A stretch of 63,994 nucleotides of DNA, filler included, from Bigelowiella natans CCMP2755 (Eukaryota > Protista > Cercozoa): NCBI GenBank assembly GCA_000320545.1. It is 4 parts of 4 records of this genome, joined end to end, with 100 filler letters (N's around TTAATTAATTAA, not from the genome) between each part and the next. Parts side by side here need not be neighbours in the genome. Positions count along the whole stretch, not along the records: positions 31,023 to 40,590 come from ADNK01001489.1; 3 more parts are not named here. One strand, given 5' to 3'. Below the pieces are notes generated by a model. That model saw only the letters and a program-made list of their open reading frames with translations. It was not told where the DNA came from and did not search any database. The first letter of the stretch is position 1; each line of letters begins with the position of its first letter. This document shows, piece by piece, positions 1-63,994 of the stretch. The translations under genes were made by a program, and so were the position numbers.

Positions 1-732
1 TTCATCCATCATTACAAATCACTTTACATGCGCACGTTCTGTTGGCTACTGGTTGCGTATCGTATATTCAGGGGAAACTGATATGATGTTGTCGCCATCG
101 TTTACTTCCTCTCCTCCTTTCTCTTTGCTATTCGTCGCCACTGTCCTCTCAGAATCGGTGTGCCGTTTGTCTTCCTGCTGCGCGACATCCTCAATTTCGA
201 GAAGTCTCTCCCCTCCATTCGAGAGAGAGTAACTAGCGCTCGCAGGACCTGCGACCTCATCCTCGGATTCGGAGACGGCAAGGTAGAGCGTATTAAAGAT
301 TGGTGGTGGTAGTGGTGGTGGTGGTACTGCTGCTGCTGACACGAACGATATCATTAATGGCTTGGTGTTGATTGTCCTCCTCCTCCTCCTCCTCCTTCTG
401 GCCCTGCTCCCTGCGTAGATCAAAGCCGAAGACAACGAAGCACCTTTCAACAGCGTGCAGTATAGTCATTCCGTGGCCAACTTTATGGACGATAAGGTGT
501 GTATCTAAGATGGATGTCAAAAAACGAAAAGTAATCATAGGTATTAGTAATAATCATGATGGTAGTGATAGTCATTCATTCCAATTGTTCGGTCCTCTTT
601 CCTTCCTTCCATCCTTTACTTCCAAATATATGCGAGGGAGCGCCTGCAAGTCCTTTGGATTGCATTAGGGTGTCTTTGTGTGTGTGTGTGTGTGTGTTTT
701 CGAAATAGGAAGGGAAAGAGAGAGAGATAGAT

Positions 733-778
<46 letters not shown>

Positions 779-1923
779 TGCTGGACTGTTTGTCAACATT
801 TCCTAAAGTAGTTTTTCAAATGTGTTCTGGTAGAACCTCAAGCCAGTGAATGACAGCTGGCATCGTCGAATCCCAAACGTGGTTTATCACGGTATCCATA
901 TTCAATTTGCAGTAGTAGTAGCACGAGGAGGAGTAGGAGAGGAGGAGTAGCATTGAATCAAGTCGTTTGGGAGAAGATGGCCAATAGAGAATAGTAGTGG
1001 CAGGACAACAGAAATTTAAATCGACATTTTCTATCAGTTTGACACCAATCTGTCGGAAAACAAGTCATTGACTTTCCCACTTCCCTTCATTTATTTATGG
1101 TTGGAGGGGGATTGCCGTTCCCACCCCGCCCACTGTATTTGTAATACCACCGTCATGACCATCACCATACGCAGGAATGGATTGGTTGTGCCCTGGATAC
1201 TCGGTGGTGCTGCAAAATAAACTTGAGGAGCATCGAACGTGCGTAGAGTTTTTATTACAACGCAATGATGGTGATGATGATGATGGTGATGGTGATGATG
1301 ATGATGATGATAATGAAACGTTGTGCAGTATTGTGTTATAAAAGCCTTGGCCTTGTGTTCGATGCCCTTACTATGTGTCTGATGATGCACGCAGGTCCCT
1401 CACCCCGGAATTGGTCATTAATGACGTCATCTCCATCGTCCAGACTGGAGATCTACATGCGGTTGTGTACGATCTCACAGAAATGGTATTGCAGTGTATT
1501 GACCTGATTCTTGTTGTAGCAACCAAAATTTGCAAGATTCTATCATGCAATGAGGGTCATCGTCGTCGTCTTTTTAAATTTCGGAACAGCATGATTCATA
1601 ATGATGGTGACGACGACCACGACTACCGACTTGATTTAGGGACGATGCCTCATCTTTGGTGTGAAAATTCAATCAGACAATGTATGTTGCCAATGCTCGC
1701 GGAAGCCAAGAAACTGGGCCGCAAAAGGCCTACGATCGCACTTTCACCAGATTCAACATGACAGAACTGTTCGAGCTGTCGTAACTACTTACAGCTAGTG
1801 TCAGCTTGCTGACATTGTATCCAGATGGAAAGATTTTCCAAGCATGCATGTTTTAGTCGCTCCTGAAGTGCGAGGCAAAAGGAACGTGAGAGGAATTGCC
1901 AAGATAATCAGCAGCGCTAGCAT
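1..1923 (-). other. Probable multi-exon gene of unknown function (structure unresolved, may run off window start)
   Basis: Minus-strand AG/GT-bounded coding-like segments (e.g. ISSLDDGDDVINDQFRGEGPACIIRHI near 1372-1452, and the 46-450 ORF) separated by microsatellite tracts. A hydrophobic MLALLIILAIPLTFLL stretch begins at 1923. I could not join these into one frame. Confidence 0.25.
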
Positions 1924-2336
1924 TGCATACCGATAAGTCCTTTAAATTGGAACACGCATTCCTTTAGTTATTATACGCAGATATGTATGAGCACATAGCA
2001 ACAACCCGTAAGTGCTTTATTTATGTGCTTATTTTTTTAACAATACGATACGTACGGTCATTACTATTATCATCCCTGCGCTTTATCACGTACACTACTA
2101 GCTGGCTAGACTAGTTATATGCATACGGCCGTGCTGATGATGCATGAGTAAAATAGTACACCTACATATACATTTTGTAGCTATGTTACTAAGCAAAGGC
2201 ATCTTAAATTAGCGCCTCCTACCGACAGCGCATATTGTTGCTGACATGCGGCCCATGTATTAGCTCGAATAGCCATCACCACAAATGCACTCTTCAAAAT
2301 CATAATTAGACGTTCGCGTGGGATTCTCCTGCAGAT

Positions 2337-4232
2337 TTACTTATCAGACACTCGAAATAGAGACAAGTGTTGTCGTCGGATGAAATGCCTATCACGCTTC
2401 ATCTTTGGGGGGGTTGGTTTGAAAAACGAGATTGGTACGAAGATGGGTGCCTTGTTCTCCGAACTCACGTTATTTTCATCCACAGATGTACTATGTTTCT
2501 GTGCTCGGATTTCAGTGGAAACTTTGTTTCCAGATTTATTTGATTTCATCAATTGCGAATCTGGAGTAACAAACTGTTGCGCTAGGACGGCTTTTGTTTT
2601 AGGAGTTTGAGGCTTAGTCGAGAATATTCGGTCGCTTTTAACAGGTTGATTAACTGGAATTTCGCGAAGAACCCCTTTTTTTACTATTTTCCCACTCAAT
2701 ATTCCAATAATTTCATCAGCATGTGAGCGTTTCTTCGGGTTCCATTGCAATCCTCTCTGGATTATCTTAATTTCTTCGTTTCCGGCAAGAGGGACTCGAA
2801 CGTGAAGGGGACGAATTGGGCGCTTTTTCACTGGTAAGCGAATCTCAAACTGGAAACCAGGATCGCTGATTTCGTAAACACGAGTATTAGTATTGCACAT
2901 GACTTCAAATAAAAATCGATTGACCTCCGGAACGCATATGCAGTGGATTTTGATATCGTGCCAATAGTCCTGGCAATTAAGTTCAATTGTTCTTGATCAG
3001 TGCGCCCAGCGAAAAGAGGGGTGCCTTTTATCATCTCAGCAAAAACACATGCCGCGGACCAAACGTCGATTCCACTCCCGTAAGCTTTGCTGAAAATGGT
3101 TATAGTCACTGCAAACTACTTCAATGCTGAATATATAATCGAAACTTCTCAACCTTCCGGCCAGAAGTTCAGGGGCGCGGTACCACCGGCTTGCTATGTA
3201 ATCCGTCAATGGAGGGATTTTGTGTGCCTTCTTTTTCTTCTTTGTTGTTTCTACTTCTCTCGCCAATCCGAAGTCGCACAATTTTGCATGGCTCGGTGGA
3301 TGAATAAGAATGTTTTCAGGCTTGACATCCCGGTGGAGCATACCCTGGTTAAATTGTTTACTCAGTGCAAGCGAAGTTAAATCGTAAAGAGAAATTGCGA
3401 GTGTAGCCTTGATAGTACATTCTATTATTCACCTACATTTCGATGCATATGAGCCAAGCCTTTGAGAATACCAGTAAAAATGGTGCGAGATCTATCAACT
3501 CCTAATGGCTTCGTTTTTCCATCTTTTGTGACCATTACTTCCAACAAGTTTTTCTCAACGTACTCCATTAAAAGTCTGAGAATTGCTGAAATAAACCTAA
3601 TCTATTCAAGGAACTGTATATGAAGCTTACATTCGCTCCCCGATCTTATTCAAAGTTGTATCGATGAATTCCACAATATTTGGCTGTCCAGTTCAATGGG
3701 AAAGACAAAAGACGCATTGTTAGTAAAATGTAGTGAAATTGGTAGTAATGAAGAATGTTACGTGGCGCAATCTTCGAAGCATCTCAATCTCACGCGTCAT
3801 TATCTGATGGGCGAAATAAAATGATGAAATAGAAGTAAAATCAATAAAAGTTCACTTTGTTCTGCAGATATGCGTGGTCGGGCAGCAACTTGAACTCTTT
3901 AAGAGCGACAATCCTTCCTGTGGATAGTGCCTTTGCCTTGAATACCTTGCCTGAGAAAGAAATATATATATGCACATCTGCGGTTCGAGGTTCAAAATAG
4001 GGCCCTGGATGCAAAAAATACTAAATGAATAATCAATGTACTCAAGCTCCTGGCCCTTCCCTTTGTGGTCACAAGCGACGATGATAGTGGCGAGCAAGTT
4101 CAGAGAAACAAAAATGAGTCGGGGAAGGCGACCATAACATCCTTCTCCGATTTTATTCTGGATGTGGTAAGTATCCGTCTTTGTCTCTATAGGGGGGAGT
4201 GGGGGATAGACGGAGGCAGCTGGTGTCCCCAT
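2337..4232 (-). CDS. CMGC Ser/Thr kinase, CDKL/MAK-like (multi-exon)
   Basis: Exons give IGEGCYG|KVFKA..VALKEFK, REIEMLRRLRH, HRDVKPENIL, KLCDFGLARE, activation loop LTDYIASRWYRAPELL (TxY) and DVWSAACVFAEM, followed by a basic disordered tail (2337-2900 ORF). The splice into the tail is not resolved. Confidence 0.9.
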
Positions 4233-4314
4233 CGTTACAACAGCTCTAAGCTGAATTATGCGAGCACACTGTTGAAGTCCCCAACAATCCTATGAATCTG
4301 GGTTATTTTCGGTG

Positions 4315-4526
4315 TGCGACATGGGATAACCCTGTGAACCCATAATCTTCTTACGGCGAACCCTGCCGCGGGAAGCTGTTTGCACGAACACCTGCGAACA
4401 CAAAAATGAATTTCAACCAGTCTTGCAGCATTGCGACAAGACTTTTCGTCAAGCAGGACCAAAATCATGGGTTTTTTACCAACGAAGAATAATCCATGGC
4501 CTTTTCTTGAAAATGTACATGTCGCA
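4315..4526. promoter_or_regulatory. Divergent promoter with inverted pair of CATGTCGCA motifs
   Basis: TGCGACATG at 4315-4323 and CATGTCGCA at 4518-4526. Each reads CATGTCGCA toward its own gene (kinase ATG 4232, CRYL1 ATG 4625). Confidence 0.5.
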
Positions 4527-4624
4527 CATCGCAAATTGCATGTGGTCAATGATTTTAAGACAAGGGTACCAGCTCTTCTCCTTCCGCACTTTCCCCGTGC
4601 TCGAAGCAGTTGGTGGACGTGACC

Positions 4625-7428
4625 ATGGAGACGAATCAGAAGGCAGTGATCGTGGGAAGCGGCATCGTAGGAAGGGCTTGGGCCGTGATTTTTGCCCGGG
4701 GTGGATTCAACGTGTCTTTGTTCGACATCTCCAAACCTGCTCGGGAGCTTGCCGTAAAGGAAGTCAGGAAGATGATCAAGGTTTTGGATGGCAAGGGACT
4801 GTTATTCGGAAAGAAACCCGAGGATGTAGGGGCCCTTATAAGTGCAGTGGATTCACTACCAGAGGCTCTTAGAGATGCAGTCTACGCCCAAGAATGTGTA
4901 CCTGAAAATCTTGCTCTCAAGACCAAGGTGTTCGCGGACATTGACAAAGCTGCAACTGAAGTGAAGAACGACAGCCTGATAATGGGTGGGCTGTAATAAC
5001 TTTGAAAATAAAGATATTGTGTTATTCAATTGCAAATATATTGAGCATGCCATAAAACGAATCAGGTTCATCGAGCTCAACAATGCCTATCTCCCTTTTT
5101 GTAAAAGATCTGAAGCATAAGGCCCAATGCCTCATCGCTCATCCCGTGAACCCACCATTCGCTATTCCAGTGGTTGAGGTAATTCCAGGGCCTTTCACAT
5201 CGGGAGAAACCGTCCAGACTACTAGAAAAATTATGTCGGAGCTTCAGATGTCTCCTGCTGTTTTACTCAAGGAGATCGACGGTTTTCTGGTGAATCGTAT
5301 GCAGTATGCCCTTCTGGCGGAAGCTTACCGTTTGGTAGACGACGATGTAGCCTCGCCCCAGGACGTAGATTTAGCAATATCAAAGGGATTAGGTATCTTA
5401 AAATTCCTTAATATTTCTCTCCAGAAAATGCTTCTAAATCATTTGCGCACTCTTCTCATCTCAGGTCTCAGGTGGTCATTCATGGGACCGTTCCAGACAA
5501 TTGATTTAAATGCACCAGGTGGCGTGGAAGACTATTTCCACAGATATGGCTCGTCGATCTCACGCGTGATCAAATCAATGGACAACAATCGGAATTGGAA
5601 TCCGAAGACAATCGAGAGAATACACAAAGCAATGAGAGAGGAAACTCCGGTGGACAAATTAGGAGAGCGGTTGCGGTGGAGGAATGAGCGTTTGCTAAAT
5701 TTAGCCGTGCATAAATCTCAGCAAACTCCATGGAGTACCACTACTGAGGGTAAAATCGATGATGAGAAAGCAGTGCAAAATTCAGCAGCATCAAAAGGAG
5801 GGACCACTCGCTCTAGTGTGAAAGAGGGCAAAGTTGTCATCGTAGGTTCAGGCATAGTGGGACGGTGCTGGGCTGCTATATTTGCTCGAGGCGGGTTTCC
5901 TGTGAAAATTTATGACGTCACAAAGGAAGCTATGGACACAGCGATAATTGAGATTCGGAAGTTGGTTGGAATGATGCATGATAATGGACTTTTGAGAGGC
6001 AAAGATCCCGAGGAAGTTGCTTCTCGTGTGTCCTGTGCAAGGTCTTTGGACACAGCCCTGAAAGGCGCTGTCTACCTGCAAGAATGTGTTCCTGAAAACC
6101 TCAGCATCAAAAAGGCAGTGTTTCAACAAATCGACCAGGCAATGTCAAAATCAGGGAACGGCACATGTATTCTCGGATCTTCCTCATCGAACATGTATAT
6201 CTCTCAATTCACGTCCGAGCTCAAAAACCGAGCCAACTGTCTCGTTTGCCATCCAGTGAATCCACCATTTGCTATCCCAATCGTGGAGGTTGTGCCTGCC
6301 GTGTACACAAACACCGATATAGTTTCCCAAGCAAGGGATCTGTTGAAGGAGATGGGCCTTTCACCTGCTGTTTTGAAGAAGGAAGTTGATGGCTTTCTCG
6401 TGAATCGCATGCAATATGCGCTGTTGGCCGAGGCATTTCGACTGGTGGACGACGGAGCCGCCTCCCCAGAAGATGTGGATGTGGCAATTTCGCAAGGCCT
6501 CGGCCTGCGTTGGTCATTCATGGGTAGGAAGTAGTAGTAGTACTAGTAGTAGTAGTAGTAGTAGTAGTGACAGGTAGTCGCAATAGTTTAACTTCTGCAC
6601 GATACTATCACCAAGAGCAACTGAGAGCTTCTTCTGAGACGAATTAACACGAATTCTCGTACGCCAAACACCACAGGTCCCTTTCAGACCATCGATCTTA
6701 ATGCTCCAGGAGGGGTGGACGATTATTTTAAGAGGTACGGTAGCGCCATATCGCGGGTGATAGGTGCCATGGATAACGCGCGTCCATGGAGGAAAGAAAC
6801 CGTGAGTAAGATTCACAAGGCGATGCGGAAAGAGGTTCCTACACAGTCCCGCGACGCGCGACTCCAATGGAGAAATCAACGTCTGCTGAAACTCGCAGTC
6901 CATGAGCTGAACTGTGTTGCCCAGGAAGAAGACGCCAAGGAGAGGGGCAACCCGGCAACATATCAAATCGCCTGGGTCACAGCACCAAAGCAAGAGGTTG
7001 GGGAGCAAATCGCTGCGGCCCTCGTTGATCGGAAGCTGGCAGCGTGTGTCAATATCATCCAGGGGATTACGAGTGTGTATGTATGGGAGGGGAAAGTGGA
7101 GAAGGACTCGGAGGTGCTCCTGATGATCAAAACGAGGAAGAATCTGATCAAAGATTTGATCTCGTGTGTGGAGCAGATTCACCCTTACGATTGCCCCGAA
7201 GTAATAACAACCTCAATTGCCGATGGACGCAAAGGGTATTTACTACAATCGTCATGAATATTATCATTGGTTTATATCTCCATACGATATTGCACATATC
7301 CCGTTTCACGCACATCCTATTCGTAGGTAGGTAGGTTTTTCTCCATTGTCTTCCTCACTAATAAACTACTGCTTTGCGACGGCTATAGATATCTGGAATG
7401 GATTGGAAACTCGACCCGGAAACAGTAG
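4625..7428 (+). CDS. Tandem lambda-crystallin-like (CRYL1 / L-gulonate 3-dehydrogenase, 3HCDH family) x2 fused to a C-terminal CutA1 domain
   Basis: Exons 4625-4985, 5066-5392, 5465-6523, 6677-7235, 7389-7428, all GT-AG and frame-consistent. Two complete units, each with IVGSGIVG (Rossmann), QECVPENL, SSSS, HPVNPP, NRMQYALL and GLGLRWSFMGPFQTIDLNAPGG. Then CutA: WVTAP..LAACVNIIQGITSVYVWEGKVEKDSEVLLMIKT..HPYDCPEVI..YLEWI. Confidence 0.9.
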
Positions 7429-8149
7429 AACCGGCGTAACCAGGGTATCCATATGGACAGTCCAGACCTGAATAACAGATCGACGTAACCATGCAATGTC
7501 GATGAGCATGCACCATGCACATCATCAGCTGGCCTGCTTCAAATAAAGTTTTCGCACTGCTTTTTATATTGCATTGATTCTCTGCTATTTCGTTCCAATG
7601 TCAAAATAAATTGAGAAGAGGCAACATTATTCTTCATATGTCCATAAATAGATGTAATGTGTAAATGTATAGCAGCCTACACATGTATCAGGCTCATTAG
7701 CTCGCGCGTCGGTCTGGATGCATGTATATCTATGGTATGGCTAGCTTTCTGTGTAGCCTACAACTATGTATGTTGCTTCAGCTAAGGAGGAGAAGCTAGG
7801 AAGACTGCGTGCATGTACCTGCTACGATCGATGTATCTACTGATACACTATCTAGCTATGCGGCGTAGTGATGCCATGCTGCGTTCAGCGCTGCTTAGCC
7901 ATATACGAGAGCTCTATGTACAAGACCACTACGTGTTCGTGCTGACAACTGGGTCTGGTAAATTGCACAAGTTATGCAGCGAGGATAATAGCTATCTAAC
8001 TATGTACGAGACGTGCAGCTAGTAGCAATTGTCATGGATCAATGTTATTACACATCTTGAATTAATGCAAGTAATAAATTCTCATCCGGGCTAGCGGGCC
8101 TTTATGAATTTCCGCGCATTCCCTAATCCCAAGCTAGCCAGCTACCCCT

Positions 8150-9543
8150 CTAGTCGTCCTTTTCGTTCTTCACTTGACGCCGTTGAGCTCTCCTTGCCTG
8201 TCGCTCAGCCAGTCTCTTGTCTGAAGCGGTCCCTGGGCTGGCTTGCTGCTGTGACCCAGAAGCTGGAACCAGATGTAGAGGCGGGATTATACCCAACATC
8301 TTCCTTACACCCGGGCGGCGAAGCATGAGAATCTATCAAAATTTCACAGACATAATCCATCCACACATACATGTAAATTACGAGCGACCACAGTATCGAG
8401 TGGCGAGAGGGAAATCGCTGACCTGAACAATGGTAAATGCAGAGGATGCTATCCAGTACGGGAAGACTCCAGCTGGTAGCTGCACTATCATTGGGGATGT
8501 CAGAAGCACTAGCCCCTGCAAAGCATGGATGAGCCGGTCAACGACGGAGAACGTGGGCTGCGAATCTGGGTGCAAAGCCCTGTCGGTTATAAAAGCCAAA
8601 TCCGATAAGCAGAAGCTGATGATGCAGTGCGTGCTAATGAATTAACCTGCGACCACGCAGACCAAGCTCGAGGGAAACTAAAGTGCCAATTATACCGACA
8701 GCTGGAAGCACCATGTAAGGATCTGGTGCCTGTCGTATTAGTGAGAGAGATCACAGAAGGAGGAGAAGGAGGAGGAGGAGGAGGAGAGAGAGAAGAAGTC
8801 AGCACAATTATCTAGTTTGAGTGGATTCATGCGTGAGTCGGTGCGCCCGATAGCACAATGATACCCACACACAACATTGATGATCAATAACCTGCAGATT
8901 CACAAACCAGTAGCACCCGGCAGTCTGAAACTCCGGAGAGGAAAGAACCAGCCGTCTTGCCCCTGAGTAGACAGAAACACGCCACTCAGTTTTATCTTCT
9001 TGCCTCTCAAAAGCGAAGAGCAGCATCGAACAACGTTGTTTACCGAAAATGAATGTGACGAAGATGGGAATATTGATGAGTGGGTAAAGTACCACTCTGA
9101 TCGGAGAAAATTTGAACCTAAAGGGTAGGGTTACAGAAGACCGGCTCGCAATGACATCCCAAGGCAAAAGAAACAATAGCATTACTGATCGAACGTAATC
9201 TTCAGATTTTTCCTCAGTAAGATCAGCTTTGTGGTTACATCTTCCTTGGACATTTTGAAGGCTTGATGCAGTATTTGCAGATAAGGCTAAATTTGATGAT
9301 GATGTTATGGGAGCAGCAAAGGTTACCAAGAACCAACGAGGTTAACGCCTAATATTTCTTATTCCGAGAAACAATACTCTAATACCTGCATTACGGCCAG
9401 TCTCATGTTATACCTTGCCTGTGCTACGACCTAACGGGGAAAGGAATGAATAATCTTGGCACGTATCATCAACACAGGGAGGGAAATCGAATCTTTTCGA
9501 TATCAAACAATAATTAGTATGTTTGTTTGCTGTTAAATTTATT

Positions 9544-9589
<46 letters not shown>

Positions 9590-10372
9590 GCGTGTGTGTG
9601 TGTGTTTGTGCGTGTTCAAATATTAACCAGAGGGAGCATAGATAGCCTGACTGCTACGGTCGCTAGAGCGATGGTGGACACCCAAGGTAGATCGAGCTGC
9701 TCAGGTGAAATGAAACAATATAACGAGACGTTCAGATTTGATTTGAAAACAGCCACCATGACGGACAATGCAGCATCATTATAACCTACATTGTTGTGCA
9801 TGAAGTCTAACATATCCTGCACGTATTCCGTCGGTAAGTAGTCGACCCACCCAGGTATGTACACTTGATTGTGAGAGAAAAGGCACATCGAAGTTGAATC
9901 AAATAACACATTCCTCTAGGAATCATGAAATTCAAGTGGCTGATCTCCTCACTACTCTACGACTAACAAAATCACTTTGTTCTGGAGTGGTGTCGTCCAC
10001 GATGTCAGAGATATCAAGTTGGTTGCTCTCCGAGTCGTATCTGCAGTAGTAGGAGAGGCTGCTCAGCGCAGTATTACAAATCACTACATTTCAAATTCTA
10101 CTGCGGCATCATCATGTCGACCTTTGCCCCAAGCTACCCAGACTTTCACCTACGTCACCAGTATCCTTTGAATTTTCATTCCCACCGTCGACGTCGACGT
10201 CGCCCGCCGCCATCGCTACAAACGCCATCGCTGGGGAGGACGGTGTTGGCGGATAGAGTCGGTTTCCATTGTTTAGCGACACATTGGTGCGCCCGGCGAT
10301 TCTCGACGCATACGCAAGAGGACGGTATTGTAAGCGTCGTAGCACGTGCATTCGGCGTGGCAGGAGCAGCAT
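8150..10372 (-). CDS. Oxa1/Cox18/YidC-family mitochondrial membrane insertase (multi-exon)
   Basis: Arg-rich presequence MLLLPRRMHVLRRLQYR. Motifs LPWVSTIALATVAVRLSMLPL, PLINIPIFVTF, GCYWFVNL|APDPYMVLP, QLPAGVFPYWIASSAFTIVQ|ILMLRRPGVRKMLGI. Stop TAG at 8150-8152. Confidence 0.85.
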
Positions 10373-10697
10373 TCTCCGTTCAGTGGCCCTGACGCATCGT
10401 CTGGGGGAGGAGGAGGTAGAGGTCTGGTTCGTCGTACGGCAACAACTCCACAACAACTTTCCTAGAGATTTCTCTGAGATTATTTTTCCAATGCACTGAG
10501 ATTTTCGATGTCGCACAGGGGAAATGCCCCCGCTGCCTCTCCCCCTCCCTCACGCCTCTACGAGTACACATCGCTCAGCGTCAGTTCTCTTCTGCTGCCA
10601 AGTTGCTTGTTTGCTTGCTTGTTTCTGTGAGGCATTGCACCGGTTACTGGAAAGATCCTGTGGTTTGGAATTTGCTGATCCCCCGACTCCCGATTCG

Positions 10698-12212
10698 ATG
10701 GGATCGTTGACGTCCTCCCTCTCCAGCGGAAGCGAGGCGAAGCTCCTCCCAGAACACTTGGAGTCGTTCGAGGCAATGAAATTCTCCACAATTCGCTTGA
10801 CTCATACCATACCTCCCCTTCATAAACGTACGCGGGTGCTGTGCGAGCCCACATACAGTGCATTTGGCCGGGATACACCTGTTTTTACGGAAGATCTGGA
10901 GGCGAGTCGACTAATAGCTTTCAATTTTTTTGGTAGACTCTCTTCCGACCCGGACAAATCCTGGTCGCGGATGCTAAGCTGACGCCGCCGAAAGTCAAGT
11001 AAGAATTCAACATCTGCTGCACTCACTTCTTTTTTAGCTACGAACGATGACACTCATTCTTCTTGCAGGGTCAAACCAGATGAAGGCAATTTCATTCGCG
11101 TCATGCAATGGTGAGGATAATCAAATATTTGCATAGTGTGAACAACACATGTACATAATGCCCATTGAAACAGGAATCTCCTAGCGGATGGCCTCTCCCA
11201 GGATGGGTTCGTCACGAAAATGGTAGTAGCAGTATTAGTAGTAGTAGCAGTAGTAGTAGTAGTAGTAGTAGTAAACGATACAACAAGTTTCCATACTCTA
11301 CCCATACATAAACAAAAATACTGACGTACAACCTCTTGCCGATACGTTGCAGATGACGCAGGAGTTCCTAGAGCTTCTTCGAAAGGAAAAGGTCGAGTAT
11401 TCAGGCTTGGGCTACTATACGCACCGTCCATTCGCTTTTTTGTATTTTTTTTTTCAGGGATAAATAAGATCCATAAACCGATCTACCCCTCGCACACTTT
11501 CTCTCCTCCCGCTTATTTGCAAGTTCTTAGTACCTTCGGGGTTTTGAGCCAGGAAGGTTGTAGGCGTTCTTAAATGGAACTATGGTGTATGGTATTCATC
11601 AATTTAGGACGAGGTTCATAATGGTGGTACCTCAGTCAGCAATTTTGTGCCAATCTTGCCCTCCGCAACTGTGAAAAGCGCAACGAATACACCCATTATT
11701 CCACGGGGAAACCGAAGAGAGAGAGTGACTGGAGAGGATAATAGTCATGGGGAAGTAGGAGAGGGGAAGGTTGGGGAAGAAGAAAGAGGAGGAGGAGGAG
11801 GAGGAGGAGGAGGAGGAGGAGGAGCCCTAGGCAACCGTGCGGCAAAGGACAAGAAGACCAGAAATCAAGGGAAAGAAGAGAAGAATGTGGAGAAGCTACT
11901 AGTTGGTGAGAAGGATGGTTCAAGTGGTGGTGGTGGTGGTAGTGAAAAAGAAGCAGTTGCGGACTGTCTAAATCTGAGCGCGGTTTATTGCACTTGGGAC
12001 GAAATGATCAAAGAATTAAAGGTTGCATCACCAAGCACAACTTAAATTTAATAATGTTATTCTCATTTACACACGATCAGAGACATTTTACTTCAAGGAC
12101 TGCAAAAGCATGAAATGCGTGCATTCGTTTCCAAAAAAACAGTTTTTCTCTGGAATTCTATGTTTGGTTTGCAAATGTGCTAACGCACACGCACAACCAT
12201 TATATATTATAT

Positions 12213-12258
<46 letters not shown>

Positions 12259-12527
12259 CCCCAGCCGCTCCCCCTTTCCTCGCCTCGATTACATGCAAGA
12301 ATCCTTGCCCATCATATACAACTACTCATAGGCCTTCGATGCCATCGAGTCAGCTGCGGAGAAGGAAGAAATATGTAATTATTAAAGATACAACAATACT
12401 CACAGGAAACCCAAAAAACTAGTGCAAGTTGGAGCATGTTTGTGATGACACCGTTTGCCTCACGATTGAAATTGTTGCAAAAGTGTTGCGAAGAGGACTA
12501 GTGTTGCCATATTACATGCGATCTGGC

Positions 12528-12562
<35 letters not shown>

Positions 12563-13650
12563 GCGTTGAACTAATCATTATTTTCGCTTTTTCTTCACTA
12601 GCGCAGTAATAAATACATGTTTGGACCCTTGTACTTATCTCTATCTCTCTCTTTCTCTCTTTCACTCAACCAAGGCCGTCGGTTCGTCAACAAGTACAAT
12701 TCACAAATATCTCGTCGCAACCTGGATGTCCTGGTGGCCTTCAGGGGGCGGCTTCTCCGTTATCTCACCACGATTCAAGCTGCAGATCCCGATGTGAGTG
12801 TGTGCATGACGTACATGATGTGTCAGGAGTGAATGGCTGTCCAAGAGAAAGGGATAGGGGGGGGGGGGGGGGGGGTATGAGACATAGCTTGCCTGCTACC
12901 TACCGCAGCGATGATCATCTCTCGCAGTTACCGTTTGTGATCACGATCTCCATCCTATCATCATCATCACCATCATTATCATCACCACCATCCTCTACTT
13001 GATCTAGCACTGTCTCCTCCTCACTACCCATCTCACAGATTCTCACGGTGCAAGAGCTGGATCATTTCGAGGATGTCTCTGAAGCGCTCTCTCACCTTGG
13101 TAGTAAGTGTACTACGTGGTCATTCGTTTCGTTGATCACCTTCTTCCTTCTCCTCCTACTCGCATACGTGCACTCGCTTCCTATTCCTCCTCTTCTTACT
13201 ATTCCTCCTCCTACTCTTCTTATTCTCCCCCCCCCCCCCCCTCCCCACCACACACACACACACACGTGGCTAGGATACACCTCGATGGGATTGCCACCAA
13301 GAAAAACAGGACGGAAATTCGAGCAGGGTGGGGGTGTTTAGGAGAGCGATGACAATCTACGCTACTCACCTTTTTCTGAATTTCCCTGAAGCCTAGAGAG
13401 GATGTCCACGCGGCGAGAAGCGACTATAAATACTATATATTAAAGACTCTTTGAGATGTTGTCGTTTGTTGGTTGGTTGGTTCGTACGTTCATTCGTTGA
13501 TTCGCCCATTCTATGCGTGTTGTTGTATATGGTGATGTTGTTTGTAGGAGGCGATAGGGGGTACATACCTCTGTGGAGAAGGGAACGCCAGGCTTATCTG
13601 AAGATGCTCAGGTCGTTTGTGTTGTAGACTAATTGAAGTAATACTTGTGC

Positions 13651-13684
<34 letters not shown>

Positions 13685-14033
13685 ATAGATCGCAAGAGAA
13701 ATGAGAAGGGGAGCGTTGTTGCGAAGTCTCCATCTCTTTGGGAGATTATAACAATGACTAGAGAATTTGAAAGATATGTGTCATGGACACGGACTCGTGT
13801 GTTATGTTTGAAATTTTGTAGTATATGTATATTTAAATATATCATGTTAACTTATTATACGTCATATACCCATCTCTCTTCTTTTGTTTGAGCAAACAAG
13901 AATGGATTCGTTGATGCGAGTCTGATCACCAAGATGTGAGCGCTGTTGTGTTGTTGTTGGTGGTGATAACTGTTGTCGCAGGGATGATGCCGGAAGATGT
14001 TTTGCGCCAAAGGTAAAACTAAGAGCTCTCCCC

Positions 14034-14118
<85 letters not shown>

Positions 14119-14229
14119 GGTCTGGATTATGTACGATGTCTTGCAACAGCAATATATGTGCGCGTCATTCGTAACAATGTTCTCTTGGGTCAAATGCACT
14201 TCATTATTGTTCTTATTATGACTAATTAA

Positions 14230-14263
<34 letters not shown>

Positions 14264-14521
14264 GCAATCTGACAACGGAGCAGGAGAACTCCACGGCGTT
14301 TGCCATAGCGGCTGAGCGGTTGGCCAATCAAAACGCATTTCTCCATGGCGATGATGGCGAAGATGATGATGACCTTGCCGCCGCCGCCGCTGCGCTTGCT
14401 CGTCAGCGTGATAGTGACCCTATCTTAGCAGCCAATAGGTATAAAATTACCCGATACCTGCTTACTGTTTCTGTGTGGTGCGTAATATACAGCTGGTGGT
14501 GTTAGCGGTTGTCGGGGTTTG

Positions 14522-14561
<40 letters not shown>

Positions 14562-15010
14562 TTATAATATTTGTATATATCTATCCATATCTATATATTG
14601 ATATAAGAAACAGAAGGTATCGATTAATATTTGCCAGTTTAAAGATTGCTTAGTCCCCCCCCCCCCCCCTTCCCCTCTTCTCACTACCGTCTTCCTCATT
14701 TTCTGCCACCGCCTCACTCACCGCGCGTCACCAACAATCACGACGATAATTTCTCTTCTTCTGCTTCTACTTCTAATTTCCTTCCTCGCTTCTCAGCTCT
14801 AGCTCAAGCAACATCCGCAAAATACGTAAGGCGTGGCGAAAGCATAAGACCAACAACGCAGATCTACCACACACGCTTAGAAAGATAGGCGTTACGGGGT
14901 GATTGTCTCCCTCCCACCCCCCCCCCCCTCTCTCTCTCTCTCTGTGTGTGTGTGTGGTGTGTGTGTGTGTGTGCGGTGTTTGAAAAGAGAAGAAGAAGAG
15001 AAGAGAGGGA

Positions 15011-15045
<35 letters not shown>

Positions 15046-15298
15046 GTGTACAATATAAACCAAATATCCATAGGCCTCTCGATGACGATGGAGCTGCTAT
15101 TTTCTGGAAGAAGGACCGATTTGAGCCCTTATCGTCGCCTGAATTCGGGGAGATTTCGAGGGGGCAAGCTGCAGTTAAGGTGATACTCACGGCTGATGAT
15201 ACTGTTGCTAAGATGATGCGGTGATGAATCAACGATGATGATGTTGGTGCTGACAGTAGCTAAAAAGCTCCTTCCTTTTAATGATATCGCTTCGAAAC

Positions 15299-15332
<34 letters not shown>

Positions 15333-15460
15333 GTGAGCGTAATTCAAGATAGCATGCTCTAAGTACGATGATGCAACGGCATGATTAGATTCACCTCCGC
15401 GACAAATCCACGGGGCGCGAAGTAGTTGTGGCTACGGCTCATCTCAAGAGGCACGTTATT

Positions 15461-15494
<34 letters not shown>

Positions 15495-15629
15495 GTTAGT
15501 AACTAGCTAGGTAGCTCCCGTATATGATGATGATGGTGGGGTTAACGATGATGATGCGGAGGTGGAACGCAGTTGTGGTATAGCCTTCAGATTTACAAAA
15601 CCTGCATATATGAATATAAGTAAAGTAAA

Positions 15630-15708
<79 letters not shown>

Positions 15709-17160
15709 GTGGAGAAGTGGCACTTTCGTGGTCGTCGTCGTCATGGTATGCCCTCCGGCAATCTATCGGTACTTTTCATATCTAAAACGAATGAATAACA
15801 ATAGTGGCATCGATGCGGAGGCGCAAATATCCCGTTCAAAGCAGGTATTAACGCAACGCCCAACCAGCAGCATCATGAGCATGACAATATCACAAACAGA
15901 ATCTTCTTCATCCTATTATGAATTACGAATAATTGTCAGATGGAGAAGATACGGCAATTTCTTTCAACCAGTGGTACCAGCAGCAGTAGAAGCAGCACCA
16001 CCAGCCACCGCCCTTCCAACGCGAAAAAGGATGATTATAGCACCAACAATAGCGTCCCCAGCGAGAAGATGATAGCAGGATCTAAAGCAGCAGTCGCTGC
16101 TGCAGGAAGTAGTACATCCAAATCGGAAGGAGACAGTAGCAACAGCGACAAGAAGTGTTCTTCTTCTTCTTCTTCTTCACCACCTTTCCTGATATTTTGT
16201 ATGGATGGCAACTCTGAGCCGCTCGAAAAGAGCGTCGTTAGAAGAGACTACATCCCCAAAAGTGGGGAGGCAGAATCGAAGAAGACCATCGTAAATACGT
16301 ACAGGTAAGCCAGTCATTGACAAAGACGCACACACGCACACACGCACACACGCACACACACGCACCTTATTTGATAACGATGATGATGAGGATGGCGATA
16401 TGGTGGTGATGGATCTTCCATCGTATACTCACTTCACTCCACAACTGCCTATTTTATAGGCAGATCGGTCAGGTCTTAGGTCTCCAAACCTGCTGGGATA
16501 GGTCGTTAGTGTACAACGTGTATTCTGTAGCTGTTATTTGAGTACGAATACGTATTGTAGTAGTGACTGTAGTACCCCAATCTGTAGCTAAATTGATCTT
16601 TCCGCTCCTCTCTCTTTCTCTCCCTTTCTCTCTCTCTCTCTGTGTGCGTGTGTGTGCACGTATATTGTATTCCTTTCTCCTCACTTCACATCATAAACAG
16701 CATGGTGGCGGAAGCTCAAAAAGAGAATCGGCCAATCCCTGCTGCTACCGTCAACAAGGTAATTGATAGATGGAATGGGGGAGATTCTGCTTTTGTGCTG
16801 TGGTTTCTGCATGGGTCTAGTAAGTCACCGATTGCGTATGCATGGTATTCACCGCACGAGAAAGCCAAAATAAAAAAAAATAGCCTGTCGATCGGGTCCT
16901 TGTCAGGAATGGTGCTTGGGGTGTGTTAATAAATATCGGATAATTCTTTTGCCTACCTTACACATTCTGCTACTACTACTACTACTGCTGCTGCTGCTAC
17001 TACTTCTACGAAGATACGAGGACCTCTGTCCGGCCAGCCGAAGAAGGTAATGTTATAACGGTGCTCTCTAGCTGCCAATCACCTCGTGAGCTCTATGTTG
17101 TGTCCCATGTACCGGAAAACAAAAGAATTGTTGGTATGAGTAGCCTTTTGTGTTTGTGTT

Positions 17161-17198
<38 letters not shown>

Positions 17199-17607
17199 CC
17201 CCCATCCGGAAAAGATTGGAAAGCATGCGCTCGGCGTGATCGACTATGTTTGCTACTCGAAGAATCTCCGTTTATCTCAGTTTGCGGTAATGTAGGAAAC
17301 AGCTTTCATGGGTTCTTGAACCCCCTATTTCTGTCTTATCAACCTAAAATGGAGTTTATTGTTTTTGTGAGTCATATTTCTGGTTGACGTTGGAAAGATT
17401 GATCCTTTGATGCTGGCCTCGGACGGGCCCTTCAATAAGAAAGCTACAGATGCTCTAATTCCCTCCTTGGACGTCCCTTCGGATCACTACCCGGTGAGAT
17501 CAGCGGCGAATATACGTTGTTTATTCCAAAGTTGCATGTGTCATACCCTGTCAACACGGGTTGGTTTTTACACATAGGTGGTCGTTGACCTCTTCGCACA
17601 AGCTTGA
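10698..17607 (+). CDS. NOCT: Nocturnin-like EEP (endonuclease/exonuclease/phosphatase) protein, many microsatellite-filled introns
   Basis: Spliced motifs IRVMQW|NLLADGLSQDGFV (~11095-11220), IQAADPD|ILTVQELDHF, DDDGAAIFWKKDRF, VATAHLK, IFCMDGNSEP and PSDHYP|VVVDLFAQA* (stop 17605-17607). These follow the nocturnin/CCR4 catalytic motif order. N-terminus MGSLTS. Confidence 0.8.
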
Positions 17608-17649
17608 AGGCTAAACTCACGAATCATTTATGCATCATCTTGATCATAA

Positions 17650-18600
17650 TATACATGTGATGACCGGACAGTTAATGCTGCTGCCAAAATGGATAGGATG
17701 CTAGATGTATGTCTGATGTGTTGAACCGAATCAAAGTTGATGACAGGGCGTAGTTTCACCGCGAACGCTCTGTGGCATCATCATCATCAACATCATCAAC
17801 ATCATCACTGTGGATCACTTTTGTTTATCGGACCAACGCACAGTGCTAATGAGCGAAGCTAGGCGCAGATGCATCTGGTTCCATGTCGTCCACATTGCCG
17901 CACGTGCACACAGAGCTAGAGAGGCACCACAAATTATGCACAAGTACGTGCTAGCGGTGCGTCACATCGCCGTCCACCTGCTAGCCCGCCCGGACAGAGC
18001 TAGAGAGAGCGTGACTAGATGCATCGCGCAGGCAGCTGCTGCTCATCTGCATGCTGGACACACATCTAGTCATCATGCATACCATGCATGCGATCCATCA
18101 CAAGCACCAGCACACGAACACTGCTAGACTGGCTAGCTGCTATGTCTAGACAACACATGCTGGCATGGTCGAAGCGACATCAGCTGTGTCGCGTGCTCTG
18201 GCTAGCTGGTGCCAGCTGTTCGCATGACTGTGTGCAGATGCTGTCATTGCTCGCTAGCTCGCCGACAATGAACACAGCAATGGAATGCACATTTCACACA
18301 TCTCATGTCACGTTGTCCATGATGGACACAGTGCTAGAGTGATCTAGTGACGTCATGTGCACATCAGCACGTTTCCACACAACCAGCCAGCCCAGTTTTG
18401 CACACATCACTTCACGTTCAGCAGCGTTAGCGTTGTCCATGATGCCGCTGTGGACTCTCGCACGTGCATTGTGTATGAGATTCACTACAAAGCACCCAGC
18501 ATGCCCGCCTGCTGCTGCTTTCGTTGCATGACTGCTGGCTTGCTCCGCTCCAGCTAGCCAGCGATTGACACGTGCACATGAGTGAGTTGAATGCAAGGCT
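17650..18600. other. TpA-depleted, CTAG/CATG/TGCA-rich tract downstream of the nocturnin stop
   Basis: By-eye count for 18001-18420: about 12 TpA, 10 of them inside CTAG. Confidence 0.8.
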
Positions 18601-18700
18601 AGAAGGGCATCTCTTCACGACTCGCGGAGATTTCCCGTTGTCGCAGGTCTAAAATGCAATATATTTCTCAAAAGTCTTCCACTGCTCCTCCGCGTTCCTC

Positions 18701-19663
18701 ATGCTGTTCGTGGTCTCGGTGCTTCTGAGCCTTGCAGGCTCAGCGGCCTGGGCATGGTACTGATGAATGCTGTCTCGTTCGGCGTTCTCCTTTGTTTTCT
18801 CGAAGCTGAAGCACAAATATTTGTCAACTAGGTACAGCGGTTGGAGGAGCCTAGCATCGAAATACAAGTAGTTCTCTTTTGAAATCGAAGTATTATGAAG
18901 TGTGATGACGAGCTGGGCTTAAGAGTCTTAATCGTCAGGAAATCTAGCAAGGCTGAGTGGGAAGAAGCGCCCTGTCTCTTTAGTTTGAATGGCTATCCAT
19001 ACAGGTAAGGTGCAATCACAGCACAACTTGCATCCAATTACTAGCATGATGCGAAACACAGTTTATGCCTCGCACGTCTCGGAGCTTCCCGGGATGGTTT
19101 ACACCTCACTGGACCAGGTAATGGCCCGATATGGATGTCTGCTTTAACCGTTCACATAACTTAATCTACAGGTGGCGCCATTCTTGGTTCTGTGTTCAGT
19201 CATCCTGCAATTACAGTTCCGTGGAGAAATGTACAGCCCCAATGAATTCATCACTTTACAGAGCGGAAATTTAGTTTTCACAGTAGCGTGCTAGATCCAC
19301 CTGTCTTGTTGACAAATCCCGTTTGAGTTGTTACCATGTTGGGTCACGAGAAAACATTGCACAAACAGGTGACCTTCAAAGGTGAGACTCCAGATTTATA
19401 TTACTATGAGGTAATTAGAAAAGTTCTGCGACTCATTACCTACTACTATTAGTTATTAGTTAGAATTTCAACAATTTGTTCTTTTACTAGGTGGACTTAG
19501 ACGGCACACTTCTACGTCTACGAAATGCCAAGCTATACGGTCGTTTAATGAATACAAGAAAGGTTCTCTGGCATTTCTTCGCCGATCAAATCAATGTCTT
19601 AAAGCAATCTTTTTACAACTACAGATCTCAGATATTGTGAAGTTCACACCATCTTTTGCATGA
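18701..19663 (+). CDS. Hidden 8-exon small membrane protein (~131 aa; 144 aa ending at 19695 with the alternative last acceptor)
   Basis: Exons 18701-18756, 18832-18867, 18939-19004, 19062-19117, 19172-19230, 19369-19410, 19491-19539, 19632-19663 (or 19625-19695). All GT-AG and phase-consistent. Protein: MLFVVSVLLSLAGSAAWAWYSGWRSLASKYK...GYPYSLCLARLGASRDGLHLTGPGGAILGSVFSHPAITVPWRNVTF... Confidence 0.7.
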
Positions 19664-20769
19664 TTGAAGTCCTCAGGCGACCATATCTACTTTAAGGTTG
19701 CTAATAGAATAAAAAAATATTTTTTAGTTGTGCGGTGCCCAGAAATAATACAGAATGTGCAAGCTAGAACCGCGCGAAGAACATAAAATTTAACCAATAA
19801 CGCATGACATGTTATTTACAAAATTTGAAATGGCAAAATCTTTAATTCTAGAATTGTTAACTGCTCTTACATGCACTGCTACAAGCATGACATGGGCATA
19901 CTGCCCCCTGCTAAAGCGTTGTACTGCATGCAATCACATGACAGGACGTAAGCACTGTGCAGATCGAAACATCACTGTGTGCAATTCGCAATATAGCAAA
20001 GCTACATTTGTTTGGATGACGATTGAAAAAATGCAATGCATTCATCACATCACACACCGCTAGTCCGTCTCATGATTCACTGAGGCTGCACGTGTTATTT
20101 TTGGCACAGCGCGTTGAGCAGCGAAGGCAGGTGTGCGGCACAAACGCTGCTAGCTTCCTGCTTGACCGCAACGTGTCTCGATCAAGCTTCGACGACCAGA
20201 CTGCCCCCTGCTAGCCACCTTTTTGCACCATTTTTGAGCTTCCGGGGTGGTTTCAGCTCGAGGTCCTTCTATAATATATCGACGCTTGTTTGTATTGTGT
20301 CGTGATGCATTTTGATGCATGGCTTTAGCTAGTTAGTACTACACTACATACACTTGGCTCTACGTGCTCTAGTGCTGTCTAGCTGTGCACTGCGCAACAT
20401 GCATGGTCAAATCAAAATGTTGCCAGGTTTGATGTGATTGTGATGTCAGATTAACATACGCAAAACACGGTCGCTAGCATTCGATCGAAAAAATTTCGAA
20501 TGCATCACATCCACAATAGCTAGATAGGACTACGACCATAATCTCCAAGCACACACTCACGCGCGGCACTGTTCTAGTGTTGGTCGTTACATCGCAGCAG
20601 GCGGCGCAACGCGCGCGAGAGATTCCACGACGCATTGCAGTGTGCTACTCCCAAGTTTCATGCCGGCACACATCACTGACCATGCATCCATCACTTCCAT
20701 CTATGTATGTTTCTGGACATGGAGAAGGGCAAGCCCAAAAAAATGTTAACCTCCAATCTTTCGTTGCAA

Positions 20770-22435
20770 TCACTTCAACTCGAGATTCTTTTTACTCTCA
20801 ACCTCTCGACCAACCCTCGAAAATTGAACTTTGTTCTTCCCAGGATGATAGATGATGAAGGAGCGATCCAGAGCGAAAGAAGCCGGATTGGCACATGAAC
20901 ATTCATAATGAGACCAATTAAACTGGTCAACAGAATCTCCTAGCACAAGAAGATCTGGGAGGGGATAAACATGGAGAGCATGTTCATTTTCCCAATGTAC
21001 CGGTCTCGTTGTGTTGGGCAACGGGCAAAGATGAGATTGCTCCAAAATAGTTTTCACAAGATGATTAGTAATATCTTTAGTCTCGTGCGTCGATGGTTGC
21101 AAGATACAATTTCTCCTCATTTGATGAGTTATATCTTGACGGAAGAACAGAAGTTCACGGGTACCATACAATATTCGGCATGGGTTGGAGGGAAATATTG
21201 TGGAGTTCCTTGGAAATCGATTTGATCGAAGCTTGCGGGTTATAACCCGGGGTAACCCAGACCTTGGAAGAACGTTCCCTATACCCAAGTCGTTGGGTCC
21301 AGGGATAAAGACAAACTTGGATGATTTTATTAAGTCTGGGAATTCAAGAATTATGTCTGCTAGGTCATCAAAATAGGCTTGTAACTTTTTCACATCACCA
21401 CCTTTTAAACCAAGGGGACGCGATGTAAAATTTCCCATCAACACAAATAATCGAGGCACAGAGTCTACAAATCCCTCAAGCAAGGTTCGGAAATTATCAA
21501 GAATGTAGGGCTTGTCAAGCCAAAGATCGCTCAGAACTACTACCGTATGATCGTCCATCTCGCCATTCTTCACAGATGCCTCTAGACGAACGCGGTCAGT
21601 ATTTTTCAAATTTATTCCAAAGGAGCTCATAGAAGGGTACATTAGAAGAGACTGTTTTCGTGTTTCTGCCGGAGGGAAGGACATGCTAGAAACTATGAAA
21701 ACTTCATCCTCTAATCTGCCTTCAACAAGTACAAAACAATTCTCCGTGAAAAGGCCCGTGTCAATTTTCGTTTCGCTTAGATCCAGTTTGACATAACTAT
21801 CAAGGTCTTCGAGAACATATTTTCCTTCTTGAATACAACTTAGGAGTCCGAAGACCACTCTTTGTTCATTCGATTCACCATGAAGAGACCTCGTAAGGGT
21901 GAGTTGGATGTAATTTCTGTGCTTTTCGAAGCGATTTTCAGGGGGTCGAAATTGTTTCTGTCTAAGAAGCCTCTGATAAACTGTGTGGAATCTATGCACA
22001 AAAGCTTCCCTCTTGTCCTTCGCATGCCCATGAAGTGATGTAGATGTTGGTATGACATCGTATGATTTGCGGACGTCATTGTACTTGAATTTCGGCGTGT
22101 GAATGGCGTCGATCACAAAAATGGACTGCTCTTCAAAGCCCTTATCTCCACCTCCTGATATACTTGATGAAGATGCAGAAGAATCCCGGTTTTGTGGTGT
22201 CATTTTCCCTCGTCATACCTGCTATCGCTTTTCGTACCAATGCACCATCTACAAATTTTGAGGACGGTCCGCAATCTTTCACCCTAGCGACAAGAGTGTC
22301 CAACGTTTGCAATAGATCGTCACCATCAATTGTTCGGAGGTATTCATTTATTGCACTAAGAGCTTCTTTGCGGGGTGTGAGACGTGCCTTGTAGAATTTC
22401 CCCGCAACGACGCGGTTAAAATAGGATGAGGACAT
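20770..22435 (-). CDS. POLE2: DNA polymerase epsilon subunit 2 (B subunit)
   Basis: Two exons joined by a 64-nt GT-AG intron (22155-22218). Motifs LEDLDSYVKLDLS, GLFTENCFVLVEG, VVLSDLWLD, VLMGNF, FVFIPGPND, SNPCRI, QSHLCPLP and LHVYPLPDLLVLGD. Confidence 0.95.
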
Positions 22436-23104
22436 TCGAAGAGGTGAGGCGGTCTTTGCTTGGCGGGAAAGACTTTCTGCCACCAGGGACTCTCTGGAGA
22501 TGAAACATGCCTTGTCATTCTTAGTTTGAATCTATCCTAATTCTTAAGTCGCTAAATTAGAATGCATTGGTCGCAATAGAAACTCAGAAAGAAGACTATC
22601 ATCAGAGAATTTGCACTCTTACGGTATGCTCAAGGATACCTATTTCTAAAAACACTGATGTATTTACCATGTCGCAAAATATTTAAGGTGTTTTTTTTAA
22701 TCTACGGCAGACGCGGATATGTTAGCCTGTGTCTGAGCTAACTCTACGGCAAGAAGAACATATATTTCAGATTTCGAGATTCCCAAAAGAACAATCCATA
22801 TGGCATATTTTACCAGAGTATTTTGGAGATAATGAATGATATCGCATATTTTTTTCAAAATGCCCATGAGATTAAAATTCGGCTTTGAGAACATGAAATT
22901 GACTAATATTACTTCAGCAGAGGTAGATACATTTGTTTGTATATTCTACTGTAAATGGAATGTATTATATCTATACGTCAACAAATTGAGTTCTAAAAAT
23001 GTTTTTAATTCCCTTGAAAGATTCCCTTGAAAGCCAACATTTACCCTTTACATTATTCGAAGCGCACTTTCCCCCCTCGATAGATTCTCTTTCTGAACAC
23101 AACA

Positions 23105-24537
23105 ATGTCTCGCCGTGGTGGAAACTGCAAAGTCTACGTCGGCAACTTATCTTCGTATGTTCCTCGAAAGATATTTCATTCTTTTCGCTTTGAGTAAAAA
23201 CATAAAAGGGGTGCCTTGTACAACCGGAAATCGATGTTCCGGTGTGCTTGCGCTGTATTTTTTGCGACCGACATTAGTAGAATTAGAAATAGGAAGCGCG
23301 TTGTATAAAAACCGTGTAAAATAGAGTTGTCTCTGGAGGGACACTGGGGGCTAGGACTAGAAATGTTCTCTGGAGGGACACTGATGGGAATCTTTAAAAC
23401 CTTCTCAAACGTGCGGCCTGCCTTTCGACCCTGGATCTGAGATCGGGGTGTTTAAGGAGAGGACGCATTTGTCTGTTCGTTCTGTGGGTCTGGGTGGATG
23501 CATTTACTCGAATCGGAAGGATAAATCTGTGGTCACGAAAACGGATGAGAACCCTTTCGGTCACAGAGTTTCGAGGGATTAGAACCTGTTGCTAGAGTCT
23601 AAATTGGATTTACATCTTGTAGGCGCGTAGACGAGCGTGATATCGAGGATGTTTTCAACTACTATGGAGAAATCCGTCGTATTGACATCAAAAATGGCTT
23701 TGGCTTTGTGGTACGTATTAGCATTGAGATCTTAAAGTAAAGAAAAACTCACTGGTTCATTTCATTAGGAATTCTATGATGACCGTGATGCCGACGATGC
23801 AATCAACGGCGAAGATGGAAAGGAACTGCGTGGACGTCGTATGCATGTGGAGCCATCTCGTGGCGGGTAAGACCATCGAGAACCGATCAAAAGTTCCTTG
23901 CCTAATTAAACTTTTTTCACAGTGGCGATCGTGGACGCGGAGGCGGCGCAGGATATGGAGGTAAGCGCTACAAGTGGAGGTTGAGGGTTGAGGGATTGGA
24001 TTCCCGAACAAGCTGGCAAGACTTGAAGGACTTTGCCAGAAAGGCGGGTGAAGTCGCTTTTACTGATGTTCAATCCAACCGCGGCAAGGTCGTACCACCT
24101 TATCACGAATACATGAGCTTCTTAACTATATCTCTTTTTCTCTCTTATCGCTTACTATTTCATTAATTTTTCAGAAAGAAGGAGTTATTGAGTACACGAA
24201 TGAGGATGACATGATCTACGCTCTCAAGAAGCTCGATGACACCAAACTTGATGGAGTCTATGTTCGATTGTACGAGGAGAATAAGGGAGGTGGAAGGTCT
24301 GAGTCTCGTAGCCGTTCCCCTAAACGCAAAGATAAGCGTTCACGCTCACGCTCTCGTTCTCGTTCTGGATCTGGATCTCGTTCCCGAGACCGTGACGAGA
24401 AAGACGATAGGGATAAGGATCGTGACGATAAGGAAAAGGATGAGGGGAAAAGTCGTGATGATGAGAAAGAAGATCGTTCCAAGGAGAAAGATGATGGAGA
24501 CGATCAGGATGAGGAACGTCGTCGAGGAGATGAATAA
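23105..24537 (+). CDS. SR splicing factor with two RRMs (SRSF1/4/5/6-like) and RS tail
   Basis: KVYVGNLSS|RVDERDIEDVF..KNGFGFV|EFYDDRDADDAI (RRM1). SWQDLKD pseudo-RRM signature. RSRSRS tail. Intron 1 spans 23155-23622. Confidence 0.95.
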
Positions 24538-25605
24538 TTGGTACATGGCCAGTTGTGTTACAGCGTCCGATGTCTGAATAAAATTTGTCACAGCTTCGTC
24601 CATTGCTAGACTGCCAGTTTTCATGTCACTAGGTCACATGAGCATCTAAATGATGTGACATCTAGATGACATTGTGCACGTACTACTAGTGATGCAAAAT
24701 GAAAAGCGACATACGTGTCTAGATGTCAGATATGCGCGCGCGCTTGAATTCATAGGTCGTGTAGACGTGTAGACGTGCAACCGTTCGGGAATTAATGCAT
24801 GCATGGTGCGGCCATCTAGCTAGCTAGCTAGTCGTGTCGCAAGCAAGCTAGCAAGACATAGCACGTACATGTATGTAGATTGCTAGTTAGCTTGCTAGAC
24901 ATGCATGCTAGTATGAGTACGATGGGTGTAATCAATCAAATTGAATTTCTTCAATTCTAGAATTATTGTCATCCTCATGTACGTATCGTACGTGCTAGCG
25001 TGTTGTGTAGCTGTCGATCCATATATATATATATATAGCTGTGCAATGATGCAGCGGCAAGGAAGCTTGCGATCGAGCGTGTGTCTATCTTGTGTACGCT
25101 AGTACGGCCGGAGCTGTACGTTCGTTCAATTGCATATATAGCAGCAGCAATGTTGCGATCGAATGTGCATGTGTCTCATTGTGTACGGCCGGAGCTGTAC
25201 GTTCAATGCAGCGGCTACAGCGCTAATAATGTGTATGTGTACATGTATAGCACTTCTAGACTTGCGTGCATGCACAAGCAAATCCTACAGCCTTGGTTGC
25301 TTGCTGTTCATAGAACACCTGAGACTTGTACACGCTAGCACGTCTCAATGATGCTCTGTGGTAGCCATTTTGTAATGCATGTACTCGCGCTAACTCTAGA
25401 TCTAGCTATGCTATGCCCACATGATAGTTGCTTAAACAAACTCACCAATAATTATTGCATGCAGAGCCATTATTGATACTCTGCCTCCTGCTACTGCGCA
25501 CCATTTTTATGGTCCAAATGAAAATGGCGGCCCCTTGCCTGCTCTAAAGATCTAAAAGGCACCACCACCAAACGCACATAATCTTTGAATGAATCCTCTC
25601 TGTAC

Positions 25606-25645
<40 letters not shown>

Positions 25646-25718
25646 CTCTGAGCGTGTGTGCGTGGTGCATATGCATGTCGCGCGTACTAGAAAACACTCT
25701 AATCACCATCATGGACTA

Positions 25719-26443
25719 TCACGGATGACTAGCTGTTTTTTCTCCTAACTTGACTTACCAGTGTTGCTCGTTACAGCCTCTGGCGTGGTGGAATCGTTAA
25801 AGCTAAAACCGACAACTCTCCGCAAAGGCTGTGTGCATGATAACAGTAGGTAATGGCAAGCAATGGCCAATGTAAATTTTAAGATTAGAGTCAATGTGAC
25901 ATACTACGCGACTCAAAACACTCGAGAATGATAGTATCTTCAAACGTTTTTTTCCTCTTCTTCTTTTCGCTTGTCCATTCTCTCATCTTGTGTAGTAGTA
26001 GACGCAACAAGAGTGGGTAATTCCCCCATGTACGAAAGTCATCGTAAAAGAATATAAACAGAATGAAGAATTCGTCCAGCGACACTGCCACAATATTTGT
26101 CAGTTGTGGTTCATCACAGGGTATGCCGTCAACATTTCTTAACGTTTTTCTTCTTCTTCTTCTTCTTCTTCTTCTTCTTCTTCTTCTCGTCTTGGTAAAA
26201 ACCATCATCCGTAGGATGGTGATGGCCTTGTCAGAACAACCAAAAATCGAATAGAGAGAAAAGAAGCGAGTAGTGGTGCACCTTCTTCGTGACGCTAGCG
26301 CCCTTCGCTTGATTATTCTTCTTCGTATTATCGTCTGTCGTCGCCGTCGCGTTCGTCTTCTTCTTCTTCGTCGAGGAGCTCCCACCTTGCTCGCCTCCAG
26401 CCATCTTCGCAATACGTATATGATATGATATAAATATTTACAA

Positions 26444-26483
<40 letters not shown>

Positions 26484-26488
26484 GTATG

Positions 26489-26524
<36 letters not shown>

Positions 26525-29500
26525 TAAAAGTGTGTATATATATATATTTACATAAGGGGGAGAGATAGAGAGTGTGTGTGTGTGTGTAGTGACATTAATC
26601 TTGCAGCTGTTGGGAATGTTTGAGATACTTCCACACTTACACACAACTACATGCAATATTATTTCGAAAGCACAAACCTTACTCTCCCGTTGTTTCCCGC
26701 TTGTTTCAGCAACTATTAGGATGGTGATGAAACGATGACGCGACAAAGAAGATGATAAGAAAGAAAAGGAAGAAGAAGAAGAAGAAGAAGAAGAAGAAGA
26801 AGGTAAAAACAGCTCAGAATATGATGAGATTCTCTATCACAGAAATACTAATCTTGTGAGTATCACGTTCGCAACAACTAAGTGAAATTTGTCACGATAA
26901 AATATCCTCCCTTTTGCCAGCCTCTCTCTACCGCATTACCGCTTGGGCGTGCGGATTCAGAGAAAGGAGTGTCAAAGACTCTAAGAGTCTCCTTCGTGAC
27001 CACCACCTCGTTAAATACTTCATCGAACAAACACCTGATGATGACGACGACGACAATGCGTGTGTACGTAAGACGCACGCACACACGCAACACCACGCAC
27101 ACACACACACACACACAAACGCACGTGTCACTTGATAGGAATGGGTATGCTATTCCCAATCATCAATGATCATTTGCATTCCTCTCTTCTTCAACGCAGA
27201 GGCACCTCCTCGCTTCCAGCTGGAAGTTGTAGCTGGTGACTATGCGGAATGTGTAGTAGAGCATCTCCGCGCTTGTGAAATACGACCTGGCCAGGAGAGG
27301 ATGGGGAGGGGGTTACGTGCGGTTAGCAATAATTACCATCATTATCAAGGAAGACAAAGAAAAACGCATCTTAGGATAACGGGGATGATGGTGTGCCCTA
27401 TGATGACAGCTTTGCTATGGACGATATCAGCGACCCCAGCACCCAGTCGTGAGTGAAGGAGAACCAGTATTGAATGAAATGTGTGACATGGGTGCGGAGG
27501 AGGTGGTGGGTTTCTAAGAACTAACTTCGCTTTCTTGTCCTTTCGCAGCGCTCGGAGTGCACTGAGTGATGGCTTTATCGTGACCTGCCAAAATAAGACG
27601 AAAAGCCACCATTCATCACATTCTTCATTACTATCAGTAGAAAGCACACGCGGCAATATGTTTGTTCCCCCCTGTTTCCCTCATCTTACTCCTCCTCTTA
27701 CTCCTCCTCCTCCTCCTCCTCCTCCTCCTCCTCCCCTTTGAGACGTTCTTACATTGTTGCAAAGATTCGATATGTGCCCTAGAATCACCTGCACCATACA
27801 GTTGTGGAGTATGATTATGATGATAATGATGGTGGTGATGGTATTAGATACTTGCAGCAGTAGCACACCACCACCACCACCACCACCACCACCAGCCGCC
27901 GATTGCAACAAGAAGAATCAAATAGTCCCGCTTTGCCCAATCATCGCAATAATATCCAAAACTCCATCCACTTTGTCGGCGTTGTAATTCGTGTTTCAGC
28001 AAGCATATAGCCCCCCCCCCCCCCCCTCCCTCCCCTCCTGACGCACTTGCTTGCAGTTGCTGTAGTCGGGTTTGAGCGTTGTTTGAGGGAGCGGCGCGTT
28101 CTTTATCGGGATGTACTCTTTTCGACGAAATAAAACAACAAAAACGCGGCGGCAAACGGAACATTTTCAGTGTCAGAAATCACACCTCCAAATAGGACGA
28201 AAACACAGAATGTAAGGCCGACATCAGGCTCTCCCAGCAAGCCACATATCGGATCTATTTCTTACAAAAAACGTCGATAACGCTTGCCTATGGCCCAGCA
28301 TTATAATCATGGATGTTTTCGCCGCCCATCACACGCATGATTGAGTTGGATTGTGGGTCTCTTCTAAGTGCTTTTGTACATTCATTACTACCAAGGCCGA
28401 AGTTGTTGGCAGGGTCCTGTGCCCATGATCCATGATAGCTGATGGTGATTTGATGATATTTGTTTGATGAAGATGTGACGCTGTATGAGAAGGTGGATTG
28501 AGTACACCACCACAATGGCGACTAGGTGGAAGAGGGGGAGGGGGAGAAGACAAGGGCATGATACTACCCGCATTCCTTGACGCTCAGGAACCGTCGGGTA
28601 TCCTTTTACACACGCATACAAACACATGTAAAAACAGACGCACACACACACACATACACATACGAATACACTCCAGGACAAGGAGGACAAGCAACGACTT
28701 CAATGTCGAGTTGTACGTGCGCACACGCGTGCATAAGTACCAAATTTCATACTTTAGCCCAACCCCCCCCCCCTCCCTCTTCCAACTTCCAGAGTTGCTC
28801 TTCCAAACATCATTGCTACTACTACTCTTCTGCTGCAAGTAGTTGTACCATAGGAATAACGATCCCGACATCGATGTTGGGAGAGAAACGCCACCTGAAA
28901 CAAAGAAAAGACGATTCATTCAGGAGGAGGAGGAGGAGGAGGAGGAGGAGGAGGAGGAGGAAGCTACGACCATTTTAATGGCATGAACACTGCCTACAGG
29001 CTTCATTTGGACAAAATTTGTCGTTGAATCTGTGGGAAATTTTTGCGAAGAAAAAAGGACGCTCGTGCTCGACATCAGAAAGCTTGTGCACCATCATCAT
29101 CATCATCATCATCATCATTATACCCAAGGCGAGAGAGCATAGTTCTCGCAGAAGGCGTGCGTGACAAAAGCCCCATAATGTAGAAACATGTGCCTGAGGA
29201 AGCAGAGGAGGAGGGAGGGGGGGGGGGGTGGGGGGGGGGACGAATTCAGAATTCAGACAATAGGTTATTCGTGGAAGCAGTATATACATGATCGATATAG
29301 AAGTATTGATTTAATGATGGGCTCTCATCAAGTCTGCTGCTGTTTCTTTGCTGACACAATCATCCAGACACCATGATGAAGGAAGAAATGAATGCATGCT
29401 AATGATAATGGTAATGATGATGCCTCCCTCTCAGCAGTCCGGGTAATCACAGCAGAACCCAAAAACGAAGGGAGGGGGGGGGGGGGGGGGAGTCTTTCCT

Positions 29501-30077
29501 CTGCAGGAATAATGCATATACCTCTCATGGAGAGGGTGGGACACTCCAACGCCATGTCAGATATCATGCCTATCACGTCCTCCTATGAAGCATTATTCAA
29601 ATACTCCTTTATCTCCGCCACCACCTTCTCGTCGCAATATCACACAAGCACACAAAGCTAACACACACACACCACTAAGCGTATCATGCACACACACCTT
29701 TTGCTCCTGCAGCAATCGAAAGCCAGTCTCCGAGGACCTACCAAAAGGATGTTGTTTGTTTACTGATCATCCATCATCAACACACAGAGATATTTGAACG
29801 TTCCACAACAAAAGCCAGGCTTCATCACTACTCAGCAGCGGCAATATCGTTAGTTTTTAGACGTGGTGTGTGCTATGTTGTTGTTGTTGTTGTTGTCGCT
29901 GTTATAGTAGTGGAGAGAGTCCCACTGTTACTGCTACTACTACTACTACTACTACGACTCCTGCTGACCCTATTTGGCCAACTGCCCACAACGCCGTTCG
30001 AATCTTCAGCGCACTTGTTTTATTCTGAGCAAAGCCATCAATGTTAATGTGGTTATTCAATAACTTTGATGCGGAAG

Positions 30078-30126
<49 letters not shown>

Positions 30127-30680
30127 AGAGGAAGAGGGGGGGGGCTATTGTTTAGTTCCATCGTCGGTAACGATTAATTAGTTTTCCTCTTACGTGCTGC
30201 TGGAGGTTGACATCGTTGGCATTCTTTTTGCTTCTTGCTGCTGCTTTCGAATCTACTCCTCCTTCACCTGCCGCACCTGCTCTTGAAGATGCTGTTTCTG
30301 CTGCTGCTTTCGGGTCCTCCTTGTTCTTCTTCTTCTTCTTCTTCTCAGCATCATCATTATCATCATCATCTTCAACCTCCTCCACCGTAACTGCACATTT
30401 GCCCCCTCCTAGCTCCTCCCCTTCTCCATCACCGCCATTACTGGTAGTAGCAGTAGAAGTTGTTGTTGTTGTTGTTGTTGGGGATTGCAGCAGATTCCGT
30501 GGCTTCTTCCGGAGTTTCAATTGGACTCCTCCTTCGAGTTCTCCTCCTGCTGCTCCTGAGGAGCTGCTTGGGGATGTATACTCTTGCTGCTGCTGCTGCT
30601 GCTGCTGTGATCTTGTTTCAGTGTTTACTACTGTCGCGCCATTAGCGATGGTGCTTACGAACATGTCCAGATGGCCACTG
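25719..30680 (-). CDS. RICTOR: Rictor/Avo3/Pianissimo (TORC2 subunit), C-terminal part; remainder presumably in or beyond the gap at 30923
   Basis: Spliced segments SGHLDMFVSTI, KIRTALWAVGQIG|SSETGFRLL, ECPTLSMRG|TCFYIMGLLSRT..LG|WRF, ILGHISNLCNNV|TIKPSLSAL and YNFQLEARR|CLFDEVF match the Rictor C-terminal conserved blocks in order. The extreme 3' exons are tentative. Confidence 0.8.
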
Positions 30681-30828
30681 ATGAATCATCCAACATTGTG
30701 CTTTTAGCATCGCCATCATCGTCGATGTCGTTGTCGTAGTAGGGGGAGCAGTATTATGGCTAATATATAAGTCATCATCCCACCTCCCCCCCCCATCACG
30801 CACACCGATATACACACACACGCACACA

Positions 30829-30886
<58 letters not shown>

Positions 30887-30922
30887 GATTACAAACTGGC
30901 GCCTCATGCGGGGCCCCCCCCC

Positions 30923-31022
30923 NNNNNNNNNNNNNNNNNNNNNNNNNNNNNNNNNNNNNNNNNNNNTTAATTAATTAANNNNNNNNNNNNNNNNNNNNNN
31001 NNNNNNNNNNNNNNNNNNNNNN
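30923..31022. other. Assembly gap with artificial six-frame-stop spacer
   Basis: 44 N + TTAATTAATTAA (30967-30978) + 44 N; the identical construct occurs three times. Confidence 0.97.
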
Positions 31023-31032
31023 CCCCACCCCC

Positions 31033-31072
<40 letters not shown>

Positions 31073-31336
31073 GGCACAAATGATGCCATCTTCAATATAC
31101 ATTCTGTCTCTCATATCGTAGTTATGTTGCGCGCCCCCCGTGTTTGTAATTGTATTTGTATGTGTGTGTGTGTGTGTGCGCGCGCGTGCACTACGGCCGT
31201 GTTTATTTTCAGCCTGAATGCATGCGTGGACGACCACTTACAACAGGTATTGTTTTGACAAACACACACACACACACACACACGCAAACACACACACACA
31301 CACACACGCACGCATAAATACGAATCAAACAAAGGA

Positions 31337-31377
<41 letters not shown>

Positions 31378-32514
31378 ACTAAAATCGCGCGCGCGCGGTT
31401 TTGTATGCGTGCGTCTTATTATTCGCGTGTTTTGGCGGATTGCTATGTTTCTGTTGGCTCAAAAGATACGGAGGCAAATAGAGTATGAGAAGCAAAAGGC
31501 TTCGGGTGGAAGTTCTGGCGGGGGGGCGGGTGACGACGACGACGACGATTTGGTAGTAATGCAGTTGGTCGCACGCATGGTGTAGATGATGATAATAACC
31601 ACCACGGTGGTGGTGGTGAATAGTGATTATGATGATGACGATGATGCTTCCTCTTTCTCATCATACGAATCTTTGCTCACATAGTTCTCCGCGGATTTCG
31701 CTAAGCTGAGAGGGCCTAGTAGTAAGTCATGTTTTCTCACATGTCTGCTGTTTCTTCCTCGCGCTCGAAGGATCGCTTCGTGAGTGTTTCATGCCATATG
31801 TGCATTTGTTGCAAATACTGAATATCCCCCTCCCCCCCCCCCCCCCCGCCGTGTTGCGAAAGGCTCAGGAGCAGCAGTGATGAATCCTTGCCCCCCCCCT
31901 GTCGAGCCTATATCAGGGCCTTCTGCGGAGGATGGTAACCGCTAACAACTGTTGTAGATTAGAATGCCAGAAAGACACGCACACGCGCGCCACTCCGACC
32001 CCAGATCGACTCTATTGCTTCTTCACGCATATTCTCTAACAATCCCTCCAGGAAAGAGGAAGAAGAAGAAGAAGAAGAAAAAGGTAGCAGCCTTTCTTCA
32101 GCGTTTGTTTACGCAAACAGGATAGCAAAAGTGGAGGGGGGGGGGGGGGGGGGGGGGGGGGCGTAGCTGGAACGTTGTCACACTCTCTCGCGCGCGCGCC
32201 GCTGTCTCTTTCTCCAGATTTCATCTCTATTTGGTATCATGTCAGAAGATGCTGGTGTAGAAAGGGGGGGGGGGGGCATGTGCTTGTTGCTTCGGTTTTC
32301 GGCATTCTATGCAGTCGTTCACATTATTCGTTTGTGCTCAGAAGAAGAAAGGAGCTCAAGGCGCCGATGCGTCGAAGGTCCGCGCACCATGATAGCCTTC
32401 ATCTCTTTGTGCCTATATGAAAAGAAGGACAAAAAGAGAGAATGTGTTTGCAAATGCTAGTTGGTATGTTCTGTTCTCAATGTATTCGTTCATAAACATA
32501 TTTGCATTTATATA

Positions 32515-32959
32515 ATGGACAACGTCTTTCAGCAGTTCGGCGATGATTTCGACGCTGATTTCGCCGATTTTGGCGATTTCGAGTCGGGGAACACCGCCAA
32601 CAATGCTCCACAGGAGTCGTCACAGCAGCAGGTTCTGACTCGCTGCGCACTGTTTTCCCCTTACCGCAAAAGAAGACCAAGGATTCTCGTAGATCTCGCC
32701 CTTCGCCATTGCAAGCTTTCTCGTTAGTTAGTTCTTTGTTCTACCCATTTTTGCGTAATGTTGTACTCTCCTCCTCCCCAACTCTCCATTTGGTGTTCTG
32801 CAGAGCTACGACGCATCAGGGTGGGAAGCTTCATTTGACAGCGGAATGGGCACATCCTCACCCTCTTCAGAGATGAAAAGCGGAGGCAACACCACCGCTA
32901 GCGGGAACACTGCAAACAATGCCAACGCCGTGAATGACATCCTTGGCTTATTTTCGTAG
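32515..32959 (+). CDS. 90-aa disordered protein made of clathrin-adaptor-binding-like motifs
   Basis: Exons 32515-32631 and 32804-32959 (GT-AG, phase 0). Protein: MDNVFQQFGDDFDADFADFGDFESGNTANNA..GWEASFD..SGNTANNANAVNDILGLFS*. Confidence 0.65.
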
Positions 32960-33660
32960 AGAGTGCTATATAATGTAGATGGTGCATGGTCATGTAATCT
33001 CACACTGCTGTATCTCTAGATCTAGCCATGTATACACACGCCTAGACACGCATCGCATATGCTAGCATGGCCTGCATTGGCTGTTCTAGTGTTGTTGCTG
33101 TCACCGATGACAATAGACATACGTACATATGACATATATTATATATATTATATATACTGTGTCCATAGTGATGCGAACGTTGTTCATGTTGATGCATTGC
33201 ATAATGTGCGATGAAAAGATCTAGAGGAGGAATGGCGCAATTGGCCGCACTGCATGATAGCCTGCGAAAGTTCGAACCCGTGCTACCTCTATAGGCACCA
33301 TTTTGTCAATCGCGCTGCTTGCGCACACACGACGATGTTTAGATGTGACTGTCTGCTAGCTATGCTGGCGCAACCTATAAACGCTTATCTCATCTTGGGG
33401 CCGAATCATCATGCGTGCATGCTTGCCGTCCTATCTAGCTATAGCTAGCTAGCTAGGCCGCATGCAGATGTTGTCAATGGGTGCTAGATTGCGTGATTTC
33501 ACGAGCATCTAGACATTCAGGTACAGCTGGACAACAACACCAATTGCACAGTGATGACCAATAAGCATGCTAGCATGACGTTGTGAATTGCGACCCACGT
33601 TAGGTGATGCTGATGATGATCGAGTCATGATCCTCGGCTAGCGCTATATAGTCAGTGCGC

Positions 33661-34580
33661 TCAGACACTTGCACTAGTTGCAGTCGTTTCTTCGAACACC
33701 CATGTGATGTTCTGCGATTCATCTAAGATTTCTTTGATTGTGTCCCATCTTGGAAGCGCCTCAGCGGATTTTTTCCCTCTGATCTTGATGTGAATCTGAG
33801 ATGGATTTGATGAGATTTCATTTGTTTCTTCACATGCGCACACACGTGCTTCGTGAGCCCATCCACGTATGAACAAGTCGTGAAGCTGTAAGTGAATTTG
33901 ATGTGCAAGATATGATCTATGCATGGCAACCTTCTGTCCGTATTGGTACTTGTACCCTCCTCTCAGGATGTCATTGAAAGCATCAAGGTTGCGACCGAAG
34001 TCTGGGGAAAATCAGATTAATGACAGCGATGAAGACGAATGTTGCAATGATGGCACCAATAGCAGGATATGACAACGGCACGAATGAAATGATGACGATG
34101 ATAGACCTTTAAAATCAGGACAAAATGTTTCTGCGACTCTATCATAAAACTGGTTGAGGTCCGCATGACCCCTTAGATCTAGTTCCACCCCTATTATTTC
34201 TGAGAAACAACAACGTCGGTGATAAGTTCAACAAGGACGATGCTAATTATTACGAGTGTAATGGCATCCGGAATGGGTTCAGATAGAATGATACAGACGA
34301 ACAGCCATGGCAATAATGATGATAGTCAAATATTGATGATAACGATGACAACGATCCGGTGGCGACTGTGCGACTAAGACAATGAATTCGACGATAGCAC
34401 GACGACTAGACTGCAAGTGTTTCGTGTCTATGCATCCACTGATAGATAGATGATGAAAATGATGACGACGGGGTCTGTCTTTAATAGTGTGACCGTCGGA
34501 GATAATAATGACAATTTTGCTGGTTTTGAGAATTGCGAGCTTGTGTGCATAAAATCACCGTTGCTGTTTTCGCTGGACAT
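33661..34580 (-). CDS. Barstar (barnase inhibitor) family protein, 5 exons, ~108 aa
   Basis: Exons 34580-34559 (alternative first exon 34308-34299), 34190-34107, 34001-33956, 33885-33846, 33795-33661, all GT-AG and phase-consistent. Protein: ..VELDLRGHADLNQFYDRVAETFCPDFKDFGRNLDAFNDILRGGF..HIKIRGKKSAEALPRWDTIKEILDESQNITWVFE. It contains the barstar G-x-NLDA-x2-D signature at the expected position and has barstar length. Confidence 0.85.
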
Positions 34581-34782
34581 TGCAGAATTTATCGTTATTC
34601 CTGCTTATTCATAGTCAAATCGTTATGATCGTTATCGTTCCCGTCATTCATCGTTAAAGCAGAGCGGGAGGGGGTTGGCGAACAGAAGGTGCTTAAAAAA
34701 GCACAAGCAGGCTATTTACACGAGAAGACTTCAATTCTCTCCCATAATATAATTTAATACATAATGCAAGAATTTTCATTGG

Positions 34783-34919
34783 TGCGACATGGCTGGTCAT
34801 AACTTTTTTGGAAAAGCCGGGCAACTGAGAATTAGTAGCATACAATTACACCTCATTTTTGTCGTGTGACTTCCATAATTTGATGTCGCAGGATAATAAA
34901 CCGATAAAACCATGTCGCA
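34783..34919. promoter_or_regulatory. Divergent promoter (barstar / NanA-like) with oriented CATGTCGCA motifs
   Basis: TGCGACATG at 34783-34791 faces barstar. ATGTCGCA at 34883-34890 and CATGTCGCA at 34911-34919 face the lyase ATG at 34948. Confidence 0.5.
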
Positions 34920-34947
34920 CGAATGAGCATAAACGAAGCAAGGGATA

Positions 34948-36164
34948 ATGGTTTCCGGCAGCGTTTCGAAGCAACCCCCATTGCTGCCATGCCTAGCCGT
35001 TGTGCTCCTGGCAACTGTAGCGACAGAGGCGTCTTCCCCGCCTACTCCGATTCAAAAGAAATGGCTTGAAGCAATGCCGGAAGAGATGGTTTTGCACGCG
35101 CCGTACACGCCTTTTCGAGCCGACTACAGCCTGAACGCAACAAAGACAATGGTGGACGGGCTCGCCGCCCAGGCTGCGGCATTCGGCGTGACCACAGTGT
35201 GGGTGCCTGGAACGATGGGACAATTCGAGACTCTGACCATTGCAGAAAGGAAGGAACTCGTAGCTCGATGGGTGGAGGCTGGACACCGGCACGGACTTTA
35301 CATTATCGCCCACGTGGGGACGAACTCTATCGAAGAGGCAAGGGACCTTGCCGCGCACGCTCAGAAGGTCGGTGCTGATGCCATCGCATCGGTACCGCCT
35401 TTCTATGGCTCCGTGACGGATGTTGACGCGATTGTGGCCTTCCTCGGAGAGATTGCGAAAGGAGCGGCCGAGCTACCTTTGTTCTACTACCACATCCCTG
35501 GGACGACGCACGCCACGATCAAGGCGATGGACCTCTTCGCTTCTGCTCAGAATAACGGTCTTCACAGTTTGATGGGAGTGAAGTACGTGTCGACTGACAT
35601 GGGGGACTGGTACGTTCACTAGCACATGTTTTCCCATGACATTACATTTGAAAGTAACGGACTATCCGGGGGGGGGGGGGGGGGGGGGTTTGGAGAGAAC
35701 GACAAAATATGACTCTTTGAATTTAGCTTACAGAATACATAATCGACATTCATCTATTGCGTTCCTGTCTCAGGTTTAACCTTGTAGCGACGTATAACAC
35801 AACGAAGGCGCTGCTCTTTGCTCCTGAGCCCAAGCTAGCATCCTTTGGCCTTGGAATTGGCCGTGGCACAGTACTCGCAGAGGACTTCTTCGCCGGCACG
35901 TATCGTCGTATGAAGCAGAGTTTCTTCTCCTCATCGTCTGCTAGCACGAATGCTACTTTGGAGCAAGCATGGAAGCTAGCCGCAGGTGCAGTGTTCGGGC
36001 AATATGGAGGTGGTTCTGCGGAGAGGACTGTGTATGGACGCTTCCCGCACACGTGCGAGCTCGATCTTGGCCCTCCACGATTGCCTTCGAAGCCAATTAC
36101 GCAAGAACAAAAGAAAGAGCTTTTCAAGGCGCTGGATTCAATCGATTTCTGGAACAGGTTGTAG
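34948..36164 (+). CDS. N-acetylneuraminate lyase / DHDPS-family class I aldolase with predicted signal peptide
   Basis: Motifs APYTPF, GTMGQ (GxxGE variant), IIAHVG, GADAIASVPPFY, LFYYHIPGTT and Schiff-base GVKY. One intron (~35610-35773) joins DW|FNLV. Hydrophobic leader LLPCLAVVLLATVATEA. Confidence 0.85.
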
Positions 36165-37024
36165 CTTATCAGAGCGTCATGATCTCTTGTTTCAGAATGA
36201 GTACGCAGCTTTGCCGTTTTTTGAGCACGTCGGCCCCGTTGTCCTATAAGTAAAGATGGGGGCGACCTCTATGTCTTTTCCAATATCACAAACATGCACC
36301 GGTATATGCGGTTGATGCACGCATGCTACTAGGCATGAAGCACATTCTACATGTCACATGTTAGCTCTTCAGCGCCGCGTGCAGTACACAAACACATGCA
36401 TCTACGCATGCATCTGCTACACGATGTTATAGTAATTGATGAACATAGCCGTAGGTGTATACACATGTGTACATACACAATCAACACATATGCAACCTAG
36501 CAACCCTGTTTGAGACTCACTCACTCACAAAATAAACATAAAGTGTAGCCATTGTTGTAGCTACATGATTAGAACTAAATAGAATTTTCCTTTTGAATGT
36601 GCATCGCTAGATCTTTGCATCCATGCTAGCCGCACGATGCGATCGATCGCACCCCGGACTGCATGCATGTGCACATATGCATATATTTATTTATTTATAT
36701 TCGCCCCACCATGTGGTGGGTGCAGCTTGCATCCGATACATCCATAAGTATGGGTTGAAAGGAGGCCGTGTACTTGTTCAAGAGCTGCGCAGTTAGTTGG
36801 CTGCAGTGTCATTCACAAACTCCACAGTTTACAGTGAAGAGCCCGCAGTAATAACGCCGTTGTTTGTTGAACTATACCTCTCGCACACAATTTGTGGCGA
36901 TTTTGCCGCTCCATTTCCCTCCGACCTGTAGGCATCTGACATGACTTCTGATAAGACAGACGCTTCTTTGGTTCTACCTGCGTTGTACAAAAAACAACGC
37001 ATCGATCAGCCGCGGAGAAAATAG

Positions 37025-39045
37025 CTAGCCCCATCTCCGCACACAAGCCACATATATGAACAAGTCACTCAAACTGCGCCCCCCCCCCCCCCCCGGCCCA
37101 ATATCAATTGCACACTCAGTTATTTTCCATGCATTGCGTCGTCGCATGTGCGTGTGTTCGTGCGCATCTGCGAATATGCACAGAAGCGCGTGTGGGCGTC
37201 CAGTTCCATAAAACGCACTTTTTGGCCTGCTGGTAGGAAGTCTCCGCGATCCGCCTAACCCAGAGCGGATCGAGCGAGCGCCATTGCGAAATGTTGTAGA
37301 GGCCCCCTTGGCCTCCACGCGGGACATGTTGATACCGCGGGAGGCTCTCTGGTGAATCTCAATGACAGAAACGCCGCCAATCGCGTAAAAAAGCCTCGCC
37401 GCGAAGAGGGGAAGGAGCATTGCGACTTGCGGAATGCATTGGAGAGTGGCGATTGTCACGTAGAGGGCGGTGTATCTGCAAAAACATCAAATGACATCCG
37501 GCGGTGCTCGTAATCCCCGTCATTGCTGTCATCTCGCGCCATGTTTGCATCGAGCTTGTTTTGCTAGAGGCTGCTGCAAAGTCCTCCGAGAAGGCTATTC
37601 TCTTCTTTCTTATGACCCGCCCTCCCCCCGCATTACAACATGCATTCATCGATATGCTCTTATGATCGGTTGTACTCACTCGCCGCTGCCTTGAAGCCAC
37701 GCAATGAGGGCCACGCCAACGATCCCGGATATGATCGCCGTGTATAGAGATAGACCGAGCTCCTTAGCTTCGTTGTACTGTCAGGCAATCAAAACATAAT
37801 TCATGGCCAATCTCAGCTGGGAAATAGTTCAGCTAGTTTAGTTGGAGGAGGGGGGGGGGGGGAGAGGGGGGCAAGGATCAGTATTTGCTTGACTCTGCAG
37901 CGTGCAAAAAGCCCTCTAGCAAGATGTACCTCAAGTCCAAGAAAATTGAAAAAGACCACACTGACCTATATCACATCCCCGCCCCTACTCCAAAGTCTAC
38001 CCGTCTCTCCCTTATATATTTCAGGGTGTGTAATCGATCAATGATACCTGCAATGGGGCCTCCCTTGCATCATAGGCCAGCTTCGTGATGACGAGGGCAA
38101 ACGTCGCTAGCACCGCGATAGTGAGGTAGAAGAACGTCGTGTCAAACGCGCAGATGTGCACGGTCGTGACGCTGCTCGCACTTTCATTTGATATCGAGAT
38201 CGTCGTCGCCCGGGGGGGGGACACGAAAGAGTGAATGCCTGCAGGAAGGAACATGTTACAACGTCGCGCGCGAAAACGCAGCAGCAAAGAGGCGACGAGG
38301 GCAGAGCACTCTGAGAGAGGCACATGCAACATGCAACGCCGCGCGATAGCGCCTTTACCGCCCTACCTAACAGGAGGGTGATGACCGCCAGCGGAACCAC
38401 GAACAGTCGGATCAGATGCACATCGCTGAGCTTCGAGATGTTGTCCATCGTCTTTGTGAAGATACGATATATCCGGTACGTTTTGACGCCCAGCGCTGAG
38501 AAGACCATCGCCATCCCGACCGGAGGAAGCCACAGCCTTGCGGCGCAGTTTGACGACGCTGTCGCAAAATGACATATGCAAATCTCAGATTAGCAGGGGC
38601 TAATCGGGGAGCACCGCGCATCGACGGCATCGCCTTTATTCAGCACTACGACAGAGGAAAGAATCGACTGAACCAAAGACGCGGTGTACAGAGCGGAGTA
38701 TATACTGTTTCGATGTTGTATTATCAAGAAGGCTTTGACCGCACATGGTTTGTCAGCTATGTAGAGCGGCGTGGCGACGATGCAAAGTAGGAACCCAGCA
38801 ATGGTCAGAATGGAGAATGTCATGCTGTGAGTATGGACAAGAGGGGGAGGGGGGGCGACGGGGGGCGAGGGAAGTAAGCAACAGCATCGTATGATAACGA
38901 TAGGGAAGAGGAGGAAAGGGGAGGCAAGAGATGACGGAGACAGAAATTGGACCAGTGTGCACAAAAATACGCATATTATCCCATGTTGGTAGGACGACAG
39001 ACAACTGCCCACCCCCACACACACAGAGAGAGAGAGAGAGGAGAG

Positions 39046-39088
<43 letters not shown>

Positions 39089-40026
39089 AGAGAATAAAAG
39101 AGAATGAGAGGGGGGGGGGGGGGCAGGAGAGAATGATGAGCTTAGAAGTAGGTACTACGGTCTCAAGCCGAACCTAATTCCCTTGATGAGCTCGTGGCGT
39201 CTATAGCAAACTAGAAGCAAGAGGATGAGGAGGCATGCCAGAATGCTGAGGACGGCCACTGCTAAGATGAAGGCCTTGAGCTCCTTTGCCAGCGTCAGGG
39301 TTTCCCGCTTCGGAGGCTCGTACGTGTTTGACGCCCACTGTCTCCATGCAGCTGACGTATTCTTCAAGTGATTGCAGGCGATTTGGTATCTGCGAAAAGA
39401 AAATTTGTTTTCACGACAAAGCGAAGGCATGCATGCAACGTCCCGAGGCCGCGGACAGTGTGCGTTGGTGATGTGACGAGTGAGTGCGGTGATGGCAGTG
39501 GAGAGGTTGTTGTTGTTGTTGTTGTTGTGGGGGTGTGATGAGCGAGCGAGGGGGACGATGGCAATGACAGTCATGACGACGGCGACGATGATAATGATGA
39601 TGATGATGATGATGATGACGGATGATGAAGCTCACGGTGCTGATGCTGTTGTTCTTAATATTACGACGCATTGCGGAACATCTCTCGATATGGATCGGGT
39701 TGAATATGCACGTCGTTGCTGTTCTCATTCATCGGTCGTACTCAATGCCAAGGTGCCCTCCCGTGAATCCCGTTTGCGGTATATCCTTAGCCCACAGCGA
39801 ATCCATTTGCTCCTGTGTTATCTTAAAACGCCGGTACATTTGTCCGAAATCATGATACACATCCTTCGAGTTTCCAGTCATTACTCTGAGGGGGGTGGGG
39901 GGGTGGGGGCGACGGGGGCGAAGATTAACAGGTAGTTATTCTTCGTCCTCGTTGTGTCTTTTTAAGGGAGCGAAAGATGAAAGAGGAGAGATGTAGATAT
40001 GTCAAAACAATATGGAAGAGAAAACC

Positions 40027-40072
<46 letters not shown>

Positions 40073-40364
40073 GAGAAAAATAGAATCTCCAGCCACATCA
40101 TCACCAACATGCGCAGCTCCAAAACGGCAAGAATACGAGCACACGTGTCGTTCATACTTTGGGCTAGCAATCTTCCGCAGCTGCACGATTGGAAAGTCGC
40201 AGTCAATCGACCCCACCCCCTTAAGCGACTTTGTGTTTCCATCGTAGCACTTCTGTGAGTAGGGGGGAAAGGCCACGCGCTGAATTCTGACTTGTCCAAA
40301 CAAGTCTTCTGGTATATAGCCGGCCTTCATCACCATAGGTTCCCCTCTCAGCAGTTTTGCAAAG
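37025..40364 (-). CDS. Class C (GABA-B-like) GPCR with OpuAC/ProX-like substrate-binding ectodomain; 5' end lost in gap
   Basis: 7TM segments AFILAVAVLSILACLLILLLLVCYRRHELIK, CAARLWLPPVGMAMVFSALGVKTYRIYRIF and YNEAKELGLSLY. Ectodomain RGEPMVM..QRVAFPPYSQKC..DCDFPIVQLRK and IACNHLKNTSAAWRQW. The 3' end is approximate. Confidence 0.8.
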
Positions 40365-40590
40365 CTGTCAAATCAATGAGGAAGGGAAGAAGGGGGGGGG
40401 GGGGGGGGGGGGGGATTTTTTCTGTTGGTGGGATTTCCTTTTTTCACAATTTTTTTCTTTCCCCCCCTTCAAAAAAAATTTTTTTTGTTCCCCCCCGGTA
40501 AAAAAGGGCCGAAAAGGTAGGGCCTTTTTTTCCCTAAAACAAACCCAAAAAAAGGGAAAAGGGGAAAAAAAAAAGGGGGGGGAAAAAGGT

Positions 40591-40690
40591 NNNNNNNNNN
40601 NNNNNNNNNNNNNNNNNNNNNNNNNNNNNNNNNNTTAATTAATTAANNNNNNNNNNNNNNNNNNNNNNNNNNNNNNNNNNNNNNNNNNNN
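40591..40690. other. Assembly gap with artificial six-frame-stop spacer
   Basis: N-run with TTAATTAATTAA at 40635-40646, preceded by homopolymer-rich low-quality sequence. Confidence 0.97.
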
Positions 40691-40835
40691 GGCGACTAAA
40701 TATCGGGGGGGGGCATTATACTTCTGACTTCAACGTGTGGCTGGCAGCTACGGAGTTATGCAATTGGTGCTAGGAAACACTTACTCTTGAACGATGTAGG
40801 CCATGACTCGTCGAAGCTCCTCAACTACCTAAATA

Positions 40836-40892
<57 letters not shown>

Positions 40893-41280
40893 TTAAATAA
40901 ATGTCGTCCTCCTTCTCTTTTCGTTGCGCGTCGTCCTTGTTGACTAACCACGCACTAACCGCGCACGAGAGCTCTATCGCTCACCAGCAGCACAAAATGG
41001 GAACGAATTTAAGATCCGGTGGCCGCTCCCCAAGCGAGCAAGAGCCATACAAATGCCACACAGCTTTTGTTTTGAAAGCACGGTGGGTGGGGGGGGAACT
41101 CGACCTTGTCCATCTCCTGCACGGTGCGCGTGCAGTATACGAGCTTTCCGGTATCGGAGTGCTGCAGCTGATACGACAGGATGAGCGACAACAAGGACAC
41201 CGTTTTGCCGGTGCCTATATGTTCCACGGCAGTTTGTGAGAAGAGTTGTTGTGTGAGCGAGCCGCTGGAGAGAGATGATA

Positions 41281-41322
<42 letters not shown>

Positions 41323-41362
41323 TGTTTGATTTCATTCAACAGTTAGCACCTTGTGGTAGTAG

Positions 41363-41407
<45 letters not shown>

Positions 41408-41904
41408 AAGTAGTACCTGTAGGCATCTCCAACAGACAGTGGCCTTTTACACCATCAAGCGTTTGCTTGATGTGAAACATGTATCTAGACGGAGAAGTCG
41501 GAGATTGACGGACGTGGTAAGGAGGGGGAGGAGGAGGAGACGAAGAAGAGGAGGAGTGGGGGGAGTGGGGGGGGGAGGGGGGGGGTTGTTTATCAGATTA
41601 CAACGAATTCCTACGCGGAGTGGGTTCTGTTTTGTTGTGCGGTTGTCTGTCAAATCAACATAACAACTGTATAATAGCTATCCTCCATATCATCATAATT
41701 ATGGACGTTCTAAGTTATGGTCACCATAACCATCGTTATCGTTATCATTATAATCATCATCACCATTGTCATCGCCATCATCATCGTCATCATCATCGTC
41801 ATCATCATCATCATCATCATCATCATTATTCCGGACTTGGCCTGCTCGGGATAGATGTAGTCATAGGGGAAATAGACGACCAGCCCATCGATATTAATCT
41901 TCAT
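40691..41904 (-). CDS. ERCC2: TFIIH helicase XPD/Rad3, 5' exons only
   Basis: [23 protein letters not shown]|[19 protein letters not shown]|[25 protein letters not shown]|VVEELRRV is the canonical XPD N-terminus with Walker A. Truncated by the gap. Confidence 0.95.
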
Positions 41905-42498
41905 TATCTGTGGGTCAGTTTACTGTCCTTACTGCGTCTTCAATCTGAAGGGAAATACAAGAGCCATAAATCTCAGCTTTGTGGGGGCTCCCGACGTGCT
42001 AACACGGCAGATTTTGCGCACTTTTCGGAGTTGATATGAAGCAAGTGCATGATCTCTCCAATCTCAGGGATATTTAAAAAAGATAAAGATTAGACATGTG
42101 AGTGGGGTGATTTGTGCATGCTGCCACATCTCCATGGCTCACCTTCAACAACAACCTCTACCTTGGCCCTTCTACAGCCGTAACTCACCATTCAGGGAGA
42201 GTTAGATCTGAAACTCCGAATCCCTTTTTTAGAGCGTATAAAACCTAAAAATGCTATGTGTTTAGGTAATACGACAAGCGATTTCATCAGAAAAGAGTCA
42301 TAGATGAGATGGGCGACTACACATGTTTGGTTGTCAGAATTACATCCGTAGTATTTCCATAGATGCAATCGATATCTGTAGGGTTTGCTCCGATTTTTAA
42401 TATTTCGCTCTGGATTTTCGGTTAGGGATTTTATTGTGATGACTTTGTGTAATATTTTTAGTATAAAAATATTTCTAATTTTTTTTATCTCAATTGAT

Positions 42499-44206
42499 AT
42501 GGTTCATGGGGGCCACCGGCCGATGCACGCCTGCTGTCTACTGACTCTCTTCTTCATTATGGCAGATTCGAGAGTACCCCCTAGACTACTGGCAGGGGGG
42601 ACGAGGGCAGTTAGAGCTGCTGCGGTAAAAACCATTAGGAGGCCTGTCGGGTTGCCGTCACATTTGAGAGAGCACAAAGTAAATGTACCCCCCTCAAGCC
42701 GATACCGCTTCTCCACGCCTCTCGCTCGCTTCGCTTTTCTTTCATCGTCATCTTCTTCTCGTTTGTCCCCCATTTTCTCCACTGGGTCATTATCAGCATC
42801 ATCATCATCATCATCTTCTGATCGAGCAGCAGGCGAATGGACGACTGTCCCACTGCGCGTATACATCGAAGATACCGACGCCTTTGGCGTCGCTTACTAT
42901 GCAAACTATGCAAAGTTCTTTGAACGTGCCGTGCAGGCAAGGGCAGGACTCTGGTTGCAGCAGGAGAAGAAGGGGGGGGGGTTAAGGACCGCTACTCCAA
43001 CGCTCTTCAGCATCAATAATATGCGCTATAAGAAACCTGCTATTCTCGGGCAGCTACTTAATGTAAAAAGTCGTGTTGTCGACCACGACGCTCATTCAGT
43101 GAATGAAGAGATGGTCATCTCAGATGCCGATTCTGGGGATGTCCTCAATTCCGCAACTGTGCGCTGGGGGTTCGTCGACCCAGGTTCTACTACCTGCGAG
43201 GATGATAACGACGGTGCATTGGTGTGTAGCGTCGTCAATTCGCCTCTCCCATCCTCCTCGATGTTCAACACCGCCGTAGAGGATCGACAGCCCCAAGCAG
43301 ACATAGACATGGGCAGCGACGCCAGCGCGGCTATTGCGACTGTGGAGGAGCAGCTGAGAGTTGAGCAGAGGAGGTTTGGTTGTGCTGTGAGAAAAACGAG
43401 AGCATCGGTCCTCGTAGAAGATGTGGATGCAACAGGCTTTCTCTCCCCAGCCTCCACGCTGCGCTACTTTGAGAGAAGCCGAAGCGACCTGACGGGAGGA
43501 CCGGGGGCGGGCTTAAGGTCATTGCACGAATCTGGAATTTCCATATTCGTGGCGAAGATAGATCAAATGACGCTGGGCACGCTTGGGAGACGCCCCCGCG
43601 TCGGGGCGCCGCTGGAGGTGAGGACGTATACCTTACTGAAGGATAAGCCTGGGACCATGCTAAAAATGTGGCAGGAGCTGTGGGCTTGTGAACGCGGTTA
43701 TTCGGAAGATGCAGCATTCGACGATACAGCTGAGCTGGTAGCTACTGCAGAGGTAATATGATGATGATGACGACGACGACAATGATGATTAGGAGAGATG
43801 ATGACGACGACGACAATGATGATTAGGAGAGATGATGACGACGACGACAATGATGAGTAGGAGAGATGATGAGAGGAGCTGACTTCATAGCTATTTTACT
43901 TATACGAAAATCCCTCATCTAATACCGATATGATGATGACGATGATGACGACGATACTCACGTTATGTATCGAAAAGACGCTTTATTGTCTGACAGGTGA
44001 CCACGATGACAGTCGACAGCGCTACTTCGAGACCAACCAAAGCACCCCAATGGCTGTACGATAGAGTGAAGCAACTTTCATCATCCTCCCAATTATCTGC
44101 TGAGAAAGAATCGAATCTTCGAAAGAGCAACAGGATAGGAAAGGGCGAAATAATTGAGCTGAAGCTCTGGCCATCACACAGCGAGAGCCTGGTTGATAAT
44201 GAATGA
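42499..44206 (+). CDS. Double hot-dog acyl-thioesterase (YbgC/4HBT-like) with long N-terminal targeting-like leader
   Basis: RVYIEDTDAFGVAYYANYAKFFERA (YbgC signature) plus a second degenerate copy VEDVDATGFLSPASTLRYFERSR. Last exon 43997-44206. Start at 42499 or 42559. Confidence 0.8.
43763..43864. repeat. Intronic minisatellite, 3 x 34 bp
   Basis: Unit GATGATGACGACGACGACAATGATGATTAGGAGA at 43763, 43797 and 43831 (one mismatch in copy 3). Confidence 0.9.
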
Positions 44207-45280
44207 TTATCATAAAATTATTTGATCTATGTGCAACATTGAGCTTCCTCGACGGTGCGACGTTAATGTGCTGGAAAAATGACAAATGCAAGCGTGTGAT
44301 GCGCTAGCTAGCTAGTGCGATAGTTTGTGCTCTAGTGCTAGTGTGCATACTATAGCACACTAGCACACTAGCACTGTTCGTCTCGCTTCCATGCCAGTAG
44401 TCATCATTGCTAGATTGTTTCGACATGCACACTAGACAGAGCTCTAGAGCTAGCAGACAGCATTATCAAGTTATAAAGTCACGGTGAGACTGCGGATGCG
44501 TTTGGCAGCAACATGCATTGCACATATCCGGCAGGACGCTGCTAGGCAGTTAGCTAGCTGTAGCAGCGGTACGTTAGCTAGCTAGCTAGTGAGCAGCAAT
44601 GACTTGCATGCACCGATCGCATGGGCCACAGCTAGCACAGATGGGCGGCATTATATATAGGCCTAGCAGTCGTGCTAGCAGAGTGGTTGAATACGATGTA
44701 TATGTGTAATTTCGCCGGATGACGACATTGCTATAGCTATAGATTGATAAACATGAACGTACTATCTAGCTATGTGCTATAGCGGGACTGTGCACGATGC
44801 GCATTTTGTCTACACGTATAACATGAAAATGTGCGATATAAACATAGCTAGATAGCTAGATAGCATGGAAATCTAGCTAGCTAGACATTTCAAAAAGATT
44901 ATCTAGTCATGCACGCATGCTAAACATCTGATCCAGATTATTGCAACAATGCATGTGCAGACGTTGCTAATGAGAAAGGGCGTCGCAGGTACGATGCGCG
45001 TGCGGAAGGCATACCGGCCGCGTGCACTCGTGCAGCAACAAATAAAAAGCATGAATAGGCATCTAATAATAACCAATTTATTATGTTCTCTGTGCTGAAT
45101 ATTATAAATTCTACGAATTGATGGAGGTTGAAGTTCTAGTCATAGTTGATAATAACAATTTTTGTTTGCGCAGCGAATATGCTGCGCCAAAGCTTTTGGG
45201 CTGTGCACTATTTATGTTTTCCAACACCCAAGTAAGATTATGGCGTGTGCTCTATTTACACATTGACCCATATCTGAATC

Positions 45281-46199
45281 TTATTGCGACCTCGGTGCGC
45301 AAAAGACGCCTAGCACGTGGCGCGTTGCATATACATAGGATGCCTTCCGTTTCCCATCTGAGATGGAGCCAAAACAATAAACAACAACAACAACAACAAC
45401 AACACACAGTATGAGGCCGGTCCTCCACGAGTAGATAGATGGGAAAGGGGACGACGAGGGGTGATGGGGTCTCTCGGTGACGACTGCATCGTCGTCACAT
45501 CCACCCCCACAATTAGGATATCGTACCGATGCATAATGATCTGTGAGGAAGGAGGAGGTCTTCACGGTGCCGTATCCGTTGCGGGATAGGATGTCCAGCC
45601 TCGTGCTCTCATGTGAGTTGGGTTCTGTCTTGCTCGCTATACTGAGGAAGGTGTCGTCATTTCCCATGGATACTTCCTTGTCTTGGAGAGGAGGTTCCTG
45701 CACGTATTTGGAACCGGGGGGGGGGGGGGGGGGGGCACCATCAGTATGGGGGGGGGGGGAAACAACATTTCGTCCTCAGCAAAGCACTTCGTGGTATGTG
45801 CTGGTAGTGTGAGTGAAATGAGTCTTCAGATTACTCATGATGTCGATTAATCGAGTGGTAGTCTCTCCTATATTTCATGGTATTATACATGGGTAGGCGG
45901 GGGTGAGCGCATCATTTCGCATCATCGCTATCACTGTCTCAATATCTCACCGTGAAAAGAGTCATTCGCATGGCTACGAACGGGATGTAGTAGAAGATGC
46001 ACTTGAACCCTCCCCACACACGGCACACCCTAAGGTAATCCGAGTATATCGGGTAGAGGGCCACGACGAGGAGGCGTTGTTGGATATCGGGCCGATGGTT
46101 CCATAGAGCGTAGTTGATGAACATAGCTTGGAACAACTCCAGAATGTAGAACCCGATGCGCATGTTGAAGAAGAAAGTCCACGCCTCTTCGTAAGCGGT

Positions 46200-46236
<37 letters not shown>

Positions 46237-48198
46237 TATTTTATTTTTTCGGAAGAGAACTGGTGAATGCAGTAATAGCAGTGATAGTCAAGGGGCCTAT
46301 TCGTCTTAACGCGGAAAAACACCCACGGCGCCATGGGAATTATTCAAAAGTCGTAACGGTAGTTCCTTCAACTTCATTCTCTACTCCACAATATGCCGTC
46401 ACGGTAGCAGCAGCGAGCAAGACAACAATGGAGAATCACGTGGTTCTTCTTCTCTTGTGCTTCACTTTTCAGTCACAAATTCGTTTTATCGACTACGATA
46501 CCTTCATCAAGAGGAAAGGGACTAGAAAATGAAGGAAGATGGCCGACACGTGTCGCACCGACTCACATCGGAACACAACATTTCCTAGGAAAGACCCCGC
46601 ATCGTACACCAGGAACAGGTACAGGCGGATGATCAGCCTCCGTGGAGCATTTACATACCTAGTCAACACCAACACAGACAACAATGTTTACCAAAGCCAA
46701 AGGAGAAATCGACATATTACTCGAGCATACATGCATCGAGAGCGAGAGGAGGAGGAAGGGTGGGGGGGGGTACACAATCAAAAATTGCTTGCTTGTCTTG
46801 CTTTTTAAGTGAAAAAGGGGGTTCATTACCATCGCTCCGCCCTCTGCTTCCACAGGTTCGACGCACCGTAGCCCTGCTCCCTCCCCCCACCGCACATGGT
46901 GGCGAACGGCGTGGCGTGGGAGGGCGCGAAGGTGGAGACGTACGACCGCAGGTCCTGCTTGATCTTGTGGTTGCGGAGCAGGTTCATCGCGCCGATCCAC
47001 CCATCTTCGCCGAACGGGAGGAAGGGGTGCTCCCACAGAATCGACTGGAAGCGGTCCCTGCGCCACAGCCCGATGATGCCGTGGCAGAACCAGGACGTCC
47101 CGGTCAGGGAACGGAAGTACCGCCATTGCGAGAAGAGCAGAAACTCGAAATCGACGAGCCGCTGCACCAGGCTCGGCCCCATCATGGATATGCCGTAGGA
47201 GACCCCCGACACCTTGTCGTCATCGAAGTGGCTCTGGTCAAACACCATGTCCTCCGGCAGGATGGTGTCGTCGTCTATGTGCACGATGTACTCGACGTTC
47301 TTGGGGAGAATCTGCATGCCTTCCCAGATCGCGCGCGTTTTGAGGCCCTGCGGAACGTAGATGTAGCGGATGGAGGGCGAGATGGCGCTGACCCTCTCGT
47401 GCGTCGAGTCGGGGGGCTGGCTCACATTCGCATTGTCCACGACCACGATGTTCTCGGGGGGGATGTGCCTGGCCACCGACCTAAGCGTCGCTTCGATCTC
47501 GTCCTCGCTCTTGTGGCAGGGAATGACACAACCGATCTTCTTCAAGAATTGCGGGTCGTTCACGAACCCGTGCGGTTTGTCCGGATACCGAGCGTAGATG
47601 TACCCGACCATCAGGTATACAATGCCGAGAGCTGCGATGGCCATGAGACTCAGAAACGCGGCGCTGAAGTAGCCAAGGAAGGGCTCCTCGGATGGGACGG
47701 GCACTCGGAGTGCAGCCCACGTGACCTGGTAGAACTGAGTGTGCGCGTAGAGATAGTAGGCCGATATGCACATGCTCATGTACCTAGGGAAGTGGGGGGG
47801 GGGGCATGTATTTTAATAATAAACAGGGCAAGGCTGGATATCACAATTAAGATATACGTACCACAGAGCGGCTCTGCCATATCCTATGAGGTGCGTTGAC
47901 CAAAGACCCATCATTACGAACGCCGAATATCCGGTGGTTTCTGTGTTCTCATCGCAAGCTTCCTCGTCTCCGCCGCTATATATCGTAATGAAAGAGGGGT
48001 GAGGGAAGGAGGAACTCGATGAATACATGCAAATACGGTCTTCTCCACGTCAATGCATGCTTGTTCTCTTCTTTCTTACCAGTTTCCATATGTAGATCGC
48101 ACGATCCATGAGATGCTCCGAAGGATTGAATGTGCCAAGGATATGGTTACAACGACGAATGTGCACGTAATAATGTACGGCACGAATGCCAGGTACAC
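45281..48198 (-). CDS. Membrane-bound processive family-2 glycosyltransferase (synthase-like); ends approximate
   Basis: Motifs VIPCHK, VVVDN, GLKTRAI, HIDDDT (DxD), FCHGIIGLW, FGEDG and KQRAERW (QxxRW-like), with TM helices on both sides. Confidence 0.85.
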
Positions 48199-48199
48199 T

Positions 48200-50954
48200 G
48201 GTAAATGAATTAGCATGTTCTTAAATCCGTTGCCTTCGAGTGAACGGAACTTCTTTGCGCTCTAGGACAAAACCGCCAACCGATCTCCAAATAAGACTCT
48301 CTCTCCTGCAGGGAATTGAACAATTTAGAAGAAACTATGGGACCAAATGGATGACTAATCTGGTTTCGTTGGAAAATGCAGTTGGGGAAGATGTGATTTG
48401 TTCCCTAAACCTGCTGTGGCCACGAGGATCCCCGAGGAACTTCCTAGCTCTGACGTATGCACATCAAAAACGGCAGAACTACTTTTTAGCATTAAGTGAA
48501 AACTATGCAATAGGTGGGAACTCAACCATTTTTAACATAACTGTCGCATAGGTACATTGGTAATCATAAATGAGAAATAAAAGTGATGTTCCTCTGATTA
48601 CTTATGTCTCTACTGTACTCCCATGTACAAAATCTACAGCTCCCTTCTCAATATAGATTCCATTTTATGATTATGCATCAATATTGAATTCATCACCCTT
48701 TTCTTCGAAAATGAAAGCTGATTCGAGGATACAGAGAGTATCCTCGCCTCACAGATCAGCATTAAATAAGGGTTGAATGTTAAATATGTAATAACACGTT
48801 CTCCTTCCAAATGTTCGTAATGCTCAGACCAGCACACACTGAAGAAGGATCTAGGTTGAGTGGCACTGTAAAGGAAAAGAAAATTCTCTATATTTTGGAG
48901 CCTGTCCCGGAAACAGACCTCTTACTTGAAGCTGGAAGGGTCTGGAAAACAAGAACGGGGGAGAGGATAGACTGGCTTATTTCCACAAATACAGAGAACG
49001 TCAACCAGCTCGATCCAAATTATGTTTCATAAACGAAAAAATTAAATATATTCAAATATAGGCTACAAATGGAAATAATTTCCGAAAATCTCAGTCGTAT
49101 ATGATGATAGGGGATAAAATGAATGTTACCATTCCGAAATTAGTACTTAGAAAAAGAAACCTAGATGCTCCCGTCAATTTTCTTGACGACAGGAATTCTA
49201 ACCAAATAAAAGAAAGGAATTGGTTCGATTTTCGTACACCTTGTAGTTGGTGGAGACGAAACTTTTTGCTAAGCAAAATTTAATCAGATCTACTACTAGC
49301 TCTCAGACTTTTTGATACACCTTTATATTTATATTCGACAAATATAATGTACATATTCTTGTAATATTCTAGGATATTCTGTAAAATCCTAATATTTATT
49401 TTCACGATACTTTACTTAAAGTTAAGAGATGCGTCAACGAAAATGCGACGTAACTTCGAATGCGCCAGAAGCAGTTTTGGACAAATCACCAAATAATATT
49501 TATCAGAATTTCGAAACACTATTTCTACAAGGTACGGATTAGTTACCCCTTATAATTCTGAATAGCGACATGAAATAAATTGTAAGAACTTGTTAGTATT
49601 GAAGAACAAGAACAGCGATGTGTGCAGAACAGTCTCCAAATTAGATGCTTAGGGTACAATGCTAACCCTAGTTAGATTTATGTACAATGTTAACCGATAT
49701 TTGGAGTCCCAAATTAGGGCAAATATCGAAATGAATACACTTTTGTTACATAAAATGTATTCTTTAGCATTGCGTTTTAGAATATATAATGTTTTTAATT
49801 ACATTTTGTATCACTGGGTAAGTAGACTAAAAGAAAATCGGTAACTAAGAAATCGCGCCGACATAAAAACCGGCTATTAAATATACAGGGAATTTCACAC
49901 GTGATCCTTGCGTTCTGGAGCGATTTTGTGGACATTGCGCAACAATAATTGAAAAGAAGCCGTTAAGATACGAATTCTTTTGCTCCTTTGAGGTACCCGA
50001 TTCCGTTCTCTTATTTGATTGTTATACTTTAATTCTCAACCAAAAATGGTGGATATTTTTCAATGACGCTTGGCATTAAATCGTAAATCGAGCTATAAAT
50101 CTCCTCATCTAGCGTTTGGAAGAAAAGAGCATAAATTTCTTGATTGCGACAAGTTGATTTTTGACTTCCGCACACAAAAGGAAAAGAAGTGGCGAAGTGA
50201 ATAACTCTCAAAACAACTGCGAAAGCACTCATATGAAATAATTGTATTTCAGGTTTCAACGACCGCATATTTGAATAATTTTTAACATAAAAGGGTCCCT
50301 TCTCCTATTTATTGCGATAAAATTATTATTAAATTCGGCTGAGTTTCACAATAGCTTGCCTTGCACCCCCTTCAACCACTTCGCAATTTTCTTTGGAGGT
50401 TAACTTCATTCTTGAACGTTTCACTAACACTGTATAACATCTCGGTCTCAAGAATGATGTTGCTTTACACCTCAATATTTACACTGTATTGTGCAGAGCT
50501 GTGGATTAGGGAAGCGGTTGTATCAAAGCCAGCCTACGACAATCACGGGAAATTGAGCAGGCTCCCATCTAGTGTGGGGGTTGCTTGCGACTGAATCTTA
50601 CAGGTTAGATTTTAACTGGACGAATTAAATGTAGGTATTAGGATGATATCATTGTCATCGAAGGAGAGATGGTGGAAGCACGTTAGAATGAGGACACAAC
50701 CCCGAGAGTGAAATGGATTAATATTTTTGGAAAGATCATAGATGAAATATTTTTTGCAATATTGCTATTTTAAATCGAAGGAGAGGTGATGGAAAGCAAG
50801 TACCAGGAAGAAGAGTCCTTAGAAGATATTCCCGAGACTGAAATAAATAACATCCTTGGAACTGGAGAAGCAGACTCAAAGCACTCAAATCAAGCTTACG
50901 GAAGCTTTAGAGGTGCAGGCATTCCCAAGTTTTAGAAATTCGATGAGCGCATAT

Positions 50955-51033
<79 letters not shown>

Positions 51034-51525
51034 CAATATAAAATTAACAAATAACACATTTTAAAAACTGCGTGACTATCCTACTTGTCACAGTATCGAA
51101 GCACACAATATTCCATATAAAATAAGGAATTGTTTATCACTCGATTTCGATAAGATAGAAACGACCTCTTTCGAACAAACCAGCACATCCTCCGAAGTAA
51201 CTTCTACCAACGCTTAATAAAAAGGAGGACGCCATGATGACTCACGGTATCATCTTGCCGGGTTTATGAAGCATGAATATCGCCGAAGAATTCGGTCACC
51301 TCTGGACGCGGGGATCACAGCCATTCTCTTTCTATCTTTATTAGGAGCCCTTGTAGTAGGTGATGTAACAAAAGCATAACAATTATAAACGAGTATTAAT
51401 ACTGTTATTTTTGGTCTCCAGGAGTCGTGCGTCCACTGCTTTCTCACGATAGCCCCCTGAGCCAACCCTTGTCGCAAATGTTCTTCATGGAAGTCCCTGA
51501 GAGCTCTTGAAATGCCCCGCAACAA
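48200..51525. other. Unresolved AT-rich, exon-like region; possibly 5' extension of the GT2 gene or a separate gene
   Basis: Short coding-like segments with splice-like boundaries on both strands. I could not obtain a consistent model. Confidence 0.25.
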
Positions 51526-52431
51526 ACCAATATGTCATGCTGGGTCAATATTAGTCTTGCTCCGTTAAAAGAAAAACTGTAGCAGAGACGTACGAAAGCA
51601 AGTGTAGGAATAACTTCGAGGTCTAGCGTCATCATGTAAATATTTAATGTAATGAAGCATGTCCATTTATCTAGATGTGAAGTTGTGCAGCGCGCGCCTT
51701 CTCCTGGTCCCATGCTAGCATGCGGTTGGAGTACATGCTAGCATGCATGCCAGGAGTCCTGTAATCGCAAATCTCCACTTAATCGCTCGCTGTCCGCGTC
51801 TATTCGGTGCTCTGCACTCGGAGGACAAGTGCTGCTGTCTGGCTGGAATGCTCTTGTCTGCCTGCTAGCTAGCTAGCCTGATCCAGTGACATGCTGCGAT
51901 GCTTCCAGCATCGTGCATGTGTCTTGTCAGAAAGCACGCACAAATCTAGAAATGTGTTCTTGCTAGCTTGCACACGCATGCACAGCTAGACAGGCTAGCT
52001 AGCTAGCAGGCCTTGACTAGCAGGGGGCAGCAGCGGCAGCAGCATCTCCAAACTAGCTAAACCTTGACCACGTGCATGCACAAGCTAGCAAGAAAGCTCG
52101 CTGCCGGTGCATGTGATGCAGTGATGCCTACTTGTTGCATGCACAATGGACACAGCGCATGCGCATGTCCACATTGTGCATCATGATTCGACGCTGGTGG
52201 GCTTACACATTCACGACTCCTGGATGTTGAGTGGTATCAGCCGAATCTGTAGATCTGGCTGCAGCCATTCTTGTCCCATTGGCTTCTCCACTTGCTTGGA
52301 CTTGGAAGTTGTGTGTGATTTGTGATGAGGGAGTAGGAGACATAAGTTTTTTTTCGTCTGTTCCAAGTGAAATTGCACTTCCCGCGTCTGTGACACAAAT
52401 CTGTCAGGTCAAAGCTGGGCAGAACAGATGT

Positions 52432-54480
52432 CTAATATTGTAGCCTTTCGATACCCGAAGCTTGTGGTCCTAGAACTGGGTGATTTCTCGGAGTTAAGGG
52501 TTCCATTTCAATTGTCCCCTCGGCGCGAGTCGATGTTCGAGCGTGCCGAATACTTCTTCTTTTTCTCAATTTAGTTTCCTGGTTGGCAATTGTCATGTTG
52601 TCATGATGTTTAATTTTTATTAATAGCACATTGCAGGGATTTCCAATGACATAAAACCTCTTCAATTTCAGTGGATTCCCGGCCTGGGATGGCCCCACGC
52701 GAAAGTAACGCTTTCTCCTCAAGCGTTAGATCATCTCGCACGAGCGATTTGCCTCGCCGTGCGATATCCCTACTTTTGAACCTAAATACAAAGTGTTTGT
52801 ACTCTTCACAGAATGCTTCAAATTGACATACCACTCAGTATATTCTTCTCTGTTGATTGATCCAGAACCATCAGCATCAACCTGATTTCAGATTTCAGAG
52901 ACCGAACTTATTTGGTTTTCTTGTAGCTTCTGAAGAGTATTGAAAAATGTAATTACTTCGCTGAAGATTTTGACGCGTTCCTCGATTGATTTTCCAACAC
53001 TTCCGAAAAGGACAAATTTTACACGAAACAATGGTAGGTGATTCGTAAATTGTGAGAATAGTATCATACCCAAGAGCATGGCAGATCGCTACAAATTCTG
53101 CAGACGTAATTGTTCCGTCACCATTCACGTCATATCGATCGAACTCAAGAGATGCCTTTAGTTTAATAGTAAGTAGTTTAATAGCGCGCCATGTATTAAC
53201 ACATTCCATTAATAAAGTGTCACCCGCATTTCCAATATATTTATAGAACCAGAGTTGTCTACGTCCTGGAGAAATCGTTGTGTAATAGTCTATGAGCTCA
53301 AAGGTTTCCCAGGTAGATCAATATGTACCATCAATTTGAATCGGTTCTTGATCTCATCTAGAACTGTTACGGGAACTAATCCGGCTCGAAGAAGTGTAAA
53401 TTCCAAGTATTCACCAAATCGCACTTCTTCATTACCAGTGCTACCGAAGAGGGAAGAATTAGAATTTTACAATTCAAGAACATATTTTTCAGACAGGAAT
53501 CGTTTTTTTTTTCTGTACTTACGCTTTGTCAATTTGGCAAGCGTACAAAAAATCCTCCTCTTGTACCTGATGAGTTGAGATCTTAAGGCCAATCATTTGC
53601 AAAAATCTGAATTCGGATTCACCTCTGCGTTTAGTTTCTCATACAGTCGATGCCGCGTGTAGGCCTCAACTAGGACACCTGTATGAATGGACAACGTGTC
53701 CCTACACCCATTCGTGTTCACTAATGAATCCGTGCAGCACTGCTTTCTCAACACCTGCAAGTTGGCCCACCGCAATGCCAAACACTGGAACACCAGTCAT
53801 AATCTATAGGAAAACACATCTGTTAGTGTATAAGCTTACCAAAAGTCCCGGTTACTACCCAGAAAGCCATGAACCAATTAGTGAAAGTGTCTTCATCCGG
53901 ATTGATACTGGCGACCTAAGGACATCACTACCCTGAGCATCTTGATCGCTTCGTTAGGCACAGAACATACCTGTAGTCCTCCTGTGGATAACGAGGTTAC
54001 CTTTGATCGATTGGATATGCATCATCAGGATTATTGAGATTCCTTGGAAGTAGAGTATTGTGGAGTGTTTGCGAGATCATGTTTAGCGTGTTGTTCACCG
54101 AGAAGTATAAAGCTCTTATGAAATTGAATTTCTCCTCGAGCATTCCATACATTACCTAATGGAATATTGCGTACCTCAGGATTACATCGTAAACAGGAGT
54201 GCGGAGAACGCTAATGCGATACACCCCCGCTCCAATCCACAGAATAAACACCAGAGCACAGTGGATCTCCGTGGCATGCTCACTGATTTTAATAGAACAA
54301 TTGTATTCCGTGATAAAGAGACTTCCAGGATATTTAACATGGCTACATAATCCCGTTGTGTTATTTCGAACCACCTGTAACTTTCTTTGACATTTTTCCA
54401 TTGATTTGAACAGCATGTAGAGCAGTTTTGTTGAAATTCTTGCTTCCATGTTGGGGTTGCCTGCACATTTTAGATCGATC

Positions 54481-54523
<43 letters not shown>

Positions 54524-55849
54524 ATGACATATAAATACTCGTGTGTGTGTGTGTTGTGTATAACGTAATCTCACATGCGCACACACTCACGCCCACTCAA
54601 ACATGTGCAGGCAGTGCAGACGTTACAGATAATAATCAATTTCTACCAGCAAGTGTTGCGTTGTGGCCTTTCTTATCAGCACTTCATTCCTTACTATCAG
54701 CCGATAATGCGACATAATTAGATTGGATTACAAGCACTAAAAAATCATTTAACATACCTGACGCTTTCCACTCTCCTTGCCTATCGGTAAGTGTGTTGTT
54801 GTGTAAGTTTGATGAAACTCCTTAAATATTTATTTGATTTATTTGAGAACCTTTCCAACACGAGAGCGATGAGAATCGCGACAGCCCCACCAATCATCGA
54901 GGCCCCTTTACAAATAGGTATTAACGCAAATACACTAAAATAGACTGAAATAAACTTTGCATCACCAGCTAGAACGAAGAAGACGGTGAACCACAGTGAG
55001 TTATCGGTTTGTTCTATAAGAACGCCTAAGATGAAATAATGTTGACTTTTGCTGTGGAAGAGATTCAGAGATTTGATTAGACCATATCCTACGCTCCAGC
55101 CAGTCTGTGCTGCATACTGCGTTAGGCAATGTTTACACTAAGCTGCATGGCATGAAAGGACCAAGAGAATTATTACATATAGAGACGCGGAATAACTCCA
55201 ATCGTTTTCATACGAGTAGAAAACCTATTGTACGAAATGTATTAAAGTGCGAGAGTGCGAGCGTTTCAGTGCAATAATATTCAAACCGCTGCGAGCAAGA
55301 AATAAGCTAAAACACAGATAACGGCTAATGGCAATTGCCACCTGACAAGAGCACAAAACAGTCCATACGCTTTCATGATCTGTTAAAAAATTGCCGCCTA
55401 CCTCCCAGCTCCGCAGAACTGGGACATAAAAGCAACACATCGTCCCCACAATGCTACATCTCCTATTGTGTGTTAAGGAGTGAGTTATTAAGAGCGATAA
55501 GATAAATATCAAACATCACCTGTCATCAGGTTCAGGCCTAGTTTTCTCGCCTCCTTATGAACTTGCTGTTATGTTTGTTGGAGATTGAATTCAGTGCACA
55601 GGATACATCAAAATTCAATTTTTTCCTACAACCTTTTCTAAGTCTTGTTGAGATACCATTAGCTTTTTCGACGATTGCCCAGTGGTTCTTAAAAGCTGAT
55701 TGTGAAAAATTAGATGTAGCGTAGAATCATTAATGAAATTAGTCACTAACCCCCTTTTTGTTGCCATTGCCATCTGACTTAATCGATGCCAGTTTGGAAT
55801 CGTCGCTCTCCATCTGATCTAATTTCATAGGATTTTTCGGCGCTCCCAT
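52432..55849 (-). CDS. Two-pore-domain (K2P/TPK-like) channel with C-terminal EF-hands (multi-exon)
   Basis: P1: DWSYSASLY|YAAQTGWSVGYG (55083-55116). P2: FIRALYFS|VTSLSTGGLQ (53971-54000). TM GVPVFGIAVGQLA. EF-hands DVNGDGTITSAEF and DADGSGSINREEY. The 3' end could extend to ~52211. Confidence 0.85.
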
Positions 55850-56099
55850 GTCTCTGAAATAAGAATTGAATGCAAGTTTGTGCCAACTACGTTGATGCGA
55901 TCTCCGTTTAAAAGAGATCAAATCTCCGTTAGAACTGATGCGTGTTCATAGGTGTGCCGTCGTGCAAGTGCACATGAGTGGAAGCGTGGAAGCATGAGAA
56001 CGTCAAGACGAACTTCGATTGCTCTGTTCTAGGCGGGAGGGAATTAAACTCTCTGCATTTTCGTTGTTACCGTGTAGATGGCTGCTTCGAACCAAGAGA

Positions 56100-57420
56100 G
56101 GGTTGCTTCGAACCTAGAGGTGTGGTCAGACTAGCCATCGTCTGCACCCCTGATTAAGAGCTGGATGCACGAATGACACTGAGAGCCTACACCCCTGACA
56201 AAGAGCTGGATGCACAAAGGACACTGAGAGTGTCACTTGCTGACAAACATCGCACTTGATGGCTCCCATCGGAGAACATGATGTCGATGGGCAACTAAAG
56301 ATGACTTTGTTGCGCAATCCACATTGTGATGTCGCATCTATTTTTTGCCTGCGACTCTCCAAAAAGCTTGTCGCACCAAAATGATCGAGGCGGAGCATCT
56401 GGGAATCGGCTCCGGTGCCGGCAATTTGAGCATGGTCGAGATGAGCAAAGCTAGCTCTGTTGTCCAAGAAAATCCATTTTTTTGGTTGAGCTGTGAGTGG
56501 TCTTGATGATCTGTGAGTGGCCTTGATGCACCATTTTGTTGACAACCACCGGCATGTGATGACTGTGGACAACAATCGGTGCAACAATTGCAACGTCACT
56601 TGGCACTTCTGGCTTTTTTGTGCCACTTCACCCTCACGATCGAGTTTTCGCAATTTCAATTGGCGCGAACGAGTTCAAAAACCCAGCTGGCCAAATCACG
56701 CCAATCTGCAACGATGCAATGCCAGAATGGTGCAATGGTGGAGTGTGATGTCGAAGGATTTCGTTGGATTGCGATGGCGAGGTGTCCTTTCCAGCTTTGC
56801 TGGTTTGACGAGCTAGCGAGTGGCTCTCCACGTGGCATCGTGGTGCAAGCTTGCAAAGTCACAGCGTCTAGCTCATTGTTGTCACGTCGTCCATGATTTG
56901 GTTTGTGTGGTTCATGGTCCGCAGTGGAGCAGTCACCCCAGCACCATGCTGGCACATGCGCACGTTCAGAGTCTCAGGCTAGCAGGGTCCATGGCAATCC
57001 AACTGTGCGTGTCTAGTTGTGCACACTTGCAGCATGAGCGTGCAATTTGTGTGCCGGGTTCAACACAAAAATGAAAAGGTTTTCATGTGGTGATGTTCTC
57101 TTGTTTTCACACCAATTTCTGGGTTTGCCATCGCAATTGCCAAATTGCATGCACGTGAGGAAAGTCAATGATGCCCATTTCAAGCCCTTCTAGCCTTCCT
57201 GACCTGACTTGGCAGCACCCATTTAGCCATCATGGACGTTGTGTCCATTGTGGGTGGTCATACGATCGATTTCGCATCGAGCACATTGCAGCGAGTCGAG
57301 AACTTGCTAGCTTGAGTGTCTGCATTGACATGAGTGCAAGTGCATCCAGTGCAATTTGATTTTGCGATGTTACGCTTCACTTGACATGAGATTGTTCCAT
57401 GCTGTTCTAGTGTTGCATCT
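56100..57420. other. Extreme TpA-depleted tract, possibly a mutated repeat or transposon relic
   Basis: 56341-57180 (840 bp) has 5 TpA by my count, all in CTAG. Short imperfect tandem duplications at ~56080-56230 and ~56490-56530. Confidence 0.8.
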
Positions 57421-57427
57421 TTTGCAA

Positions 57428-58222
57428 TCATTTTGGAGGGAAAAACCTCAGTAGCGGACTCATTTCTTTGGGAATTCCTAAAGCATAAGCTAATCGGGAT
57501 GCTGCTGGAATGCTATACCAAGCATCGGAATATAGATTCACGAATGTCTTCACCATGTTAATTTCCCTCGCTCGAACATCTTTTTTGGCGCTTATGCAAT
57601 CTCTTGGATACTGCTGAAATGATTGTTTCTTCATTTCATCTTCACTATCTTCGAATGCGTGCCCACGTTCATCCGAAAATAAAGGCAACACGCGTGTTTT
57701 TGCTCCTTCCGATCTTGAAAGTGGGTTCATGACTCTGTCGCGATTTCCTTTATTCGATATAGCTCTTGCCATTTTCTGGTCTTCGGATTTCGTTTTGTAC
57801 AGGCGATTTTCTGTTTCCTCTTTCTTTTGTTCTATTGCTAGTTCCCGAATGAATTCACGTATCTTAACACGAGAAGCCCTGCCAAGTTTGTACATAAGAT
57901 AGGCAATGAGGCAATCATGGCCCTTCGCCTTTGTGTAGATTGAAGCAATCACCTTGTTTCTGTCTACAGGGTCAAGTTTCTTCCATTTGCGGAGAAGAAT
58001 TATCGATTCTTCAAGACATTTCCTATTTCCTTGTGACAATAGAATCATTGCTACTGCATCTTGCTTATTCAAACCGAACGCTGTTACTCCAGTTATTGAT
58101 TGGGTGACATTCTTCGTTGTCTGCGACTCAGCGCGACCAAGCATTCTTGACGAGACGAGACCCATGGTTCCAGTAATCGTGTCTGCATTACATTTTTGAC
58201 ACGTAATATCACCAGATGACAA
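57428..58222 (-). CDS. Hypothetical protein (large terminal exon; 5' exons unresolved)
   Basis: 264-codon open frame with ordinary, non-repetitive composition. No family recognised. Confidence 0.6.
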   Translation of the reverse strand: MSSGDITCQKCNADTITGTMGLVSSRMLGRAESQTTKNVTQSITGVTAFGLNKQDAVAMILLSQGNRKCLEESIILLRKWKKLDPVDRNKVIASIYTKAKGHDCLIAYLMYKLGRASRVKIREFIRELAIEQKKEETENRLYKTKSEDQKMARAISNKGNRDRVMNPLSRSEGAKTRVLPLFSDERGHAFEDSEDEMKKQSFQQYPRDCISAKKDVRAREINMVKTFVNLYSDAWYSIPAASRLAYALGIPKEMSPLLRFFPPK

Positions 58223-58657
58223 AGGCAGTTTGGAAAGGTGTCAGAATTATCGAGGGATGCCACACACTTCCATTCACCTACCAATCGTCAGGGGAGGGCA
58301 TCAAAAGAAAACAATTTTCCCTGCATAGGCACTATGTTAAGACGGATACGGCACAGAATGGCATGCCGTTTCTCTTCTCCGACATCCGAAATACGGCGAT
58401 AATCGTGCCTAATCCAGGGATGAAGATTAGGACAGAGAATGTAGGCCGTTTGGCCTCTCCGACATCATCGCCACTCGTCCATTGAACAATAAATTGCCAG
58501 GATCTGATTGTTTGTTGGTCTTCATCAGTAGGTTAGACAGTGTCTTTCCTTCGAAAGGATAATGTCGTTCCTGTATTTTCCCCTATATTTTCGTATAATA
58601 CAATGTTTTCTCTGGCAAATCTTTTCAGAGTTAAAAACACGAACGTCACCATCTTCG

Positions 58658-59078
58658 ATGGGCAGAGAGCCCTCTGCCAAGTGTGCAGGGGCCAATGGGG
58701 GTAGCAACAGCGAGAGACCGGTTGGGTCTTGGCAGAGAATTGGAGCTTCTGCGGCTCTTACGATGTTCGTCGTCGCCCAAACGGTTATTGCTTACAGACA
58801 CCTGGCGCTTGCTGCATTGGTTAGCAACCGTGCCATTCGTTATTTTTATTTTGTATTTTAAAAGGTAATGATAAGATACAGCCGGGATAGTGATGGTAAA
58901 ACCGTAAACTAATTCTGATTGTGTGAAAGTTCGTTACAAGTCCGAGCTTAGTTATCCCCGTTTCATCGTTATATCACACAACATACTAATCTGTTACACG
59001 AAGGTAACCTGCCCTACAACCCGTCCGTTGCAAATTTTCTCAATGAGCTAGTCAAGCTGCTCGTTTCTGCAGTAACGT

Positions 59079-59146
<68 letters not shown>

Positions 59147-59580
59147 ACACCAAGTACGTTTTGTTTAGAAAGTCGTTATAATATTTTGGGCCGCCAGTCT
59201 CCTTTCATTTTTTAGCGGTCGCTCAACATTCATAATGCTTTATACAACGATAAAATAGGTGGATTTACGATAAGGATAGTGAATATAATGGCGTGGCCGG
59301 GGTTACGCTAAGCACCTTCTCTCTCTTTGCTGTTCCTGGAGCCATATATGCGATCCAAAACTCGCTCATCTTCTACGCACTCGTGTATGCATGCATCGTT
59401 AGACAGAGTTAAAATAATGCTGAGAACTCCAACTATTGCTTGTACCACACGAATAAATACATCGTATACTGTTCCACCAAGAATGATTTTCATCGGTGCC
59501 TTAGATAGAGACAGGAGAATAGAATTTTTAAACAAAAGAGTGGAACATGAAGCTGGAGAATTAGTCATTTCTTTAATATA

Positions 59581-59622
<42 letters not shown>

Positions 59623-61038
59623 TACATATATTTACCAGTGTGTGTATGGTGTGCGTGTGCCCCTCTGATTGTAAATTTGATGCGATTGCGCATTCCAACA
59701 GGTACCTAGAAGCGCCCACCTTCCAAGTAGTCGCATCCCTCAAGATAGTTACAACCGCCATCCTTTTCCGTATTATCCTGCGCAAGGTTCTCACAACGGT
59801 GCAGTGGATCGCCCTCCTGCAACTCTTCCTCTCAATGGTGCTTGATATCAACAAACACAGAGAGAAATCTATCGTACATGTTGTCCCTCCTCTTGCTTAA
59901 CCCCTTCTTTTACCTTCTTGCTTGAGCTTTGTTCCCTGGCTGATGTGTTTATATCGATAATTAAGGTTATCACCAAAATGGGAGCGCTTTTATCTCCGCA
60001 ACAATCGCAGGACCGGCAGAACCTCCTGATAGGTGCTGGAATCCTGTTCGTGAATGCGTGGCTTTCCGCGACTTCTGGCATCTGCAACGAGTGGCTGGTC
60101 AAGTATCAGGACGCGAAAGCTCCGCTGATGCTCAAGTCCATTCAATTGTACTTCTGGGGCACGCTAGTCAACCTTATTGCTTGGGTTGTCACTGACACCA
60201 ACGAGATGAGTCTTAGTTCGCAGGTCGAAAGTGCACTGCCACACACATACATATCCGCACCACCATCACCACCACCCAACCGTACCATCATCATTGTCAT
60301 CATGCTCTTTATCTATCGTCCCCTACATTCTCTGTATCCTGTTATTTGTCTGTTATTTGTCATGATCAGGGCATCAGTACCCTCGTTGTATGCATCATCC
60401 TCAATAATGCGGCCGTGGGGCTCTCAGTGGCCTTTATTATGAAATATGCCGACAACATTGTGAAATGCTTTTCTACGGCAGCCGCTGTTTTCATCTCGGC
60501 AGTCCTTTCCTCGTATCTCTTCAATTTTCCGCTTGATCTTCCTTTTGTAGTAGGGTTGCTACTTTACTCAACCTCATTTTTCCTTTACTTTGGAAAGCAC
60601 AATACAGTGCTACACGCGCATGGTTTCAACGATACTGCCTTCTTCTTCTTCGCCTACTGCGGGGAAGCAGATTATCCAAAAAAGTATGGCGGCGACGATA
60701 ACAATGATGATGATGGGGATGAGGATTCCAAAAAGCAAAAACAAATGCGGCAAAGACCGACGATTGAAATTGGGGTTGTCGAGGAAGTAAAACAGGACAG
60801 AGCACGAATTCTGAGCAGTCTAAATGATCTAGAGTTATCCGTATCGAATCGTTCTTCATGCACTAGCGCTTCTGCAATTGGGTCTACAACGGATAATAGT
60901 GATGGTGCATCGGAAGTCCGATGGCGCTCACTCTCGTCAAAAATCAATGAAGAATTAGAAATAATGAAAATGGGGTCTGGGGATGGCGGCAGAAAGGCAC
61001 CGTTCGCCGAAATGGTGTCCACAGAGAGAAAGGTGTGA
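58658..61038 (+). CDS. SLC35A-type nucleotide-sugar transporter (CMP-sialic acid / UDP-Gal transporter family)
   Basis: Motifs NELVKLLVS, FAVPGAIYAIQNSLIFYAL|YLEAPTFQVVASLKIVTTAIL, QWIAL, SGICNEWLVK, QLYFWG and IMKYADNIVKCFSTA. Confidence 0.92.
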
Positions 61039-61621
61039 GTGCGTACACACGTACCAATTAATCGGCATGGCTAACGTGTCATTATACTAATTAATTTAAC
61101 ATGCCCTGCATGTCCATATGTTTCACATAAAGCATAGCATGTGTATGTATACGTAACATGCACGCCCGCGCAGTCAACTCTATAAGCGTATAACATATCT
61201 AGATATGTCTACTTCGTAGCTAGTTAGATGTACATAGCTGACAATAGCTGAACATGCTAGCATGCTATTCGCACGCGAACGTCAGCGTTGGTGGATAAGA
61301 TTGCACGCATAAGCCACGCTAGCCGTTGAATTTAGCTTTGCTCCTGCTGCTGTGTCTCCGTGCTAGCGTGCGCTGGATGAACTTTGGGGCTGAGCTAGCT
61401 AAGCTCTTATTAGGTTGGCTCTAGCTCGGCGGAGCGACGTGCGTGCAACTCATGCAACTCGAATCTCAACGCAAGCACGCCTCTTGCATGCACGCATGCA
61501 CTATCTGCTAGACTTAAGTCAAATATCTAGTGTTTTATTCTAGCTATAGCTGCTAGACAAGCTAGCAAGCACACAAACAAAAAGTAGTGTAGCGCAATAG
61601 CGTACAACGCTACGCCTATAT

Positions 61622-61742
61622 TTACACACACATTACACGTGATGACTGCGACGTGCTACACTAGTACATATGAGACGGATGTAATGTGTACTTACACACA
61701 CATTACACGTGATGACTGCGACGTGCTACACTAGTACATATG
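61622..61742. repeat. Perfect 51-bp direct repeat (period 70)
   Basis: TTACACACACATTACACGTGATGACTGCGACGTGCTACACTAGTACATATG at 61622-61672 and 61692-61742. Confidence 0.9.
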
Positions 61743-62663
61743 TATATGGGCGTATATATCGTATCTAAGTGCGGAGGGATGTTGTAACATTGATCAGCAT
61801 GCTATGGTAGCATCGCATGCAAATAATGCCGCCTACACTATGTTACCATATGTAGCACGCATCTTCACCTGCTGATCGAAACACCGGAGCTAGCTAGAAT
61901 TAACGCACAGGAGAAGGGCTGCTGCGACACCGATCAAATGATGCGCACTGCCTGCTTGTGTTAGCTAGCCCGCAAATTGTGCAGATGACTTGTCTAGTTG
62001 TGATACAACATGTGCGGTTCTAAACACTATCTAGCAATGAGGTGCGGATGCCACATTTTTCTCATTTGAAGTGGAACCATTCGGGTCATCTGCTGACGCC
62101 AGCGCTTTGTTGTCATCATCATCCTCATCATCATCATTGCATCACCGCCATCCTGCTATTACTTAATCATGCTGTTACAAGCAAATAAAGGCAACCCGAA
62201 GTAGTTCTTTCATTGCCACCATCATCAAAATTTATTTTATTACTACATCGATGTCAACCAGCGTCACCTACTAGCTGTCTGGTGCACGCGCATGTCTCTT
62301 CGTTTGTGGGAAGGACTGTCTAGTTCTTAGCACTCTATTGTCTTCTATATCCCTGCACAGCAACAACTACAAAGCCTAGGCCAGCACTGCGTGAAAGCAA
62401 ATTTTGTCATTATCATATGATGTAGCAGAGATGCTACTCCCTTCATCTCATTTTGTTGTCGCAGATATATCTCAATCGCGTCGCCGGCGTCGATCACGGT
62501 CTTCATCATCGTCATCACGGCGACGGCGGCGGCGCGAGCGACCTTCGTCGTCCTATATGAACAGCCATAGTTGTACATGATATTAGTTGTTGCAATTGTA
62601 CTGAGGCATGGCATCTTTGCCATAATGAATACACGCACGCACGCACACACACAAACACACACA

Positions 62664-62750
<87 letters not shown>

Positions 62751-62764
62751 GAGGAGGAGGGAGG

Positions 62765-62799
<35 letters not shown>

Positions 62800-62837
62800 G
62801 AGGAGGAGGAGTATGTATATATATATATATATATATA

Positions 62838-62937
62838 NNNNNNNNNNNNNNNNNNNNNNNNNNNNNNNNNNNNNNNNNNNNTTAATTAATTAANNNNNNN
62901 NNNNNNNNNNNNNNNNNNNNNNNNNNNNNNNNNNNNN
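62838..62937. other. Assembly gap with artificial six-frame-stop spacer
   Basis: N-run with TTAATTAATTAA at 62882-62893. Confidence 0.97.
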
Positions 62938-63601
62938 ATTCGTTCCTTTTGCGCGTCAGGCGCAGTGCAAATCTGGGGGGAATTTCGTCGGGACCCACGG
63001 CGTGTGTAAGGTCGAGCGTATTGGAGGGGGGGGGGGGGGAAGAGAAATGACGTTATCAATTTTTCCCATAGTCTTTTGCGTTTGGTGTGACGCTTTTCGA
63101 TGAAGTTCGTGCCGCTATATTGCTTCTTCGTCTTCACGTGTGTGTCTCTTTCCTTGCATACTGCCGCACAGGGAGGTGCAAGGTTGCCTGGGGACAATAT
63201 CAGACGCTCGGGCGAAGTAGTGAAAATGATGAGAGTGATGACAATAGTGAGGACGAAGATGATGAGGATGATGACGATGATGATGATGATGATAGTAGTG
63301 GTAGTAGTAGTAGTTGTTGTAGTAGTAGTAGTAGTAGTAGTCATTTGCAAAATGAAAATACATATTGCGGCAGAAGAATACTGCATCTTCGATTCTAATC
63401 GAGCATGCTGCATCTTCGATTTTAATCGAGCAGTGAAAACACTTGTCTTCTCACGCTAATAAGCGATGATCCCTTGCACCGCAGCTTCCTCACCAGCGCC
63501 CACGGCGTTTCCTTGTCCCTCCAGCAGATTATGCGGAATGGTCGCAAAGATACACACTCTCACACACACACACAAAGACAGACAGACAGACAGACAGACA
63601 G

Positions 63602-63650
<49 letters not shown>

Positions 63651-63994
63651 TTATGTTGGATTAGATAGGTTAGATGACACTATATTGATCATATTTGCAC
63701 AATAAAGGCGGACTCGCTAAGACTGACCCACGGCTCGAGGTAGCGGAGCGAATCTTCTTCAAAATAGCACAATGCGCTACCCAGGTAAAAGAGCGTATAC
63801 CGCCACACCCAAACGCCCAACCCGCTGCTTTCTACCAACGAACAACAGCATTTCACCTTCCCCCCCTCCCCCTCCCACCCCTGACCACCCACCCGGCATT
63901 CGAGATATAGCATTGATTTCCTTCATGGATGGTACAATGCATAATCCAGGCGTTGGAATCCGCTCCGGAGAGGTTCTCCGCAGTTTTGGCAGAA
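62938..63994. other. Probable fragment of another multi-exon gene
   Basis: Coding-like segments alternate with microsatellite intron-like tracts. Product not recognised. Confidence 0.25.

Follow-up and report, generated by a model that had tools for sequence, protein, structure and literature searches.

A spliced and polyadenylated nuclear gene of Bigelowiella natans encodes a barstar-family protein that groups with homologues from other eukaryotes

The barstar gene of Bigelowiella natans, a chlorarachniophyte alga, lies on the minus strand of the DNA analysed here (referred to as the window, viz. the whole stretch of 63,994 nucleotides). It is a spliced, polyadenylated and expressed nuclear gene, and the 106-aa single-domain protein that it encodes is a true member of the barstar family based on its HMM match, its fold and its sequence motif. 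This gene, with its Pfam domain, is already present in public gene catalogues. The present analysis corrects the gene model, proves from transcripts that the gene is spliced and polyadenylated, and provides evidence that it belongs to a clade of eukaryotic sequences, as against a private transfer into this species. The protein (denoted as P0001) was retrieved when the open frame window:33664-34011:- was used as the query of a word search, and it is the same as EukProt EP00466 Bigelowiella natans P017439 and JGI Bigna1 136274, with an additional entry in MMETSP. A near-copy of it differing in 3 residues (P0002) is likewise found in the MMETSP transcriptome collection.

The whole gene occupies positions 33552-34690 and its coding part positions 33661-34580, and the protein encoded by this intron-split stretch contains DFGRNLDAFNDILRGG. 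P0001 shows 97-100% identity to two open frames of the window, one of which aligns with a gap of 45 residues, and when it was matched to the window by means of a script, a single GT-AG exon chain reproduced it exactly. The resulting transcript-supported model consists of 4 exons and 3 GT-AG introns, and all of its parts are on the minus strand. The 5' UTR (34581-34690) is followed by the coding part of exon 1 (34559-34580), comprising the ATG, residues M1-N7 and the first base of the E8 codon, and then by intron 1 (34200-34558; 359 nt, phase 1). Exon 2 (34107-34199) encodes residues E8-K38, which correspond to strand beta-1 and helix alpha-1 of the barstar fold, and the open frame window:34015-34227:- matches residues 7-38 of P0001 with 97% identity. 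After intron 2 (34002-34106; 105 nt, phase 1), exon 3 (33931-34001) encodes D39-K62, which includes FGRNLDAFNDILRGG and the inhibitory helix alpha-2 of this fold with D45 and D49. Intron 3 (33796-33930; 135 nt, phase 0) is open in frame and, due to this, an 87-aa ORF is seen in the ORF track. The coding part of exon 4 (33661-33795) encodes I63-V106 (strand beta-2, helices alpha-3 and alpha-4, and strand beta-3) and the TGA stop, and it is followed by the 3' UTR (33552-33660) with a poly(A) site near 33552. The four coding segments are based on the exact match to P0001 and the three introns on this match together with the transcript joints. The 5' end is approximate, as the contigs from runs X1, X3 and X8 reach 34690, 34683 and 34664, respectively; the transcript contigs stop near 34690, the RNA depth on this side is zero past 34703, and an AT-rich stretch is present about 55-80 nt upstream.

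The transcript evidence comes from four public runs, which were examined over positions 33300-34900. The joints 33795>33931, 34001>34107 and 34199>34559 were each present in contigs from three studies, at depths of 88-292, and all three read CT..AC on the plus strand, which is GT..AG on the strand of the gene. In run X21, stranded raw RNA reads extend over exon 4 and the 3' UTR (the depth spans 33516-33800), and the loose ends of these reads at 33797 run on into exon 3. The poly(A) site is marked by T runs before 33552 on the plus strand, which are seen in the X21 raw reads and in an X1 contig. Unspliced contigs were also observed across introns 3 and 1 at about 15-30% of the spliced depth in three runs, with the unspliced form of intron 1 at about 15% of depth, and these could represent intron retention, pre-mRNA or DNA carry-over.

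An earlier note on this DNA, made from the sequence alone, had described five short exons with four introns encoding a protein of about 108 aa, and had named RNA evidence for the junctions as a check. The intron-split minus-strand gene is confirmed by the transcripts, which reveal three joints and a poly(A) tail; however, the additional joint of that model is present in none of the runs, the number of exons and introns is four and three, and the product, being identical to P0001, is 106 aa in length. In a three-frame translation of the minus strand over 33600-34700, the barstar-like pieces (viz. ...EIIGVELDLRGHADLNQFYDRVAETFCPDFK, DFGRNLDAFNDILRGGYKYQYGQK and IHIKIRGKKSAEALPRWDTIKEILDESQNITWVFEETTATSASV, the last followed by a stop) share one frame, which is broken by one stop and by non-matching stretches. 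The five-exon model read RGGF and invoked an extra intron of 38-50 nt. In P0001, the residues after RGG are YKYQYGQK, which join straight to IHIKIRG, and both P0001 and P0002 thus read RGGYKYQYGQK|IHIKIRG.

These results also bear on whether the gene could be a contaminant, an assembly artefact or a pseudogene, a reading whose probability we regard as negligible. Nothing was found in its favour, and it is refuted by the exact GT-AG exon chain together with the transcript evidence: the spliceosomal introns, the poly(A) tail and the high spliced depth in several independent studies argue against it, as do the intact ORF, a second transcriptome entry with only 3 different residues and the embedding of the gene between genes of eukaryotic type. 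The view of the earlier note that this is a resident nuclear gene is thus borne out by its spliceosomal introns, its poly(A) tail and its eukaryotic-type neighbours. The neighbourhood was surveyed by searching Pfam with every stop-to-stop open frame of at least 55 aa (90 in total) in the 9.6-kb piece 31023-40590 (exons of under 55 codons could escape such a scan), and the sole matches were to DHDPS, 7tm_3, Barstar and, weakly, MARVEL. The DHDPS-family frame (dihydrodipicolinate synthase / N-acetylneuraminate lyase-like; 34948-35622, plus strand) has a hydrophobic N-terminus and is arranged head-to-head with the barstar gene, with about 260 bp between its ATG and the 5' end of the barstar transcript, and the two genes may share a bidirectional promoter region. 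The 7tm_3 match (class C GPCR transmembrane domain; E 1.4e-7) is to an open frame at about 38110-38589 on the minus strand, which is probably an exon of a receptor-like gene. Microsatellites of the (GT)n/(CA)n and (GA)n types are present at both ends of the piece (31023-31330 and 40000-40100), and TAGC-rich repeats (33436-33458) are found just downstream of the barstar poly(A) site.

The assignment of P0001 to the barstar family, as proposed in the earlier note, is supported by three types of evidence, viz. a Pfam HMM score above the threshold, a predicted alpha/beta fold matching that of barstar, with helices packed onto a parallel sheet of three strands, and the retention of the DxxxD motif. 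Against Pfam Barstar (PF01337), for which the gathering threshold is 23.4 bits, P0001 scored 39.4 bits (E 6.2e-10), with residues 12-91 aligned to profile positions 4-82 of 96. The open frame of exon 3 alone (window:33664-34011:-) scored 20 bits over 16 residues (Pfam Barstar positions 29-44), and the exon-wise frames of the gene gave no match in NCBIfam. A single-sequence AlphaFold model of P0001 was poor (pLDDT 54.5) and an AlphaFold2 model based on a 71-sequence alignment was used instead. This model (pLDDT 83.6) shows the order beta-alpha-alpha-beta-alpha-alpha-beta, and in the PDB its best Foldseek matches (at least the top 20) are without exception chains of barstar (1b2s, 1bgs, 1brs, 2za4 and 1a19), with TM scores of 0.61-0.67 by query and 0.72-0.78 by target, rmsd of 2.2-2.6 A and probability 1.00, whereas E. 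coli YhcO (2cx6) and Salmonella barstar (5f4c) appear further down the list.

At the sequence level, a phmmer search of the PDB sequences with P0001 alone gave no barstar match, but a profile of its clade found barstar over the full length (E 4e-5), with GRNLDAFND aligned to GENLDALWD. In this alignment, the residues F40-G41-R42-N43-L44-D45-A46-F47-N48-D49 correspond to Y30-G-E-N-L-D35-A-L-W38-D39 of barstar and E88 corresponds to E76, so that the DxxxD of P0001 is formed by D45 and D49 of NLDAFND, aligned to NLDALWD in barstar. The clade alignment comprises 18 sequences, all of which have G41, D49 and G54; D45 is kept in 16 of them, and the position of E88 is occupied by E or D in 14. Y29 and W38 of barstar, which like E76 are hot-spot residues of the barnase-barstar complex, are replaced in P0001 by D39 (adjacent to F40) and N48. 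The protein is acidic (pI 4.95), and its domain begins at about residue 10, so that neither a signal nor a transit extension precedes it.

Barstar of Bacillus amyloliquefaciens (PDB 1BRS, 1A19 and 1B2S) is the intracellular inhibitor of barnase. The B. natans protein shares with it the fold and the Pfam family and is, like it, a small, acidic, single-domain protein; a helix of the form G-x-N-L-D-A-[LF]-x-D, in which D35 and D39 of barstar equal D45 and D49, and an acidic residue at the position of E76 (E88) are also common to both. However, the two proteins are only about 15% identical, in P0001 helix alpha-2 is followed by an additional GG[FY]G loop, and its gene is eukaryotic, contains three introns and has no RNase gene next to it. 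The Imm-Barstar family of bacterial polymorphic toxin systems, defined by Zhang et al. 2012 (PMC3482391) by 'DxxxD and several hydrophobic residues' and tied to barnase-like toxins, has the same family membership and DxxxD signature, but the B. natans gene is found in neither a toxin nor a polyimmunity neighbourhood. The eukaryotic carriers of Imm-Barstar in that work are dictyosteliida, Naegleria and chlorophyta, whereas Rhizaria, B. natans included, are absent from the list, and no eukaryotes are given in its Tox-Barnase entry.

The same Pfam family also includes short barstars from bacteria (Saccharimonadales, Planctomycetota, Polyangiales and Flavobacteriaceae), which have the same FGRNLDAFNDVLRGGFG motif and the same length as P0001 and are 35-48% identical to it. 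These proteins differ from the eukaryotic clade in their second strand, which reads IxLIWxNSxKS in the bacterial proteins and [IL]x[IV]x[IV]xG, followed by an R/K-W helix, in the eukaryotic ones, and the two groups are separated in the phylogenetic tree. More distant are the barstars of the actinobacterial RNase Sa-type/barstar pairs of Aeromicrobium (L011) and Streptomyces (L024), which belong to the same Pfam family and show the classical order of toxin followed by immunity gene. In both of them, a PF00545 RNase (80-87 bits) is encoded directly upstream of the barstar (L011:2504-2890 with 2887-3303, where the two genes overlap by 4 nt, and L024:2488-2922 with 2962-3348). The similarity to P0001 is limited to residues of about 11-51 for L011 and 21-85 for L024, at 33-48% identity, and these genes are linked to an RNase, whereas the B. 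natans gene is unlinked.

An exhaustive phmmer search with P0001 identified 102 representatives at E < 1e-3, and a profile word search identified 758 proteins, which are mostly metagenomic or bacterial, the named bacterial carriers including Saccharimonadales, Planctomycetota, Polyangiales, Flavobacteriaceae and Streptomycetaceae. The relatives have in common the subfamily motif FYDEV..LCP.F..FGRNLDAFNDILRGGFG. The best relatives of the B. natans protein are 39-48% identical to it, and the nearest labelled ones are eukaryotic. For the phylogenetic analysis, near-duplicates above 85% identity and domains with under 65 profile positions were removed before the tree was made, P0045 was excluded due to its long branch, and an IQ-TREE was constructed from 67 domain sequences with 96 columns. 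In this tree, all 6 eukaryote-confirmed sequences, 3 probable-eukaryote and 13 unlabelled rows form a clade with support of 95/92, which contains none of the 13 bacteria-confirmed sequences. The eukaryote-confirmed clade-mates of B. natans are a Chlamydomonas, Kryptoperidinium and a picoeukaryote contig, and within the clade B. natans groups with P0008 and P0010 (support 95/87). The phylogeny suggested in the earlier note has yielded a supported clade lacking any confirmed bacterial sequence. However, 13 of the 22 members are unlabelled metagenomic proteins and the tree is based on only 96 columns, and conclusions regarding the origin of the gene are limited because the alignment is short and these rows are unlabelled.

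Several of the relatives provide information about the genomic settings in which the family occurs. The homologue P0016 comes from MMETSP1392, which is Chlamydomonas chlamydogama (bioRxiv 10.64898/2026.09.23.753693). A number of metagenomic homologues have eukaryotic gene neighbours, and the barstar gene in those contigs is intronless; P0165, which belongs to the clade of B. natans, is found among genes for Sybindin, protein kinases and an EF-hand-PH-kinase, P0118 adjoins an EF-hand protein and P0111 adjoins Kelch proteins. Of the two proteins closest to that of B. natans, P0008 is encoded on a contig of 61% GC that carries a split APH kinase gene. P0010 (found on L001 and on a JGI contig), the nearest of the unlabelled clade members, is from a compact sequence of 25% GC with ankyrin/VWA/ART and PTH2 genes and many ORFans, a character typical of a giant virus or of an AT-rich intracellular symbiont, and a tblastn search of phage records with P0010 gave no match. 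The homologue from Kryptoperidinium foliaceum (P0109; MMETSP0120), which is 241 aa in length, carries two barstar domains in tandem as well as an N-terminal segment resembling a signal peptide. This points to a form of the family in this dinotom that takes the secretory or plastid route. A giant-virus MAG (IMG/VR GVMAG-M-3300024062-1) contains a barstar-like ORF of 113 aa (L030:3941-4282, plus strand), which is of the bacterial 'IWxN' type and shows 60% identity to P0001 over residues 14-55. In the phage-like contigs L032 (3017-4723, plus strand) and L033, a barstar-like segment (..YYGRNLDALNDVL..) is present inside a coiled-coil-rich protein of 568 aa.

The earlier note had inferred a horizontally acquired gene. 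An ultimately bacterial ancestry is indeed plausible, as the much larger subfamily within which the clade is placed consists overwhelmingly of bacterial or metagenomic proteins. However, the grouping with Chlamydomonas, Kryptoperidinium and the picoplankton contig at 95/92 is not in keeping with a lone acquisition by B. natans; since the eukaryotic clade excludes all confirmed bacterial sequences, an old shared algal gene is indicated and not a private recent transfer. The most economical scenario would be an old acquisition from bacteria by some eukaryote followed by spread among algae, which may have been vertical, endosymbiotic or lateral. The barstar ancestor probably entered from bacteria long ago and the introns would have been acquired later; that they were gained after the transfer is suggested by the intronless state of the homologues on picoeukaryote contigs. 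If, on the other hand, the gene had been transferred recently and in a lineage-specific manner from a bacterium to B. natans, one may point to the metagenomic or bacterial nature of most of the 758 profile matches and to the small number of known eukaryotic sequences. We consider such a transfer very unlikely, as three introns have been acquired, the modest identity of the best relatives and the eukaryotic identity of the nearest labelled ones are contrary to it, and the 95/92 clade is free of confirmed bacteria.

In terms of function, we lean towards the view, based on analogy with barstar, that P0001 is a protein of the cytosol which inhibits, in a stoichiometric manner, a ribonuclease of the barnase, RNase Sa or T1 type or a related one by means of D45, D49 and E88. 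The protein would then bind its RNase tightly and one-to-one, as barstar does, with the acidic face of helix alpha-2 (D45 and D49) and E88 plugging the active site. Its cytosolic location is probable because no targeting signal is present. The target class would be the barnase / RNase Sa / T1-type or a related BECR-fold ribonuclease that is not encoded adjacently, and the target could either be endogenous, with its gene elsewhere in the genome, or consist of RNases that bacteria deliver. A precedent for the inhibitor role is provided by L011 and L024, where distant bacterial members of the family are still found directly downstream of a PF00545 RNase gene, whereas the lack of an RNase domain in the piece 31023-40590 and the presence of D39 and N48 at the hot-spot positions of Y29 and W38 speak against it. 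Further, in three Pfam-annotated neighbourhoods of the closer bacterial relatives no PF00545 neighbour was recognisable, and the ORFs listed for L007 and L008 included no evident RNase (for L008, three ORFs were scanned). Due to the lack of a recognisable PF00545 neighbour in these closer relatives, the subfamily may bind something besides classical barnase, and its targets may belong to an RNase family as yet undescribed or may have no RNase nature. In two bacterial contigs, viz. L028 (2434-2952, plus strand) and the JGI contig of P0137 (729-1298), an uncharacterised ORF of 172-189 aa with no Pfam match is located immediately upstream of the short barstar gene and may encode a cognate toxin not described so far.

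A serious rival, which we nevertheless regard as improbable, is that the barstar fold has been re-used in algae for a partner other than an RNase, with GRNLDAF.D.LRGGFG serving a new interaction. The subfamily motif (R42, R52, G53-G54 and F/Y55) is unlike that of canonical barstar, Y29 and W38 of barstar are not conserved, and the closer bacterial neighbourhoods have these uncharacterised upstream ORFs in place of a recognisable barnase. However, among the acidic positions, conservation is highest at the equivalent of E76 and at the two aspartates that insert into the active site of barnase, the protein as a whole has remained acidic and no alternative partner is known, which speaks against such a re-use.

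No PF00545 or other RNase domain was detected by the Pfam scan (frames of at least 55 aa) in the piece 31023-40590, in agreement with the statement of the earlier note that no barnase partner is nearby, and no adjacent RNase toxin gene in the layout of a toxin-immunity pair was found within these positions. The protein could be a domesticated immunity protein with no endogenous partner, directed against barnase-type or BECR-fold RNase toxins of bacteria (prey, pathogens or symbionts) or of giant viruses. This defensive role is possible, if on the whole unlikely; it accords with the lack of a linked RNase, with the probable cytosolic location in the absence of a targeting signal, with the listing of eukaryotes under Imm-Barstar and of none under Tox-Barnase (PMC3482391), and with the persistence of the clade across algae in the absence of toxin linkage, whereas the signal peptide and the two tandem domains of the Kryptoperidinium protein better fit a secreted endogenous RNase. 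It could also be that P0001 restrains an unlinked endogenous RNase of B. natans (e.g. a secreted or digestive-vacuole enzyme) before its export, which is the canonical role of barstar, as for barnase in Bacillus. RNase-barstar pairs persist in bacterial relatives, eukaryotic genes need no linkage, and the signal-peptide-bearing tandem homologue in Kryptoperidinium is also in accordance with self-protection of this kind. This possibility appears somewhat more doubtful, in view of the lack of an RNase domain in the piece 31023-40590, the Tox-Barnase entry with no eukaryotes (PMC3482391) and the lack of a signal peptide in the B. natans protein itself.

Eukaryotic barstars have been on record since 2012 (PMC3482391), and the B. 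natans gene adds a rhizarian to their carriers. In the literature searched, no paper dealing with barstar together with Bigelowiella and no functional study of any eukaryotic barstar was found. As a speculative proposal, to which we assign a rather low probability, the algal/protist clade of barstars (viz. those of a chlorarachniophyte, a chlorophyte, a dinotom and uncultured picoeukaryotes), which lack a linked RNase, may constitute an innate-immunity module, in which a captured bacterial immunity protein guards the cytosol from RNase effectors of bacterial or giant-virus origin, and which in B. natans was maybe obtained via the green-algal endosymbiont. The B. natans barstar is tractable in this regard, as it is only 106 aa in length and simple rescue assays in E. 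coli are available. If the algal clade truly neutralises bacterial or viral RNase toxins, it would represent a clean case of a bacterial immunity protein that has been domesticated by eukaryotes.
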